64,000 bases of DNA from a virus. The translations under genes were made by a program, and so were the position numbers. The notes below the pieces were generated by a model. The model was not told the origin of the DNA. It did not search any database and saw only the letters and a program-made list of their open reading frames with translations. The DNA lies in IMG/VR virus record IMGVR_UViG_3300027749_000038; one strand, 5' to 3'. Of the stretch, positions 1 to 64,000 are shown piece after piece. Within the stretch, counting starts at the first letter, position 1, and every line of letters begins with the position of its first letter.

Positions 1-1395
1 GAATTTGAAAAATTCATTAACATTTATGATTTAGAACATAAAGGATGGGGGTACTGCAGACATTTTCTTATAGAAGGAGAAATTTTCTTTGAAAATATTA
101 TCTATAAAGAAGATACAAGCTACGGAATTATTGGAGCATTGGCCATTCCATCAGAGATTATCAATCCAGTATATGATAATGTACAAAACAATGTTATTGA
201 AAATTTTATATTTCAAAAACCAATTAGTTTACAGAAAAATCCAGCATCAGCTCTTTCACAGGGTCAAAGTAATATTTCTTCTGCAAATAATTTGCAGAAT
301 CAAATTTTGACTCTACAAGGTAATCAAATTACCTATATTAATTCTGGCATTTGGAACGAAGATCTGACTGTCAAAATACCATTTATAGAAAATTGTAGAA
401 GAGCTTATAAACTTCTTTCTCTTTTAGAAGATGCTATTATTATTTATCGATTAGTTAGAGCTCCGGAAAGGCTTAAATTTGTTATTGATGTTGGAAATAT
501 GCCACCTGCTAAGGCCACTGCTTATCTAGAACAGCTTAAACAGCAATACTGGTCTAAACAAGTGTTTGACGGAAGCAAGGGAGGCATAGCAAATGCTTAT
601 AATCCACAATCGATGTTAGATAGTTATTGGTTTGCTAAGCGTACTGGTGAAACTGGGTCTGATGTATCGGTATTGCCGGGTGGAGACAATCTTGGGAAAT
701 TGGATGATTTGGTTTATTTTGTTAATAAACTTTATAAAAGTTTAAAAGTACCTCTTTCTCGACTGAATCCTAATGAATCTTATAAAGATGGTTCTGAAAT
801 TTTACGCGAAGAATTAAAATTCGCAAAATTTATCATACGTTTGCAAAATCAGTTTGCTAGTGGTTTTAAAGAATCTTTTATAGCTCATCTTAAAATTAAA
901 GGTTGGTGGAAAGATTATAAATTACACGAATCTTATATAAATTTAAATTTTAATGCCCCTTCAAATTATTTTGCTATCAGAGAACAGCAATTATTTGAAC
1001 TCAAGCAGAAAAATTATGGTACTATGGCTCAAAGTGAAGGAATTTCTGATATATTTGCTCAGCGACATTATCTACAATATAGTGATGCTAAGATTAGTGA
1101 AAATATGGAATGGCTACGCAAAGAAGCCGCTTTTAAATGGGAGCTTTCTCAGATTGCTAATGCTGGTCCAAATTGGAGAGAACAGATAGAAATGGCTCAA
1201 CAAGCCGCTAGTGGTGGAGTTTCTGCTGGAAGCGGCAGCGGGGGTGAATCAGGAATAGGAGGTTCTAATATTCCAGAATTTGGAGGAAGTACACCAGAAA
1301 CTACTCCTACAATTCCAGCAGCGGGTGAAGGCGCTGCACCAGAACTAGGAGCAACTCCTACAACTACTGAAGTACCTACTACCCCTGCGGGATAA
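1..1395 (+). CDS. gp20: Portal vertex protein (T4 gp20-like), 5'-truncated by the window edge
   Basis: Frame is open from position 1 (EFEKFINIYDLEHKGW...IEGEIFF). Contains the gp20 motifs LEDAIIIYRLVRAPERLKFVIDVGNMPPAKA, SMLDSYWFAKR, SVLPGG and KLYKSLKVPLSRL. Confidence 0.95.
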   Translation, partial: EFEKFINIYDLEHKGWGYCRHFLIEGEIFFENIIYKEDTSYGIIGALAIPSEIINPVYDNVQNNVIENFIFQKPISLQKNPASALSQGQSNISSANNLQNQILTLQGNQITYINSGIWNEDLTVKIPFIENCRRAYKLLSLLEDAIIIYRLVRAPERLKFVIDVGNMPPAKATAYLEQLKQQYWSKQVFDGSKGGIANAYNPQSMLDSYWFAKRTGETGSDVSVLPGGDNLGKLDDLVYFVNKLYKSLKVPLSRLNPNESYKDGSEILREELKFAKFIIRLQNQFASGFKESFIAHLKIKGWWKDYKLHESYINLNFNAPSNYFAIREQQLFELKQKNYGTMAQSEGISDIFAQRHYLQYSDAKISENMEWLRKEAAFKWELSQIANAGPNWREQIEMAQQAASGGVSAGSGSGGESGIGGSNIPEFGGSTPETTPTIPAAGEGAAPELGATPTTTEVPTTPAG

Positions 1396-1403
1396 GTAGT
1401 GTC

Positions 1404-2567
1404 ATGGGTGTTTTACCAAACAACTTTAGAGGAAGTACCACTTTTAATAACAGCATCTCAAGTTACGACATGCTTGCCTTGAGGGTTAAGCGTCTATTGG
1501 GATATCCTTTAATTCAAATAGAGATTGCAGACGAACAACTCTATGAAATAATGAATATAGCCTGCGAATATTTTACCAAATTCGCAGGTATGACAGAAGA
1601 ATTTTTAATATTTAGATCCGATCTTTATATCCCAGGAGTAGGACTCCCTATCGGAAGGTTGATTAACATATCACCAGACTTAGCAACCTCTTATGATAAT
1701 TTATCTCCTCTTATTCCAAATAATCAAACCGCCACAGAATATGATAGTTTGATAGGAGATGCAATAAACCATACTTTTATTGTCAACCATAATTTAAATT
1801 CAGACACAGTATATCCCACTGTATATGATGCAGCTAGCAATCAATTGGTAATAACTGGGTCTTCTGTTATAGATGCAAACAACATACGAATTAATTTTTC
1901 TTTTGTTCCTTCTGTTAATCAATATAAAGTAGTAGTATTAAATGGTAAAACTACTTCAGAAATTTCACCTACATTATCTCTCTCGTCTATTCCAGCTGGA
2001 AGTCATGGATTTACTGGAATAGATTTTGACTTAAATGATTATCGCAAAGTAGTAGATGTTTCTTCTTTTATAGAAGGAAGCAATACTGGTATAAACACTT
2101 TATTTACTATAGAACACGCCATAGCCCAACAAGCATATTTTGGACATTTATTAGGTAATGTTGGTTATGACTTAGTAACCTGGCAAGCTTTGAAGGGATG
2201 GATAGATCTTAGAGAAAAAACTCTGGCTTTAACTCCATATTTAAGATTCTACCCAGAAGATCAAATATTAAAGATTATTCCAGAACCAACTCAAAATTCC
2301 GTATATTTTGGATTAGTTAAATGTAAGCTTCAAAAACCAATTAAACATATAGTCAGTCAATTATGGGTTTATAAATATGTAACAGCTCTAACTAAAATTG
2401 CAGTTGCTCACGCTAGAGGAAAATATACAGGCGCGGCTTTATTTGGTGGACAAACTATAAATTATACCGACCTAATGAGCCAGGGATTGGCCGAAAGAGA
2501 TAAATTGGAAGCTGAGATAACATCAGACTTAATCGACAGAGAACCTATCCCATTTTTTATTGGGTAA
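1404..2567 (+). CDS. gp13: Neck protein (T4 gp13-like) with an internal beta-rich insertion
   Basis: N-terminal RVKRLLGYPLIQIEIADEQLYEIMNIACEYF and C-terminal WVYKYVTALTK...GKYTGAALFGGQTIN...EKLEAEI...PIPFFIG match the gp13 pattern. Confidence 0.85.
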   Translation: MGVLPNNFRGSTTFNNSISSYDMLALRVKRLLGYPLIQIEIADEQLYEIMNIACEYFTKFAGMTEEFLIFRSDLYIPGVGLPIGRLINISPDLATSYDNLSPLIPNNQTATEYDSLIGDAINHTFIVNHNLNSDTVYPTVYDAASNQLVITGSSVIDANNIRINFSFVPSVNQYKVVVLNGKTTSEISPTLSLSSIPAGSHGFTGIDFDLNDYRKVVDVSSFIEGSNTGINTLFTIEHAIAQQAYFGHLLGNVGYDLVTWQALKGWIDLREKTLALTPYLRFYPEDQILKIIPEPTQNSVYFGLVKCKLQKPIKHIVSQLWVYKYVTALTKIAVAHARGKYTGAALFGGQTINYTDLMSQGLAERDKLEAEITSDLIDREPIPFFIG

Positions 2568-2570
2568 TAT

Positions 2571-3035
2571 ATGAGAAAATCCCTCAATAAAAATTCTGAG
2601 TTTAATCAAGGCAAATTCATACCAACTAAACCAGAAAAATATAGAGGATCTTATCCGATATATTTTAGATCTAGTCTAGAATTAAAAGCTTATCGATGGA
2701 TGGATAATAATGACAAGGTTATTTCCTGGGGGTCTGAATCTGTAATAATACCTTACATGTCTCCTCTAGATAATAAAATGCATAGATATTTTGTAGATCT
2801 AGTTGTGGCCCTTAAACAAGCAGATAATTCTATTAAAAAATTATTAATAGAAATTAAACCTGAAAAATTTTGTGAAGCTCCTAAAATAACTCCTCGTAAA
2901 AGCAAAAAAACTATTTTATTTGAACATACCCAATACGTTACAAATACAGCTAAATGGGAAGCTGCACGTAAATGGTGTGATAGACATGGATATATTTTTA
3001 TTGTAATGACCGAAAAAGATCTAAATAGATCTTAA
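2571..3035 (+). CDS. gp4: Head completion nuclease (T4 gp4-like, TnsA-type fold)
   Basis: GKFIPTKPEKYRG...FRSSLE...WMDNNDKVISWGSE...IPYMSPLDNKMHRYFVD...IEIKP...N.AKWEAA. Confidence 0.92.
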   Translation: MRKSLNKNSEFNQGKFIPTKPEKYRGSYPIYFRSSLELKAYRWMDNNDKVISWGSESVIIPYMSPLDNKMHRYFVDLVVALKQADNSIKKLLIEIKPEKFCEAPKITPRKSKKTILFEHTQYVTNTAKWEAARKWCDRHGYIFIVMTEKDLNRS

Positions 3036-3063
3036 ACAAGTTTTTGAATAAGGCTACTTGAGG

Positions 3064-3071
3064 TATAAATA
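3064..3071 (+). promoter_or_regulatory. T4-type late promoter TATAAATA upstream of the prohead protease
   Basis: Exact TATAAATA in the intergenic gap, 17 nt before the ATG at 3089. Confidence 0.7.
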
Positions 3072-3088
3072 TTAATTATAATTTTTAT

Positions 3089-3778
3089 ATGAGTAATAAC
3101 GTTTACCGTTTGCTAGTAGAAGAACCAACTTATGAAGTAAACTATTTGTTGGAAGAACAAAACAAGAACTCTCCTTCTAATATGTTTATTAAAGGACCAT
3201 TCTTGATGGCAAATGAAGCTAATAAAAATAAAAGAATTTATCCATTAGAAGAAATGGTGAAAGAAGTGGATCGTTACAGAGTTGAAATGATTGATAACAA
3301 TAGAGCCACTGGAGAACTTAATCATCCTCAATCCCCAGAAATTAATTTAGAAAGAGTTTGTCATATAGTAACAGACCTCAAACAAAATGGTAATATTTTT
3401 GAAGGCAAGAGCAAAATTCTTCACGGAGAAGGAATGCCATTAGGAAATTTGGTGAAGGGTTTAATTCTGCAAGGAGTAAAATTAGGAGTTTCTAGTAGAT
3501 CTTTAGGCAGACTCGTAAGTGAGAAAAATGGAATGAACCGAGTAGCCGACTTTAGACTAGTTGCGGTAGATGTGGTCGCGGACCCATCGGTTCCTACTGC
3601 CTTCGTGAATGGCATTTTAGAATCTAAGCAATGGACCATTGGTAGCAACGGAGAATTTTCTCCTTACTATGAACAATTTGAAAAAAACATTAGTTCTTTG
3701 CCCACTAAAAATAAAAATCAATTTCTCAAAGAACATGTAATTGCTTTTATTAATGCAATTAAAAACCATTCAAGATAA
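3089..3778 (+). CDS. gp21: Prohead core protease (gp21-like)
   Basis: FIKGPFLMANEANKNKRIYP, ATGELNHP, GVSSRSLG and DVVADPSVPTAFVNGILESKQW. Confidence 0.95.
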   Translation: MSNNVYRLLVEEPTYEVNYLLEEQNKNSPSNMFIKGPFLMANEANKNKRIYPLEEMVKEVDRYRVEMIDNNRATGELNHPQSPEINLERVCHIVTDLKQNGNIFEGKSKILHGEGMPLGNLVKGLILQGVKLGVSSRSLGRLVSEKNGMNRVADFRLVAVDVVADPSVPTAFVNGILESKQWTIGSNGEFSPYYEQFEKNISSLPTKNKNQFLKEHVIAFINAIKNHSR

Positions 3779-3791
3779 ATATATTCAAATT

Positions 3792-4031
3792 ATGACAGAA
3801 AAACAACTTATTTCTAAATTCATAGCTCAGCTTTGTGAAAAGCAATTTGCTTTTGCAAATTCTACACTAGCTACTATTGTAGAGGCCAAGCTCAAAGGTA
3901 AAATTAAAAAAGAAGCCGATAAAATGTCTGGTAAAACAGAAAAAAAATCCAAGAAAGATAAAGCTTCTGAATTTTTTGCTAAAATGAAGGGCAAAAAAGC
4001 TACTAAAGGGGCATACCAGAAGAATAAGTAA
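3792..4031 (+). CDS. Small prohead core protein (gp67-like)
   Basis: Short charged ORF between gp21 and gp22 (ISKFIAQL...A...L..IVEAKL). The ATG at 3792 follows TAAATA at 3776-3781. Confidence 0.5.
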   Translation: MTEKQLISKFIAQLCEKQFAFANSTLATIVEAKLKGKIKKEADKMSGKTEKKSKKDKASEFFAKMKGKKATKGAYQKNK

Positions 4032-4046
4032 ATTTATACCTGTAAT

Positions 4047-4940
4047 ATGAATATATCAGCTATTCTAGAAAACATTGAAGGAAATACTCTTAACGAGGAA
4101 GCAGCAACAGCCATTGCAGAAGCATTTGAAGCTGCCGTTAATGAGAAAGTTTCTACTCGCATTGGACTTGAAGTGGAAAAAGCCTTAAATGAACAGGACA
4201 CTGACCACGCCGCTAAATTAAAAACATTAATTGAGGCTATTGATAAAGATCATTCATCTAAGCTCCAAGAAGTAGTTGAAGCGATCAACATCAATCACAC
4301 AGAAAAACTCAAAAAAGTAGTTAATTACTACACCAAAGCTGTAAATGAAAAGGCTCAAACTTTCAGTAATAAGATTGTAAGTGAAATGAGCAATTATTTA
4401 GATTTGTATTTGGATAAATTGATTCCTAAGGAACAATTGAGTGAAGCTGTTGCTAATACCTCAGCTCGTAATCAATTAGAACAAATTAAGAAAATTATTT
4501 CCTTTGATCCTTCTTCTTTAAATGAAGATTTCAAAAAAGTTGTTATCAATGGTAAATCTAAAATAGATGAACTTCAAGCAAAACTTAATGAGTCTTATAA
4601 AGAAAACATTGAGTTAAATGAAACCGTTAAACAAACAAAGGCTTCTTTGTTTATTGAACAAAAATCTAAAGGAATGTCTTCCACAAAGAAAGAATTTCTT
4701 ACCAAAATTTTGAGTGATAAGTCCCCAGAATATATCAATGAAAACTTCGATTATGTTGTTGATATGTTTGAAAGAAATGATCGCTCCGCAGCCAACAATC
4801 TAGCCACAGTTGCAACAAAGTCTGCAATCACCAAAGATGCTAAGGTTGTTAGACCTGTACAAACTCTTGTAGAATCAGCTCAACCTGCCGATTCTGCAGT
4901 AAACCTTTACATGGAGGGCTTGAAGTCCTTCGGTAAATAA
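4047..4940 (+). CDS. gp22: Prohead scaffolding protein (gp22-like)
   Basis: Coiled-coil, Glu/Lys-rich, LNEEAATAIAEAFEAAVNEKV; lies directly upstream of the major capsid gene. Confidence 0.85.
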   Translation: MNISAILENIEGNTLNEEAATAIAEAFEAAVNEKVSTRIGLEVEKALNEQDTDHAAKLKTLIEAIDKDHSSKLQEVVEAININHTEKLKKVVNYYTKAVNEKAQTFSNKIVSEMSNYLDLYLDKLIPKEQLSEAVANTSARNQLEQIKKIISFDPSSLNEDFKKVVINGKSKIDELQAKLNESYKENIELNETVKQTKASLFIEQKSKGMSSTKKEFLTKILSDKSPEYINENFDYVVDMFERNDRSAANNLATVATKSAITKDAKVVRPVQTLVESAQPADSAVNLYMEGLKSFGK

Positions 4941-5010
4941 TTTAGTTGGAGAATTACATGACGTTTTTCTCGAAATTATATCACAGTAAATAGAAAGTTA
5001 ATTAAAATAT

Positions 5011-6462
5011 ATGAGTAATGTTAGCTCCGCTCCAGGATATATCGATCGTAACCGCGCAACTCAGTTGCTAGAAAAATGGGCCCCAATCCTTGATTTCTCT
5101 AGCGCTAAGGTAGCTCCAATTGAGAATGACCATAGCCGTTTGGCTACTGCCATCTTGATGGAAAACCAAGAGAAGTGGTGTTTAAATGAAGCAGGAAATA
5201 CCGCCTCCGGTGGTGTTTTCGGCACAGCGGCAACTGGTAATTATGGTGGCCAAGTAGGACCCGCTGGGTCTGATTGGTACGCTAGTAATGACGCCCGTAT
5301 GCCTAAAGTATTGATTCCTATGGTCCGCCGTACTTTCCCAGAGTTGATCACCAACGAAATCGTTGGAGTTCAGCCTATGAATGGTCCGGTTGGTATGGCA
5401 TTTGCAATGCGTTATAGATATGAAAATGCTGCTCTAGGTACAAACGGTATTGATGGTGTCAATTCTCCCGGTGCTGGTACAGGTGTGGGTTCCAATGGAA
5501 TTCCTCGCGTGGCTGGACCGAACGAAATTGGTTTTCAATACTTGGATACACGTTTCACTGGCACTTCTTCCGCTGGTCTTTCCGGAGTTACCTCCGATTG
5601 GTCATGGAATGCAGAAGACCAGGGTGTAGCCGCTATCTTGAGTCAGTTTGAATTAACTGGGAACATTCCTCAAGTAACTGTTGAATTCAGCAAGATCGCA
5701 GTTGAAGCCGGTACACGCCGCCTCGCAGCTCGCTGGTCGGTTGAATTGGAACAGGATTTGAAGAACATGAACGGATTGGATATCGATTCTGAATTGACAA
5801 ACGCTATGTCGTATGAAATTCAGGCCGAAATCGACCGTGAAATGATTGTTCGCATGATTCAGTTGTCTCTTAATGCAGGTAAAGGTACTGGGTATAGCTT
5901 CTGGTATGCAGCTTCTGCTGATGCTCGTTGGATGGGAGAACGTAATCGTGACTTCTACGCCAAGGTCATCGTTGAAGCCAACCGTATCGCCATTCGTAAC
6001 CGCCGTGGTTCCGCAAACTTCATCGTTGCAACTCCACGTGTTTGTGCGATTTTGGAGATGCTCCCTGAGTTTCAGTGGATGCCAGTAAACGGAAACGTCA
6101 ACACACAACCAACAGGCATTGCCAAAGTTGGTACAGTTGGTGGCCGCTTTACAATCTACCGCGACACACGTACCGAAGCTCAGAACCTAGGTAGCCGTAA
6201 TGCAGCAGGAACAGGTATTGAATATGCTTTATTAGGTTACAAAGGTACCGAGTATTACGATACAGGTATCGTCTATTGTCCGTACATCCCAGTGATGATT
6301 CAACGTACAGTTGGACCGACAGATTTCGCACCTCGCGTAGGGTTAATGACCCGTTACGGAGTTGTGGATTACATCTTCGGTGCTTCTTTGTACTACCATG
6401 TAATCATCGTTAAGGGTCTCAGCACTGACAATGTAGCCGGTAATGCCAGAATCTACATGTAA
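5011..6462 (+). CDS. gp23: Major capsid protein (gp23-like)
   Basis: LLEKWAPIL, AILMENQE, LIPMVRRTFPEL...IVGVQPMNGPVGMAFAMR, VEAGTRRLAARWSVELEQDLKNMNGLDIDSEL, YCPYIP and GLMTRYG. Confidence 0.97.
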   Translation: MSNVSSAPGYIDRNRATQLLEKWAPILDFSSAKVAPIENDHSRLATAILMENQEKWCLNEAGNTASGGVFGTAATGNYGGQVGPAGSDWYASNDARMPKVLIPMVRRTFPELITNEIVGVQPMNGPVGMAFAMRYRYENAALGTNGIDGVNSPGAGTGVGSNGIPRVAGPNEIGFQYLDTRFTGTSSAGLSGVTSDWSWNAEDQGVAAILSQFELTGNIPQVTVEFSKIAVEAGTRRLAARWSVELEQDLKNMNGLDIDSELTNAMSYEIQAEIDREMIVRMIQLSLNAGKGTGYSFWYAASADARWMGERNRDFYAKVIVEANRIAIRNRRGSANFIVATPRVCAILEMLPEFQWMPVNGNVNTQPTGIAKVGTVGGRFTIYRDTRTEAQNLGSRNAAGTGIEYALLGYKGTEYYDTGIVYCPYIPVMIQRTVGPTDFAPRVGLMTRYGVVDYIFGASLYYHVIIVKGLSTDNVAGNARIYM

Positions 6463-6479
6463 GCCTTAGGATAGTTCTT

Positions 6480-6515
6480 AAAACACTCCCACCCAAAAGG
6501 TGGGAGTGTTTTTTT
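6480..6515 (+). terminator. Rho-independent terminator after gp23
   Basis: AAACACTCCCACC-CAAAA-GGTGGGAGTGTTT stem-loop followed by a T tract. Confidence 0.9.
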
Positions 6516-6518
6516 GCT

Positions 6519-6546
6519 TTGATTTCCCATATTTTTGTCTTATTAT
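6519..6546 (+). promoter_or_regulatory. Sigma70-like promoter (TTGATT-N16-TATTAT), -10 box 6 nt before the ATG at 6553
   Basis: Boxes read directly from the sequence; no SD precedes the ATG. Confidence 0.5.
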
Positions 6547-6552
6547 AGACAT

Positions 6553-7104
6553 ATGAATTTAAGATTTGCTTTTTGTGGAGCCCACGGAACCGGTAAAACT
6601 ACTGTTTTAAAAGATATAGCAGATGATCTTTTAGATGTTTACGATCTTAAACCTATTTTTAATACTAGTAATGCTCGTAAATTATTCAAATTGGGTGAAG
6701 AATTAAATGACAAAGGTGGAAATTTTGTACAATATGTAGTACAAGCCAGTCATGTTAGTCGATTTGCAGAAGAAAATTGGTTTGCCGATCGATGTGTGGT
6801 AGATGGATGGGCTTATATGATTGCAGCAAGGCTTAAAAATCAGGTTGATTCAGAATGTTGGCACTCTGTGAGTTGTATGATGGAGTTCTTCGTTCCTTTA
6901 TATACACAGATCTTCTATGTTCCTATTGAATTTGAGATGGAAAATGACGGAATCCGTAAGGTTGATACAGAATATCAGAGAGAAATAGATCATTATATGT
7001 CAGAAGAATTGTTAAAATATAAAAATGTAACAATAGTTAAAGGAAGTCGTGACGAGAGAAAGAATATTGTATTAAAATACCTCCATGAACTTATTCATTC
7101 TTGA
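6553..7104 (+). CDS. P-loop NTPase / nucleoside-monophosphate-kinase-like protein (AAA_28/NadR-like)
   Basis: Walker A motif GAHGTGKT, kinase-type DRCVVD motif and IFYVPIEFEMENDGIR. Confidence 0.7.
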   Translation: MNLRFAFCGAHGTGKTTVLKDIADDLLDVYDLKPIFNTSNARKLFKLGEELNDKGGNFVQYVVQASHVSRFAEENWFADRCVVDGWAYMIAARLKNQVDSECWHSVSCMMEFFVPLYTQIFYVPIEFEMENDGIRKVDTEYQREIDHYMSEELLKYKNVTIVKGSRDERKNIVLKYLHELIHS

Positions 7105-7612
7105 TCTAGATCCTCAAAAAGCAGCTCAATATTATCAAGATCTTCATATCAACAAGATTATTATAGAAGGTTCTCAGTTGTTAGCTGCTGGTTATTCATT
7201 AGAAAGACTTGCAGAAGCAGATTGTCCTCGCACTCAAAAAGGTCAACCACGTAAACATGGACATTATAATCATCCAATGACCAAATGGGTGAGGCAAAAT
7301 ATGAATAATTTTACTTGGACCTTGGACCATTTGAGTGGTTTATATCAAGAAAGATTATATCGATTTGGTAAACCACATTTTACCTGGGAGTTTATAGAAT
7401 GGAGTAGAAATAATCTTCCAAAGTTGCCTTCTTCTAACCTTACAGAGCATCCACAATGTTTTGCAGTTTCATTTCCGGAATGTATTGTACCAGGTAATCC
7501 AGTCCTGGGTTATCAGAATTATTACAACAAAGCCAAGAGAGAGTTTAAATTTGGAAAAAAAATGGTAAAAGCTTCTTGGACTAAAAGAGATGTGCCTTAC
7601 TTCTTTGTTTAA
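7085..7612 (+). CDS. Pyrimidine-dimer DNA glycosylase (DenV-like) family protein
   Basis: MNLFILDLDP..AAQYYQDLHINKIIIEGSQLL, H.NHPMTKWVRQN..NFTW and HPQCFA...Y..YY..K. Confidence 0.75.
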   Translation: MNLFILDLDPQKAAQYYQDLHINKIIIEGSQLLAAGYSLERLAEADCPRTQKGQPRKHGHYNHPMTKWVRQNMNNFTWTLDHLSGLYQERLYRFGKPHFTWEFIEWSRNNLPKLPSSNLTEHPQCFAVSFPECIVPGNPVLGYQNYYNKAKREFKFGKKMVKASWTKRDVPYFFV

Positions 7613-7625
7613 TAAGTAATCTTAT

Positions 7626-8093
7626 ATGAATTTTTTAAATTTTTATACCGAAGCTGTTAATAAATTTAACACAGAATGGCAGGTTACCAGAGAAGAAGCC
7701 AAAAAAATTAAAAATGTAGATGCTAAAATATCACATGTCAAAAAATTTTTAGAAGATAATCCATCCAAAGCTAATTTGGGCAGGGTCTTAAATTGGACTC
7801 GTATGTCTAAGTTGGGTTATAAGAATTCTTCGCCTGAATTGACTCAGAAATTTGAAGATTATCTGGATTATCTAGAAGTTAATGCTGATAAATTTTCAGA
7901 AGAAGATAAAGATGTAGACCTTAAAGATCTACCAGAAAGTAAATTTATAGCTGTATATAAAGATTTGGTTCATAGAAAGAATGATTTCCAACACGGAGGA
8001 AAAAGACCGGTTTCTATGAGCCAATATTTGGCTAAAATGGTTCAGGTAGCTAAAGAAAGAGACATTAAGCTTCCACTAGACCCACAAGCCTAA
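7626..8093 (+). CDS. Hypothetical protein (late-expressed, possibly virion-internal)
   Basis: 155-aa charged ORF preceded by TAAGTA at 7613-7618. Confidence 0.6.
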   Translation: MNFLNFYTEAVNKFNTEWQVTREEAKKIKNVDAKISHVKKFLEDNPSKANLGRVLNWTRMSKLGYKNSSPELTQKFEDYLDYLEVNADKFSEEDKDVDLKDLPESKFIAVYKDLVHRKNDFQHGGKRPVSMSQYLAKMVQVAKERDIKLPLDPQA

Positions 8094-8557
8094 CCATCCA
8101 GCAACATATCTCCTCTGGTTTTTGAAGATTTACTACCAATCATTTGAGAAATTACCTCATCTCTAGTGGCTATAAGAATATTATTAGATGCTGGAAGTCT
8201 AGAAACTATATCTTTCTTTCCAGCAATATCCATTTCTTTAAGTTTTACATCTACAGTGGCTTGTTTTTGTTGTAGATTAATTTTATTCATTGAATCAATA
8301 GCCTTGGTTGTGGCTCCTATCAACTGAGCCATAGCAGCAATTTCTTTAGAATCAGCTCCCATAGCAATAGAATTTTTAAGACTAGTAATAGCCTCTAAAC
8401 CAGCTTGAATTACCTCTGAGGTTTTTTTGTATACATATTCATTAACATTTTCATCATTCACTTTTTCTACAGGACTAGGAGGAATTAATAAAGCAGAAGT
8501 AATACTATCTGCTCTAAGGTCTTGTATAATACTATCAATTTCGTTACGGCATTCCAT
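8090..8557 (-). CDS. gp16: Probable terminase small subunit (gp16-like)
   Basis: Helical pattern EYVY...EVIQAGLEAI..L......DSKEIAAMAQLIGATTKAIDSM.KI, then NNILIATRDEVISQM, resembles the cyanophage-type gp16 tail (NNALFVGST..LQK.L). Confidence 0.6.
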   Translation of the reverse strand: MECRNEIDSIIQDLRADSITSALLIPPSPVEKVNDENVNEYVYKKTSEVIQAGLEAITSLKNSIAMGADSKEIAAMAQLIGATTKAIDSMNKINLQQKQATVDVKLKEMDIAGKKDIVSRLPASNNILIATRDEVISQMIGSKSSKTRGDMLLDG

Positions 8558-8558
8558 G

Positions 8559-8587
8559 TTGAATATTTTTTAATCCAGAGCTATAAT
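8559..8587 (+). promoter_or_regulatory. Sigma70 promoter TTGAAT-N17-TATAAT; predicted +1 coincides with the A of the dUTPase ATG (8594)
   Basis: Near-consensus boxes, 17-bp spacer, 6 nt to the ATG. Confidence 0.75.
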
Positions 8588-8593
8588 ACTTAT

Positions 8594-9148
8594 ATGACTA
8601 ATTATCCTTTTCTATCAGAAATTCACTTTAAGAAAACTCATCCCGAGGCTCTTCTTCCGCGTAGAAATAATTCTAATGATACAGGTTATGATCTATTTGC
8701 TGTAGAGGATGTTACTATTCCTTCCAAGGGAGATGGAGTTGTCCCAACTGGAATACAAGTAGCAAAGGTACCGGAAAATATTTGGTATTTAATTCTTCCG
8801 CGATCTGGTATAGGCTTTAAACATGGTATACAACCTCATTTAGGTGTAATTGATAATTGTGTACCAGCTGGTACTAAAATTCTTACATCAGAAGGAGAAA
8901 TAAATGTAGAAGATCTTTTTGAAAGAGAAATTAAACCAAACATTATTTCATATCACATCGACTCTCATCAGCTTCAGGAAGATAATATAAAGGATATGTG
9001 GATTGTAGAAAACCGTGAACTTTTTAAAATACATACAGCGGATGGTAATATACTAGAAGTTCCTCCAGAAAAAGAACTTTATACAAAAAAAGGATGGATA
9101 AAAGCTTTGAATTTGACAGAAGGAGATGAAATACTATCAGTTTCTTAA
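8594..9148 (+). CDS. dut: dUTPase N-terminal half (88 aa, motifs I-III) fused to a split-intein N fragment (96 aa, starts at Cys codon 8858)
   Basis: dUTPase motifs DTGYDL, VVPTG, ILPRSGIGFKHG and GVIDN are followed by intein block A CVPAGTKILTSEGEINVEDL and the ending KGWIKALNLTEGDEILSV-stop. Confidence 0.93.
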   Translation: MTNYPFLSEIHFKKTHPEALLPRRNNSNDTGYDLFAVEDVTIPSKGDGVVPTGIQVAKVPENIWYLILPRSGIGFKHGIQPHLGVIDNCVPAGTKILTSEGEINVEDLFEREIKPNIISYHIDSHQLQEDNIKDMWIVENRELFKIHTADGNILEVPPEKELYTKKGWIKALNLTEGDEILSVS

Positions 9149-9183
9149 TACCATTACCACCACGATATAGGGTAAGTATACGT

Positions 9184-10140
9184 ATGAAGCACGAACACAC
9201 ATGCCCACAATGTTATATTACATTTTTTAACTCTAAAAAAATTTCTAAATACTGTTCCAAAAAATGCAAAATAGAAGCAATGACAATTGCTAAAATTTTA
9301 AAGTGTGAACTTTGTTTAAAACCATTCAAATCTACAGATTTACAACGGCGTTTTTGTTCTGTTTTGTGTTCATCAACTGCACATAAAAATCGCAAAATTT
9401 TAGAATGTTTATATTGTTTTAAAAAATTTGAAGTTATGGGATATATGGCTTTAAAAACAAAATATTGTTCTCGAGAATGCAGTTCAAAAGATATAAAATT
9501 AAAAGGTATTTTAAAAGTTCCAGAATCTGAAAAAAATGTTTTTAGCAAGAAATGTAATAACTGCCAAAAAGATTATAAAGTTTGGGGATACAGGAAAGAA
9601 ATTTCAAAATATTGTTCAACTAAATGTCGTTATGAAACTGGTAGAATTTCTTGTATATGTTCAATATGTAAAACTTCTTACGAAGAAGAATATAATGTCT
9701 ATTGTAACAGCTTTAATGTTAAACACAAATGTAAAAATTGTAGAGAATTAAATTCAACTTCCTCTTTTGAGTTGGATGTAAGGTTGTTCCTTAAACAAAA
9801 TGGATTTAAATTTTCAACGAACCAGGCTGTAGCAAAACCAAACAAAAGGGGATATGTGTATCCAGACATTGTTTGTGGCAATATTATTATTGAATGCAAT
9901 GGTGATTTTTTTCATTGCAATCCGGAAATTTATTCATCTTCTTTTATAAATCCTCGCACATTAAAAACTGCACAAGAAATTTGGGACCATGACAAGTATA
10001 AAAGAGACCTTTATATGGAATGTGGTTATAATGTAATTGTTGTGTGGGAATCAAAGTGGAAAAATCAGATTCACCAACTAGAAATTTTAAATATTCTTAA
10101 ATCTTATGAAAATAACCCACTCCAAAGTGACAAAAATTGA
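9184..10140 (+). CDS. Free-standing putative homing endonuclease: tandem CxxC...YCSxxC Zn modules plus a C-terminal Vsr/DUF559-like nuclease
   Basis: Four CxxC-x10-15-(Y/F)CSxxC repeats, then SSFELDV...YVYPDIVCGNIIIECNGDFFHCNP...DKYKRDLYMECGYNVIVVWESKW. Confidence 0.8.
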   Translation: MKHEHTCPQCYITFFNSKKISKYCSKKCKIEAMTIAKILKCELCLKPFKSTDLQRRFCSVLCSSTAHKNRKILECLYCFKKFEVMGYMALKTKYCSRECSSKDIKLKGILKVPESEKNVFSKKCNNCQKDYKVWGYRKEISKYCSTKCRYETGRISCICSICKTSYEEEYNVYCNSFNVKHKCKNCRELNSTSSFELDVRLFLKQNGFKFSTNQAVAKPNKRGYVYPDIVCGNIIIECNGDFFHCNPEIYSSSFINPRTLKTAQEIWDHDKYKRDLYMECGYNVIVVWESKWKNQIHQLEILNILKSYENNPLQSDKN

Positions 10141-10405
10141 AAAATCAACTTCTAAAGACATTTTTTATTTATCTGTAAAAAATAACGCCAATTATTTTGC
10201 TAATAAGCTTTGTGTACACAATTGCTATCGTGGCGATCTGGGAGTTAAATTATATAATTTTTCTAATACAGATCATAAGGTGTTAAAGGGAGATAGAGTA
10301 GCTCAAATAGCTTACTTTCCGTTGATATCTCTCGAACCACAGTGGTCAGAAGAAGTAGAAGAAACCGACCGAGGAGCTAACGGCTTCGGTCAATCAGGAA
10401 AATAA
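10106..10405 (+). CDS. dut: Split-intein C fragment (39 aa, ends VHN) fused to the dUTPase C-terminal half (60 aa; +1 Cys at 10223)
   Basis: MKITHSKVTKIEK...DIFYLSVKNNANYFANKLCVHN|CYRGDLGVKLYN...KGDRVAQI...ETDRGANGFGQSG (intein blocks F/G, then dUTPase motifs III-V). Confidence 0.93.
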   Translation: MKITHSKVTKIEKSTSKDIFYLSVKNNANYFANKLCVHNCYRGDLGVKLYNFSNTDHKVLKGDRVAQIAYFPLISLEPQWSEEVEETDRGANGFGQSGK

Positions 10406-10407
10406 TT

Positions 10408-11340
10408 ATGAACAATCATTATAAAAATTTATGGTGTGAAAAATATAGACCACAAAAATTTGAAGATCTAGTTTTAGAACAAGAAATTAAAAATCATTTA
10501 TTGTCTATCAATGAGGATACTCCTCATCTTTTGTTTCACGGTAGTGCTGGTATCGGTAAAACCACCTCAGTTAAGATTCTAGTCAAACATGTATTAAAGT
10601 GTCAGTATCTTTATATTAATGCCAGTGATGAAAATGGTATTGACACCATTCGTAACAAAGTTATTTCATTTGCTCAAACTCGATCTTTAGATGGAAAGAA
10701 AAAAGTAGTGATTCTAGACGAAGCAGACGGATTGACCGGAGATTCTTTGCGTATTCTACGGAATGTAATGGATGAATTTACAGACACCACCCGTTTTCTT
10801 CTCACTGCAAATTACATTAACAAGATTATTGAACCTATTCGTTCAAGATGTATGTTGGTTAAGCTTCAACCTAACCTTAAAGGTATTGTACAGCGAAGCA
10901 TAGATATCCTTAGAGGCGAAGGAGTTTCTGTAGCAGATGATCAAAAGTCTGCATTGCTAAGTCTTATAGAAAAAAACAGTCCAGACATTCGTCGAATTAT
11001 TAATGATTTACAAAAATATTCAGTCTCTGGTCAATTAATCATTAAAGAAGATAATCAAATATCAAATTTTGCGTCTTCTATATTTAAAGATTTAACAGCA
11101 AAGACTTCTAGCTTAGAAATTCGTAAAAAGATTATTGAAGCAGAAAAATCTTTTAATGGAGACTTTCAAAGTTTGATGAAAGAATTATTTGAATACATTT
11201 ATCGCTCAGATTTTAAAGACAATGTCAAAAAATCTTTAATGTTAAATCTCGGAGAATATATGTATAGAGATGCAACAGTTTTAGACAAAGAAATTAATTT
11301 CTTTTGTTGTATAATTGCTCTGGAAAATGATTTAAAATAA
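10408..11340 (+). CDS. gp44: Sliding-clamp loader ATPase subunit (gp44 / RFC small-subunit-like)
   Basis: LWCEKYRP, PHLLFHGSAGIGKTT, YINASDENGIDTIR, VILDEADGLT and IIEPIRSRC. Confidence 0.93.
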   Translation: MNNHYKNLWCEKYRPQKFEDLVLEQEIKNHLLSINEDTPHLLFHGSAGIGKTTSVKILVKHVLKCQYLYINASDENGIDTIRNKVISFAQTRSLDGKKKVVILDEADGLTGDSLRILRNVMDEFTDTTRFLLTANYINKIIEPIRSRCMLVKLQPNLKGIVQRSIDILRGEGVSVADDQKSALLSLIEKNSPDIRRIINDLQKYSVSGQLIIKEDNQISNFASSIFKDLTAKTSSLEIRKKIIEAEKSFNGDFQSLMKELFEYIYRSDFKDNVKKSLMLNLGEYMYRDATVLDKEINFFCCIIALENDLK

Positions 11341-11341
11341 A

Positions 11342-11920
11342 TTACTTCTTTTTAGAGGTAATTTTAACCAACTTTGGCGCACCTGGTTTACTTGTGTGTG
11401 CCAAAGTTGTATTTTTTACTGGCAAGAAGTCATCTTCTGGACGATTATCTACCTTTGTTTCCATTTTGAACACTTTGATATCACCATTCAAAGGCAATTC
11501 ATACCTATTAGGAACTCCTTGTACAGGAGGGAGATTAATTCCATAATCTTTAATGTTTAATAAATCAAAATCTCCAGGAATAGTAAACTCATTATATTCT
11601 GTAGGCCACTGAACAGTGCGTGGATCAGTGTGTAAGCTAAGATACACATCACCAGCTCCTTCGTTATCATTAGCATCCTTCACATTTTGCAAGGATCCAC
11701 GACTAACAACTCTTTTGATAAAGAACATAACTTCATTATTAATAAGTTCTTTTAAAAAATTAGAAAAAGCCTCATGGCCACTATAATGTTTTTTAAAATA
11801 ATCACACTTTAAAAAACTAGGTTTCAACACAATAGGAGTGCCCTCTCTAAATCCTCCATTAGAAAAGTGAGAAAATGCTGTTTCAAATAAATTTTGAAAT
11901 TTGTTAAATTTGTTATTCAT
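11342..11920 (-). CDS. Hypothetical protein
   Basis: 192-aa ORF, divergent from gp25. Confidence 0.65.
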   Translation of the reverse strand: MNNKFNKFQNLFETAFSHFSNGGFREGTPIVLKPSFLKCDYFKKHYSGHEAFSNFLKELINNEVMFFIKRVVSRGSLQNVKDANDNEGAGDVYLSLHTDPRTVQWPTEYNEFTIPGDFDLLNIKDYGINLPPVQGVPNRYELPLNGDIKVFKMETKVDNRPEDDFLPVKNTTLAHTSKPGAPKLVKITSKKK

Positions 11921-11940
11921 ACATTATAGAGATTTTAGGC

Positions 11941-11952
11941 ATAAATATTTAT
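11941..11952. promoter_or_regulatory. Palindromic bidirectional late-promoter-like element ATAAATATTTAT
   Basis: Perfect 12-bp palindrome giving TAAATA on both strands, between divergent genes. Confidence 0.5.
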
Positions 11953-11956
11953 CACC

Positions 11957-12487
11957 ATGGCCGCTATTTATTTAGATAATATAGTTAAACCCAAGATTAC
12001 TAATAGTGGTTCTGCTCTCACAGACCAATACAACAAATCTGCCTCTAATTATACTTATACAGATTTACACCTAGATTTAAAAATAGCCCAGAACATAGGA
12101 AACGGTTTAAATCCAGTTTTTTCTGCAGATTTTGAAGCAGACCATGATAAAAAAGCTATTTCAAATTCTATTTATAACATTTTTACCTGTAAGCAAGGTT
12201 GGAAAGTCTTATCTCCAGATTTTTATGGATCCCTTGATAGGTTTTTATTTGAACCCGTTTCTGAATCTAATGCTGGTGTAATAGGCAGAGATATAGCACG
12301 TTCTATAAACACATTTGAACCTCGCATAGAATTACTTAAGTTATACATTAAACCCAATAAAGAGGAATATAGTTATGAAATATCTATTAACTACAGGGTC
12401 AAACAATCTGGATTGCTAGATAAATTAGAATTTAGATTTAATACACAACACTATTCAGGGGTAAACAACATTACAGTATATGGATAA
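11957..12487 (+). CDS. gp25: Baseplate wedge protein (gp25-like)
   Basis: YTYTDLHLDL...DKKAISNSIYNIFTCKQGWKVLSPDFYGSLDRFLFEP...FEPRIEL. Confidence 0.85.
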   Translation: MAAIYLDNIVKPKITNSGSALTDQYNKSASNYTYTDLHLDLKIAQNIGNGLNPVFSADFEADHDKKAISNSIYNIFTCKQGWKVLSPDFYGSLDRFLFEPVSESNAGVIGRDIARSINTFEPRIELLKLYIKPNKEEYSYEISINYRVKQSGLLDKLEFRFNTQHYSGVNNITVYG

Positions 12488-14249
12488 TCAATTTTTAGCT
12501 TTTGATGCATTAGAATTGCGCAATAAAATTGTTGATAAACTCAACAATAGTCAAGTTTTTACTGATCAAAATTTTCAAGGATCTAATATTTCTGCCATAA
12601 TTGATATTATCAGTATGGCTTTTGGTAGTTTACAATTTTACAACAGTAAAAGCTCTTCTGAGAGCATGTTTTCCGAAGCTCAAATATATGAGAACATGAA
12701 TCGAATTGTTAAAATTTTAAACTACAATCCGATAGGCAAAACTTCTCAATCTGTTCCTTTTACTATCACCGCTTCTAGTGATCTCTCCGCAAATTCTTAT
12801 ATAATACCTCGCTATAGTTATACATCTGTTGGTGGTACAATTTTTACCCTGACACAAGATATAGGTTTTACAAAACAAACAGCCGGAACAGAAACCATTA
12901 CAGACTTAAATCACACTTATATGCTGAGGGAAGGTTCTATACAAGAATATGATATCCATTCAGCTTTGGGAATTGAAAATGAAGTGGTATATATCGCAAC
13001 CGGAGATGATGTTTTTATTGACCATCTTACTATAGATGTTTATGTATTAAAAGACACTCAAATGTGGAAAAAATGGACCAGAGTGGAAAATTTAACCCAA
13101 TATTCTGCTACAGATAAGGCATATGAAGTAAGATATAACGCAAATAAAAGATATGAAATTTTGTTTGGAGACGATATCAACGGCGAAAAATTAGATACTG
13201 GTGATAAAGTAGCTATTTATTTTTTAAAAATAAACCCAGGTAGTAACACCGTTGGACCACATGCTTTAAGAAATAATACTTTTGTTCCATTCAACTCTAG
13301 ACAATTTAGTACAATTTTTAATCAAACCAAATCTATTTTTGGTACCTATTTTACTTTTGATAAACTTAATTTATTGTCTTTAGACAATTTATTTCCATCT
13401 TCTTTATATAGTGATGAAGAATCTATTGAATCTATAAGAAAAAAAGCTCCAAAATCTTTTAGAAGCCAACAAAGATTGATAACAACAGATGATTACAATT
13501 ATTTTGCTAATAATAATTTTTCTAATATTATTAAAGATTCAAAAGTAATTGATAATGACACCTATTTAAATACCCATTTAAAATATCTATATTCCATAGG
13601 TTTAAGCAAACCACAATTAGAAACTCAAATTTTGTTAAATCAGGTTAAATTTGCAAATTCTTGCAATTTTAACAATGTTTATATATACAGTATTCCTAAA
13701 AATTCTCAAAAATATTTATTATCAGCTCAAAAAGAAGTAATTTTAAAAGAAATTAATAGATACAAAGGACTTGGGGTTCAAATTGTTCCTATGGATCCCG
13801 AATACATGTTGTTTGATTTTTATTTAAAAGATTTATACAAACCAGCGACTACAGCAGATATTTTTCAGACAACTTTAAGAATACACAAAAATCCAAACAC
13901 TCGCAGATCGAAGGCTTCTATTAAATTTGATGTAGTTAATTTAATTAAAAATTATTTCGACTCTGCAGTTCTTGGATACGATATCAATACCCATCAATTG
14001 ACTACAGACATTATAGCAATAGATGGAGTTGACTACATAGATAGTTATCGCAAAGACACAGATACCGTCTCAAGGCAATTATCATTTTTAGTGTGGAATT
14101 CTAAATATCCTACAAATGATATAAATGTTTACACTCAAACAATATATTTAGATGATTTTAAATATCCTTTGATCAATAATGTTGCTTATTTAGCAGACCG
14201 AATTGAAATACTAGATCTTTCTTATTCTATAAAAATAGCTGACTTTTAA
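12480..14249 (+). CDS. gp6: Baseplate wedge protein (gp6-like)
   Basis: FDALELRNKI...FTDQNFQGSNISAIIDI, YEILFGDDINGEKL and ESIESIRKKAPKSFRSQQRLITTDDY. Confidence 0.88.
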   Translation: MDNQFLAFDALELRNKIVDKLNNSQVFTDQNFQGSNISAIIDIISMAFGSLQFYNSKSSSESMFSEAQIYENMNRIVKILNYNPIGKTSQSVPFTITASSDLSANSYIIPRYSYTSVGGTIFTLTQDIGFTKQTAGTETITDLNHTYMLREGSIQEYDIHSALGIENEVVYIATGDDVFIDHLTIDVYVLKDTQMWKKWTRVENLTQYSATDKAYEVRYNANKRYEILFGDDINGEKLDTGDKVAIYFLKINPGSNTVGPHALRNNTFVPFNSRQFSTIFNQTKSIFGTYFTFDKLNLLSLDNLFPSSLYSDEESIESIRKKAPKSFRSQQRLITTDDYNYFANNNFSNIIKDSKVIDNDTYLNTHLKYLYSIGLSKPQLETQILLNQVKFANSCNFNNVYIYSIPKNSQKYLLSAQKEVILKEINRYKGLGVQIVPMDPEYMLFDFYLKDLYKPATTADIFQTTLRIHKNPNTRRSKASIKFDVVNLIKNYFDSAVLGYDINTHQLTTDIIAIDGVDYIDSYRKDTDTVSRQLSFLVWNSKYPTNDINVYTQTIYLDDFKYPLINNVAYLADRIEILDLSYSIKIADF

Positions 14250-14251
14250 TT

Positions 14252-17200
14252 ATGATATCTTTCGTAAATTTTTCCGTAAGTTCATCTACCGGATATGTAG
14301 GAATAACTCCAATTTCTTTTTTTCCTACCATATACCCAATTACTAAAGACACAAAAGTTACTTGGTATTTTGGAGATGGATCTTCCAGCTCTTTATTATA
14401 CCCAACCCACACATATTCTTCAGCTGGCTCTTTTCAGGTTAAATTGGTAGCATATAGCCCTAGTGGTGATGCTATGGAATCACAAAGCATCCAAACTATT
14501 ACGATTACTCTCACTCTAAATGAATCTATATATTTTGAAAGAGTACCTCCACCCACTCACGCCGGATTTTTAAATGCTTATCCGTTTAAATTGGTTATTA
14601 CTTCTCCAGACACTAAAGACCATTTTATACAATTATCAACTTTATTTTCTCGTTCTAGCAATCCAGGTTCTGGTACTAAATGGAATTTTCTCAGACCCGA
14701 GACTCGTTTTTATGATTTAAATGGAAATCAAATCCAAACCATAAAAACAATAGACACTATATTACACTCTAATTCTGCCGGTAAATTAAATCCTACTGGA
14801 TCTTATGTCGCCGGAGTCAGTGGATATGCTGAATTTTATTTCTCGGATGATTTGTATAATATGGATGTAGCGACTTCTTCCTCAGATTATACAACCATCC
14901 TGGCTACATTATTAACAGATAATTCCAAAGATTATACACTCCAAACTGAATCTTTAAATTTTTTACCCAGCTATGCTAATAGTAAAGCTGTTGCGGTTTG
15001 TCCCTATGTCCAGACCTGGAAAACTCCTGATATTTTAAAAATAACTGAAAACGGAATCAGAGAACATGCAAATCCTCGTTGGTCTACTTCTAAGGTACCT
15101 ATTATAGTCAATGCCACATATTCTCCGATAACTTTAGAAGATCCGTGGTTATCAGAAAATAATTTTAAATTTCCTTCAGATTCTTCTTATTTTGTTCATA
15201 GTTTTCCGTTAAAAAACGAAGACAATTTTCCTATAGAAGTGGGTCTAATTGGTTTAAGTGCTGTATTTAATCCAGAACCATATTTTAATTGGACTGATTA
15301 TTCTAACTACAAAACTCCCGGATACTATAAAGGACAATTTGATGCAAACAACGTTAATACTTTAGGGGTTTGTATCACCGCAGCATTAACCGCAGCAATG
15401 CCTCCATTGACTGCAAACTTTTTTAATCCTCTATTATGGCTTTCTAATCCAGAAAATGGCTCTGTAACTGTAGCCCAATACAGTAGAGTCAATTTATTGT
15501 CGTCCTTAGTAGTACCCCCCATTGTTCAGCAATCCTTTGAAATGCCGGTAGTAACTAGTGGACTGAGTGGTTTTCATGGCATATATAGCATTGCAGCATT
15601 ACCATACCCATACTACCAAGCTTGGATGTTAGACTCTGAACTTAGTTATTTATATAGAATAGATTCTAAAGGAGATATATTAAGTGCTATAGATATAAAT
15701 GATTTAGTTACCACAAATTTAGGAATAACCGGAACAACCACATATCCGATAGCAATGAGTTTAGATAGCCAACAAAATATATGGTTAACGTTAAGTGACT
15801 CAGTGACATCTATAAAATTAGATAGTTATGGTAATTTCTTAACAGCCATAAACCCATCTTCATTTGTTTTTTCTTCTTCCAGCAGTTTAAGCAGTTTTGT
15901 TCCATGGTTGTGTGCAGAAAGTTACTTTCCAACATTAACCAGTTTTTTGACTGATGAAATATTCATAGAACCGACATTTTTAGATATTGATATAAATGAC
16001 AATATTTTCATTTGTTACTCAAATCCTTTAAGTAGTTTCATTGTTCAATATAAAGCCGATGATTTTTCAGTATTATATGCTATATCTTTACCAGCCTTAT
16101 CCACTCCTTCAGAGATTGTTTGTGACAATAATCGAAATGTTTGGATATCTTTACCGTTTAATCAAGGTGACAACTTAGGTTATATAGAAAGGCGTAATTC
16201 TACTTTAACCCTATTATCAAGTGCCCCCGGAGGTCTTTCTCGATTTGGGCCTTATCAAGACATTAATAATTTAACTATAGACAATAACCAAAACCTATGG
16301 TTTACTCATGATTATCGATCTGTATCCAAGATAACAGTAACAAATGATATATCCGGTAACGAATTATATTCGACTCAAACTGTTGAATTGTTTACAACTA
16401 ATTCATATTTAAACGCAGACACTCATGTATTAGAGGGCATATGTTCAGATTTGGCTGGTAGAATTTATGTTATTAATTCTATGGAGAATTGTGTATATCT
16501 TTTAGACAACAACAGTGTGTCTATTGTGGATAGTTTTGTTATCAATCCGCAAGGTTTTGTACATTATTTGGATGTAAATAATAAAAATACATTGGCATAT
16601 GGTAGAGGTAATAAATCTTTACAGGCTAATGGAGATTGGTCTGGATTTAGATGGACCAACAAATTTGGCTCAAAGTATCTTTCTTCTATAGAAAAAACCA
16701 CTAATTATTTTTCTATTTCAGGAATATCTCGACCTTTAGATTTTTATGCAGATAATTCTTATGCATATGGATTAACCAAGATAAATGAAGACTTTGATAT
16801 GGCTTCTTATATGAAAAAATTAGCTTTTATGCCAATTTTACAAGACTGTCCAGTTTTGTTTGATGATTTTTTTGCTAGTATATTAGGAAATAAATCTGGA
16901 GACTTAGGCACAAATATATATGAAAAAATTGCCAATTTTGTCAGTAACAATGTAGACATAGATACCTGCAATATAGATCAGTTATATAGTTTATCTCAGA
17001 TGGTAGATTTAAACACAGATGATTTTTTGTTTACCTATCCTGAGTCTATAAAAAGATTAATGAATTTGATTAGTATCAATCAAAGTAGACTTCGAGGAGC
17101 TAAAGATTCGAGAAAGTATTTTTTTAAAAGTATTCCAGGCCAGCAAATAGAAGCGTTTAACAAAGGTCCTATATATACCTCTTCTATGGGAATATCGGCT

Positions 17201-17527
17201 GGTGAACTGGTTATATTAAAAAACAAAAGTATAGATGAATACCAACTAATTTACACTGGAAATATTAATAATTTTACTCTTTATTCAACCAATATGTTAG
17301 CATCATATATTAATTTGCCTCTAAATTGGGCAGAATATTATGAATTTTATAAATATATTTCTTTGAGTGAAGGTAAAACTTTAGAAGGGATGATAGATTG
17401 GGAGAATCCATTCACTACCATTAATTATAAGACTTCCTCCAAAGAAGAATGGCAGGGTAATGAGGGAATATATGAGACTCTATTAACCTATGAATTATAC
17501 AAAGGATTAAATTTGTTGAACTATTAA
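14252..17527 (+). CDS. Baseplate-associated structural protein: N-terminal PKD domain, NHL/beta-propeller region, gp7-like C-terminus
   Basis: PKD motif VTWYFGDGSSSSLLYPTHTYSSAGSFQVKL; propeller repeats (D..(Q/N)N(I/V)W); C-terminal IANFVSNNVDIDTCNIDQLYSL. Follows gp6. Confidence 0.65.
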   Translation: MISFVNFSVSSSTGYVGITPISFFPTIYPITKDTKVTWYFGDGSSSSLLYPTHTYSSAGSFQVKLVAYSPSGDAMESQSIQTITITLTLNESIYFERVPPPTHAGFLNAYPFKLVITSPDTKDHFIQLSTLFSRSSNPGSGTKWNFLRPETRFYDLNGNQIQTIKTIDTILHSNSAGKLNPTGSYVAGVSGYAEFYFSDDLYNMDVATSSSDYTTILATLLTDNSKDYTLQTESLNFLPSYANSKAVAVCPYVQTWKTPDILKITENGIREHANPRWSTSKVPIIVNATYSPITLEDPWLSENNFKFPSDSSYFVHSFPLKNEDNFPIEVGLIGLSAVFNPEPYFNWTDYSNYKTPGYYKGQFDANNVNTLGVCITAALTAAMPPLTANFFNPLLWLSNPENGSVTVAQYSRVNLLSSLVVPPIVQQSFEMPVVTSGLSGFHGIYSIAALPYPYYQAWMLDSELSYLYRIDSKGDILSAIDINDLVTTNLGITGTTTYPIAMSLDSQQNIWLTLSDSVTSIKLDSYGNFLTAINPSSFVFSSSSSLSSFVPWLCAESYFPTLTSFLTDEIFIEPTFLDIDINDNIFICYSNPLSSFIVQYKADDFSVLYAISLPALSTPSEIVCDNNRNVWISLPFNQGDNLGYIERRNSTLTLLSSAPGGLSRFGPYQDINNLTIDNNQNLWFTHDYRSVSKITVTNDISGNELYSTQTVELFTTNSYLNADTHVLEGICSDLAGRIYVINSMENCVYLLDNNSVSIVDSFVINPQGFVHYLDVNNKNTLAYGRGNKSLQANGDWSGFRWTNKFGSKYLSSIEKTTNYFSISGISRPLDFYADNSYAYGLTKINEDFDMASYMKKLAFMPILQDCPVLFDDFFASILGNKSGDLGTNIYEKIANFVSNNVDIDTCNIDQLYSLSQMVDLNTDDFLFTYPESIKRLMNLISINQSRLRGAKDSRKYFFKSIPGQQIEAFNKGPIYTSSMGISAGELVILKNKSIDEYQLIYTGNINNFTLYSTNMLASYINLPLNWAEYYEFYKYISLSEGKTLEGMIDWENPFTTINYKTSSKEEWQGNEGIYETLLTYELYKGLNLLNY

Positions 17528-17550
17528 ATTTCATTCTAAGTATTATTGCC

Positions 17551-20500
17551 ATGGCAGCTGCTGACTCCGCTTTTTTAATTGAAAAATTAGGTACCTGGCC
17601 TACAGAAACCTACAGAATTTCTCCCAGTTCTCAACTTATAGAACCACGGCTAGGAGAACTTCCGGCAGAGAATTTACTCAGACTCTGCAATGTGCCTATT
17701 AATGAAGTAGAAAATATTAATACACTTTATTACAACAAAGCATCTTACTTTTTTTCTAATCAAACTAGTCAATATATAATTAATACTGACGAGGGAGCAT
17801 CTTTTGTATGGGATTTATCCAGTCACCGCACAAAATACAATATAGGTCATCAGTTTAATTATTTTTATGTAAATATTAACCCGGGAGCGGAAGCAGCTTT
17901 TAAAAGAGAATATGCATATTCTCTTTATCCTTCTAGATTATTTCTTAAACCAGTTTCTTTGGTTAAAAATATTAATTCTTGGACGCTAACAACCTCTGCC
18001 GTAGTAGCAGATCATACTACGTTTTTTTTCAAATCCTCTGCTTCTGAAGCTCTAGCATATAGTCAACATTATAATTTTTTAAATAGTGGACCCACATTTA
18101 GCCCTCTTCCATCTACATCAGATACTTCTTATGTTTTTAGTTTAAGCTCCTGTAGACAACGAATCAACTATCCAGTTATTATTTTTTCTCCAATCAACAA
18201 TCCGTATAAAACAGTTCGAGCTCTGGAAGACGCTACTATTAATTCTAAAATAAGACCAGATTCTCCGTGTGTAACGTATTCTGTATCGTATTCTGCGTAT
18301 GACGGTGTTTTGACTCTCGGGCAAGATCGAGTAGATACTCATCCTGACCGACCCCACTCTTTCAGAAGTTCTTACATTCTCAACAGCCAAAGTTTATCTA
18401 GCACCCGACAAGCATTTCAACTGCTACAGTTTAGAGCTTTAGGAGATACTACCTCCAATTTAGGCGATGCTAGTAATTGTATACTAAGTGCTGTCATAGA
18501 TCTATCTTCCTCTACTGCTAATTATTATAGCAGGTATCATTATGTTAATAAAACAATATATAGTGATGTGACAGGAACTCCAGGATCTTTCTTAGGGTTA
18601 GATTTTATATCAGACAGCCCAATTTTATTATATTCTTTAGAAACTGTAAGTTCTACTCTTAGTACTTTTTATATTAATTCTGTTAGTTATAATTTAAACA
18701 CTCCTATTTTGCCTTCTATTGCCAATAAGAGTATACAAACAACTACCAAGTATCCACCTCACTATTATTCTTATCAATTATCTTTATCCGCTCCAAAGCT
18801 AGGATTTAATAATTTAACAGATTCTTGTTATTTAACTTTTAGTCTAATTTCATCTGCAGTTTCTGCAAATTCTCAAACGGTTGTTTTATCTTCTTTTATA
18901 AGTTCTGACTATGGATTATTGAAATATGATCTTAAAAACAATAATGTAAAAGAATATATAAAATATGAATTATTATCAGATTCTTTTTTATTAGATCTAA
19001 GTGCTATTAATGTGTATTATGGTCCAAATAAAGACACTTATAATTTAAAATTTTCTCCATGGGTTCCAGTATCATCCGGAGCCGACTTAGTAATAGATTA
19101 TCCCCACACACCTTATGGGGAAGCTACACTGGTGTTGAGATCCACTTTAAGTTCTGCTAGTGGTTTTATAACGTCCAAATTACCTACAGTAATAACTATA
19201 GCAAAAAACCAAACCCAAAGTTATACCGGATCACCTATATTTTTAAATCCAATTAATCAGACCGGCACCACTTTTGATGTATCTTGTGATATGTTGACAG
19301 CAGCTCCTCAATGGCCTACTAGAGATTTGAGAAATTCTTATATTACTTGGAGTTATTCACCATCCGGCTTAGGCGCTACTTTAAGTTCTTTAGATCTCAG
19401 TGGAAACATTGTCAAACCTTTATCAGCCAATGTACCAATTTTATTTTCTCCACAAACATCCTATGTAAGATTTAGTGATTTTGGTTTGAATACCATCACC
19501 ATTCAATTATCTTCTCAGAAGTATAATGAAGTAACTACCTTACAATCTAACTCTGCCATTCAAAATCCGTTTGACGAAAAAAGATTTGTTATAGGACCCA
19601 GTAAAGCTCTAGATAATTTAAACAAAACCCGAACTATAGGTTTAACAGCCTTGGTACCATATCACGGTAAGGTGTATCAATTTCCAACCGGCACCTCATT
19701 GTCTTGGTCCTGGATATATGCATTTACATTACAACCAGAACTAACCCCAATTAAGGTATATTACTACGGAAGTGGAGGTTCTCTCACTCCATATAGTTAC
19801 GGAACCATATTACCAGCAACTCAACTTAGTTCTATTTTTGTAGAAGTGACTCCTGGATATTCAACACAATTACCAGATGTCAATGATGTGGAATTGGTTT
19901 TAACGTGTCATTCACAAAATAATTTATTTAAAACTAATTATAGTTTTTATGTAGATGAATTTCCATCTAGGGATCTTTTAAATTCAGACTTTACTGTATC
20001 ATATACTGGATATAACTCTATATCGGCAACTGTATTAGATACTTCTTTGAATCAATACATTTTGACCCGACCAAATGACAATACAAATGTATTTTCTCTG
20101 TCTTCTTATAGCACATCAGACATATCTCTAAGTACCACTTATGTATGGAGTGTTTCAGACAACACCGGACATACTCAATTAATTTCAGCATTTTACGGCA
20201 AACATCCCACTTTAAATCTTGCAATTACTTCTACTGATATTAATACCACAACAGTCTCATTATGTGGTTTAAGTGCTTATGCGGTGGGATGGCAAGATCC
20301 TAATTTAATAGAAAATGTAGATTTTAGACTCCCAGCATATCACAACATAGCAACGACAGTTACAATTTACACACCCAATTCAGCAGAATTTTATACTCCA
20401 TTAAAATTTATTACATATCCAGAGTATTATTGGAGTGGAACAAAGGCAGTTTTATTAAGTGCTAGCAATTATACACTAGCAAGTGCTCCTACAGCATATA

Positions 20501-23367
20501 ATAATAAAAAATCTAATAGTCAAAATTTTTATATTAGTGCCAATAAAATAATGTCAGAGTATGATTATAGTATTGGATCTCAAAAAACCTTTTTAACTAC
20601 ACTAAACTCTCCTTCTGCAACCTTAATATCTCTACCATATACATCAGAATTTCTCTCAAATAACGGTCTGACAATATCTTTAACTGCATATGGACAGATG
20701 TATCCACAGACTACACCTTTTCAATATGTTAAACCATCTAGTGTGGGTGGAGAATTGGCGATGTACAATTTCAACCTCACAGCTAGTTCAGTTTTACCAT
20801 CCACAACTGATGTAAATTCTTTTGAAAAAAACCCAACACTAGTAAACTTTAATACAGATGTTCTTTTTTCTTATACTCTAGATTCAACTAAGATAGATTT
20901 AGATTATAAGAGATATATTTCTTTGACACAATTTATAAGAGCTGCGGATTCTACCTCACCAGTAATTCCAGTTAGTGGAGGAACTGCTACCTATGCTCTT
21001 AAAAGTACACTTTGGCCAGATTCTTATTTAGTAACAGTTCCAGCAACCACCGGAACTCAAACAATTAATTTACAAATAGGAGATCCCTATGAACCTGGTT
21101 ATCTAACAGAAGAGCAAATCAACAGATTGAGCATATCTTTATACAGTACTAATATTCCATTCACAATTCCAAGTTCTACCTTCAGTAATTATTCATCCGG
21201 AGCGTGGCCACAAGGAGGTGATTTATGGAATCCAGTATTTAGTCAAAGAATTTATCCATTAAGTGGGGATAATAGATGGAGAACATTCACAGCATTTGCC
21301 ACCGCAGTATCTCCCTCTATTTTTGTTTCAAATTTTATATCCATCACCGGAGCTCCAATATCAGTTGCATATACCTCTCCAGCGGAAGTAGATGATAATA
21401 ATATTCTTTTTTATAGAACATATTTTGGTGAAAACGCCACAGATGGTGTAATTTCCTACAAAGGAGGATTAGCAGAACACACATACACCCAGCCTGGGAC
21501 ATATTTTATAGATTATGAAGCTGTCTATCAAGACGGAGCTACTAAAATAGGCACCTTAGCAGAACCAATCATAATTAAATCCAAATGGTCAGAATATAAT
21601 CAAACTCATTTAAGAGATCTTAATGAGGAGATTATAGATTTGCCATGGACTCGAGAGCAAACTCACATCCAACCCAATGAATGGGGAGTAGCAGATATCT
21701 TTAACACTTCTTTAAAAAGATTAAGTGACAATTTGACCAAACTTCAAGACAGCACTCAATCCATCAATAATGATTTTCCTACCGTTTATTACGGATGGCT
21801 TGGATGTAATGCTACAAAAAAGGGATTTGGTATCCGCTGGCATAACAAATATTTTGGAGGCAAATATTATGCTACTCCATCAACTTTTAGTCATATAAAT
21901 AAAAATGTTTACAAAGACAGTACCGTACAATTTTTTAATAACATAATAGATATTTCTTCTTCTGGTGATTATCTATATGTTTTAGATGATTATTTTAATG
22001 TTAGAATGTTTTTAAATAAAAACTATAAACCACAAGAAATAATATTCACTGATACCCCATCTTTTGTAAATCAATTTGTAAAACCTTCTAATATAGAAGT
22101 GGATGAAAATGGAATAATGTATATATTAGACCCACCATCTAATAAACTTTATAGTTTAAATATAGACATAGAATCACAAACCATTAATGTATCTATCAAT
22201 GTCGGAGGATTTGGTGGACGAAACGATTCTAGTAGATTTTCTGCTCCATCTGATTTATCTTTGTCTGAAAACAATGTATTTGTTTTAGATTATAATAATA
22301 AATGTGTCAAAGAGTTTACTAGTGATCTAAATTGGATTCATACCTATTACACAGAAAAATTTGAAACTGATAGACCAGAATATCTAGCCACTCATTTTGA
22401 TGGAATGTGTTATACTGTTTCAGAAAACCATAATTTGTATGTTTTTGATATATCATCTCCTTCTCCTCTATATATCACTTCTTTAAAAGAAATTAGTACA
22501 TACTATCCAAACTCAGTTATAACTAAAATGACTCTGGATGAAGCTGGTGAATTTTTATACATCATTGCTTCTAATGGTAGAACTGGTTTATTATTCAAGT
22601 ACAGTGCTCTTGGAGTATATATAGGAACTTCTCCCCTTGCCTACAATCCATTAACAATTAAAAAATCTTCTTATCGCAATTTACTGATGGCTATTCCACA
22701 AGCCATTGTAAAAATTCAAGATGTAGTAGATTTATTCCGTATAGGACAAGGTTTACCTACAAATATGTGGTCTGAAGAACAAATATTGTTAAAAAAAGAC
22801 GATTTTGCTTCTGATATTTCTTACAATAGATGTTTGAAGAGAATTTCTCAGAATATAAAAACTTTCAGAAATAATCTCAATGGAAAATTTTCAAAAGTTA
22901 CAGAAAGGCTTTCAGTTGGAATAGTTACCTATTATGCCCAGATACCTGTATCAATTGAAGAACAACCATCTTTACACAAAGATGTAGAGAAAGATACAGT
23001 CTCTGTAGGTGTAAATGAATTTCACCTTCCTCAAATTTTAAATAGAGAAATAGACAAAATTTACGACTCTATATTGTCTATCAAACAATTTTTAGATATT
23101 TATGCCCTTTCCTTACCAGACTTTAAAGTAGAAGGATCTGGAGTATCTGTAATATGTCCTCAGGGATTCTGTTGGTCTTGGAATGCTATGTCTTGTTACA
23201 ATCTATCCCTACCATCCATAAGAATATGTAATGTAAATCCCATTACCTATCGAGAATTAGAATCTTCTTTTCCTATAAATTATGATTCCAGTGAAGGATG
23301 GACTAAAACCTGGGACAATGCTAGTTCAGATTGCTGTAACAGCACACCCAATCCCTTGGACGAATAA
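17551..23367 (+). CDS. Very large Ser/Thr-rich structural protein (1938 aa) with PKD and NHL repeats
   Basis: HTYTQPGTYFI (PKD); FVKPSNIEVDENGIMYILD and FSAPSDLSLSENNVFVLDYNN (NHL); Cys-rich C-terminus. Confidence 0.7.
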   Translation: MAAADSAFLIEKLGTWPTETYRISPSSQLIEPRLGELPAENLLRLCNVPINEVENINTLYYNKASYFFSNQTSQYIINTDEGASFVWDLSSHRTKYNIGHQFNYFYVNINPGAEAAFKREYAYSLYPSRLFLKPVSLVKNINSWTLTTSAVVADHTTFFFKSSASEALAYSQHYNFLNSGPTFSPLPSTSDTSYVFSLSSCRQRINYPVIIFSPINNPYKTVRALEDATINSKIRPDSPCVTYSVSYSAYDGVLTLGQDRVDTHPDRPHSFRSSYILNSQSLSSTRQAFQLLQFRALGDTTSNLGDASNCILSAVIDLSSSTANYYSRYHYVNKTIYSDVTGTPGSFLGLDFISDSPILLYSLETVSSTLSTFYINSVSYNLNTPILPSIANKSIQTTTKYPPHYYSYQLSLSAPKLGFNNLTDSCYLTFSLISSAVSANSQTVVLSSFISSDYGLLKYDLKNNNVKEYIKYELLSDSFLLDLSAINVYYGPNKDTYNLKFSPWVPVSSGADLVIDYPHTPYGEATLVLRSTLSSASGFITSKLPTVITIAKNQTQSYTGSPIFLNPINQTGTTFDVSCDMLTAAPQWPTRDLRNSYITWSYSPSGLGATLSSLDLSGNIVKPLSANVPILFSPQTSYVRFSDFGLNTITIQLSSQKYNEVTTLQSNSAIQNPFDEKRFVIGPSKALDNLNKTRTIGLTALVPYHGKVYQFPTGTSLSWSWIYAFTLQPELTPIKVYYYGSGGSLTPYSYGTILPATQLSSIFVEVTPGYSTQLPDVNDVELVLTCHSQNNLFKTNYSFYVDEFPSRDLLNSDFTVSYTGYNSISATVLDTSLNQYILTRPNDNTNVFSLSSYSTSDISLSTTYVWSVSDNTGHTQLISAFYGKHPTLNLAITSTDINTTTVSLCGLSAYAVGWQDPNLIENVDFRLPAYHNIATTVTIYTPNSAEFYTPLKFITYPEYYWSGTKAVLLSASNYTLASAPTAYNNKKSNSQNFYISANKIMSEYDYSIGSQKTFLTTLNSPSATLISLPYTSEFLSNNGLTISLTAYGQMYPQTTPFQYVKPSSVGGELAMYNFNLTASSVLPSTTDVNSFEKNPTLVNFNTDVLFSYTLDSTKIDLDYKRYISLTQFIRAADSTSPVIPVSGGTATYALKSTLWPDSYLVTVPATTGTQTINLQIGDPYEPGYLTEEQINRLSISLYSTNIPFTIPSSTFSNYSSGAWPQGGDLWNPVFSQRIYPLSGDNRWRTFTAFATAVSPSIFVSNFISITGAPISVAYTSPAEVDDNNILFYRTYFGENATDGVISYKGGLAEHTYTQPGTYFIDYEAVYQDGATKIGTLAEPIIIKSKWSEYNQTHLRDLNEEIIDLPWTREQTHIQPNEWGVADIFNTSLKRLSDNLTKLQDSTQSINNDFPTVYYGWLGCNATKKGFGIRWHNKYFGGKYYATPSTFSHINKNVYKDSTVQFFNNIIDISSSGDYLYVLDDYFNVRMFLNKNYKPQEIIFTDTPSFVNQFVKPSNIEVDENGIMYILDPPSNKLYSLNIDIESQTINVSINVGGFGGRNDSSRFSAPSDLSLSENNVFVLDYNNKCVKEFTSDLNWIHTYYTEKFETDRPEYLATHFDGMCYTVSENHNLYVFDISSPSPLYITSLKEISTYYPNSVITKMTLDEAGEFLYIIASNGRTGLLFKYSALGVYIGTSPLAYNPLTIKKSSYRNLLMAIPQAIVKIQDVVDLFRIGQGLPTNMWSEEQILLKKDDFASDISYNRCLKRISQNIKTFRNNLNGKFSKVTERLSVGIVTYYAQIPVSIEEQPSLHKDVEKDTVSVGVNEFHLPQILNREIDKIYDSILSIKQFLDIYALSLPDFKVEGSGVSVICPQGFCWSWNAMSCYNLSLPSIRICNVNPITYRELESSFPINYDSSEGWTKTWDNASSDCCNSTPNPLDE

Positions 23368-23393
23368 GGTAAATATTACATCCCACATTTGTT

Positions 23394-25865
23394 ATGAGTA
23401 ACCGTTTTCATTCTAAGTACCATCGCCAAAATCATCACACTTACTCTAGCAGTGATAATCCAGATGCTGGACACGACCCAATAGCAAGCCCAGAAGCTCC
23501 TTTCCAGGGACCGTTTGTAATCAATGGCACCTTAAGTGCAATTGCGCCACTTAGTGCTTCTGCTGGATTTTTTAAAAGCAATTACACCGGAATTGTGGCG
23601 TGTGGAAATGTTCTTGGAGCTGATATATACGGTAACACCTGTATTCATGGGAATTTAACCATATCAGGAAATATTAATAATGCTGGCGTAGGTGGAGGTG
23701 GTGGAGGAGGAGATTATGTTTTTACAGACGGTTTGCAGGTAAATGGAAATATAGTAAAAGTTTATACTGACCCAAGCACCATTAATATTGCCAATGACGG
23801 AAGAATGTCTGTTAACCTGACAACCATTACAGATGCTTTGTGTGCCATGGTAGGTCATCCGGCAACATTTAGTAGAAACTCTTATTGTTTTGCTGCTAAT
23901 TCTGGCTTGCAATCTTCCCATTTAGCAACTACTTTTGACGCCTGTGGGAATGGGACTACTTGTTATGGCGTAAATTTAAAAGTAGACAACAATTCTATTC
24001 AAATAAATTCAGTATCTAATTTAGTAGAATTAACATCCGCAAGTCGATTTAAATTCATTCCGTCAGCTGGGTTAACTATTAATTCCACAATTAATTCTGG
24101 ATATACTACAATTTCCGCTGCGGTAGATAATAACACCATTAAAATTATAAATGGTCAGATATCTTCTATAACCACATTTGGTAACGGAATGAATGTCAGT
24201 ACAGATAAGGTTGTAACTCCAAATATAGACAATACATCCATAAAACTTGATAATTTTAATAAATTAAGTTTAGGTTATAATTTTTGCCAGGGAGTTTGTT
24301 TAAATAATTCTACAGTTACTGCAAACGTTGACGAAGAAACTATTGTAGTCAACAACAGCAACCAGTTATCTGCAATTAATGTAATAAAAACCAATCAACC
24401 ACAAAGTTCTATACAAACTATTAGAGGATCGTTGACTGTTACTAGCGATTTAAATGCTCTTAGTGGAATAACTTTTGCAGATGGTACAAAAATTACTTCT
24501 TATAGCAGTATACCCAAAACTGTTGCATTTTTTGGCGAAAATCACACTAGTCACTGGACCGCCAATGTAGTAACTTCAGACAATCGAGTAATAATGTGGG
24601 GCAACAACAGATTCTTTTCCAGAGATGATACAGATAGTATATGGCCACCACACCAAGTTTCATTTGATGAATTTTATAACTTCACACTTCCAGCAAATAC
24701 CAAAGTTATAAAGATGATAACTACCAGAGCTCATTCCATGGTGCTGTTTGATAATGGTACCTTGTGGTTTATAGGAGTAGATGCTCTGGGTAATTGGAAT
24801 TATTATTTTCAAAAAATAGCCATTTCTGCATTTATAGTAGATTTTGAAACATCTAGTCACGGCAGTTACGATTGGCCAAATACAGCCGCCATAGACTCTA
24901 GTGGTAAATTATATACATGGGGTACTAATTATTACGGAGAATTGGGGCACGGTACATGGACTTACTGGCAAGATATTAAAACTCCTACTGGATTTGAAAG
25001 TGGTGTAAAACAAGTAGTAATGACACGTACCTGCTTGCATGTACTTAAAACAGACGGAACTCTGTGGTCATCTGGTGGAAATTACTATGGCCAGTTCAGC
25101 AATGGCACTAGTTCACCAGCTCAAACAACTAATACACTTGTAGTGGCTCAGAAAAGTTTAAACAATGATGGTAATTTGCCAGGTACACCATTTAATAATA
25201 TTACTAAAATTTTTAGAAAGAGCACCTCTTGTTATGAATCTTTGTATGTTTATACAGCAGACAATTCTGTATATGCTGTTGGACTAAATGATTCTGGTCA
25301 ATTGGGTGTGGGTGATAATACTAATAGAAATCTTTTCGAGAAAATAGCCACATTTACATCTGGTATTGTAGATATGGCAATTTATGGAGTTGGTAGTTAT
25401 ACTCATTGTCTTGCATATACTTCTAACGGTACAGTATACACCTGGGGATACAATGGTTATGGTCCATTGGGATTTGGAGATGATACTAACAGAAATACTC
25501 CAACCGTAGTATCTTCTTTAGCCGGCATAGCTCCAGTTAAATTAATAAAATATGGCATAGATAGTAATCCCACAAATTCTGCTTTTATAGGAACTGATGG
25601 TTATTTATATTTGGCGGGATGGCGAGCCTTAACCACAGAACAATGGACTGGAGCAAAAGATTATGTTACAAATTTTGCAAGAGTTCCTGTACCAAACGTG
25701 GTAGATGCTCAAGCCATGACCGGCATTAATCATGTTGTAGGTTGGTTAATCAAAGACAAATATAATAAAGTTTATATGATATGTGGATATCCAGCTTATT
25801 ACATGTCCGGACCCACCAATCGCCAAACAAGACAACCAGCAGATATAACTAGTTGGTTTGTTTAA
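23394..25865 (+). CDS. Tail fibre with beta-spiral-like shaft and C-terminal RCC1/BLIP-II repeats
   Basis: Shaft repeats VDNNSIQIN, VDNNTIKII and IDNTSIKLD; RCC1 repeats GKLYTWGTNYYGELGHG, VYAVGLNDSGQLGVGD and VYTWGYNGYGPLGFGD. Confidence 0.75.
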   Translation: MSNRFHSKYHRQNHHTYSSSDNPDAGHDPIASPEAPFQGPFVINGTLSAIAPLSASAGFFKSNYTGIVACGNVLGADIYGNTCIHGNLTISGNINNAGVGGGGGGGDYVFTDGLQVNGNIVKVYTDPSTINIANDGRMSVNLTTITDALCAMVGHPATFSRNSYCFAANSGLQSSHLATTFDACGNGTTCYGVNLKVDNNSIQINSVSNLVELTSASRFKFIPSAGLTINSTINSGYTTISAAVDNNTIKIINGQISSITTFGNGMNVSTDKVVTPNIDNTSIKLDNFNKLSLGYNFCQGVCLNNSTVTANVDEETIVVNNSNQLSAINVIKTNQPQSSIQTIRGSLTVTSDLNALSGITFADGTKITSYSSIPKTVAFFGENHTSHWTANVVTSDNRVIMWGNNRFFSRDDTDSIWPPHQVSFDEFYNFTLPANTKVIKMITTRAHSMVLFDNGTLWFIGVDALGNWNYYFQKIAISAFIVDFETSSHGSYDWPNTAAIDSSGKLYTWGTNYYGELGHGTWTYWQDIKTPTGFESGVKQVVMTRTCLHVLKTDGTLWSSGGNYYGQFSNGTSSPAQTTNTLVVAQKSLNNDGNLPGTPFNNITKIFRKSTSCYESLYVYTADNSVYAVGLNDSGQLGVGDNTNRNLFEKIATFTSGIVDMAIYGVGSYTHCLAYTSNGTVYTWGYNGYGPLGFGDDTNRNTPTVVSSLAGIAPVKLIKYGIDSNPTNSAFIGTDGYLYLAGWRALTTEQWTGAKDYVTNFARVPVPNVVDAQAMTGINHVVGWLIKDKYNKVYMICGYPAYYMSGPTNRQTRQPADITSWFV

Positions 25866-25874
25866 AAATAATTT

Positions 25875-26549
25875 ATGTTTTTTGAATCTTCTGTAACTTT
25901 ATTAGAATCTTTATCTTCTAGTGGTATAACTATAGAAGGAGTAAGCCCATTAATGCTTACTATAGATCCTTCTCTTTTATATTCTTCTAAAAATAGTGGT
26001 AGTGGTAAAAAATTAATCAGAATAGAATATGATTTTGGAGATGGTACTCCTGCACACATTCAAAAAATGTTTTTTACAACAAAAATTGCAGATTCTTCAG
26101 CACCTATATCAGAAGATTTGGGTGATCCTCGAAATTATCCTATAAAACATCTTTTTAATATAAAAGATGGTAATAAAACTTCTATTAACATTTCTGTAAA
26201 ATGTGTTTGGACTCAAGACCCCTCACTAAGACAAGATAGTTTTCAAATATATAATATATTTTTAAATTTAAACACAGCTATTTTAGCTAGTAATCCAACA
26301 GAAATAAGTGCTAAATTTTTCGAAGATGTTCATTTAGTCACTACTAAAATGTTCGGAATAGATGACTCAATTATTTACAATTTTCAAACATTTGAACCAT
26401 CTTATTTAAGCCCAGTTTTAGTAAAGTGGAAGAATAATAATATTCCAACTCTTCGGCAACAATTAATATCCACTCCCAGGTCAGCCGTTAAAGTTATACC
26501 AGCCTTTGACACTCAAAATAATTTAGATGAATCTGTAAATATTGTATGA
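25875..26549 (+). CDS. Hypothetical structural protein (PKD-like YDFGDG motif)
   Basis: 224-aa ORF within the tail operon. Confidence 0.6.
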   Translation: MFFESSVTLLESLSSSGITIEGVSPLMLTIDPSLLYSSKNSGSGKKLIRIEYDFGDGTPAHIQKMFFTTKIADSSAPISEDLGDPRNYPIKHLFNIKDGNKTSINISVKCVWTQDPSLRQDSFQIYNIFLNLNTAILASNPTEISAKFFEDVHLVTTKMFGIDDSIIYNFQTFEPSYLSPVLVKWKNNNIPTLRQQLISTPRSAVKVIPAFDTQNNLDESVNIV

Positions 26550-27406
26550 ATTTTGTAGAACAAGCCAATCTTCCAGGAGAATTGTGGTTAAGATCTCCAA
26601 ACGGAGCCAAAGACACTGCAAATAATGTATTATCTGATGTATATGCCAAATATTCTCAATATTCTTCTTTTTATAGTGAATTAACTTCTAATTCTATTAG
26701 GAGATTTGATACTTTTTATGATTGTCTTTTTGTGGAAACAAAAAGTGGTTGTTTTTTTGAAAAAATTGTGATAGAAAACAATTCTATACAATCTTTTAAT
26801 CGTTATAACCAATTTACTCCTCACTCTGGCCAAGTACCCGGATATGCTGCGTTTAACACCCGACCTGGGTACTGGTTTGATGATGTTAATAACTTAATAT
26901 ATCACGTAATTTTAACACCATCAGCTCTTAATATTAATTTTAGTTCTCGTTTTTATCTCAACATTCATGTAAAAATTTTTGATTGCAACACCTGTGATAT
27001 AAAAACTGTTTTATTAGATCAACTAGTGCTTATATTAAAAGAACCCGGCACCGATTGGAGTACCTACAATTATGTTTTAGAAGATCCTTGTTTGACTTTT
27101 AATTTTTCTACAAAACATTTTAATATTTCTTTTTTAATTAAAAATATACCAAGACAAACTGGCATAATTAGTATTAATTTTAAATCCGGAGATTCAAAAT
27201 ATTATGATGATTATGTTATTACGGAAGTAAACGGCCACGTGCCATTTTTTAATATAGATCTGGAAAATACCATCACCAGACCATTCTTCCCTGGACTCAT
27301 ATATCCAATTCATATTCTTACCGTAGACCCCCAATTTACAAAAAACGACAAAGCTATACAAGTTCTCTCGTCTGATTTTAAGAAATATTTGCTGGTTATA
27401 GAATAA
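26546..27406 (+). CDS. Hypothetical structural protein
   Basis: 286-aa ORF with a 4-nt ATGA overlap with the upstream gene. Confidence 0.65.
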   Translation: MNFVEQANLPGELWLRSPNGAKDTANNVLSDVYAKYSQYSSFYSELTSNSIRRFDTFYDCLFVETKSGCFFEKIVIENNSIQSFNRYNQFTPHSGQVPGYAAFNTRPGYWFDDVNNLIYHVILTPSALNINFSSRFYLNIHVKIFDCNTCDIKTVLLDQLVLILKEPGTDWSTYNYVLEDPCLTFNFSTKHFNISFLIKNIPRQTGIISINFKSGDSKYYDDYVITEVNGHVPFFNIDLENTITRPFFPGLIYPIHILTVDPQFTKNDKAIQVLSSDFKKYLLVIE

Positions 27407-27417
27407 GTATAAACAAG

Positions 27418-30400
27418 ATGGCCATCACATGCGAAGACATTCGGATCACAGACCTATGTAGAGCTGATCACTTAGTTAATAGTGATTTGTTATTAGCTGC
27501 TACCAATTTCTCTACTCAAGCAAGCACCCAAGCTGTCTCCGCTTGTGTTGTATTAAATTATATAACTGACAGATCCGCATACAGACTTGATAATCAGTGC
27601 AGTATTGTACCATCTAATCCCTTGGTTGGCCAAAGCTATAACAACACCATCACTCTTTCTAAATATTCCAATATAGCCAGTGGTTTGAGTAATCGTATCG
27701 ATGCAGCTGGAGATGGTGGTGGATCTGCTATCGGTTCTGGTTGTTGTAATTACGTAGGAGATGATTTATCTGTTATTGGAGGAGGAGAACAAAATTCTGT
27801 AGATGCTTGTGCATCAGCTATTGTTGCTGGGGCTTATAACGGTTCTACCGGTATATACGACTTCATCGGTGCTGGTGTGTATAACAAAGTCACTCTTCCA
27901 AAATCTTCTATTGTTGGTGGAGAAGGTAACCAAGTTAATGCTACTAAGAGTTTTATTGGAGGAGGACAGGGCAATTTAGTAAAATCTAATTATTCTTCCA
28001 TTGTAGGAGGTTATAGTGGAATAGTAGATAGTCCATACTCCACCATTGTAGGTGGAAGCAATAATATAACTTGTGGAGATCACAATTTTATAGGATCTGG
28101 TACTTGTAATCAAATAGACGGAGAGCATTCTTCTGTGAATGGAGGCTCTTACAACATAGTTAATTCCAGTTATGCGTCAATTGTTGGAGGTAACCTAAAT
28201 AGAACTAATGCAAATCATAACTTTATAGGTGCTGGAGTAAATAACACCACTAACCAAAATTGTGCTTCTATAGTTGGTGGTGAAGATAATTTTGTAAATG
28301 GAGAAATCAGTTCTATCTTAGGTGGATATAGTAATGTAATTAGTGCTAGTGGATCCTCTATTGCCGGTGGATGTTGTAATAATGTTTCTGGAGAGTTTAC
28401 TTCTATGGGAGCTGGTGCATGTAATGTCGCTAGTGGAGATTTTGCTTCTATAGTGGGAGGCAAAACTAATTCTTTATCCGGAAATTATGCTTCAATTCTT
28501 GGTGGTGAATTAAATAAAGTAGTTTGTGATCATTCTATCATAGCTGGAGGATATAACAATTGTGTCTCAGATTGTTTATCGTTTATAGGAGGAGGCCAAA
28601 GTAATTTTTCTAGTAATACTCACACCGTTATAGATGGAGGATTTTGCAATACAATCAGTGGAGAGAGATCTTCTATTGTAGGAGGTTATTGCAACAACAT
28701 TTCTGGCAGCAATGATTTTATTGCTGGTGGAGGACGCAATATTGTAAAATCTAATTTTTCTTCCATAGTCGGTGGATTTAGTAGTTCTGTATTAAGTGGA
28801 GATTGTTCTTTAATTGTTGGTGGTGAATGTAATGTAATTACAGCCGGAGGTTCTTCTATTGTCGGCGGCATAAACAACCAAATTAACGGCTGCAACTCTG
28901 TTATTGGTGGAGGCTGTTGCAATTTAGTACAAACTTATCATTCTTCTATTGTCGGTGGTTATAGTGGTTCTGTATTTGGAGCTCATTCTACAGTGGTCGG
29001 TGGATGTAAAAACGTTGTTAATGGATGCAAGTCTGTGATCACTGGTGGTGCTTTAAATAACGTTCTAGGAAATGATAGTTTTATAGGTTCTGGTGAAATT
29101 AATAAAGTTGATGCAGATTATTCTTCTATTGTTGGTGGTGTTTCAAATACAGTCTCTGGCACCAAATCTGATATTGTTGGCGGAGAGTTTAATAAAGTTC
29201 AATCTAACTATTCTTCTATTGTTGGTGGATATAGTGGTTCTATATTAAGTGGTGATTATTCTTTAATTGCTGGTGGATGTTGCAATACAATCAGCGCAGA
29301 CAGTTCTTTAATTGCTGGAGGAGTTTGTAATACCGTTAGTGGGTCTAAATCTAATATTCAAGGAGGACAATTTAATACAGTTAAAACCAATTATTCTTCG
29401 GTAGCTGGTGGATATAGTGGTTCTGTATTGACTGGAGATTGTTCTTTGATTGCTGGAGGTTCTGCTAACACCATCAAAGGAAGTGGTTCTTTAATTGCTG
29501 GAGGAGTTTGTAATACAGTTAGTGGAACCAAATCTAATATCGGTGGTGGTGAGTGTAATGCTGTTGGATCTAATTTTTCTTCTGTGGTTGGAGGCTTTAA
29601 AGATACTATAACAGCGGGAGATTATTCTTTAATCGCCGGTGGAGCTTGCAATAATATTAACGGAACAAAATCTGTTGTTGCCGGGGGAGAATGTAATATT
29701 GTTAAAAGTAATTACTCCTCTATTGTCGGTGGTTATAGCAGTTCTGTATTGACTGGGGATTATTCTTCCATTAATGGAGGACTTTGCAACGTAGTGTCAG
29801 GAACTAGATCTCAAATAGGTACCGGTGAATGTAATACAGTTAAAACCAACTACTCCTCTGTGGTCGGTGGTTATAGCAGTTCTATATTAACCGGAGATCA
29901 TTCCACTATTGTAGGCGGATGTAGTAACGTAATCAGTGCTAGCGGTTCTTCTATCGTCGGAGGATTTAATAATTCTGTAAATTCTCTTGGTGGATTTTCT
30001 TTAATTGCAGGTGGGTGTAGTAATGTCGTTAGTGCTAGTGGATCCTTAATTGCTGGTGGTATTTCTAATAAAGTTAGTGGAGATAAATCTAATATTATTG
30101 GAGGAGAATGTAATATTGTCAAAACTAATCACTCTTCCATAGTTGGTGGTTACAGTAGTTGTGTAGCAACTGGAGATTGTTCTGTAATTGTTGGAGGTTT
30201 TAGTAACTCAATCAGTGCTAGTGGTTCTTTAATTGCTTCAGGAGGACTTAATATAGTTAAAACTAATTATTCTTCCATTGTTGGAGGATATAGTGGCTCT
30301 GTATTGACTGGTGATTATTCTTTAGTTGCTGGTGGATGTAGTAATGTAGTCAGTGCTAGTGCATCTTCTGTAGTAGGAGGATTTTCTAACACGGTTAAAA

Positions 30401-32826
30401 CCAATTATTCTTCCATTGTTGGAGGATATAGTGGCTCTGTATTGACTGGTGATTATTCTTCCATTGTTGGAGGTTGTAGTAATGTGATTAGTGCTAGTGC
30501 ATCTTCTGTAGTAGGAGGATTTTCTAACACGGTTAAAACCAATTATTCTTCTATTGTTGGTGGATATAGCAGCTCTATACTAACCGGAGACCATTCTTCC
30601 ATTGTTGGAGGTTGTAGTAATGTGATTAGTGCTAGTGGTTCTTCTATTGCTGGTGGTATTTGCAATAATATTACGGGTTATAAATCCTCTATTGTAGGCG
30701 GAGAGTGTAATATTGTCAAATCTGGATATTCCTCCATTGTTGGAGGTTATAGTAGTTCTCTTGTAGCCGGAAATTACTCTTCTATTGTTGGAGGATGTTG
30801 TAATATGCTTAGTGCTACTGGTTCCACCATAGTTGGAGGTACTAACAACACTCTTAAATCTGACAATTCTTATATAGCTGGTGGCAATAATAACAATTCT
30901 ACCAATTATTCAAACACTTTTATTTTAGGAAGCAATGTTACGGCTACTTGTTCAAATTATACTTATGTCAATAATTTATCTGCAGTTTCAGACATTACCG
31001 CAGTAATTGTAAATGGCAGAACTTTATTATCTTCTCCAAGTGCTGTTATAACTAATATAACTGCTAGTAGTGCAGTTAGAATTGGTTCTTTCATAACCGC
31101 TCCTAGTGGTTATTTTATAGATACTACTGTAGATAATGTGTTATATGGTAACATAGTTCGAGCTTCCACAGTATTTAAATCTCCAAGTGCTTCAATAGTA
31201 TGTGCAGTCATTGACGATACCATCAAGGTTTGCACTCTTTTAAGAGCAGCTAGTGCTTCTATAGGAAATGCCGCAGTAGATAATGTGTTATATGGTAACA
31301 CAGTTTGTGCTTCCACGGTATTTAAGTCTCCAAGTGCTTCTATTTATAATGCCACAGTAGACGACACTCTTAAGGTTTGTACTCTCCTTAGAGCAGCTAG
31401 TGCTTCTATAGGAAATGCCGCAGTAGATAATGTGTTATATGGTAACACAGTTTGTGCTTCCACTGTATTTAAGTCTCCTAGTGCTTCTATCGTATGTGCT
31501 GTTATAGACGACACCCTTAAGGTTTGCACTCTTTTAAGAGCTGCTAGTGCTTCTATAGGAAATGTTACTATAGACAACACATTATACGGTAACACAGTTT
31601 GTGCTTCTACTGTATTTAAGTCTCCAAGTGCTTCAATCACTGCCGTAACAATTACAAGTGCTCAGTTTTCAAATGTATCTATTAACAACACCTTACTAGG
31701 AAATACTATATGTGCTTCCACAGTATTTAAGTCACCCAGTGCTTCTATAGATTATATAACTGTAAATTTTGATCTTACTAGCAATAATATAACCAGCCAA
31801 AACAACTTAATAGGTAAAACAATATATTCTAGTTATATCAACAACAGTAACAGAATAAATTCACCTATAATCAACGCCACCACTCAAATATTAAGTGCTG
31901 GTACAGACATTGCGTCTTTGTTTCTTAAAGCCGGTAGTGTTGATGAAGGATTTTCTACAACTTTATACCCTTACAAAGCACCTAATTTTATCTCTTATAC
32001 AGTTTCCAATAACTCAACAACAACCTTTGTTCTTCCTGGAAATCTTTTTGTAGGAACACTGGCTAATGATTATATAGTCTTCATAGACGGGATACATCAA
32101 AAACCATCCATTAATTACACTGTAGATGGAGTATATGGGTTGATAACCACTTCCACAGTTCCTTTAAGTTCTAAAGTTAATATTTTCTCTTATGATTATA
32201 GTGGTAACTATTCTCTAAGACCTAATATACAAACATTCACCAGTAACGGAATTACCTCTTTGTTTAATCTTAGTATATTATCTTCTACTTATAATCTAGA
32301 AAATACTCGTTATTTTGTATTTGTAAATGGAATTATACAACAACCTGGCATCGATTTTGTTATTAACTCCATTGGTGGTAGATCCATTCAATTTACAACT
32401 CCCCCTCCCACAATAGGAGGTTTAAATGGAACTATAGTAGTTTATGAATATTTGTACGGATCTCTTGGAATAACTCAACCAGATTTCTTATCTTTCACCG
32501 GCAATGGTTCAACTTCAGCTTTCAATGTTAGTACTTCTTATATCAGTCCATCTGCAACCAACTATCTCATATCTCTGGGTGGTGTTGTTCAACGACCAGA
32601 AATAGATTATGTAGTAAATTCTGTTAACAATGGAACTATTCAATTTACAACCCCACCTCCATTAAATGCCAATGCTGGAGTATATTATTTTAAATTTGGT
32701 AATTATAACAGCAATCTTAATATTGTAAATATAATCTCCAAAACCACTCCAATGACTGCTACAGGTGATTTTATATCTTTAGTAATAAATGGAAATCAAA
32801 AATATATTCGTCTCTGGGAAGGTTAA
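27418..32826 (+). CDS. Long tail-fibre/adhesin-like protein (1802 aa): ~15-aa S.I.GG..N.V repeats, 49-aa repeats, three C-terminal beta modules
   Basis: Dozens of GG..N repeats (trimeric-autotransporter-head-like solenoid) and three repeats of F....Q.P..D(Y/F).(V/I) with IQFTTPPP. Confidence 0.7.
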   Translation: MAITCEDIRITDLCRADHLVNSDLLLAATNFSTQASTQAVSACVVLNYITDRSAYRLDNQCSIVPSNPLVGQSYNNTITLSKYSNIASGLSNRIDAAGDGGGSAIGSGCCNYVGDDLSVIGGGEQNSVDACASAIVAGAYNGSTGIYDFIGAGVYNKVTLPKSSIVGGEGNQVNATKSFIGGGQGNLVKSNYSSIVGGYSGIVDSPYSTIVGGSNNITCGDHNFIGSGTCNQIDGEHSSVNGGSYNIVNSSYASIVGGNLNRTNANHNFIGAGVNNTTNQNCASIVGGEDNFVNGEISSILGGYSNVISASGSSIAGGCCNNVSGEFTSMGAGACNVASGDFASIVGGKTNSLSGNYASILGGELNKVVCDHSIIAGGYNNCVSDCLSFIGGGQSNFSSNTHTVIDGGFCNTISGERSSIVGGYCNNISGSNDFIAGGGRNIVKSNFSSIVGGFSSSVLSGDCSLIVGGECNVITAGGSSIVGGINNQINGCNSVIGGGCCNLVQTYHSSIVGGYSGSVFGAHSTVVGGCKNVVNGCKSVITGGALNNVLGNDSFIGSGEINKVDADYSSIVGGVSNTVSGTKSDIVGGEFNKVQSNYSSIVGGYSGSILSGDYSLIAGGCCNTISADSSLIAGGVCNTVSGSKSNIQGGQFNTVKTNYSSVAGGYSGSVLTGDCSLIAGGSANTIKGSGSLIAGGVCNTVSGTKSNIGGGECNAVGSNFSSVVGGFKDTITAGDYSLIAGGACNNINGTKSVVAGGECNIVKSNYSSIVGGYSSSVLTGDYSSINGGLCNVVSGTRSQIGTGECNTVKTNYSSVVGGYSSSILTGDHSTIVGGCSNVISASGSSIVGGFNNSVNSLGGFSLIAGGCSNVVSASGSLIAGGISNKVSGDKSNIIGGECNIVKTNHSSIVGGYSSCVATGDCSVIVGGFSNSISASGSLIASGGLNIVKTNYSSIVGGYSGSVLTGDYSLVAGGCSNVVSASASSVVGGFSNTVKTNYSSIVGGYSGSVLTGDYSSIVGGCSNVISASASSVVGGFSNTVKTNYSSIVGGYSSSILTGDHSSIVGGCSNVISASGSSIAGGICNNITGYKSSIVGGECNIVKSGYSSIVGGYSSSLVAGNYSSIVGGCCNMLSATGSTIVGGTNNTLKSDNSYIAGGNNNNSTNYSNTFILGSNVTATCSNYTYVNNLSAVSDITAVIVNGRTLLSSPSAVITNITASSAVRIGSFITAPSGYFIDTTVDNVLYGNIVRASTVFKSPSASIVCAVIDDTIKVCTLLRAASASIGNAAVDNVLYGNTVCASTVFKSPSASIYNATVDDTLKVCTLLRAASASIGNAAVDNVLYGNTVCASTVFKSPSASIVCAVIDDTLKVCTLLRAASASIGNVTIDNTLYGNTVCASTVFKSPSASITAVTITSAQFSNVSINNTLLGNTICASTVFKSPSASIDYITVNFDLTSNNITSQNNLIGKTIYSSYINNSNRINSPIINATTQILSAGTDIASLFLKAGSVDEGFSTTLYPYKAPNFISYTVSNNSTTTFVLPGNLFVGTLANDYIVFIDGIHQKPSINYTVDGVYGLITTSTVPLSSKVNIFSYDYSGNYSLRPNIQTFTSNGITSLFNLSILSSTYNLENTRYFVFVNGIIQQPGIDFVINSIGGRSIQFTTPPPTIGGLNGTIVVYEYLYGSLGITQPDFLSFTGNGSTSAFNVSTSYISPSATNYLISLGGVVQRPEIDYVVNSVNNGTIQFTTPPPLNANAGVYYFKFGNYNSNLNIVNIISKTTPMTATGDFISLVINGNQKYIRLWEG
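30259..30640 (+). repeat. 138-bp (46-aa) near-identical tandem repeats in the fibre gene
   Basis: About 60 nt identical starting at 30352 and 30490 (AGTGCTAGTGCATCTTCTGTAGTAGGAGG...). Confidence 0.85.
31132..31720 (+). repeat. 147-bp (49-aa) tandem repeats, about 4 copies
   Basis: DN(V/T)LYGN units begin at 31132, 31279, 31426 and 31573. Confidence 0.85.
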
Positions 32827-32839
32827 CAAAATTTAAATT

Positions 32840-35353
32840 ATGAGTTTGCAAATATTATCTCAACCACAACTAGTCCAGAACTCATTTTCTGTTAATGGAG
32901 TATTAAGTGCTACTACAGCAGTATTTAATTCTATCAGTGCTAATTACATATACGCTGGCGGCTCTAATATTTTAGGGTTAAGTGGAGGTGGAGGAGGAGG
33001 TGGTAATGATCCTACTAAATTACCATTGACTGGTGGAACTATTACTGGAGATTTAACCATTGTAGGAACTCTTTTTGTTAATTCTTTAAGTGCTAGTGGA
33101 GTTTTATATGGTGATGGAAGTAAATTCACTTTTAATAACGGTCTGACTGTAAATACTTTTACATCCGCAGTTTCTTTAAGTGCTCAATCTGGTGTATTTT
33201 CTACTGGAAATATGCTTCTTGGTCAAAATGAAGGAGGATCTTATTTTGGCAGAACGGAAATTAAAGAATCTCAGTTATACACAAATAATAATAACATTAA
33301 ATGGAACATGGTAGACTCTAATCTTAGAGATTACATTGCATTTGCAATGTCATCTGATGGACAATATCAAACGGCATTAACTACTTCATATGGTATATTC
33401 AGATCAACAGATTATGGAGTTACTTGGAATAATGTAGATTCCAATGTTAGAACTTATAGAGGAATATCAATGTCTCTAGATGGAAAATACCAAACAGCAG
33501 TGGTTTATTCTATTAATGCAGTTTTTGGATCTCAGACTATATATAGGTCAACTAATTATGGAGCTACGTGGACCATGATCAGTGATGATTTTGGAAGACG
33601 CTATACTAGCGTAGCTATGTCTTCTGATGGAAGAATACAAACATTAGCATTATATAATGATACTGCTGGAGGTATATTCAGATCAACCGATTATGGAGTA
33701 ACTTATAGTCCAGTAGATAATAATACTAGAAATTACCTCTCAATAGGAATGTCTTCTGATGGTAAATATCAAACCGCAGTCTGTAATGGTGGAGCTGTGG
33801 GTAATAGAGGTATATTTAGATCAACGGATTATGGTGTTACTTGGAATAACGTAGATTCCAATTCTAGAAATTATAAAGCAATATCAATGTCATCCGATGG
33901 CAAATATCAACTTGCGGTTGGAGGTGTTTATGCTGGGTTTAGATCTACAAATTATGGATTAACATGGACTGACATATCAATATCAGGAGCATTTGAGGCA
34001 AATTATAATGCAGCAGCAGTTTCGTCAAATGGTAAAATTCAGTTGGTTATGGCAGGAAATGGAGTTGCCATGTCACCAGATTATGGTGCAACGTGGAGCA
34101 TTGTATATCCTCTTTATAATGGTACTGGTATTGGAATGTCTTCTGATGCAAAAATGCAGATTGCGGTTACTAATGGATCAGGACTATTTAGATGTGTATT
34201 AGATTCAGTTTTAGAAGGTAATTTAACAGTTACCTCTTCTGTTTCTGCTCCAGCTTTAAGTGGAACTCATTACGGTGACGGAGGTAATCTAAGTGGAGTA
34301 ATTAAAACTCAGTATACTCCACCAGCCAATGCTACTTTTACTTCTTCAGTTTCTGCACCAGCTTTAAGTGGAACTCATTATGGTGATGGAAGTAAGCTAA
34401 CTGGTATAGCTGGAACATATACCCCACCAGCCAATGCTACTTTTACTTCTAGTGTTTCTGCTCCAGCATTAAGTGGAACTTTTTACGGTGACGGAAGTAA
34501 GCTAACTGGTATAGCTGGAACATATACCCCACCAGCCAATGCTACTTTTACTTCTTCAGTTTCTGCACCAGCTTTAAGTGGAACTCATTATGGTGATGGA
34601 AGTAAGCTAACTTTCACCAACATTCAAGCCCGGGACGCCTCCACCAATTATCCTATTGGAGGTATTACTTTCAGTAATGGTTTTGTCTCCTTAAGTGCTA
34701 GTAGCTTTAGTCAAATAATAACTTTTGACAATGGAGGAATCCGGCCCAAAGTAACTATATACGGAACAGTTTCTGCTCTGTCTTTAAGTGGTATACATTA
34801 TGGTGACGGTAATAATTTAAGCTTCTCTAACATTCAAGCACGAGATATTTTGTCAGGGCTTCCGAACGGTGGAATTACTTTTGGTTCTAATAGTATTACC
34901 TTGAGTACAACTAATACCCAAGTAATGGGTATAGATACCACTTCTTTTACTAAGGCAACTATATACGGATCAGTTTCTGCTCAGTCTTTAAGTGGTACAT
35001 TTTATGGAGACGGAAGTAATTTATTAAATTTAAAAATAACTACAGTTGTAAATGGAAGCAAGTCTGGTACATACACATTAGCTCTTGCTGATGCTGGTTC
35101 TGTTGTCTCATTTAATTCAACCAGTTCTAATATTTGCCAAATTCCAGCAAATTCTGTAGTTCCTTTTGCAATTGGTACTCAAATGATAGTAATACAAGAA
35201 GGAACCGGGACTGTAACTTTTCAAATAGTTCCTAGTTCTGGAGTAGATCTCAAGTACTATAACAATAAAAATATAACATCTGGGCAATATAGTTTAGCCA
35301 CCTTAGTTAAGGTTGGAACTGATTCTTGGAGACTAGGAGGGACTTTATCTTAA
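32840..35353 (+). CDS. Tail fibre A (837 aa): BNR/sialidase-like propeller, 35-aa shaft repeats, conserved C-terminal domain
   Basis: Repeats MSSDG(Q/K)YQTA...GIFRSTDYGVTW; SGTHYGDGS.L repeats; C-terminus YTLALADAG...ATLVKVGTDSWRLGGTLS. Confidence 0.75.
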   Translation: MSLQILSQPQLVQNSFSVNGVLSATTAVFNSISANYIYAGGSNILGLSGGGGGGGNDPTKLPLTGGTITGDLTIVGTLFVNSLSASGVLYGDGSKFTFNNGLTVNTFTSAVSLSAQSGVFSTGNMLLGQNEGGSYFGRTEIKESQLYTNNNNIKWNMVDSNLRDYIAFAMSSDGQYQTALTTSYGIFRSTDYGVTWNNVDSNVRTYRGISMSLDGKYQTAVVYSINAVFGSQTIYRSTNYGATWTMISDDFGRRYTSVAMSSDGRIQTLALYNDTAGGIFRSTDYGVTYSPVDNNTRNYLSIGMSSDGKYQTAVCNGGAVGNRGIFRSTDYGVTWNNVDSNSRNYKAISMSSDGKYQLAVGGVYAGFRSTNYGLTWTDISISGAFEANYNAAAVSSNGKIQLVMAGNGVAMSPDYGATWSIVYPLYNGTGIGMSSDAKMQIAVTNGSGLFRCVLDSVLEGNLTVTSSVSAPALSGTHYGDGGNLSGVIKTQYTPPANATFTSSVSAPALSGTHYGDGSKLTGIAGTYTPPANATFTSSVSAPALSGTFYGDGSKLTGIAGTYTPPANATFTSSVSAPALSGTHYGDGSKLTFTNIQARDASTNYPIGGITFSNGFVSLSASSFSQIITFDNGGIRPKVTIYGTVSALSLSGIHYGDGNNLSFSNIQARDILSGLPNGGITFGSNSITLSTTNTQVMGIDTTSFTKATIYGSVSAQSLSGTFYGDGSNLLNLKITTVVNGSKSGTYTLALADAGSVVSFNSTSSNICQIPANSVVPFAIGTQMIVIQEGTGTVTFQIVPSSGVDLKYYNNKNITSGQYSLATLVKVGTDSWRLGGTLS
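34230..34620 (+). repeat. 105-bp (35-aa) tandem repeats, 3 copies plus a partial
   Basis: CCACCAGCCAATGCTACTTTTACTTCT recurs at 34319, 34424 and 34529. Confidence 0.9.
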
Positions 35354-35375
35354 TATGCTTAGTTTTTATGGTTTA
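35038..35375 (+). repeat. ~340-bp near-identical direct repeat, copy 1 (fibre C-terminus plus start of the next gene); copy 2 at ~41150-41487
   Basis: About 8 substitutions by manual comparison; offset 6112 bp. Confidence 0.9.
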
Positions 35376-36113
35376 GCTGGTAGAGCTTCCTCAGGTATAT
35401 CTTCCGGATTTGTTGAGTTTACTACCGTAGGTACGAACCAATCGATCACGACTGCGATGATTCCCGCTGGCGTGACTCGCGTTAGAGTTCATCTGATTGG
35501 GGGCGGCGGCGGAAACGCAAATTACGGCGGAGTTAACGGTGGAAATTCTGCATTTTCAGCGGCTGGCGTATCCGTGATGGCTGGAGGCGGAGGACAAGGA
35601 AACGACAATTCAAGCGGCGGCGTAGGCGGCTCAATTGCTGCTGTTTCTGGAGTTATAGGTGCTGCAAGTGGAGGTACTACTGGGATCACTCAAGGCGGAG
35701 GCCAAGGCGGAATAGGAATTGACGTTGGAATTGCAATGGGCGGCGGTGGTGGGGGTTATGGCGAGTATTACACCTGTTCATGTTTTGGTGGGGGTTACAG
35801 TACGGGTGGAGGTGGGCAAGTGGGGTTGCTTGGGCCTTCAACTGACACCTTTATTGACTATCCCGGCGGAGCAGGCGGAGGATATAATACAGGACAAACT
35901 CTTCCAATTTATGGAGATAAAGGTGGAGCGGGAGTGTCTGGAATTAACGGTAATTATGGTCAAAAAGCAGGAGGAGGAGGAGGTGCGTATGCGATGTTTT
36001 ATGCTCCAATACAAGGTGCCACAAATTACACAAACGCAATAACGATTGGAAACAGTGGAGGAGTAGGCGCAGGGTCTGGTTATTGCAGAATTCAATGGGG
36101 ATCAGGAATATGA
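35355..36113 (+). CDS. Gly-rich tail-tip/adhesin protein, copy A
   Basis: IPAGVTRVRVHLIGGGGG...GGNSAFS; poly-Gly motifs; ends GSGYCRIQW (common phage Gly-rich domain). Confidence 0.7.
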   Translation: MLSFYGLAGRASSGISSGFVEFTTVGTNQSITTAMIPAGVTRVRVHLIGGGGGNANYGGVNGGNSAFSAAGVSVMAGGGGQGNDNSSGGVGGSIAAVSGVIGAASGGTTGITQGGGQGGIGIDVGIAMGGGGGGYGEYYTCSCFGGGYSTGGGGQVGLLGPSTDTFIDYPGGAGGGYNTGQTLPIYGDKGGAGVSGINGNYGQKAGGGGGAYAMFYAPIQGATNYTNAITIGNSGGVGAGSGYCRIQWGSGI

Positions 36114-36364
36114 AATACGCATTGATTACAACATTTGACGTTGAACAACCCTATAGTTTTAGGGAAGTTCTTCTGGAAAAAATTGAAGGTGATTTTAACG
36201 GAGTTATTTGGGTTGAGTTGCCTGACGATTCCGAAATCACTCCTCAAACTCATAAATACACTGACAAAGGGTTTGAAAAACTTCCAGAGCCTCCTCCTCG
36301 TGTAATTCCAACTCCTGTTAACCCTGCCGAATGCACCAACACTGAGCAGCCTACTGTACTTTAA
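36110..36364 (+). CDS. Small tail-fibre-associated protein, copy A (84 aa)
   Basis: ATGA overlap at 36110; near-identical paralog at 42240-42494. Confidence 0.75.
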   Translation: MKYALITTFDVEQPYSFREVLLEKIEGDFNGVIWVELPDDSEITPQTHKYTDKGFEKLPEPPPRVIPTPVNPAECTNTEQPTVL

Positions 36365-36365
36365 T

Positions 36366-36647
36366 ATGGCAATTGTAACACCTAAACCATTTCAATTTGG
36401 AAGTCTAAATGGAGCAATCTATGATTTTCCTAAAGTAGATGATATTCTTCCTTCTCACGGACACAATGAAACCACAGCTCATATTACAATTGTTGCCAAA
36501 GGTGCAGTAAGAGTGATTACACCAGTTTTAAATCAAGTATTTCAATCTGGAGCTGTTATAGATCTTCCAGCTTTGCAAATGCATGAATTTATTGCAACAG
36601 AAGATAATAGCCGAATTGTAAATATTATAAAGAGTGGTTGTGTTTAA
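36366..36647 (+). CDS. Small cupin-fold protein
   Basis: DILPSHGHNETTAHITIVAKG...QMHEFIATED: H-x-H...H cupin metal motif. Confidence 0.65.
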   Translation: MAIVTPKPFQFGSLNGAIYDFPKVDDILPSHGHNETTAHITIVAKGAVRVITPVLNQVFQSGAVIDLPALQMHEFIATEDNSRIVNIIKSGCV

Positions 36648-36776
36648 TTTTAACAATTATTCACAACCATTTCTAGAAGAATTGATATTAGCTCTAGGTT
36701 GAGGTCTATAGTTTTATATTTAAAATATAAATAAAGATCTTAGAGGTTCTGCTGATATTTTAGATAAATATTACAT

Positions 36777-39700
36777 ATGAGTCTTACTAGAGTGCCTATT
36801 ACCATGTTTGAACCTACCTCAGGAGGAGGTTCTATCGTAGGTTTGAATAATGTTGTATCCAATGCCAATTCTTATGTTGTAGGTACGGGTATTACTACTA
36901 CTTTAGATAACACAACTTATGTTAACAATTTGAGTTCATTGGGATTTGTGTCTTCTTCGGTTTTAAGTGGTAGTTATTTGTATGGAGACGGCAGCAGACT
37001 CTCTAATATTTACAAAGCACCCAGTGCGGCAACATTCTCTGCCTCAGTTTCTGCTCCGGCAATATCAGGAACTCATTACGGGGATGGTAGTAATCTTACC
37101 GGGGTATTAAAATCTTCTAGTGGAGGAAATCTTAGTGGAAATTTAACTATCAACAATGGTAGTCTAACAGTTTTTGGTAATATATCTGCAACTGGAAGTT
37201 CTACTTTTGTTAATACAACATTTACGACAACTAGTACCCTGAGTGTGGTCAATACTGGAGGAGGAGTGACTTTGTGGATAGGAGGTAATAATAATGCAGA
37301 TATTGCTTCTTTTTATGATATTGACATCGGCAAAGAAGTTTTGCATGTCGGAGGATTTACTTCCGGAACACCTTATGTTGGAATTAATACTTCTAATCCC
37401 ACTAAAACTTTAACTGTTATTGGTGACATTAGTGCTTCTAACACTTTATTCAGCAACACTGGCACTTTTTATTCTTCAGTATCAGCTCCTTCTATAGCCG
37501 GAAATGGTAGCAATTTAACTTCTCTAGATGCTTCTCAATTAACTACTGGAACTGTTAATAATGACAGACTACCAGCTGCAGGTACTTTTAGTTCTTCTGT
37601 CTCAGCACCAGCTTTAAGTGGAACCCATTACGGAGACGGTACATTTTTAACCGGTGTAAAAGATGTTACTAAATTAAATTTATCTGGTGGTGTGGTTTCT
37701 AATTATCTTCATCTCGGTACTGGAAGTTTAGTAATTTCAGCCGGAGACCTAACTTTAGGCAGTGGAAATATAACTACTCCTGGTTCTGTGGCTATTGGTG
37801 GTTCTCTGGTTAGAAGTAAATTAGATCTTAATAACAAAGTTATTGCTGGAGTTCAGAATATAAGAGGCCATGCAGACACAGGTGCCTGGTCTCTTTGGGG
37901 CGGTTTGGGTACCACTGATACAGATATTAATGGTGGTAATATTGCTCTTTATGGCGGTTCTCATCCTTCCACACCAAATGTTGTTGTTATAAATTCTTCA
38001 GCTGGAGTACCATCTGCCACATTCAATGCTAATGGTATTTCTTTAGCCAAACCCTTGACGGCAAACTCTGGATTGACCTTATTTGGCAATCTTAGTACCA
38101 ATGGTGTTGTTACACTCGGCACTACAACTATAAATGGTAATCTAAGTGCTTCTGGATCTGCTACAGTTGGCTCATTGACATCTTTAGGTCCAGTTACTAT
38201 AAGTGGAACTTTGAATTCTTCTGGTCTTGCTACTCTAGGAGGTGCTACTATAAAAGGAAACCTCAGTGCCTCTGGTACTATTACTTCTTCTGATATAACT
38301 CTTAATAGTACAGCGGCTCAGGAAGGCGGGCAAATTAATTTTAACAGACCTTCTGATAATACAGCTTCTTTTGCTTTGGATGTTTTAAGTAATGTTGCCG
38401 GCAATAATGATAGTAGATTCCGTGTTATAAATGTCCCAGCTAGTGTAGAGTTAATGACAATTTTGAGTAGTGGCAATGTTGGAATTGGTACATCTGCTCC
38501 AGGTTATAAACTAGAAGTCAATGGTGGTTCTTTTTTCAATAACCTAACATCAAATTCTAGTGTTTCTTTTATAAACGGAAATACTAGAATATCTAAAAAT
38601 GTTGTAAATAATGGTTTAGAATTTTTTACTTTTAATAATTCTAGAATGTTTATAGCAGACACTACTGGAAATGTAGGTATAGGAACTACTTCTCCATTAC
38701 AGCATGTGCATATAAAGTCTCCACAATCAGGAACACCTTCTCCAGGAGTAGGCTCAGTTCCATTGTTAATAGAAAATAGCTCTGCTAAAAGTTCTCAGTT
38801 ACTTTTTGGAGTATCCTTAGCTAATGGAGATTATAATCAGCTTACTCAGACTGGAGATCAAGCTATAATATTTAAAGCTGATAGTACAGTTGCTGATAGC
38901 GTATCTGGCAATTTAATAATCGGGCCCCATTCTGCTAGTGGATATGGAATGCGTCTCACCTATGACGGAAAAGTTGGTATAGGAACTTCTTCTCCAAGAA
39001 GCAGATTAGATGTCGGGTCTGGTGTTATTGCAGGAGTGGCTAACATCAGAGGCTTCGCTAACAGCGGTGCATACACAATTTGGGGTGGTTTGGGAACTGA
39101 TAGTGCTGTTGATGGTGGTTATATTCAGATGTATGGAAGCACTCATCCAACTAATCCCCATAATGTTTATTTGGGAAACAGCAACTACGGTACTGCTATT
39201 TCAATATTGAGTGGTGGCAACGTTGGAATTGGGACGAACACTCCCGCGGCTCAATTAACTATTACTGGAAGCGGACAAGCTACAAATACTCTTAATACAG
39301 CTGGAAATTTGGGTGGTACTTTAATTTTAGGAGATTCTAATCAAGCTGGTGGAAATGGAGGAGCATTGATCTTTGCAGCTAATAATCAAGCCTGGAGATT
39401 TGCTGCTATAAAAGGTATTGCTACAAACGGAAACAATAATTCTGTCGGAGATATATCTTTTCAAACTCGAAAAGTAGTAACTGATAATGCTCTAACAGAA
39501 AATATCAGAATAGTGGGAAATACAGGAAACGTAGGAATTGGAAATAATAATCCATCATATAAATTAGACGTAACTGGAAATATTAAAGCTTCTGAAGAAA
39601 TTATCGTAGCCAGCACTGGCAATGCAAACCAAGCGCGTTTTGTTCAGAACAATTATGGAGTAATCCAACGAAACGATGGTACTAATTTTTACTTGCTTGC

Positions 39701-41465
39701 CACTGCTTCTGAAGATCAATATGGTAATTGGAGTGAGAAAAGACCCTTTGCTTTTAATTTAGCATCAGGTGACGTGATCATGGGACATAATGTTTCTGTT
39801 GGAGGAACCGTTTATGCTCCTGTTTTCAGCGGTACTCATTATGGAGATGGAAGTAATTTAACCTTTAATACTGGACTCTTCATAGACAATCAAACTTCTG
39901 GAACCTATGGTCTGACTACAAATCGTCAAATTTCTGGTGCCTCGCCTATTTCTATTGGTGGATTACTTATTGGAGAAGCTGCTCAACGAATTGGTCCAGC
40001 TGTTTTAAACCAAATTTATACTGCGGGTATTTTTGAAGGCAATAATGGTGGATTCTTAGGTAAAACTTCAATCAAAGAAAATTATTTTTATAATTCAGCC
40101 ATTTATAATGGATTTTCCGACTTATCTTCCACAAGTTCTACATTAGTGGAATCCTTAACAGGATTTAACTACTCTCCAATTACTTGGAGCGGTTTGTCTG
40201 GTGTTTGTACTTCTAGTGATGCTTCTATTGTAGCGGTTTGGGATTCTACAGATCTTTGGCTGTCTAACAGTTATGGAGAGTCTTTCGTTCCAGTTAATTT
40301 TGGCAATATCCGTGATGCAGCAGTATCTTCTAGTGGTTCTAAATTAGCAGCAGTTACTGACACCACCAACGGTAATTATCCCGGATGTATTATTGTTGTT
40401 CAAGGAAGTAACATCTCTCATCAGCACTCTGTAACATATAGTGGTATTGACTATGTTGCGATAGATATGTCAACTGATGGAAGAATTATAGCAGCTGTGG
40501 GGTCTACTTCTATTTTAATTTCTTATGATTACGGAAGTTCTTTTAATTCTAAAGGACCCACTACTTCTGCAAATTATAATGATATAGCAGTTTCATCAGA
40601 TGGCAGAACTATTATAGCTGTAAATAATAGGATTAACACCTCTTATGATGGTGGAAATACTTGGAGTACATTTACTCTAGGAGGAGTAACAGATTATAGA
40701 AAAGCAGCAATGTCGGCTAGCGGAGGTGTCTTCGTAGTAAGCGCCGCACGTGACGGAACTATTTTTGTAACAAACAACAACAACCATCGTAGCTGGCTAT
40801 TGTTAACTCCTGGAGGCTTTCCCGCTTTAAATGTGGCGGTTGATGCTGGTGGTAAATATTTATACACTATATCTTCTGGTGGAACGCTTACAAGATATCT
40901 AAACGTAGGAACTTATACACCAGTTAGTAATGCAACTTTGGGATGGACTACTGCTAAAGCAGTGGCAATTTCTTCTGACAGCAAATACATATACTCTATA
41001 TCATCAGATGGTTTAAAATTACGTTGTAATGTTACTTCCACTATTACGAGAAGCAATTTATCCATTATAGGAACCCTTAGTGCTACAGCCCTTTCCGGTT
41101 CTCATTACGGAGACGGAAGTAATTTATCAAATTTAAATTCTTCTAATATAACTACAGCTGTAAATGGAAGCAAGTCTGGTACATACACATTAGCTCTTGC
41201 TGATGCTGGTTCTGTTGTCTCATTTAATTCAACCAGTTCTAATATTTGCCAAATTCCAGCAAATTCTGTAGTTCCTTTTGCAATTGGTACTCAAATGGTA
41301 GTAATACAAGAAGGAACCGGGACTGTAACTTTTCAAATAGTTCCTAGTTCTGGAGTAGATCTTAAATACTATAATAATAAATATATAACATCTGGGCAAT
41401 ATAGTTTAGCTACCTTAGTTAAGGTTGGAACTGATTCTTGGAGACTAGGAGGAACTTTATCTTAA
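36777..41465 (+). CDS. Tail fibre B (1562 aa): GNVGIGT..P shaft repeats, knob modules, BNR-like propeller, C-terminus shared with fibre A
   Basis: Repeated GNVGIG(T/N); YGVIQRNDGTNFYLL...RPF knob; SYDxGxTW repeats; near-identical C-terminal domain. Confidence 0.75.
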   Translation: MSLTRVPITMFEPTSGGGSIVGLNNVVSNANSYVVGTGITTTLDNTTYVNNLSSLGFVSSSVLSGSYLYGDGSRLSNIYKAPSAATFSASVSAPAISGTHYGDGSNLTGVLKSSSGGNLSGNLTINNGSLTVFGNISATGSSTFVNTTFTTTSTLSVVNTGGGVTLWIGGNNNADIASFYDIDIGKEVLHVGGFTSGTPYVGINTSNPTKTLTVIGDISASNTLFSNTGTFYSSVSAPSIAGNGSNLTSLDASQLTTGTVNNDRLPAAGTFSSSVSAPALSGTHYGDGTFLTGVKDVTKLNLSGGVVSNYLHLGTGSLVISAGDLTLGSGNITTPGSVAIGGSLVRSKLDLNNKVIAGVQNIRGHADTGAWSLWGGLGTTDTDINGGNIALYGGSHPSTPNVVVINSSAGVPSATFNANGISLAKPLTANSGLTLFGNLSTNGVVTLGTTTINGNLSASGSATVGSLTSLGPVTISGTLNSSGLATLGGATIKGNLSASGTITSSDITLNSTAAQEGGQINFNRPSDNTASFALDVLSNVAGNNDSRFRVINVPASVELMTILSSGNVGIGTSAPGYKLEVNGGSFFNNLTSNSSVSFINGNTRISKNVVNNGLEFFTFNNSRMFIADTTGNVGIGTTSPLQHVHIKSPQSGTPSPGVGSVPLLIENSSAKSSQLLFGVSLANGDYNQLTQTGDQAIIFKADSTVADSVSGNLIIGPHSASGYGMRLTYDGKVGIGTSSPRSRLDVGSGVIAGVANIRGFANSGAYTIWGGLGTDSAVDGGYIQMYGSTHPTNPHNVYLGNSNYGTAISILSGGNVGIGTNTPAAQLTITGSGQATNTLNTAGNLGGTLILGDSNQAGGNGGALIFAANNQAWRFAAIKGIATNGNNNSVGDISFQTRKVVTDNALTENIRIVGNTGNVGIGNNNPSYKLDVTGNIKASEEIIVASTGNANQARFVQNNYGVIQRNDGTNFYLLATASEDQYGNWSEKRPFAFNLASGDVIMGHNVSVGGTVYAPVFSGTHYGDGSNLTFNTGLFIDNQTSGTYGLTTNRQISGASPISIGGLLIGEAAQRIGPAVLNQIYTAGIFEGNNGGFLGKTSIKENYFYNSAIYNGFSDLSSTSSTLVESLTGFNYSPITWSGLSGVCTSSDASIVAVWDSTDLWLSNSYGESFVPVNFGNIRDAAVSSSGSKLAAVTDTTNGNYPGCIIVVQGSNISHQHSVTYSGIDYVAIDMSTDGRIIAAVGSTSILISYDYGSSFNSKGPTTSANYNDIAVSSDGRTIIAVNNRINTSYDGGNTWSTFTLGGVTDYRKAAMSASGGVFVVSAARDGTIFVTNNNNHRSWLLLTPGGFPALNVAVDAGGKYLYTISSGGTLTRYLNVGTYTPVSNATLGWTTAKAVAISSDSKYIYSISSDGLKLRCNVTSTITRSNLSIIGTLSATALSGSHYGDGSNLSNLNSSNITTAVNGSKSGTYTLALADAGSVVSFNSTSSNICQIPANSVVPFAIGTQMVVIQEGTGTVTFQIVPSSGVDLKYYNNKYITSGQYSLATLVKVGTDSWRLGGTLS

Positions 41466-41466
41466 T

Positions 41467-42236
41467 ATGCTTAGTTTTTATGGTTTAATTGGAGGTTCTT
41501 CCTCAGGTATATCTTATGGATTTGTTGAGTTTACCACCGTGGGCTCAAACCAGACAATCACGTCTGGAATGATTCCAGCTGGTGTGACGAGAGTCAGGGT
41601 TCATTTGATTGGTGGAGGCGGCGGTAACTTTAGTGACGGTGGAAGTAACGGGGAAATTCTGCATTTTCAGCTGCAGGCGTATCTGTGATGGCAGGAGGAG
41701 GAGGAGCGGGAACCGACTATTGGGGCGGCGGATCAGGAGGATCGGGGGGTGGAATTGCAGCTGTTGCTGGCGTAATAGGCTCTGCGATAGGTGGTGCTGG
41801 TGGCCCAAGCGGATCGTGGTCTGAACCAGGGTCTCAAGGAGGCATAGGAATTGACGTTGGAGTTGCAATGGGTGGCGGAGGAGGGGGTTCTGGGTATTTT
41901 GAATTTGATCCAGACGGAAATCAATATGTCAATGGAGACGGCGGACAAGTAGGTTTGCTTCCACCTTACGGCAGTGGTGGAGCAGGCGGAGGATATAACA
42001 CTGGACAAACTCTTCCAATTTATGGAAACAAAGGTGGAGCTGGAGTTAGTGGAAATGGTTGGTCTCAAGGCGGTTTCAATACTGCAGGAGGAGGAGGTGC
42101 TTATGCGATGTTTTATGCTCCAATACAAGGTGCTACAAATTACACAAACGCAATAACGATTGGAAACAGTGGCGGAGGCGGTAATGGTGAACAGCCTGGT
42201 TATTGCAGAATTGAATGGGGACCAACAATTATTTAG
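41467..42236 (+). pseudogene. Gly-rich tail-tip protein, copy B, with a 1-nt deletion frameshift near 41650
   Basis: AACGGGGAAAT here versus AACGGTGGAAAT in copy A. Restoring one base joins ORFs 41467-41688 and 41685-42236 into 256 aa. Could be a sequencing error. Confidence 0.7.
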
Positions 42237-42239
42237 TTT

Positions 42240-42494
42240 ATGAAATACGCTCTAATTACAACATTTGATGTTGAACAACCCTACAGCTTTAGGGAAGTAC
42301 TTTCAGAAAAAATTCAAGGCGATTTTAATGGAGTAATTTGGATTGAATTGCCAGATGATTCCGAAATAACGCCTCAGACTCATAAATACACTGACAATGG
42401 GTTTGAAAAACTTCCAGAGCCTCCTCCCCGCGTAATTCCAACCCCAGTTGACCCCGCTGCCTGCACAAACACAGATCAACCCACCGTACTTTGA
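42240..42494 (+). CDS. Small tail-fibre-associated protein, copy B (84 aa)
   Basis: Differs from copy A at about 7 residues. Confidence 0.75.
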   Translation: MKYALITTFDVEQPYSFREVLSEKIQGDFNGVIWIELPDDSEITPQTHKYTDNGFEKLPEPPPRVIPTPVDPAACTNTDQPTVL

Positions 42495-42495
42495 T

Positions 42496-42937
42496 ATGAT
42501 GGTCGTGACACCTAAACAGTTTCAATTTGGAAGTCTAAATGGAGCAATTTATACTTCCTCAAATGGAGGTGCTAGTTGGTCACCTGTATCAAACACCTCT
42601 GGACCACTTTGGGCTGACGCGGCAATGTCTGCAGATGGACTCTATCAAACAGCAGTAGCAGCTGGTGGAAGGTTTGTATACTTCAAATAATGCTGGAAGT
42701 ACCTGGAATTTAAATGTTGCATCTACAGGTTGGATCTCTGTATCAATGTCAGAAGATGGATCTAAACAAATAGCTGCGGGGCAATACGATCAAATATATA
42801 CATCAAACGATTTAGGAAATAGTTGGTATGTTGATGCTTCTACTTCTTCTCAGATTTGGAGTTCTGTAACTATATCTTTAGACGGAACTTGTCAAACAGC
42901 AGCCGTAACAAATGGATACATATATTGTCTTAGCTAA
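42496..42937 (+). pseudogene. Chimeric cupin-N-terminus/BNR-propeller ORF with a +1 frameshift near 42670
   Basis: Begins MMVVTPKQFQFGSLNGAIY (the cupin start), then switches to TSSNGGASW... repeats. Removing one A from GGAAGGTTTGTAT gives a continuous 146-aa frame. Confidence 0.6.
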
Positions 42938-43193
42938 TTAAAATAAAAAAATTTAAATTCCTAGAAACAACAAGTGACTTATTTTTTGTTTACACTACTA
43001 AAAAACCACCAGACACTTTGCTAGATTTTTAATATATTCTGTCTCTGATATGTTAAAGATCTAGTTTTTTGTTCTTTGGAGATGGAAGATTAAGAAACAA
43101 TAACGCTGATGCTTTTCTTTTAACCGCAGACAGAAGCATCATATATTACGGCAAAATAGAAGGCAGAATTACTAATTGATGTAAGTATTAGAA

Positions 43194-46100
43194 ATGGCTG
43201 CTTCTATTAATTTTCCAGATTTAAATCAAATAACCTGGCAACCTATACATTTTGATGTAGCTGGTGGACAGTTTACTGTAAAACAAACAGATTTAAGTTT
43301 TAGAGGCGGGATGAAGTTGGGGTTGTCTCCTCTTTTTAAGAATTTTAAAGACACCTCTTTTAATAGAAAAACTGGATTAATTTTAAGCAATTTAATTAAT
43401 TCCACTTCTGCCTTTGAAGTACATCAACATCCAGCAATAGAGGAACCTCTTAGAGTTATAGAGACTCCAGTAGCCACAACCTCTTATCCGTATGATAATG
43501 TGGTGAGTATTAAAACTTCTAATACTTCTTCTGGTGTGGCAGCAAATTATCTTTATCAAACTACAAGAGCCGCTCCTAATACTGTTGGTTACCCGGTCAA
43601 TATTTCTGCTAATGATACGTTAAAATTTATATTTGTAAGAGATGAGGAAACAATAGATCCAATCACGGACAAAGATTTGGTAATGGTGGAAACTCCTTCC
43701 TATAATAAAGCCAATAGCAAATCTCCTCATAGGTTTTTATTAACCTGGGACACCTCTACCATTTCTAGTACAGGTTCTTCTGTATTACGATTTGCTCCTA
43801 GAAAATTTCCTGAAAGTATTACTCAAAAATTTGCTTACATTTTAAGCGAAGATGGTATTTGTTTATTTGTACCAAATACTAGTTTTCGATATTTTGTTGG
43901 TTTAAATTCAACAACTACTTCCAAAATATTTAAAATATTTCCTTGGTTTGTGGACGCTGGTTATCCAGGTAGACCTCTTCCAACTTCTGGATTTTTAAAA
44001 TTTATTTCCTATAAACACAGACCAATAGAAGGTCGAGAAGTTTCAAATTCTCATATTACCAAATACACTACTAGCAAATTAGATTATAGAGGAGAAATAA
44101 CTCCAGATCCAATAACAAATGCTAGTCCTTATTTACAAAATTACTTAGGCCAGTATGCCTTCGAATATCCAAAGATAAAAGACGGACAAGCAGCTTATGA
44201 GTTAAATATCCATGGGTTAAAAAACTATCAAACTCCAGAATACAATTATAGTATGCATTCAGACTATGTAGGAGGTTTCTCCGGTATTCAAAGAGTGTAT
44301 GAATCTATCTTTACGGGTACTAATCAAGACGGTGGATTAGATAAGGTTCATCTCGGATATCAGGCTTTTGGAGTAGAAAGAGTTTTTATAAAAGATAAAG
44401 AAACTCCATTTAGTTATGCACCAACTGCTGAAAGAACTCCTATTCAAAATGTTGGATTAATAGAAGATGGAGCTGTTGCTGGACATCATCCCTTTGTTTC
44501 TGATAGAATATATGCCAGGCAAATAGATTATAAAGATACCATCATAGGTCTACCACAACCTCCTAGTATTTCAATTAATTCTAATACTTGGCTTGGAGCT
44601 TGGTTATCTGGCTCTAATACTGGAGATAAAGTTTGGTTAGATAGATTTTATAATTCAGCTTATTATACATTTGATCAAGCGTTGTCTGCTCAGGTTATGT
44701 TATATAATGACCGGCTAGAGCCTAATCAAAATTATATATATGATGTTCCATCAACTCTGTATATGGAACCTGGAGCTTTTTATAAATATTTTCACGTTGG
44801 TCCAGAAACTAATTTATCTTATATACCATATTTAGATGGAGCTAAAAATTCTTCTTTAGGATCTAAGGTTTTAGAAATAACAGATTGGAGTCAATCTCCT
44901 TTAATGGATTCTTCTGTTTATAATCATAATGGCATTGTGCATACTAGTAGATTAGATCTTCAAAATTCTAATTACTGGGAATTAGATGGAACTACACATG
45001 CGGTTTTTCCAGCCAGAACTAATCTTTTAGAAACCAGACACTTTACTACTTCTTTGTGGGTGAATGTGGAAGATTGGAACGACATTCAAGGAAGTCAAAT
45101 TTTTGGAAATTATTATAATAGCGGATATGGATTAATAAACAACAGTGCTATGACAGCTCCATTATTTACTATGGTGGATCGAGCTGGTGGACAGATCTTT
45201 AGTTTAAATTATCAAAACAAAATTACCAATATATCCAATTTACCAACTACACGATCTGCTCCGATTTCTTCTACTAATTTTATAACAGTTAGGCTATTTG
45301 ATTTTAGCTATTGGGTTTTTGATACAAATAACGCTATAGGTTACAAATATGATATCGACAATATTCTCATCAAGACCTTTAATGGAACCTATGAAATAAC
45401 TCAAATAGAAGTAGATGACACCGGAGTGTTATATTTGTATCAAAACTCAAAACAACAAATTACTAAAATTTCTTCAGATGGAGTTTTTATAGACAATGTT
45501 TATTTGAAAAACAAAAATACAAGACGTATAGAAATTTTTAAATATAAAACTGCAAACACTAGAACAAAGCTATTACAGGTTTTAGAAATCTATGGAAATT
45601 GTTCTACAATAGATAATAATGGCAATGTTTGGCAATCTTTAGGAAACAATGTTTATAAAACTGCGTATAATTCTTTGACAGATACTCATGGTTCTCCGAC
45701 CATGTTTGCCACATTTGGACCTGTACAACAAATAACTTGTGATTCTTCCAATAATGTGTGGATACTTCACGACCAAGATAGTATTTCTAGAATTGATAAT
45801 TTTGGCATAATTAAAACTACTCGTATAGGCAAGAGAGCTAATGTAGAAGAAAATATTTGTATTAGAACTACAGAGACTTTTAGATATATTAATTTTGTTA
45901 AAACTCCTATCAAAGGATGTACAAAGTTTTCTTTTCAAGATTTGGCTGTAATCATAGACGCCAGAGACAAAGAATTATATATGATGGACATGAGTGGTGA
46001 TTTGATAGCTAGAACAGATCTGTCCACATTAGACAATTTAAATAATTTTTCTCCAGTATTTTGTGCCAGTGGAGATTTTTCTGGATTTCAATTTTTACGC

Positions 46101-46739
46101 AAATTTTACAAATTTAATAAATCATTATCCTGGAAACTTAAAATAGGTTACCCGTCTGGAACGTCTTTAGAAGACCTGACACTTACCTGTGACACTACAA
46201 TATTGAAACCTGGTTGGCATCATTTTGTTTTAAATTTTGATACAGAAAATCATAAAGCCAATTTTTATCTAGATGCGGTTTTAATGGATTCTAAAATTAT
46301 ACCAGATAATAAACATTTATATTTTACCTATAGATCTTCTTTATTACTAGGAGCAGATTCAGTTAAAAATAGCACTTTAAATGATGTGGTATTAGTGCAA
46401 GATGCTTATAAGTTTATAGGTAAAGTAGCGGATTTAAGAATTTATAATAAATCTTTGGAATTTGGAGACATAGAACAACTTTATCTTTGTTTTAAATTTT
46501 CAGACTCTCATCATGATTTGGTATGGAATATGCCAAGTGGTAATAGACATTATGTAGAAGAAATAGAACATTGGTTTAAAATGCAACTTCCTGGAAGTAA
46601 AAGTAAATATTATAATATAAACATACACAACTTTAACGGAGATGAAAAAACAAAAAAATATCTAGAAAGTGCAATAAAACAAAGTGTTTATAAAATATCA
46701 CCAGCCCATATGTCTTTATATAAAATAAATTGGATATAA
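43194..46739 (+). CDS. Structural protein with LamG/ConA-like lectin domains
   Basis: FTTSLWVNVEDW, GWHHFVLNFD...NFYLDAVL and FIGKVADLRIYNKSL. Confidence 0.7.
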   Translation: MAASINFPDLNQITWQPIHFDVAGGQFTVKQTDLSFRGGMKLGLSPLFKNFKDTSFNRKTGLILSNLINSTSAFEVHQHPAIEEPLRVIETPVATTSYPYDNVVSIKTSNTSSGVAANYLYQTTRAAPNTVGYPVNISANDTLKFIFVRDEETIDPITDKDLVMVETPSYNKANSKSPHRFLLTWDTSTISSTGSSVLRFAPRKFPESITQKFAYILSEDGICLFVPNTSFRYFVGLNSTTTSKIFKIFPWFVDAGYPGRPLPTSGFLKFISYKHRPIEGREVSNSHITKYTTSKLDYRGEITPDPITNASPYLQNYLGQYAFEYPKIKDGQAAYELNIHGLKNYQTPEYNYSMHSDYVGGFSGIQRVYESIFTGTNQDGGLDKVHLGYQAFGVERVFIKDKETPFSYAPTAERTPIQNVGLIEDGAVAGHHPFVSDRIYARQIDYKDTIIGLPQPPSISINSNTWLGAWLSGSNTGDKVWLDRFYNSAYYTFDQALSAQVMLYNDRLEPNQNYIYDVPSTLYMEPGAFYKYFHVGPETNLSYIPYLDGAKNSSLGSKVLEITDWSQSPLMDSSVYNHNGIVHTSRLDLQNSNYWELDGTTHAVFPARTNLLETRHFTTSLWVNVEDWNDIQGSQIFGNYYNSGYGLINNSAMTAPLFTMVDRAGGQIFSLNYQNKITNISNLPTTRSAPISSTNFITVRLFDFSYWVFDTNNAIGYKYDIDNILIKTFNGTYEITQIEVDDTGVLYLYQNSKQQITKISSDGVFIDNVYLKNKNTRRIEIFKYKTANTRTKLLQVLEIYGNCSTIDNNGNVWQSLGNNVYKTAYNSLTDTHGSPTMFATFGPVQQITCDSSNNVWILHDQDSISRIDNFGIIKTTRIGKRANVEENICIRTTETFRYINFVKTPIKGCTKFSFQDLAVIIDARDKELYMMDMSGDLIARTDLSTLDNLNNFSPVFCASGDFSGFQFLRKFYKFNKSLSWKLKIGYPSGTSLEDLTLTCDTTILKPGWHHFVLNFDTENHKANFYLDAVLMDSKIIPDNKHLYFTYRSSLLLGADSVKNSTLNDVVLVQDAYKFIGKVADLRIYNKSLEFGDIEQLYLCFKFSDSHHDLVWNMPSGNRHYVEEIEHWFKMQLPGSKSKYYNINIHNFNGDEKTKKYLESAIKQSVYKISPAHMSLYKINWI

Positions 46740-46740
46740 T

Positions 46741-47526
46741 ATGATTTTAGCTTCTTTGCCAGAAAAATTAAATTATAATTGTTCTATCGTTCATTTGATA
46801 GATGAAGATTTGTGTTTGGATAAATCTTTAGATGTTATCAATTATAATGCTGAAGCCCTTTCTTATAGATTATCCTCATTAGAAGACAGAGCTTCTTCTT
46901 GGAATGCTTTATATTCTCTATTTTCATCCAACAGTGCGGCTTGGTTAAATGTTACATCTAATTTAAAAAATTTCGGTGAACGATGGAACACAGCCCATAA
47001 TACAGTTCAACAATTAAGTTCTAATTGGAGTATGGAATTTAGTTTAGTGTTTCCAACTGTTATTGGTTTTGATGATTGGTATGCTAATCTTTATTATATA
47101 AACTTAAGTATTCCAAATTGGTTAAATGTTAACTTTATTCCTTCTAATTATATAGAAGGTCAAACCATTTCTGTATACGTAAATCTTTTTAAAGATTATA
47201 ATTTTTCTTATACCTTTGCAAGAAAATTAGATGAGCCTTGTACTCCAACCGGTGGAGGTGCTACTATCAATTGTTCAAGTTGTAGTAACACCAATTATCA
47301 AGGTTGTAATCATCACGGCGGCAATGCTGGTTGGGGTCCTTGTGATAATGCATATGACCATTGTACCTATACTACACCAGCGTTAGCCGTGTCTGCTCCT
47401 TGCCCTTCTTCAGGTGCCAAAACATTATCTATTTCTTATTCTTTAACTGGAGCTGATTCTACCACAGCCCGTATTGTAAGACAAAGATATAAAAATTTAA
47501 ACAATTCTTGGAACCTTTTAACTTAA
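46741..47526 (+). CDS. Hypothetical tail protein (paralog family 1 of 3) with a Cys-rich insert
   Basis: N-terminal region shared with the next two ORFs; PCTPTGG...CSSC...GCNHH...PCDNAYDHC. Confidence 0.6.
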   Translation: MILASLPEKLNYNCSIVHLIDEDLCLDKSLDVINYNAEALSYRLSSLEDRASSWNALYSLFSSNSAAWLNVTSNLKNFGERWNTAHNTVQQLSSNWSMEFSLVFPTVIGFDDWYANLYYINLSIPNWLNVNFIPSNYIEGQTISVYVNLFKDYNFSYTFARKLDEPCTPTGGGATINCSSCSNTNYQGCNHHGGNAGWGPCDNAYDHCTYTTPALAVSAPCPSSGAKTLSISYSLTGADSTTARIVRQRYKNLNNSWNLLT

Positions 47527-47527
47527 T

Positions 47528-48493
47528 ATGCCAGTCACCTTACCAGTATCAAAAACAGATTTCATTGGAGATTCATTACAACTAATGAATCAGAACTATG
47601 CTAATTTGGATAAATGGGTTTATAACATAAAACTCAGTGCTGAAAATTTGTGGCAACCTTTATTTGATTTATTTTTATACAATCAAGATGGTTGGGATAA
47701 TGCTTTAACATTAGCAAAACAAAATTCAGCTACATGGATTTCCTTTGCTTCTACCGTAGAAACTAATAGTGCTAAATGGTTAAAACCTTTAACCATTTTT
47801 TATCCTGGTATTTACAATTCTAAAACGAGCAAGCCAGCTGCAGTAGTTAAAGAAATCGGAAACTGGCTTAATAACCATTTTCCCGTAACCAACCCAACAT
47901 CCACCATACCTCTATATGCAGAAAATCAAGAAGCCATTATTACCAACTTTTCTTTTACAGAAGAAATAATATCCAAACAGATTTCAAAAACTGATCCCAC
48001 TACTTGCAGGACTGGTACGGCTATAGCTTATGCTCAGTGTGCTACATATGGTTCTGGCATCGGTTATTGTTCTAATGGAGATTTGAATTGCACTGGTCTC
48101 ATATTAAAATGTCCTCAAACCAAAACGGTATATTGTCGATTTGATTTTCCTTATGAAAACATAAGTGACCCCGAAACACTTTCTGTAGATGGAGCCGTTT
48201 ATTATGAAGAAAAAGAAGGACCACCTTGGACCGGAGAAATGATTGCCAAACAAACTCCAGCTTCTGTCATAACTGCGAGCGCTTTACAGGGAGAGGGTAG
48301 GATACAAATGAAGTTGTATATAGATTACACCAATCGTAGAGAGAATACTGCTTTGAATTCTTTAAGATTTAAAGTATCTAATTGTGCTTGGGTTTTTGAT
48401 AGTGTGGTTGGCAACCAAATTAAAAATATACCACTTTCAGATACTCCAGTCATCTATCAACCAGTAGGATATGAACCCTCTCCAGACCGTTAG
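47528..48493 (+). CDS. Hypothetical tail protein (paralog family 2 of 3) with a Cys-rich insert
   Basis: DFIGDSLQLMNQNYANL...W..LF...W...V...S..W; multiple Cys residues in the mid-region. Confidence 0.6.
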   Translation: MPVTLPVSKTDFIGDSLQLMNQNYANLDKWVYNIKLSAENLWQPLFDLFLYNQDGWDNALTLAKQNSATWISFASTVETNSAKWLKPLTIFYPGIYNSKTSKPAAVVKEIGNWLNNHFPVTNPTSTIPLYAENQEAIITNFSFTEEIISKQISKTDPTTCRTGTAIAYAQCATYGSGIGYCSNGDLNCTGLILKCPQTKTVYCRFDFPYENISDPETLSVDGAVYYEEKEGPPWTGEMIAKQTPASVITASALQGEGRIQMKLYIDYTNRRENTALNSLRFKVSNCAWVFDSVVGNQIKNIPLSDTPVIYQPVGYEPSPDR

Positions 48494-48510
48494 TTTAAAT
48501 ATTTAAATTT

Positions 48511-49893
48511 ATGAATCGAAATTTTACATTTGAAATGTTTCCAGAAGATTGTGTTGGCAACGATGCTGGCAAACATAATTACAATGCTTTAAAATTAGAA
48601 GCAGAAATATGTAATCTGGATACAAAATTTTTCTCTAGTGATAGTGCTACAAAATTTTTAGATTCTTTCACTTCACGTTTACATTTACTATCTTCTCTTG
48701 GTGATCTGCAAAGATATAACAATGCCTATACCGCAGTTTCTTTATTAAGTTCTATTTGGCAAACCAAAGAATTTTCTGTTGTTTATGAAGTAAACATAGA
48801 TTCTACAGATGGCAAAACCATCTCCAATCCAAATTATAAGTCTACTATAGAACAAATAATATCTTTAGCTCAGACCTATGTAGATACAAATTATCCAGCA
48901 ATTAATTATCCAGAACTTACAAAAATTAATGTCTGTATGTTTTTGTATAGTACAGCAACCAATCAAAGCAGACCAAATGATTTAATAACTACGAAATTAT
49001 CCTCAGCAGATATATCCTATATGAACAGGTATGTGACTGCATCTATTTCTAGAGCCGATGTGTATTTTAAATTTGGTAAGATTATAACATTTATGGCTGG
49101 AGCCGGTAAATGGGATTTTGTTAATTTAATAGGTCCTACGGTCAACACCACCACAGATAGAACTTCCGCGGTTCTAGACATAACTAAAAATGTTATTGAT
49201 TTTAATATAGTAGATTATACAGACAAGTTAAATGGTTATATACCAGGGCGTACAGACATTATAGTAACAGTTTCTCCAGGAGTTCGTATTACCTCTTCAA
49301 ATCCAAGAATTGCAGCGATGACTTTATCCAATTTAGATGAAGGAGATTCGGTAGTACTTTTTAATTATGGTCTCATAGGAGGAGCTGGTGGAGAAGGAGG
49401 AGCTGGTGGGGATAGTTTTGATGGAGACACCGGCAAAGGTAAAATAGGCAAGTCTGGAGGACGCGGAGGAACTGCTATAGCTGCTTTTGTACCAACTATT
49501 ATAGAAAATCACGGCAGCATACTTGGAGGAGGTGGAGGAGGTGGAGGAGGTAACGGTAATTTAAATGGTAGTACCTCTACTGGAGGTGGTGGAGGCGGAG
49601 GTGCCGGATTTGCTCCTGGAGTTGGTGGTTATAGAGGCACTAATGCTCTTTTCAAAAGTAAGGGAATAGTAGTCAGGGACGGATCTATTGCCTCGGAAAA
49701 TAAAGGTGGTCTGGGTGGAGTAGGATTAGACTCTGATAATTTTAATGATGCTATTGGAGGAGCTGGTGGAGAAATTGGCAAACCTGGACAAAACAGTAAG
49801 TCTGCTGTTGGTGGTGGTGCTGGTTATTTCTTAATAGGTCTTTCCAATGTTTACTTTGCTGTTCGTGGACATTTATTAGGAAATGAGGCATAA
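48511..49893 (+). CDS. Tail protein (paralog family 3 of 3) with a C-terminal T2 gp38-like Gly-rich receptor-recognition domain
   Basis: DIIVTVSPGVRITS...VVLFNYGLIGGAGGEGG...GGRGGTAI...IENHGSILGGGGGGGGG. Confidence 0.7.
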   Translation: MNRNFTFEMFPEDCVGNDAGKHNYNALKLEAEICNLDTKFFSSDSATKFLDSFTSRLHLLSSLGDLQRYNNAYTAVSLLSSIWQTKEFSVVYEVNIDSTDGKTISNPNYKSTIEQIISLAQTYVDTNYPAINYPELTKINVCMFLYSTATNQSRPNDLITTKLSSADISYMNRYVTASISRADVYFKFGKIITFMAGAGKWDFVNLIGPTVNTTTDRTSAVLDITKNVIDFNIVDYTDKLNGYIPGRTDIIVTVSPGVRITSSNPRIAAMTLSNLDEGDSVVLFNYGLIGGAGGEGGAGGDSFDGDTGKGKIGKSGGRGGTAIAAFVPTIIENHGSILGGGGGGGGGNGNLNGSTSTGGGGGGGAGFAPGVGGYRGTNALFKSKGIVVRDGSIASENKGGLGGVGLDSDNFNDAIGGAGGEIGKPGQNSKSAVGGGAGYFLIGLSNVYFAVRGHLLGNEA

Positions 49894-49901
49894 TACTTCA
49901 T

Positions 49902-50297
49902 ATGTATGTATTGTTCAACAGAGAAGGTACCTTTATAGGATATAGTGCAGATGTCCCGCCCCAAGCTAACATATTAAAAATAGAAATACCAGATCACTTA
50001 AAGTTGACAGAATGGTATTGGGAAGGAGATTTCAATAATGGCAAAATGGTTCCTATCTTATCAGATAACCCTAATGAGGCTAATGAAATTTTAATTTTTG
50101 AAAAACTTAATCAAAGATATCCATTATCTAAACAATTACATCTTATAGTAAGACAACTTTATAAAACAACTAAAGACAATCCAGAAGCTGATTCTGAATT
50201 TCTAGATATGGCTGAACAAATAATAGATGCTATTGATAACAGAACCCAGCGACTTAAATATTATTCTTCTTTTAAAAAACAACATGAATCCAACTAA
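49902..50297 (+). CDS. Hypothetical protein (tail-assembly-like)
   Basis: 131-aa ORF directly after the gp38-like gene. Confidence 0.55.
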   Translation: MYVLFNREGTFIGYSADVPPQANILKIEIPDHLKLTEWYWEGDFNNGKMVPILSDNPNEANEILIFEKLNQRYPLSKQLHLIVRQLYKTTKDNPEADSEFLDMAEQIIDAIDNRTQRLKYYSSFKKQHESN

Positions 50298-50745
50298 AGA
50301 TCCTCGGCTGCAATTAAAATATAGTAATGGTCTCGGAGATGTTATTGCTTCTATTTTACATTCTAATTTCTTAGGATGGTTAACTAAACTTATTACCGGC
50401 AAAGACGCTCCGTGTACAACTTGCAGCAAACGAGCAGAAGCTTTGAATATACTATTTCCATTTAAAGTGTGGAAATTTTATTTTAAAGATGAAGAATCTA
50501 TGATTGCTAGTTTGGTGACAGAATTAGAAGCTTGTGGTTATATAACCAATGTTAAACAAGGCAATCAATTAATATATGGTTATGTAGATTCAACTACTCA
50601 ATTAAACACATTAGATACAATGGCTCGAACTACAGCAGCTAGTCCGATTGATGTACCAGAAAATTATTTTTTACTAACCTCTAATGATGATAAAATAGAT
50701 AACATCATCATCAGAAATCAAGTCTTTAAACTTAGAAATTCATGA
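50284..50745 (+). CDS. Hypothetical protein with GLGD...CxxC..R...LN motif
   Basis: GLGDVIASILH...APCTTCSKRAEALNILFP; ATG at 50284. Confidence 0.6.
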   Translation: MNPTKDPRLQLKYSNGLGDVIASILHSNFLGWLTKLITGKDAPCTTCSKRAEALNILFPFKVWKFYFKDEESMIASLVTELEACGYITNVKQGNQLIYGYVDSTTQLNTLDTMARTTAASPIDVPENYFLLTSNDDKIDNIIIRNQVFKLRNS

Positions 50746-51209
50746 ACGCAAACATCACAATTATTAAAATGCAAGAAACAGACAATCTAGATTCTTCTAG
50801 ATTTTTTGGTTTATTATTATCTAGAGTACTCACCTCTATTCATATGGTTCATTGGTATTCTACCAACTTTAATGTACATGAAATCTTGGGAGATTTATAT
50901 GAAGACCTAGACGGTCTTTTTGACAAACTCCAAGAAGAAATTATTGGCACTAGTAAAAATAATACACAACTTTTTCCAAGTTTTGATCCAGAAAAAATTA
51001 ATTTGGAAATTGATAATTACAAGAATACGGATTCTTTAATGAAAAATTATTATCAAACAGTTACTACTCTAGTTTCTATTCTTAATTCTCAAGAATTTTC
51101 TACATATATCATTAATGTCTCTTCTGGACTAAACAATACTAAAGAAGATATTTTGTCTAGAATCAATAAATCCAATTACTTGTTAGATATGGTTTCTTTT
51201 GGCAAATAA
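50742..51209 (+). CDS. Ferritin/Dps-like four-helix protein (phage DUF5856-like)
   Basis: IHMVHWYSTNFNVHEILGDLYEDLDGLFDKLQEEIIG...EDILSRINKSNYLL. Confidence 0.7.
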   Translation: MNANITIIKMQETDNLDSSRFFGLLLSRVLTSIHMVHWYSTNFNVHEILGDLYEDLDGLFDKLQEEIIGTSKNNTQLFPSFDPEKINLEIDNYKNTDSLMKNYYQTVTTLVSILNSQEFSTYIINVSSGLNNTKEDILSRINKSNYLLDMVSFGK

Positions 51210-54200
51210 TTAAAATCCCCTTTTACTTCTTACAATAATGGTTTTAGCTGGAGTTACGATATATCCAGCTATATTGGATATCTTACAATAATAATATCCC
51301 GTATCAGGGATAGAGGTTTTATATATAGTAAAGGTAGACAATGTTCCTTTTGGAATAACCACATCATCTTTATACCACTGATAAGAATACGGAGCATATC
51401 CACTAACAGTTACACTAAATGTTAGTAAAGTATCGGTTAACAGATCGAGTAAACTAGAGCTTATATTTGAAGTAAAACTAGTGATTCCGGGCGGATCTTT
51501 GTGTGTATACACCATATCTTCATAATTAAGAGATTCGGTGTGTTTATAAAGGCCGTAATCATAACCGAAAATATCCGTACGCCATTGCACTAAGGCTCCT
51601 CTATTAGTTAATAGAGCACCCACTCGCTTCTGATAAACTCCATCACTGATTTCATTACGATAACTGGTCTCTACATTTTGTTGATCCCATCTAGGTTCTG
51701 GTTGGTCATAATTCCAAAATTCAAAATCATCATCCTGTCGAGACAGTCCGTGTTTGTTATATCCTAGTGTTTCATAAGAGGTTTGATAAGGTGTAAATTT
51801 TTGATTTTCTTTTGCATTAATTAATACACCAGCCTTACCACCGGAGCTATATGGTTCCATTATCCAACTGTTATCGGTATGTTTGAGAGTAATCGGAGAT
51901 AATTGATCTTCTTCAGTTAAACCTCTATTTCTAGAACCATATTTTTGAGTATCCAAAAACAAGCGTTCAGCACTTAAAGCATCTATTTTACTCAAAGCAT
52001 TTGAATCTATTTCATATTCAAATCCTCTACCTCTATAGCTAGAAGTTCCTAAAAATTCAGGTAACAAATATCCTCCAGTTTGTTTTTCTGTGACTGCTAA
52101 AGAAGGAAAAGAAACATTAGCTACTGTGGGATAATATCGATTGGTTAAATTTTGATGCGGATTTAATGGTTCTATAGCTAACCCAGTAATTAAAGAGGTA
52201 TAACTATTACTGCATTTGTTTCTTAAATATAATTTTTCAGAATAATTTAAAGCATTTCTGGCTATATAATGATATCTTGCTGGTTTATATTGAGAAAAAC
52301 TTTCTAACAATAAATTACTATGAATTTTAGTATTATCTACCATCACATCATATATATCAGTTTTAAGAAAATCTCTTAAATTAGAAAAAGTTTTATTAAA
52401 TACTATTTCATTCCAAGTATTACCTTTAAAACTTTCATCCATTTTTAAAGGCTGTATCCATCTTAAATCATTAACTGGTACTGGAGACCTGGTATAGGTT
52501 AAATAGTCTGCATGATGAATAACCATATTAGAAATGTCCGGCTGATGTATAGGCACATATTCATTTATAAAACGCACCACACCACCCATGGAAACTGTAT
52601 CTGTTGGTACCTTTGCCCAAAAAGGCTTACCACCCATTTCTTGACCCACACTAGTTACAGAAAAAGAATTGGTAGAATAATTCCAACCATCTAATTTTAC
52701 ATTTATGGTAAATGGAGAAGTAACTTGAACAAATGTAGATTGATCATACAAATCATTATAAGCAATGGTGCTGCGATGTTGATATATAATAATATCACTA
52801 GGACGCAAAACCATATCTGATGGTATTTCTGTGCCGATCCAATTTCCAGCACTATTTTTGATGGCTTTTTTCCAAGTTGGTCTTGATGGCACCACCCCGT
52901 TTACTCGATGAGATACATAAGAAACAAAAGAATCATAATCCCCATCTCCAGAAACCAAATATTTATGGAGATTGAAATGATTTGATTTGCTAGAAGCTAT
53001 CTGATCCATTTTTGAACCCGTAATAGACAATTCGCCGAGACTAACGGTCATTATTTCTATACCAGCTTTGTTGATAGAATCTGCCAAAGCCAAAGTATTT
53101 ACTGTAGGAGCTGTTTCAATACCATCACTAATTAAAACTATTTTCTTATTAGCTTTTGGATTTGGACTGTTAACTGTTTTGAGTAATCCCAAATAATTAA
53201 CTATAGTAGTATTTAAATTGTTACACACCCCAGCAATAGTTCCGATGGAATTATTGGAAGAAGGAAAGGGGGTGGTTAATAGTATTTTTGATAACTCTAA
53301 AGCACCTCCTATGTTAGTAGTATAATCTTTTTGAAAATCATATTGTTTTACTCCATCCACCATCAAAGACAAAGAATAAGAATCCGTGGTTAAAAAATTT
53401 ACAAAAGAAGCATAAGAACCAAAAGTAACAACAGAAATTTGAGTTTTACGAGATTTGGTTAAAGTGGCTTCTTTAACTAATTTAGCAACTGCATTTTTTA
53501 TTTGCTCAAAATCATAGGTTTGCGAACGACTTATGTCCCAAGCTATTACTATATCATAATAGTTATCATCATCTGGTACAGAGCTTTTTAAAGTATTATA
53601 TGGAAACTTTGATACAAAAGAAGGAATTTGTATATTTCGCGAAGCTCCTATTCTGAGATTGGATCTGCAGTAAACATATTTTCTCCCAGTTTTAAGAATT
53701 AAACTGTCTCCAACGCTAGATAATTTTTTATCTGGAGTTTTCCATCTTCCTTCTCCAAACCCGACCACATTATCTCCTTTATTATATGGAGCCAATTGAA
53801 AGAATGCAAATTGAGGACTTTCTCTATAATCCAATCCATGGGTATCTCTCCAACCGGTTAATGTAAAATTGTCTCCTAAATTAAACGGATCAGCATACAC
53901 ATAATCAGTTAAAGAATTATAGTCTTCAAAATTTTGTCCGACATGACCTAATGGAGAATAATAAACTGCCTTGCAAGTACATTTATTCCAATGATTTTTA
54001 TCATAAAGAGGATCTGGATTTATATAATCCTGGTCTTCATAATAATCATGTGGATAGGTTTTGGTATAAGGACAACCTAAGGCATGTTCTGTAAATTTGA
54101 ATACATAATCCGCTCGGGTATCTGGACCACACCAAACAAAAGAAGTTCGGGAACCACCTGCAGAATTAAAAGATAAAGCCCCTTGAATAGGCCCTTCTAT

Positions 54201-56003
54201 GTAATGGGCACAATTCACAGCTGACATGGGTCCATATATATTTATATTTTCTCTTATTAGAGTATTTATAGAAGCTGATTGAAGCCAAGCTCCTTCTATA
54301 GCTTTAGTAAAATCTCCATTGGAATCTAATTTATAAATAATATCTGCCTGATCTATAGTCAAACCAGCAACCGCTCCATCAAAATCATAGGTTGCATTGG
54401 TGTCTATTAATCTTACCGGTAAACTAGTTTCTTCGTTTAATGTAATTGGCAAATTTGTGTCGGTACTATAAGTGGTGACTGGCCATAAAATATTTTGATT
54501 TCCGGTTGCTATAGGCAAATCGGTGCGATCAAATTTATAAAGATATGCCTTTTCTATTTCACCGTTATAAACATTGGGCAGGGTGTAAGAGTGAGGGTTG
54601 CGGGTTATGCTGTCAGCTGCATCAGAAAATGCATTAGCATAGGCACCTTGAGAAATAAGATTGGTTTGATTTAAATAAATAGATCTACTTGCAGTTGATG
54701 GAAAGGTTTGTGTGTAATAATCTGATAAAGTAGTTAACTGTTGAGATATGGTTGAAGTCTTAAACAATTTAACATCCCTTCCGGTTAAAGAATGAGTTTT
54801 AAATGTTAAACTTTTAGGGGACAACTCAAACCCGACATAAGGATATAAAAATTCAGTTATTTCTCCAGATTTAATAGTTAAATCTGTTATACCGTTTCTT
54901 GGTTCTGTATACGGTCCTTGTAACCAAGCACCTTCTACCACTCCGTTTTTGTCTGTGAATATAATATCTGAGTTCGTCAAATCTGTCCCGGCAGTGGCCC
55001 CACTAGCCAATAAATTAGATTGTTGAATATTTAACGGAACATAAGAGTTATTATAAACTTTCTCTGTTAAAGTTTGATAACCATCTGGCCATAAAAACCA
55101 ATTACTACCAGCAACAAAAGTATTATTTAATATATAATCTGGTTGTGGATTTTCTTCAATTCTGATAGCAGTTAATCCGTAAATTTTTTCTCCTAAATAT
55201 TTTTCAGTTGCTGCTACTTCGGCATTGATTTGATAGGTCAAATCAATGTTATTATTTGTTTGTAAAACATTGGTTAAATAATCTTTAAACAGAGTAGATA
55301 AAGTGGTTTCAGACACTCGAGGCAATATCTTGCTTGAAATAATATTATAGACCATTTCATCCGTAACATTCATTAACGGAAAATAGTCTTGCAGATATTC
55401 TTCCCCCTTCAATAAAGAATCTAAACTAGGTAAATTATTTTTATCATGATAGGAATGAGGATCATGTAGTTCTTCTATTTCTACAAAAAAATCATTTTTA
55501 ATAGCACTTAATTCTGGAAATTTGGCTTGTATAGCCAATACTGGAATTTGACTAATATGTCCTTGATTTTGAGTAAAACTCTTTAATATGTATTCATATA
55601 AAAGAGACTGCAAACCTTCTGTAGAACCAATAGAATTATATCTAGATTTAGCTCTTTTGACCGTTTCTCGTTTGTTGGTTAAAACATTAGCAACTTCTTT
55701 AAGTTTTTTAGCAAAAAATGGAATTGCTAATATTAATTCTTCTTCATTATCATAATTTATATCTTTCAAAAAAGGATCTGAAGTAGTCTCCTTGAATAAA
55801 AAATTTAAATCTTTAAGTAATTGTATATATTGTTCCTTAAGTGTTTTTTGATTTTCTGTTCTAGTATTTTTTTGAGATTTGTACCAAGTTTGTAGATATT
55901 CAACATACAAAAATTCATTTGTTTCATGAATTGTTGCATTTTGGTAATTAATCCATTGAGTATAAGTCAATGGAGTTTGGGTATTTAGTGGAACAGAAGA
56001 CAT
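51210..56003 (-). CDS. Large structural protein (1597 aa) with a vWA domain and a C-terminal Ig domain
   Basis: MIDAS motif WDISRSQ, TNIGGAL and IVLISDG; C-terminal FSVTVSGYAPYSYQWYKD...DTGYYYCKISN (Ig). Confidence 0.8.
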   Translation of the reverse strand: MSSVPLNTQTPLTYTQWINYQNATIHETNEFLYVEYLQTWYKSQKNTRTENQKTLKEQYIQLLKDLNFLFKETTSDPFLKDINYDNEEELILAIPFFAKKLKEVANVLTNKRETVKRAKSRYNSIGSTEGLQSLLYEYILKSFTQNQGHISQIPVLAIQAKFPELSAIKNDFFVEIEELHDPHSYHDKNNLPSLDSLLKGEEYLQDYFPLMNVTDEMVYNIISSKILPRVSETTLSTLFKDYLTNVLQTNNNIDLTYQINAEVAATEKYLGEKIYGLTAIRIEENPQPDYILNNTFVAGSNWFLWPDGYQTLTEKVYNNSYVPLNIQQSNLLASGATAGTDLTNSDIIFTDKNGVVEGAWLQGPYTEPRNGITDLTIKSGEITEFLYPYVGFELSPKSLTFKTHSLTGRDVKLFKTSTISQQLTTLSDYYTQTFPSTASRSIYLNQTNLISQGAYANAFSDAADSITRNPHSYTLPNVYNGEIEKAYLYKFDRTDLPIATGNQNILWPVTTYSTDTNLPITLNEETSLPVRLIDTNATYDFDGAVAGLTIDQADIIYKLDSNGDFTKAIEGAWLQSASINTLIRENINIYGPMSAVNCAHYIEGPIQGALSFNSAGGSRTSFVWCGPDTRADYVFKFTEHALGCPYTKTYPHDYYEDQDYINPDPLYDKNHWNKCTCKAVYYSPLGHVGQNFEDYNSLTDYVYADPFNLGDNFTLTGWRDTHGLDYRESPQFAFFQLAPYNKGDNVVGFGEGRWKTPDKKLSSVGDSLILKTGRKYVYCRSNLRIGASRNIQIPSFVSKFPYNTLKSSVPDDDNYYDIVIAWDISRSQTYDFEQIKNAVAKLVKEATLTKSRKTQISVVTFGSYASFVNFLTTDSYSLSLMVDGVKQYDFQKDYTTNIGGALELSKILLTTPFPSSNNSIGTIAGVCNNLNTTIVNYLGLLKTVNSPNPKANKKIVLISDGIETAPTVNTLALADSINKAGIEIMTVSLGELSITGSKMDQIASSKSNHFNLHKYLVSGDGDYDSFVSYVSHRVNGVVPSRPTWKKAIKNSAGNWIGTEIPSDMVLRPSDIIIYQHRSTIAYNDLYDQSTFVQVTSPFTINVKLDGWNYSTNSFSVTSVGQEMGGKPFWAKVPTDTVSMGGVVRFINEYVPIHQPDISNMVIHHADYLTYTRSPVPVNDLRWIQPLKMDESFKGNTWNEIVFNKTFSNLRDFLKTDIYDVMVDNTKIHSNLLLESFSQYKPARYHYIARNALNYSEKLYLRNKCSNSYTSLITGLAIEPLNPHQNLTNRYYPTVANVSFPSLAVTEKQTGGYLLPEFLGTSSYRGRGFEYEIDSNALSKIDALSAERLFLDTQKYGSRNRGLTEEDQLSPITLKHTDNSWIMEPYSSGGKAGVLINAKENQKFTPYQTSYETLGYNKHGLSRQDDDFEFWNYDQPEPRWDQQNVETSYRNEISDGVYQKRVGALLTNRGALVQWRTDIFGYDYGLYKHTESLNYEDMVYTHKDPPGITSFTSNISSSLLDLLTDTLLTFSVTVSGYAPYSYQWYKDDVVIPKGTLSTFTIYKTSIPDTGYYYCKISNIAGYIVTPAKTIIVRSKRGF

Positions 56004-56012
56004 ACAACAATA

Positions 56013-57608
56013 TTAAGGAGCTTGATAAGCCAATACTTTGGTAGATTTACCGCTAGAGTCCTTTATAGTAATATATCCGTTGGCTGAAATGCCTTGACTG
56101 GATGTAAAGGCTCCGTATTGAACATTGTTACCTAATTGAATATATTTAGAAGTTCCTTTGGGTATGATTTGTAAATCAGAATCTGCTCCTAATACAGAAA
56201 CAACCACTGGTCCAGTAGATCCCCCAGAACTTACACCTCCCATAATAGTAAGATAAGAATTAGAAGCATTATCTACAATTTGTAATTGAGTCTTGGATGT
56301 ATTGGTTTTAAAATAAATAGAGCTATTATCAGAGGTGCTTACAGTCAAAGAACCTTTATTAGCATTCACAGTAGCTCCGGTATCTGTTGCAAAGAATGTA
56401 GATACAAAGGTATTAATTTTTCCCAAAACATTAGAAGAGCCGCCAGTATTTGAACCTCCACAAACAACCCCACCATTTAACATTTCATACCCGTATCTAT
56501 TATTCAAATCAGAAAGAGTTAGACTCGAGAGTATATCATAACATTCTATAATTCCACCGTCTTTTGCATAAAATCCAGATCCTCCATTAGACAGAGATTT
56601 ACTGGCTGAGGCTCTAATCTGAGCATTGGTGTAAGCAGCTACTCCATTGTAGGTTGCTGCAGATAATTTGCCATTAATACAACTTATCTGACCCCCGTAA
56701 TCTGCCTTTACACAATTTTCTCCACCAGAGACAGCCAAGAATTGTAAATCTATGATACCACCAAAACTAGCATATATACCAGCTCCGTAACAATTTTTAA
56801 ATATGGTGCTTGCATTACTTGGTTCAGTTTCTCGTCTAACTACAGATCCATTACTTGCATATATTCCATAATACCATTGCTCTATTATATTATTAGTCCC
56901 TAAAATTATAGAACTTCCTCCATAAAGTCTTAAAGCCGCTTTTTGTTGTGATATGGTTGAATTCCCACCTTGAATATAAAAATTGTCTATTATACCAAAT
57001 TGATGACCGTCTGAACAAGTAAACAAATCATATACAATGATATTTGTATTTGCAGGTGTAATAGTAATTCTACTACTGCTGCCTTTAGGATCTCCTAAAA
57101 TATTTATATATTTACCATACGGATGATTTAGTGTTATACCAGCACTAAATGTAAAATTTTCAGTCACTTTTAAATTTATAATTGCTCCATTTTCAATATG
57201 CCAATTTGCCATTCCTATCAAAGCATCTTGAATAGTTGAAAAATCTTCTGGAATATAAAGATTAATTGTTCCAGAATTTCCTTTTATAAAAAGCCGTTGA
57301 GTTTTACAAGATCTACAAGCAGCTGCCGGAGAAGTAAAATCAGCCGTGGTTCTAATATCATTAAGTTTATTATCCAAAGAATTTCTAATAGAACTATCTC
57401 CATCAGCTTTATAAGAAATCTTATCAACACTTATATTTTTAAGAGGCATTAACCTATCAGCTTGAGACATCAGATCCGCAGTTGTGACTTGTATTTCGTA
57501 GGGGTCTCCACTATCTGGAACAGATCTATAACCCACCAAATAATCGGTAGACTTCAGAGGATTATCTGTAGCGTTTGCCGTACTGAACTGTTTAAAGGTT
57601 TTAGACAT
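56013..57608 (-). CDS. Tailspike/fibre with parallel beta-helix repeats
   Basis: NLYIPEDFSTIQDAL..., repeated YGIYAS.G..(V/I); tailspike-like C-terminus ending NGYITIKDSSG. Confidence 0.6.
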   Translation of the reverse strand: MSKTFKQFSTANATDNPLKSTDYLVGYRSVPDSGDPYEIQVTTADLMSQADRLMPLKNISVDKISYKADGDSSIRNSLDNKLNDIRTTADFTSPAAACRSCKTQRLFIKGNSGTINLYIPEDFSTIQDALIGMANWHIENGAIINLKVTENFTFSAGITLNHPYGKYINILGDPKGSSSRITITPANTNIIVYDLFTCSDGHQFGIIDNFYIQGGNSTISQQKAALRLYGGSSIILGTNNIIEQWYYGIYASNGSVVRRETEPSNASTIFKNCYGAGIYASFGGIIDLQFLAVSGGENCVKADYGGQISCINGKLSAATYNGVAAYTNAQIRASASKSLSNGGSGFYAKDGGIIECYDILSSLTLSDLNNRYGYEMLNGGVVCGGSNTGGSSNVLGKINTFVSTFFATDTGATVNANKGSLTVSTSDNSSIYFKTNTSKTQLQIVDNASNSYLTIMGGVSSGGSTGPVVVSVLGADSDLQIIPKGTSKYIQLGNNVQYGAFTSSQGISANGYITIKDSSGKSTKVLAYQAP

Positions 57609-57624
57609 ATATTATTATTTATGG

Positions 57625-57873
57625 TTAAATATTAGAAATATTATCTGATTTAATAGTGGTTAGGGTTTCACCGGATAAAGAAGTAATATAAGTTTGTATT
57701 TTTGTTACAGCAACATCTGGCTCTTCAGACAATATATGCCTTTTTAATTGTAATTCAGTTAAATCCACTGGTTGAGGACAGGCAAGCTGGTCTAATAAAG
57801 TTACTGGAAAATTTCCCTTTATTATTCGATCACCCATTTGATAACTTGAGATATAAACAATGTAATCTGCCAT
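57625..57873 (-). CDS. Hypothetical protein
   Basis: 82-aa ORF co-oriented with the minus-strand cluster. Confidence 0.45.
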   Translation of the reverse strand: MADYIVYISSYQMGDRIIKGNFPVTLLDQLACPQPVDLTELQLKRHILSEEPDVAVTKIQTYITSLSGETLTTIKSDNISNI

Positions 57874-57926
57874 ATTTAAATTTAGTTGAAAAATGCCTTA
57901 AACAAGGGATTATATAAGATACTTAT

Positions 57927-58691
57927 ATGTTTTTCAAAAAAGTAGAGATTGAATTTATAGCTGCTAATGAATTTATGACAGATATTCTAGAAAAACCCTA
58001 TCCAGCCAAACTCCGGACTCCAGAATGGTTTGCTAAAACCTCTAGATATATTCACGATGTTCCAGATATAGATCAGTATGGGGATCCTAATAGCACTATT
58101 AAAAAATGTCTTCCGGTAATTGATGCTTTAGGAGCTGGTTATCATATACCTCTTTATTGTGATCTATGGATGGAAAATGCTGGAGAATTAAATTTGTCTT
58201 TTAAATGGTCTTGGGAATATGGATCTGTAGTAACTGTCCAGAAAACCGAACAACATTCTTCTTATCCCGTACCTTTTGGTTACTATCCCACCGCTTTTAA
58301 ATTTTTAAATCCCTGGATTATTAAAACCCCTCCAGGATGGTCTACTCTATTTATACATCCTCAACATCACGAGGAGTTACCGTTTCGATGTCTATCTGGA
58401 TTGGTGGATACCGATAAATTTCCAGCATTTGTACATTTTCCGTTTTTCTTGAAGAAAGGTTTTAATGGTTTGATTCCAAAACAAACCCCGATGATTCAAG
58501 CCATTCCTATCAAGAGAGAAAATTTCAAAGCCTCTTATTCTTGGGATAAAGAATTTACATTAAAAAAAATATGGAATAAAGCTCAATCAGAATTTTTTGA
58601 AAGATATCAAAGACACTTCAGACAACCAAAATCCTATGGCAATGTCAATAAAAAAGAATCCAAAGGGTGTCCTTTTGGCTTTGGGGGATAA
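57927..58691 (+). CDS. Conserved phage hypothetical protein (possible dUTPase-like beta fold)
   Basis: PEWF...TIKKC.P..DA..AGY.IP, FKFLNPWIIKTPPGWSTLF, LSGLVDTD and IPK.TP..Q.IP..RE. Confidence 0.55.
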   Translation: MFFKKVEIEFIAANEFMTDILEKPYPAKLRTPEWFAKTSRYIHDVPDIDQYGDPNSTIKKCLPVIDALGAGYHIPLYCDLWMENAGELNLSFKWSWEYGSVVTVQKTEQHSSYPVPFGYYPTAFKFLNPWIIKTPPGWSTLFIHPQHHEELPFRCLSGLVDTDKFPAFVHFPFFLKKGFNGLIPKQTPMIQAIPIKRENFKASYSWDKEFTLKKIWNKAQSEFFERYQRHFRQPKSYGNVNKKESKGCPFGFGG

Positions 58692-58703
58692 TTATTTAGT
58701 GTA

Positions 58704-58904
58704 ATGACAACAGAACAAGTACGGGTATCTATCAAACTTCCAGACAATGCAACCTTTGCTGAAAGAGAAACATCATTAACCAATCAACTTCACAGAATCA
58801 GAGAGGACATTGGTGCCAGAGGATTGCGTTACATTGACCATCGTATAGACCACCGTTCAGATTCTAAAGCGGTAGTGACTGTTTTTTTTGGCTCCCCCTC
58901 TTAG
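58704..58904 (+). CDS. Hypothetical protein
   Basis: 66-aa ORF. Confidence 0.45.
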   Translation: MTTEQVRVSIKLPDNATFAERETSLTNQLHRIREDIGARGLRYIDHRIDHRSDSKAVVTVFFGSPS

Positions 58905-58911
58905 ATTCTAG

Positions 58912-58940
58912 TTGAGTTTCCCCTTATGTCATGTTAAGAT
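58912..58940 (+). promoter_or_regulatory. Sigma70-like promoter TTGAGT-N17-TAAGAT with extended TGn; -10 box 6 nt before the ATG at 58947
   Basis: Read directly from the sequence. Confidence 0.6.
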
Positions 58941-58946
58941 TTAAAC

Positions 58947-59768
58947 ATGATTGAAACACTAACACTAAATCAAGCCATTGAACGTTGTCCTTCCATTGCC
59001 GCAACTGAACCAGCAGCCAAAGCATCAAAACAGTACAACTTCATATCGACCCTCAATATCTTGAATTCAGCTCTAGATAATGATTGGTTAATCCGTTCTG
59101 TAAAAGGAACTGGATCAAGACACGGTATGCATAATATCGCCTTGGTTCATAAAAGCCAAATAGAAAAATCTGTAGTTGAGGGATTTCCACAGGTAAACAT
59201 CGTCAATAGCCACAATCTAACCAAGAGATTTTCCACGGTTCTTGGATTCTTCCGATTAATTTGTTCTAATGGATTAGTTGCTCCTACTGGAATGATGACC
59301 TCAGTTCAACCCACTCTTCACCGTCTTTCTAGTGGTAAGAGTATCACAGAAGATATCAACACCGTCTTGGAAAAAGCTTTTGGTCAATATGACACTATTG
59401 TAAATCAAACCCAGCTGTTGAAGGAAAGACAGTTAACAGAAGAAGAACGAACCTATCTAGCTCGGTATGCTTATTACATTCGTTTTCGTTATCGGATGTC
59501 TCAACCTAAGAAGGTAGATGCCTCTACTATCCTAGCACCGCGCCGAGAAGCAGATGCGGGTACAGATTTATGGACCACCTTTAATGTAATTCAAGAGAAT
59601 CTAACCCAGGGAGGTAATCGTATTGGATCTGGTATTACCAGAGTTCAGGATGATTTGAAGTTCAATCAGGAATTATGGACCGGAGTTGATAAGGCTCTTC
59701 AGTACCGGAATTCTGATTTAGAAACCACCCTCAAAGCTCTTTTCCCTAAAAAACAAAAAACCAATTAA
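58947..59768 (+). CDS. DUF932/DUF945 family protein
   Basis: LTLNQAIERCPSI.A..P...SKQY.FIST; IVNSHN; GFFRLICSNGLV; RREADAGTDLWTTFNVIQENL. Confidence 0.8.
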   Translation: MIETLTLNQAIERCPSIAATEPAAKASKQYNFISTLNILNSALDNDWLIRSVKGTGSRHGMHNIALVHKSQIEKSVVEGFPQVNIVNSHNLTKRFSTVLGFFRLICSNGLVAPTGMMTSVQPTLHRLSSGKSITEDINTVLEKAFGQYDTIVNQTQLLKERQLTEEERTYLARYAYYIRFRYRMSQPKKVDASTILAPRREADAGTDLWTTFNVIQENLTQGGNRIGSGITRVQDDLKFNQELWTGVDKALQYRNSDLETTLKALFPKKQKTN

Positions 59769-59778
59769 AATAAATTGT

Positions 59779-59982
59779 ATGAGTGTCTGTATTTCCTTAC
59801 AGGAGTTCAAACGTATAGCCGAAAAAGAATGTTTAAAGCAAACCAGTCTTTCGTTAGAAGATTTTCCGGATGTAATAGTTGAAGATTTTTGGCCAGATTT
59901 TAACTTGGATGCAACTATCACTGTAAAAGAATCTAAAGTAGCTTTAGCAGAATTGTTAAATTCTTTGACCTTGCTAGGATAA
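59779..59982 (+). CDS. Hypothetical protein
   Basis: 67-aa ORF. Confidence 0.45.
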   Translation: MSVCISLQEFKRIAEKECLKQTSLSLEDFPDVIVEDFWPDFNLDATITVKESKVALAELLNSLTLLG

Positions 59983-60025
59983 TTATTATTAGTTCTGGAG
60001 CTCAAGAGACTAGAATTAAAACAAC

Positions 60026-60053
60026 ACTTGCTCGAAAGAGGAGTACTAATATG
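60026..60053 (+). promoter_or_regulatory. ROSE-like RNA thermometer hairpin sequestering the Hsp20 SD
   Basis: ACUU(G)CUC-GAAA-GAGGAGU: a UUGCU motif with a bulged G pairs with the GAGGAG SD, which lies 7 nt before the AUG. Confidence 0.6.
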
Positions 60054-60545
60054 ACAACAAAAATTATTACCACAAATAATACTAAGCCATTTATTGGCAC
60101 CGTGTATGGTTCCAACCAATTACCAGCACTGTTTAACGACAATTGGTTTAATTCATTCTTCAAAGACATGGACAAGGCCTTTGAATCACCGGGAGTTCAC
60201 TATCCGTATGACATCCTGGTTCACAAAACCAAAGAGGACAATATTCCTTTCGAATATGAAGTTCATGTGGCCCTCGCAGGTTTGACTAAGGAAGATATTA
60301 AAATCCAGGTCAAAGAAAATAAACTAGTGATTAAAATAGATCCTCAAGATGAGATTCCACCAGAAGATCATTTTGTTACCTATCTGCGCACCGGAATCAG
60401 TTATCGCAACGCTACTTTAGAGTTTAGCATTGCTAAAGAAGTAGAGACGGAACACATCCGAAGTAAATTTAAAGATGGTTTACTCAAGGTATACATTCCT
60501 ATCACCAAACCCACAAGTTCAGACATTATCATTGATGTAGATTAA
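60051..60545 (+). CDS. hsp20: Small heat-shock protein (Hsp20/alpha-crystallin family)
   Basis: YPYDI...YEVHVALAGLTKEDIKIQVKENKLVI...YLRTGISYR...F...E....A.FKDGLLKVYIP. Confidence 0.92.
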   Translation: MTTKIITTNNTKPFIGTVYGSNQLPALFNDNWFNSFFKDMDKAFESPGVHYPYDILVHKTKEDNIPFEYEVHVALAGLTKEDIKIQVKENKLVIKIDPQDEIPPEDHFVTYLRTGISYRNATLEFSIAKEVETEHIRSKFKDGLLKVYIPITKPTSSDIIIDVD

Positions 60546-60571
60546 ACAACTTCTTGAGCACCAGAGACTTT

Positions 60572-60600
60572 AAAAAGCCCTCGCAGCGAGGGCTTTTTTG
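60572..60600 (+). terminator. Rho-independent terminator after hsp20
   Basis: AAAAGCCCTCG-CAG-CGAGGGCTTTT followed by a T tract. Confidence 0.88.
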
Positions 60601-60621
60601 TTTTTACATATAATTATTCTT

Positions 60622-60828
60622 ATGAGCTTTAGGATAGATCCAGTTGATGAAAAGGGTGTTTTTGATCACGACTACTACTCTTCTCCCGAATATAGTTCCC
60701 ATGTTAAAATTCTTAAACAGTATTTAAAAGATGAGGGATTTGAATCCAAAACAGAAAGATTTTCCATCTCATTCTTAAACCGAGAATGGGTTTGTGCACC
60801 AATAGTCAATAAGAAGAAAAACAAATGA
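60622..60828 (+). CDS. Hypothetical protein
   Basis: ATG at 60622, 7 nt after TATAAT (60609-60614). Confidence 0.5.
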   Translation: MSFRIDPVDEKGVFDHDYYSSPEYSSHVKILKQYLKDEGFESKTERFSISFLNREWVCAPIVNKKKNK

Positions 60829-61259
60829 AAATTATAGCAATAACAATCCTTATGTTGAGTAGTATTATTTCCGACAATTCTAGTCCTCAAAACTCTCCTT
60901 CTCCTAATTATGGCCCTCGTTTAGATGTAGAACATTATCTCTCAGATACTACAGGAATCATTTTACCTTCTCAAATTATTAAATGTACTATCGGAGATCT
61001 TATAAAAATTTATAGACCAGACGGATTTTATTATACTGGAAAAATCACAGAACTGGAAGAAGGAGAAGGAATTTTTAAAATTTACGGTCAAATAAATAAT
61101 GTAGAGGATGCTGGTTTCGGATTTATTTTGGCTAAGGGGGGTATATTAGCTGGCGCAATAGTAGAAAGAAAAAACTCCAAGACTTATGTCTTAGAGTTTT
61201 CTGAAAATCTTAAAAAATTTATACTAGTCAGATCTTTTAAAAATGATAAAGTTATTTAA
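60825..61259 (+). CDS. Hypothetical protein with a signal-peptide-like N-terminus
   Basis: MKIIAITILMLSS...; ATGA overlap with the upstream gene. Confidence 0.55.
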   Translation: MKIIAITILMLSSIISDNSSPQNSPSPNYGPRLDVEHYLSDTTGIILPSQIIKCTIGDLIKIYRPDGFYYTGKITELEEGEGIFKIYGQINNVEDAGFGFILAKGGILAGAIVERKNSKTYVLEFSENLKKFILVRSFKNDKVI

Positions 61260-61428
61260 GAAATAATTTTAAAAAAATACCAAAAATCATTATAAAAATA
61301 ATTGGCATCCAAAAAGGAAACAATACCCAACCCCAAGACCAATTAATATATCCAGTTAGTTTCAACACAATTAAAACTGTTTGCAAAATAGTGGATATAG
61401 TATTAATAATTAAGTTAAATTTATTCAT
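61252..61428 (-). CDS. Small membrane protein (58 aa) with LKL.G.I.WSW.WV..P.W motif; not in the ORF track
   Basis: Manual translation: MNKFNLIINTISTILQTVLIVLKLTGYINWSWGWVLFPFWMPIIFIMIFGIFLKLFLK. The motif is common in small phage membrane proteins. Confidence 0.7.
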   Translation of the reverse strand: MNKFNLIINTISTILQTVLIVLKLTGYINWSWGWVLFPFWMPIIFIMIFGIFLKLFLK

Positions 61429-61603
61429 CTGATTTTGTTTCTTTAATTATATGTATAGGCATGTAAGGTAACCTAGAAGAGAGAAATGCTAAAATAATCA
61501 ATGGCCAAAATCCATTTTTCCCGTTGTCTTCTAAATAGGTTGCACAAAACACCGCACTTATAGATAACAAATTACAAGCAATGATATATAAAATTCCAAT
61601 CAT
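61421..61603 (-). CDS. Small two-TM membrane protein
   Basis: Hydrophobic 60 aa; AGGAG SD upstream on the minus strand. Confidence 0.55.
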   Translation of the reverse strand: MIGILYIIACNLLSISAVFCATYLEDNGKNGFWPLIILAFLSSRLPYMPIHIIKETKSDE

Positions 61604-61685
61604 ATTTAAATTCTCCTGGAAAATTAAAAAAAATCACTATTAAAAAATTCCTTGAATAATTAATTTAATCTCTTATAATTTTTTT

Positions 61686-61997
61686 ATGGATTTCGAAGCC
61701 CTTAAAGCAAATATGGAAGATTTGTTAAAAGAACAACTTTCCAGAGCAGAGACTCCGCGCCAAAAGGTGGATCAAACTCAACATACCTCTACTCAAAAAC
61801 AAAATACAGTTTTAGATTTAATTAAAGGAATGATTCCTCAAGGCCAATGTCCGGATTATGTAGAGAAAGAAAGAGACAAAGAAAAAGCCTATAATGAATT
61901 TTGTGGCAAAATTATTCAAGTTGCTTTAAGTAATTTTCCGGAAGAATATCACGAAGAAATCCTAAAAAGATACAACGAAACTTTAGAAAAAAAATAA
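61686..61997 (+). CDS. Hypothetical protein
   Basis: 103 aa; TTGAAT-N16-TATAAT ends 6 nt before the ATG. Confidence 0.6.
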   Translation: MDFEALKANMEDLLKEQLSRAETPRQKVDQTQHTSTQKQNTVLDLIKGMIPQGQCPDYVEKERDKEKAYNEFCGKIIQVALSNFPEEYHEEILKRYNETLEKK

Positions 61998-61999
61998 AT

Positions 62000-62128
62000 A
62001 TGTCAGAAAACCCTAATTCAGAAAACTGCGGTATTCCTCAATCAGTTTTATTTTGGTTCTTTTTTTTAGAACTATTACAATTAAGTGTTCTTATAGGTTT
62101 AATAATGTTTGGTAGTAGACACGGATAA
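62000..62128 (+). CDS. Small single-TM protein (42 aa); not in the ORF track
   Basis: MSENPNSENCGIPQSVLFWFFFLELLQLSVLIGLIMFGSRHG fills the gap exactly. Confidence 0.45.
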   Translation: MSENPNSENCGIPQSVLFWFFFLELLQLSVLIGLIMFGSRHG

Positions 62129-62139
62129 ATATAACATAT

Positions 62140-62499
62140 ATGCGCACGCTTGATACAATTAATTTAGAAAAAGCTTATGGATTAGTATTTGAATCTAGAG
62201 CAGCTGGAACAGAAAGCCAGCAAGCCGGAGAAAATGCAAAGTCTTTAGCTATTGAAAAGACTTTAATCAAGGCTATTACAGAAGACCTCAACGCCACCGC
62301 AGCTCATTTAGAGACCATTCAACCTTTGTTAGGAACTTTTGAACAAGGACATGAAGGAGAAGATTTCCAAGGTTTAATAAATGCTATGCAAGCTGTGCAA
62401 GCCGCTGTAGGAAATCTTCAGTCTCGCATGTCTTCTGGTTCAGAAGAAACTACAGATATGCCTTCAGAAGAGTTTCCAGAAGAAGCTCCTGGATTTTAA
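62140..62499 (+). CDS. Acidic late protein, possible internal head protein
   Basis: TAAATA at 62126-62131; N-terminus LEKAYGLVFE; Glu-rich. Confidence 0.6.
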   Translation: MRTLDTINLEKAYGLVFESRAAGTESQQAGENAKSLAIEKTLIKAITEDLNATAAHLETIQPLLGTFEQGHEGEDFQGLINAMQAVQAAVGNLQSRMSSGSEETTDMPSEEFPEEAPGF

Positions 62500-62524
62500 T
62501 TTCAACCTATAGAAGCAGTGAATA

Positions 62525-62556
62525 AAAACCCTCTGGCAAAATCCAGAGGGTTTTTT
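62525..62556 (+). terminator. Rho-independent terminator
   Basis: AAAACCCTCTGG-CAAAAT-CCAGAGGGTTTTTT. Confidence 0.88.
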
Positions 62557-62557
62557 G

Positions 62558-62586
62558 TTGTATTCCGGATAATCTCGAGATAATAT
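62558..62586 (+). promoter_or_regulatory. Sigma70-like promoter TTGTAT-N17-TAATAT; -10 box 6 nt before the RNA ligase ATG
   Basis: Read directly from the sequence. Confidence 0.55.
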
Positions 62587-62592
62587 GATTAT

Positions 62593-63624
62593 ATGAAATT
62601 AGCATCTCTAGAAATTATCTCAGAAATTCTTCCTATAGAAGGAGCCGATAAAATTGAACTAGCCAGAGTTCAGGGTTGGCAAAGTGTTATCAAGAAAGAT
62701 GAATATAAAGTAGGTGATCAAATTATTTTTGTTCCTATTGATACCGTCCTCACTCCTAGAGAATGGAATAAATTTCTTTGGGATAAGAATGATCCTTCTA
62801 AACCTATCCGAGTTAAGACCGCCAAACTTCGCGGAGCTATTTCTCAAGGTCTCATCTTTCCTAAGACTTTGGTTAGTGCTCAAGAAGTCTGGGATCATAT
62901 GGATGATTCTTCAGAAGATGTTTCTCTGGCTAGTATGCTTGGTATTACCAAATACGAAAAACCAATTCCAGTTCAACTAGCCGGACAAGTTAAAGGAGAC
63001 TTTCCTACTCATTTGGTTTCTAAAACGGATGAAGACAATCTTAAATCTAACATAGAAGCATTAGATGAATTGGGTGAAGCTGAATGGGTAGAAGCTACTC
63101 TTAAAATAGATGGAACCTCTGCAACTTATATTAAAGAATTGGATGGTACTTTTCGAGTTTGTTCTCGTAATCTAGAGCTTAAAGATACTACCGAAAATGT
63201 ATACTGGAAAATGGCTCGAAAATATAATATCCAAGAAAATCTTAAACCTGGATTTTGTATTCAAGGAGAAATTGCTGGACCTGGTATTCAAGGTAATCCA
63301 GCTGGTTATCTAGAGGTTAGTTTATATCTCTTTAACATGTTTGAAGTACCTTCTCGGAAGCCAGTTCTTCCTTTGAATTGGGTCGATGGTCTAGGAGTTG
63401 ATTCAAATATTCCAGGAGTTCCAGTTGTTAAATTATTTAAACATTTCAACCTCTCAACTATAGATGAATTGCAAAATTGGGTCAATACTATCAAGTATCC
63501 TAATGATAAACCAGCAGAAGGCATTGTCTTCCGTGGTTATAATCAAAATAATGAATTGATGTATAGTAAGAAATTACAGAAAATGCTTAGTGTAAAAATT
63601 ATTAATCAAAATTTCAAAGATTAA
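62593..63624 (+). CDS. ATP-dependent RNA ligase (Rnl2/DRB0094-like) with N-terminal tRNA-binding OB-like domain
   Basis: MKLASLEIISEILPIEGADKIELARV.GW..V; motif I TLKIDGTS; IQGEIAGPGIQGN; motif IV EGIVF; motif V SVKIIN. Confidence 0.88.
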   Translation: MKLASLEIISEILPIEGADKIELARVQGWQSVIKKDEYKVGDQIIFVPIDTVLTPREWNKFLWDKNDPSKPIRVKTAKLRGAISQGLIFPKTLVSAQEVWDHMDDSSEDVSLASMLGITKYEKPIPVQLAGQVKGDFPTHLVSKTDEDNLKSNIEALDELGEAEWVEATLKIDGTSATYIKELDGTFRVCSRNLELKDTTENVYWKMARKYNIQENLKPGFCIQGEIAGPGIQGNPAGYLEVSLYLFNMFEVPSRKPVLPLNWVDGLGVDSNIPGVPVVKLFKHFNLSTIDELQNWVNTIKYPNDKPAEGIVFRGYNQNNELMYSKKLQKMLSVKIINQNFKD

Positions 63625-63625
63625 A

Positions 63626-64000
63626 ATGAAAAATACTCTTTATATCATCCGTGGACTTCCAGGTTCTGGAAAATCTACAGAAGCTCAAAGACTCCTCAAT
63701 ACAGACCCAGAAAATTTCCGTTGGTTTGAAGCTGATATGTTCTTTGTGCATTCTATAACCGGAGAATATAAATTTGATGCATCTCTTCTCAAACACGCTC
63801 ATGAGTGGTGTCTGTCCATGACAGAAGTAGCTTTGAAGCAAAAGTTTAATGTTATTGTATCAAATACCTTTTCCACCAAGAGAGAATTCAGACCATATGC
63901 AGATTTAGCTAGTAAGCTGAATGTTCCAATAGATATTAGACAGATGAATGGAAATTACGGAAGCATTCATAATGTTCCGGAAAAAACTATTGAAGTGATG
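63626..64000 (+). CDS. Polynucleotide-kinase-like P-loop kinase (AAA_33), 3'-truncated; not in the ORF track
   Basis: MKNTLYIIRGLPGSGKST...EADMFF...YKFD...HAHEWC...VIVSNTF...GNYGSIHNVP; open to the window end. Confidence 0.85.
   Translation, partial: MKNTLYIIRGLPGSGKSTEAQRLLNTDPENFRWFEADMFFVHSITGEYKFDASLLKHAHEWCLSMTEVALKQKFNVIVSNTFSTKREFRPYADLASKLNVPIDIRQMNGNYGSIHNVPEKTIEVM

Follow-up and report, generated by a model that had tools for sequence, protein, structure and literature searches.

Organization of the fractured dUTPase locus

A viral DNA of 64,000 nucleotides (IMG/VR virus record IMGVR_UViG_3300027749_000038; the whole stretch analysed, hereafter the window) carries a dUTPase gene that is divided between two reading frames with a third frame in between, and the question raised by this locus is whether a complete enzyme could still be made, and how the gene came to be interrupted. 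The initial annotation, made from the letters alone, proposed a naturally split intein within the dUTPase and a free-standing endonuclease between its halves. The coordinates and the sequence anatomy of the three frames given there were confirmed base for base. ORF1 (8594-9148, plus strand; 184 aa) carries in residues 1-88 the N-terminal part of dUTPase with motifs I and II and the first half of motif III (N-extein, 8594..8857), ending in GVIDN with a catalytic-type Asp at position -2, and in residues 89-184 an N-terminal intein half of 96 aa (IntN, 8858..9148), which starts with Cys1 (codon TGT at 8858) of the block A sequence CVPAGTKILT and is followed by a stop codon. After a gap of 35 nt (9149..9183) comes the endonuclease gene, ORF2 (9184-10140, plus strand; 318 aa), which in some database gene calls begins at an internal Met to yield a product of 286 aa (P0260). 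ORF3 (10106-10405, plus strand; 99 aa) begins with a C-terminal intein half (IntC, 10106..10222; 39 aa with blocks F and G) ending in Cys-Val-His-Asn, to which the C-extein (10223..10405) is joined, running from the +1 Cys at 10223 through YRG, where motif III ends, and motifs IV and V to the stop codon.

The endonuclease gene runs, in a different frame, into the first 35 nt of the IntC sequence, and in each of the six loci compared it overlaps ORF3 by 28-38 nt. Since the three ORFs all lie on the plus strand with short gaps or overlaps, they are probably co-transcribed, and the start of the C-half within the end of the nuclease gene would couple the translation of both. The scan of this locus for promoters and terminators gave scores no better than shuffled sequences and no convincing promoter, and no ribosome-binding site was established there; a hairpin ahead of the nuclease start was significant in only one related locus (L046, z -2.6; window, z -1.3).

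The two outer frames matched adjoining parts of the Pfam profile of trimeric dUTPase (PF00692), ORF1 residues 21-92 at profile positions 5-74 of 129 (E 7e-11) and ORF3 residues 38-98 at positions 69-129 (E 1e-10), indicating that they are complementary halves of one dUTPase; once the halves are joined, all five motifs stand in order.

Comparison with the intein-free allele

An uninterrupted dUTPase allele of 148 aa is present in a 131-kb relative. The joined exteins of the window, for which a canonical 148-aa enzyme had been predicted, are equal in length to the intein-free allele P0002 and identical to it at 146 of 148 residues, the N-extein at 87 of 88 and the C-extein at 59 of 60, the only differences being I73M and C89G. 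The latter is the +1 position, where the intein-free allele reads GVIDN-G-YRG and the joined exteins read GVIDN-C-YRG, so that the location of the split intein in motif III, and the replacement of the usual residue by the +1 Cys, both hold. At the DNA level, the alignment between the window and an intein-free contig (L002; junction sequence CTTGGAGTGATTGACAATGGTTATCGCGGA) breaks exactly at 8860/10218 (blastn). As I73M and the Gly at +1 are the only differences of the empty allele, the insertion of the cassette into the dUTPase gene is exact. Close intein-free relatives carry Gly, Pro or Ser at the +1 position, which thereby appears to tolerate substitution. No second dUTPase gene was detected within the 64-kb window, and the 131-kb relative has only one.

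Signs of mobility of the cassette

The same locus was found in an independent metagenome contig (L001), which aligns with the window without gaps at 97.2% nucleotide identity. Between the two, the cassette (8858-10222, plus strand) shows 4 differences in 1365 nt (0.3%), but the downstream flank shows 115 in 2778 nt (about 4%). Comparison of the spliced coding sequence (447 nt) with the intein-free allele gave 16 nucleotide differences, 9 of which fall within -17 to +12 nt of the junction (8841-8857 and 10223-10234; with the cassette, 8841..10234), a clustering with a binomial P of 1.5e-7 that takes in silent changes. From the low divergence of the cassette relative to its flank, together with the silent changes gathered at the junction, the cassette looks mobile. 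Against a more distant locus (L045), IntN of the window is 58% identical, and the exteins are 31% and 36% identical, a comparison between lineages in which the intein is better conserved than its host protein and which likewise points to mobility.

The free-standing endonuclease

The N-terminal region of ORF2 (9184..9759) contains five Cys4 modules of the form CxxC...[YF]CSxxC, resembling FCS-type zinc fingers, with cysteines that are invariant in the alignment of nuclease homologues. A search of PDB with the nuclease profile matched the FCS zinc finger of Polyhomeotic-like 1 (2l8e, E 0.0038), weak matches to zf-FCS_1 and zf-FLZ of Pfam fall on the same region, and each module was modelled by AF2 as a beta-hairpin plus a helix. 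The array is presumed to bind DNA.

The C-terminal catalytic domain (9760..10140) was modelled by AF2 with a pLDDT of 87-96, and the earlier identification of a Vsr-like enzyme between the halves agrees well with the Foldseek matches of the nuclease model to Vsr (1cw0_A, probability 1.00, TMt 0.53; 1vsr, probability 1.00) and to the catalytic domain of I-Bth0305I (3r3p_A, probability 1.00, TMt 0.76). The 11 nuclease homologues all share D228, E237, H244, D270 and E289, and nearly all have D241; the correspondence with D51, H69 and D97 of Vsr was assigned by eye from the description in PMC2677866, rather than by residue-level superposition. PF18741 was detected weakly in all 11 homologues, but the sequence matches to Vsr (E 0.6) and to PF18741 stay below the curated thresholds and only the fold match is strong. 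On the basis of the model, ORF2 is predicted to have the Vsr/I-Bth0305I (EDxHD) fold; it is probably an active nuclease and would cut the intein-free allele in homing.

Proposed origin and expression of the split enzyme

The explanation that we favor, with a probability of roughly three in four, is that a selfish mobile cassette, composed of a split intein and a free-standing EDxHD nuclease with a zinc-finger-like array, resides in dUTPase motif III of an uncultured T4-like phage, and that the enzyme is restored by trans-splicing. The N-half, in which 88 dUTPase residues precede the 96-aa IntN, and the C-half, in which the 39-aa IntC precedes 60 dUTPase residues, would associate through the intein halves to form the HINT fold, and protein trans-splicing by Cys1, the Asn that ends IntC and the +1 Cys would then yield the 148-aa dUTPase. 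During co-infection, the nuclease would cut the intein-free dUTPase alleles of related phages, and recombinational repair would copy the cassette in. The silent changes at the junction could either shield the carrier allele from cleavage or represent a co-converted donor flank. The homing cassette thus conceived appears to be still on the move among related T4-like phages of lakes or oceans, and its co-conversion tracts are very short.

Fold and splicing residues of the intein halves

A phmmer search with IntN against 1.84 billion representatives gave 220 matches at E<=1e-3, all of HINT or intein type. The AF2 model of IntN (pLDDT 93.7) retrieved from PDB by Foldseek only inteins and HINT domains as top matches (probability 0.98-1.00), of which IntN of Npu DnaE (4qfq_A) was the best (TMq 0.84, rmsd 2.0 over 98 columns), and IntN is accordingly modelled as a HINT fold. 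In ORF3, the Intein_splicing profile PF14890 matched residues 3-39 at profile positions 118-155 of 155, with an E value of 6e-5 that is below the curated cut-off. Cys1 is conserved in all 46 dUTPase-hosted IntN sequences, and H38 and N39 of IntC, followed by the +1 Cys, are invariant in all nine fractured alleles. By these nucleophiles (Cys1, the terminal His-Asn and the +1 Cys) the intein belongs to class 1; class 3 was rejected because Cys1 is present and position 4 of block F (F:4) is not Cys.

The first reading of the sequence had missed that the intein is non-canonical at block B (PPEK) and at F:4 (Tyr). The turn of block B (9062..9073) reads Pro69-Pro70-Glu71-Lys72 (PxxK) instead of the canonical Thr-x-x-His. 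In a MAFFT alignment of 135 IntN relatives, consisting of 46 dUTPase-hosted sequences and, as the TxxH panel, 89 metagenomic relatives in other hosts (not the solved inteins Npu DnaE, gp41-1 and NrdJ-1), the His column (B:10) is Lys in 41 of 46 dUTPase-hosted sequences versus His in 88 of 89 others, and the Thr column (B:7) is Pro in 37 of 46 versus Thr in 79 of 89. At F:4, which is Asp in canonical class 1 inteins, the window has Tyr21 of IntC (10166..10168), and the nine fractured alleles have Tyr (three) or His (six) but never Asp; this column was assigned by eye alignment to P0160, a separate, contiguous form of dUTPase intein that reads VYDMTV there, giving Asp at F:4. PMC4031507 places Thr B:7, His B:10 and Asp F:4 at the N-terminal scissile bond. 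According to reviews, the block B His is the most conserved residue of inteins, lacking in only a very small subset, and two His-less inteins were known in 2014, one of them a pseudogene (PMC4031507).

Since these three residues are replaced by Pro, Lys and Tyr in the window, the first splicing step probably uses a different solution for activation of the N-terminal junction. Trans-splicing thereby seems less certain than first assumed, and we infer, rather than observe, both the splicing of the dUTPase halves and its need for activity; that dUTP sanitising depends on splicing, as the initial annotation held, is likewise a conditional statement. A precedent is the Tko CDC21-1 intein with its orthologues, which, as summarized in PMC4031507 and PMC6333167 (for Tori et al. 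2012), is active without the block B His, a Lys activating the N-terminal junction. By analogy with Lys58 of this intein, Lys72 at B:10 is proposed to stabilise the tetrahedral intermediate. The two differ, as far as those summaries go, in that Lys58 lies outside the conserved motifs whereas the Lys of the dUTPase intein is at B:10 itself, and in that Tko CDC21-1 is contiguous and archaeal with its activity shown, whereas the dUTPase intein is naturally split, phage-borne and known from sequence. We incline, if only slightly, to the view that the dUTPase-hosted split inteins form a large natural clade that splices efficiently despite having Pro at B:7, Lys at B:10 and Tyr or His at F:4 in place of Thr, His and Asp, with the Lys at B:10 as a distinct catalytic solution. 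The clade offers a natural experiment, in that Lys replaces the block B His in dozens of members that have diverged under purifying selection, and activation of the first acyl shift without His becomes directly testable.

The replacement of all three residues is also what relaxed selection on the chemistry could give, if the intein halves were now docking domains only and the dUTPase fragments, joined non-covalently, were active without splicing. Such a state has a parallel in nrdA of phage Aeh1, split by a homing endonuclease gene, the fragments of which are reported to work non-covalently (PMC3045599). Purifying selection on IntN and IntC would be equally expected for a docking domain. However, Cys1 (46 of 46), the terminal Asn (9 of 9) and the +1 Cys (9 of 9) are all kept though useless for docking, the +1 Cys is even imposed where the empty allele has Gly, and the replacement in block B is a specific, conserved PxxK (37 of 46) and not random decay. 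Furthermore, a HINT domain of 135 aa retained between the Asp and the Tyr of motif III would, given the established structure of dUTPase, lie within its active-site hairpin. Docking without splicing is therefore considered unlikely.

Conservation and distribution of the fractured layout

The fractured dUTPase is not a one-off, for about 46 representatives of 50%-identity clusters consist of a dUTPase N-half plus this IntN. Within motif III, the dUTPase split inteins are inserted at either of two points that are separated by one codon. After scanning viral contigs with an alignment of eight sequences, the same three-gene layout was identified in five further distinct viral loci (L003, L045, L046/L047, L049 and L050), each with dUTPase-N plus IntN, a homologous nuclease of 277-358 aa, and IntC plus dUTPase-C. 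Between L045 and L046, dN/dS was 0.15 for IntN, 0.03 for IntC, 0.20 for the nuclease and 0.22-0.35 for the exteins; all five parts (two exteins, IntN, IntC and nuclease) are, as estimated from these ratios, under purifying selection. The C-halves of the nine fractured alleles share an invariant YRG, the motif IV Gln and the R-G..G.G..G core of motif V.

These observations bear on the possibility that the dUTPase gene is no longer functional, a loss that the phage would tolerate by use of the host enzyme or another copy while intein and exteins decay. The insertion could indeed be recent, as this intein-carrying lineage was seen in two near-identical copies only (the window and L001). Decay is nevertheless quite improbable, because the fractured layout persists across lineages with exteins only about 31-57% identical, dN/dS of all parts is well below 1, motifs III-V are retained in every C-half compared, and in none of the six loci does any of the three ORFs contain a frameshift or internal stop. 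That the layout is an artefact of assembly or gene calling, in which a contiguous intein with a nested endonuclease was broken by sequencing errors, is a general possibility with metagenome assemblies but here a practically negligible one, since the gapless contig from another sample shares the stops and starts, the reading frames of the five more divergent loci and of about 46 cluster representatives stop no more than 6 residues from the C-terminus of IntN, and the nuclease, which is read in another frame, has a start of its own and overlaps ORF3 in all loci.

No match to 8400-10600 was obtained in GenBank phage DNA (blastn, distant mode). When 185,579 species genomes were scanned with a single protein, a search that reaches close relatives only, no cellular copy was detected; the sole match was 28% identical and located in an Ilumatobacteraceae MAG.

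Comparison with known fractured genes, nucleases and inteins

The layout agrees with the fractured genes described by Dassa, London, Stoddard, Schueler-Furman and Pietrokovski in 2009 (PMC2677866) for gp41, NrdA, NrdJ, IMPDH, DnaE, DNA ligase, gp17 terminase and one unknown protein, as had been recognized from the beginning. As in those cases, the split site is canonical and the surroundings are phage-like; the two enzyme halves, each with one intein half, share a locus and a strand, and a free-standing endonuclease is located between them. The differences are that the eight host types do not include dUTPase, that the dUTPase intein is without the block B Thr and His, and that the nucleases of that set carry NUMOD3 motifs in two cases whereas ORF2 has an N-terminal Cys4 zinc-finger-like array; a structural zinc ion was judged unlikely in the nuclease domain of that family (PMC2677866). 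A full-text literature search found no paper on a dUTPase-hosted intein, in support of the earlier remark that dUTPase is not a recognised host of split inteins. Papers on phages Maynard, CampHawk and IBB_35 describe inteins in terminase, UvrD, PhoH or RNR and not in dUTPase, and excerpts of a paper on crAss-like phages mention dUTPase only as an ordinary enzyme. The layout has thus been known since 2009, and dUTPase appears to be new as its host, the ninth enzyme of this arrangement and, with about 46 clusters at 50% identity, not a rare one.

I-Bth0305I, the EDxHD prototype (PMC3239194; PDB 3r3p), shares with ORF2 the Vsr-like fold of the catalytic domain and the conserved acidic and His residues (E237, D241, H244 and D270 in ORF2), and the EDxHD family is associated with introns and split inteins (PMC3239194). 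By sequence, the similarity between ORF2 and I-Bth0305I was too low for HMMER to report. The I-Bth0305I gene resides in a group I intron of phage recA, whereas ORF2 stands free between intein halves and, unlike I-Bth0305I, has about five FCS-type zinc-finger-like modules. A natural nuclease in which zinc-finger-like modules in tandem precede an EDxHD domain could be of interest for biotechnology.

With Npu DnaE, gp41-1 and NrdJ-1 (PDB 4qfq, 6qaz and 8ubs), the dUTPase intein has in common the HINT fold, the split position and Cys1, Asn and +1 Cys, but their sequence identity to the dUTPase IntN is only 16-21%. If trans-splicing indeed takes place, these would be new and possibly orthogonal split inteins with the +1 Cys in the context of an active-site loop of a small enzyme, and short Cys1/Cys+1 split inteins so distant from gp41-1, NrdJ-1 and Npu DnaE may be useful as biotechnological tools. 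Among sequence searches of PDB, the top matches, between a 17-residue stretch of IntN and designer PPR repeats, were set aside as spurious, and the closest solved structure to IntN by sequence was the Spl DnaX mini-intein (E 0.0098).

Organization of the fractured dUTPase gene

Three genes, arranged head to tail on the + strand, were identified: ORF1 (8594-9148; 184 aa), ORF2 (9184-10140; 318 aa) and ORF3 (10106-10405; 99 aa), the first 35 nt of ORF3 being shared with the 3' end of ORF2 in a different frame. Of the 129 positions in the Pfam dUTPase profile, 5-74 are matched by ORF1 and 69-129 by ORF3. In ORF1, GVIDN is followed by a 96-residue segment with an initial Cys (IntN, the N-half of a split intein); in ORF3, CYRG is preceded by 39 N-terminal residues (IntC) that terminate in VHN and align with the C-terminal end of the Pfam profile Intein_splicing at E 6e-5, which falls short of the curated cut-off. 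The PHROGs assignment was concordant, with both halves assigned to dUTPase and ORF2 to nuclease families. Baseplate wedge proteins, a major head protein and a gp44-type clamp loader are encoded by the surrounding genes, which places the window in a T4-like myovirus. A sigma-70-like sequence, TTGAAT-17-TATAAT (10/12), is located at 8559-8587 within the 36-nt gap between ORF1 and a preceding, divergently oriented gene, its 3' end lying 6 nt ahead of the ORF1 ATG; in the promoter scan that yielded this candidate, the real sequence scored overall no better than shuffles.

The order of dUTPase-half/IntN, nuclease and IntC/dUTPase-half agrees with the initial annotation, which had recognized here the published fractured-gene arrangement. 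This layout has been known since 2009 for eight host types, dUTPase not among them (PMC2677866), and dUTPase as a host was not met in the literature searched: the full-text search, which covered the main text of openly available papers, yielded no paper on a dUTPase intein, and candidate papers containing both terms dealt with inteins in other genes or with dUTPase just as an ordinary enzyme.

Exact insertion point and the intein-free allele

Protein search retrieved uninterrupted 148-aa dUTPases with 95-99% identity to the N-extein. The closest, P0002, carries GVIDN-G-YRG at the junction and is encoded on contig L002 (G001; 131.5 kb, estimated 61% complete), which is colinear with the window on both flanks, the alignment breaking at 8860/10218. 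Only two residues distinguish the joined exteins from P0002, namely I73M and a Cys instead of Gly at +1, as expected from the earlier proposal that the +1 Cys stands in place of Gly. Since close intein-free relatives carry Gly, Pro or Ser at +1, this position is tolerant. By reference to Asp90 and Tyr93 of E. coli Dut, the break in motif III separates the Asp of catalysis from the Tyr that discriminates the sugar, and a HINT domain remaining between these two residues should be incompatible with an active site.

Recurrence of the fractured dUTPase among viral loci

The fractured dUTPase locus is genuine and was met repeatedly. It is present on an independent viral contig, L001, where an ungapped alignment of 4450 nt shows 97.2% identity (IntN and IntC 100% identical, nuclease 99.7%). 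The three-gene layout was also identified in five further distinct viral loci (L003/L004, L045, L046/L047/L048, L049 and L050), each with dUTPase-N plus IntN, a homologous nuclease of 277-358 aa, and IntC plus dUTPase-C, the inteins being 45-59% identical to that of the window. In every locus compared, the ORF3 start and the nuclease stop overlap by 28-38 nt. A full HMMER search using IntN alone as query against 1.84 billion cluster representatives gave 220 matches at E<=1e-3, about 46 of which are dUTPase N-halves whose C-termini lie no more than a few residues from that of IntN. Two insertion points, separated by one codon, were found in dUTPase: G-x-[IV]-D|C with a CGYRG or CSYRG C-extein in the majority, and IDN|C-YRG in a minority including the window. 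A contiguous dUTPase mini-intein was also found (P0160; 293 aa, both domains above Pfam thresholds).

Selection on the dUTPase halves

The dN/dS ratio was determined for L045 versus L046, the least saturated pair, giving 0.15 for IntN, 0.03 for IntC, 0.20 for the nuclease and 0.22-0.35 for the exteins. YRG and motifs IV and V are retained in all C-halves, the motif IV Gln and the motif V core, R-G..G.G..G, being invariant. These low ratios and retained motifs indicate purifying selection on the fractured gene across lineages with exteins only about 31-57% identical, and this persistence is the chief reason to think that a working dUTPase is still produced.

Non-canonical splicing residues

The AF2 model of IntN, built for IntN alone from a 45-sequence family alignment, reached pLDDT 93.7, and its top PDB matches were all inteins or HINT domains. 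Since the best match was to the N fragment of a split intein, that of Npu DnaE (TMq 0.84; rmsd 2.0 across 98 columns), the split site is canonical.

The N-terminal scissile bond involves Thr B:7, His B:10 and Asp F:4 (PMC4031507). Among intein residues, His B:10 shows the highest conservation, and the only two inteins listed without it are a pseudogene and Tko CDC21-1, which employs a Lys outside the motifs (PMC4031507; PMC6333167). We aligned 135 relatives, 46 hosted by dUTPase and 89 by other hosts. At B:10, His is present in 88 of the 89 but in none of the 46, which have Lys (41), Gln (3), Glu (1) or Thr (1); at B:7, Thr is present in 79 of the 89, and Pro in 37 of the 46. The window itself has Pro69-Pro-Glu-Lys72 (9062-9073). 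The dUTPase-hosted P0152, which retains TPEH, was missed by the host filter and stands outside the 46. In block F of IntC, the residue ahead of the invariant Leu is Tyr, as in the window, or His, and in the contiguous P0160 it is Asp. The specific conservation of PxxK, the nucleophiles kept throughout and the low dN/dS favor, short of proof, an alternative mechanism of active splicing and not decay.

A Cys at IntC residue 36 (10211-10213), three before the terminal Asn in C-[VL]-H-N, is kept in 9/9 fractured alleles; we know of no role assigned to this position.

Signs of cassette mobility

Comparison of the window with L001 gave 4 differences over the 1365 nt of the cassette (8858-10222), against 115 over the 2778 nt downstream. 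Along the spliced coding sequence (447 nt), 9 of the 16 nucleotide differences from the empty allele fall at -17 to +12 of the junction (binomial P 1.5e-7); all in this tract are silent except Gly to Cys, and the tract is common to the window and L001. The intein is also more alike between lineages than its host gene: identity of the window to L045 is 58% for IntN, against 31% and 36% for the exteins. The low cassette divergence, the clustered junction changes and the higher similarity of intein than extein point to mobility of the cassette. The junction tract is either a co-converted donor flank or a target site rendered immune to cleavage.

Three amino-acid differences between the window and L001, N103D, T104K and H106Y (joined numbering), cluster at 10262-10276, 40-52 nt downstream of the junction, where the window is the same as the intein-free L002 allele and L001 differs. 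This cluster suggests a recombination breakpoint and a co-converted stretch of at most about 40 nt.

The nuclease

PF18741 was detected in 11/11 nuclease homologues, always below threshold; Vsr was matched in sequence at E 0.6 only, and one homologue is labelled Vsr protein in a JGI record. For the AF2 model from 11 homologues (pLDDT 79 overall, 87-96 in the C-terminal domain), structural matches were obtained to E. coli Vsr (1cw0, 1vsr) and to the catalytic domain of I-Bth0305I (3r3p; TMt 0.76), each with probability 1.00. The EDxHD family, which has I-Bth0305I as its prototype (PMC3239194), was defined from Vsr-like genes in fractured loci (PMC3239194, PMC2677866). D228, E237, H244, D270 and E289 are invariant in the alignment, and D241 nearly so. 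The N-terminal 190 residues contain five Cys4 modules, CxxC...[YF]CSxxC, resembling FCS-type zinc fingers (2l8e, E 0.0038); their combination with an EDxHD/Vsr-like domain was not found in the literature examined. Module 2 (residues 37-67; 9292-9384), absent from all ten homologues, is one extra Cys4 module, apparently a tandem duplication of the zinc-finger-like unit; for want of alignment cover, the AF2 prediction of this module is of low confidence (pLDDT 40-56).

Neighboring selfish elements and related split inteins

The nearest IntN relatives with canonical TxxH belong to N-halves ending in C-x3-C-x2 right before the intein Cys1, as in DYCPFGCDF|C (P0146, P0165, P0166, P0168, P0177, P0180, P0182, P0190, P0199, P0203, P0229, P0239, P0249 and P0259). 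The arrangement resembles a split intein inserted precisely ahead of the third Cys in a radical-SAM CX3CX2C motif, in which case the +1 Cys would be a cluster ligand; Pfam analysis of three of these N-halves gave HINT domains only.

Directly downstream of the fractured dUTPase in L046 and L047 (5024-6799), a PhoH gene harbors a contiguous intein that includes a LAGLIDADG endonuclease domain (PhoH E 9e-40; LAGLIDADG_3 E 3e-12), inserted after the P-loop GCGK, the first inserted residue seemingly being Ala, not Cys. In L045, a free-standing GIY-YIG/NUMOD homing endonuclease gene (6036-6845; Pfam GIY-YIG E 1e-13) is located some 1 kb downstream of the dUTPase halves and is a second selfish nuclease of the same neighborhood.
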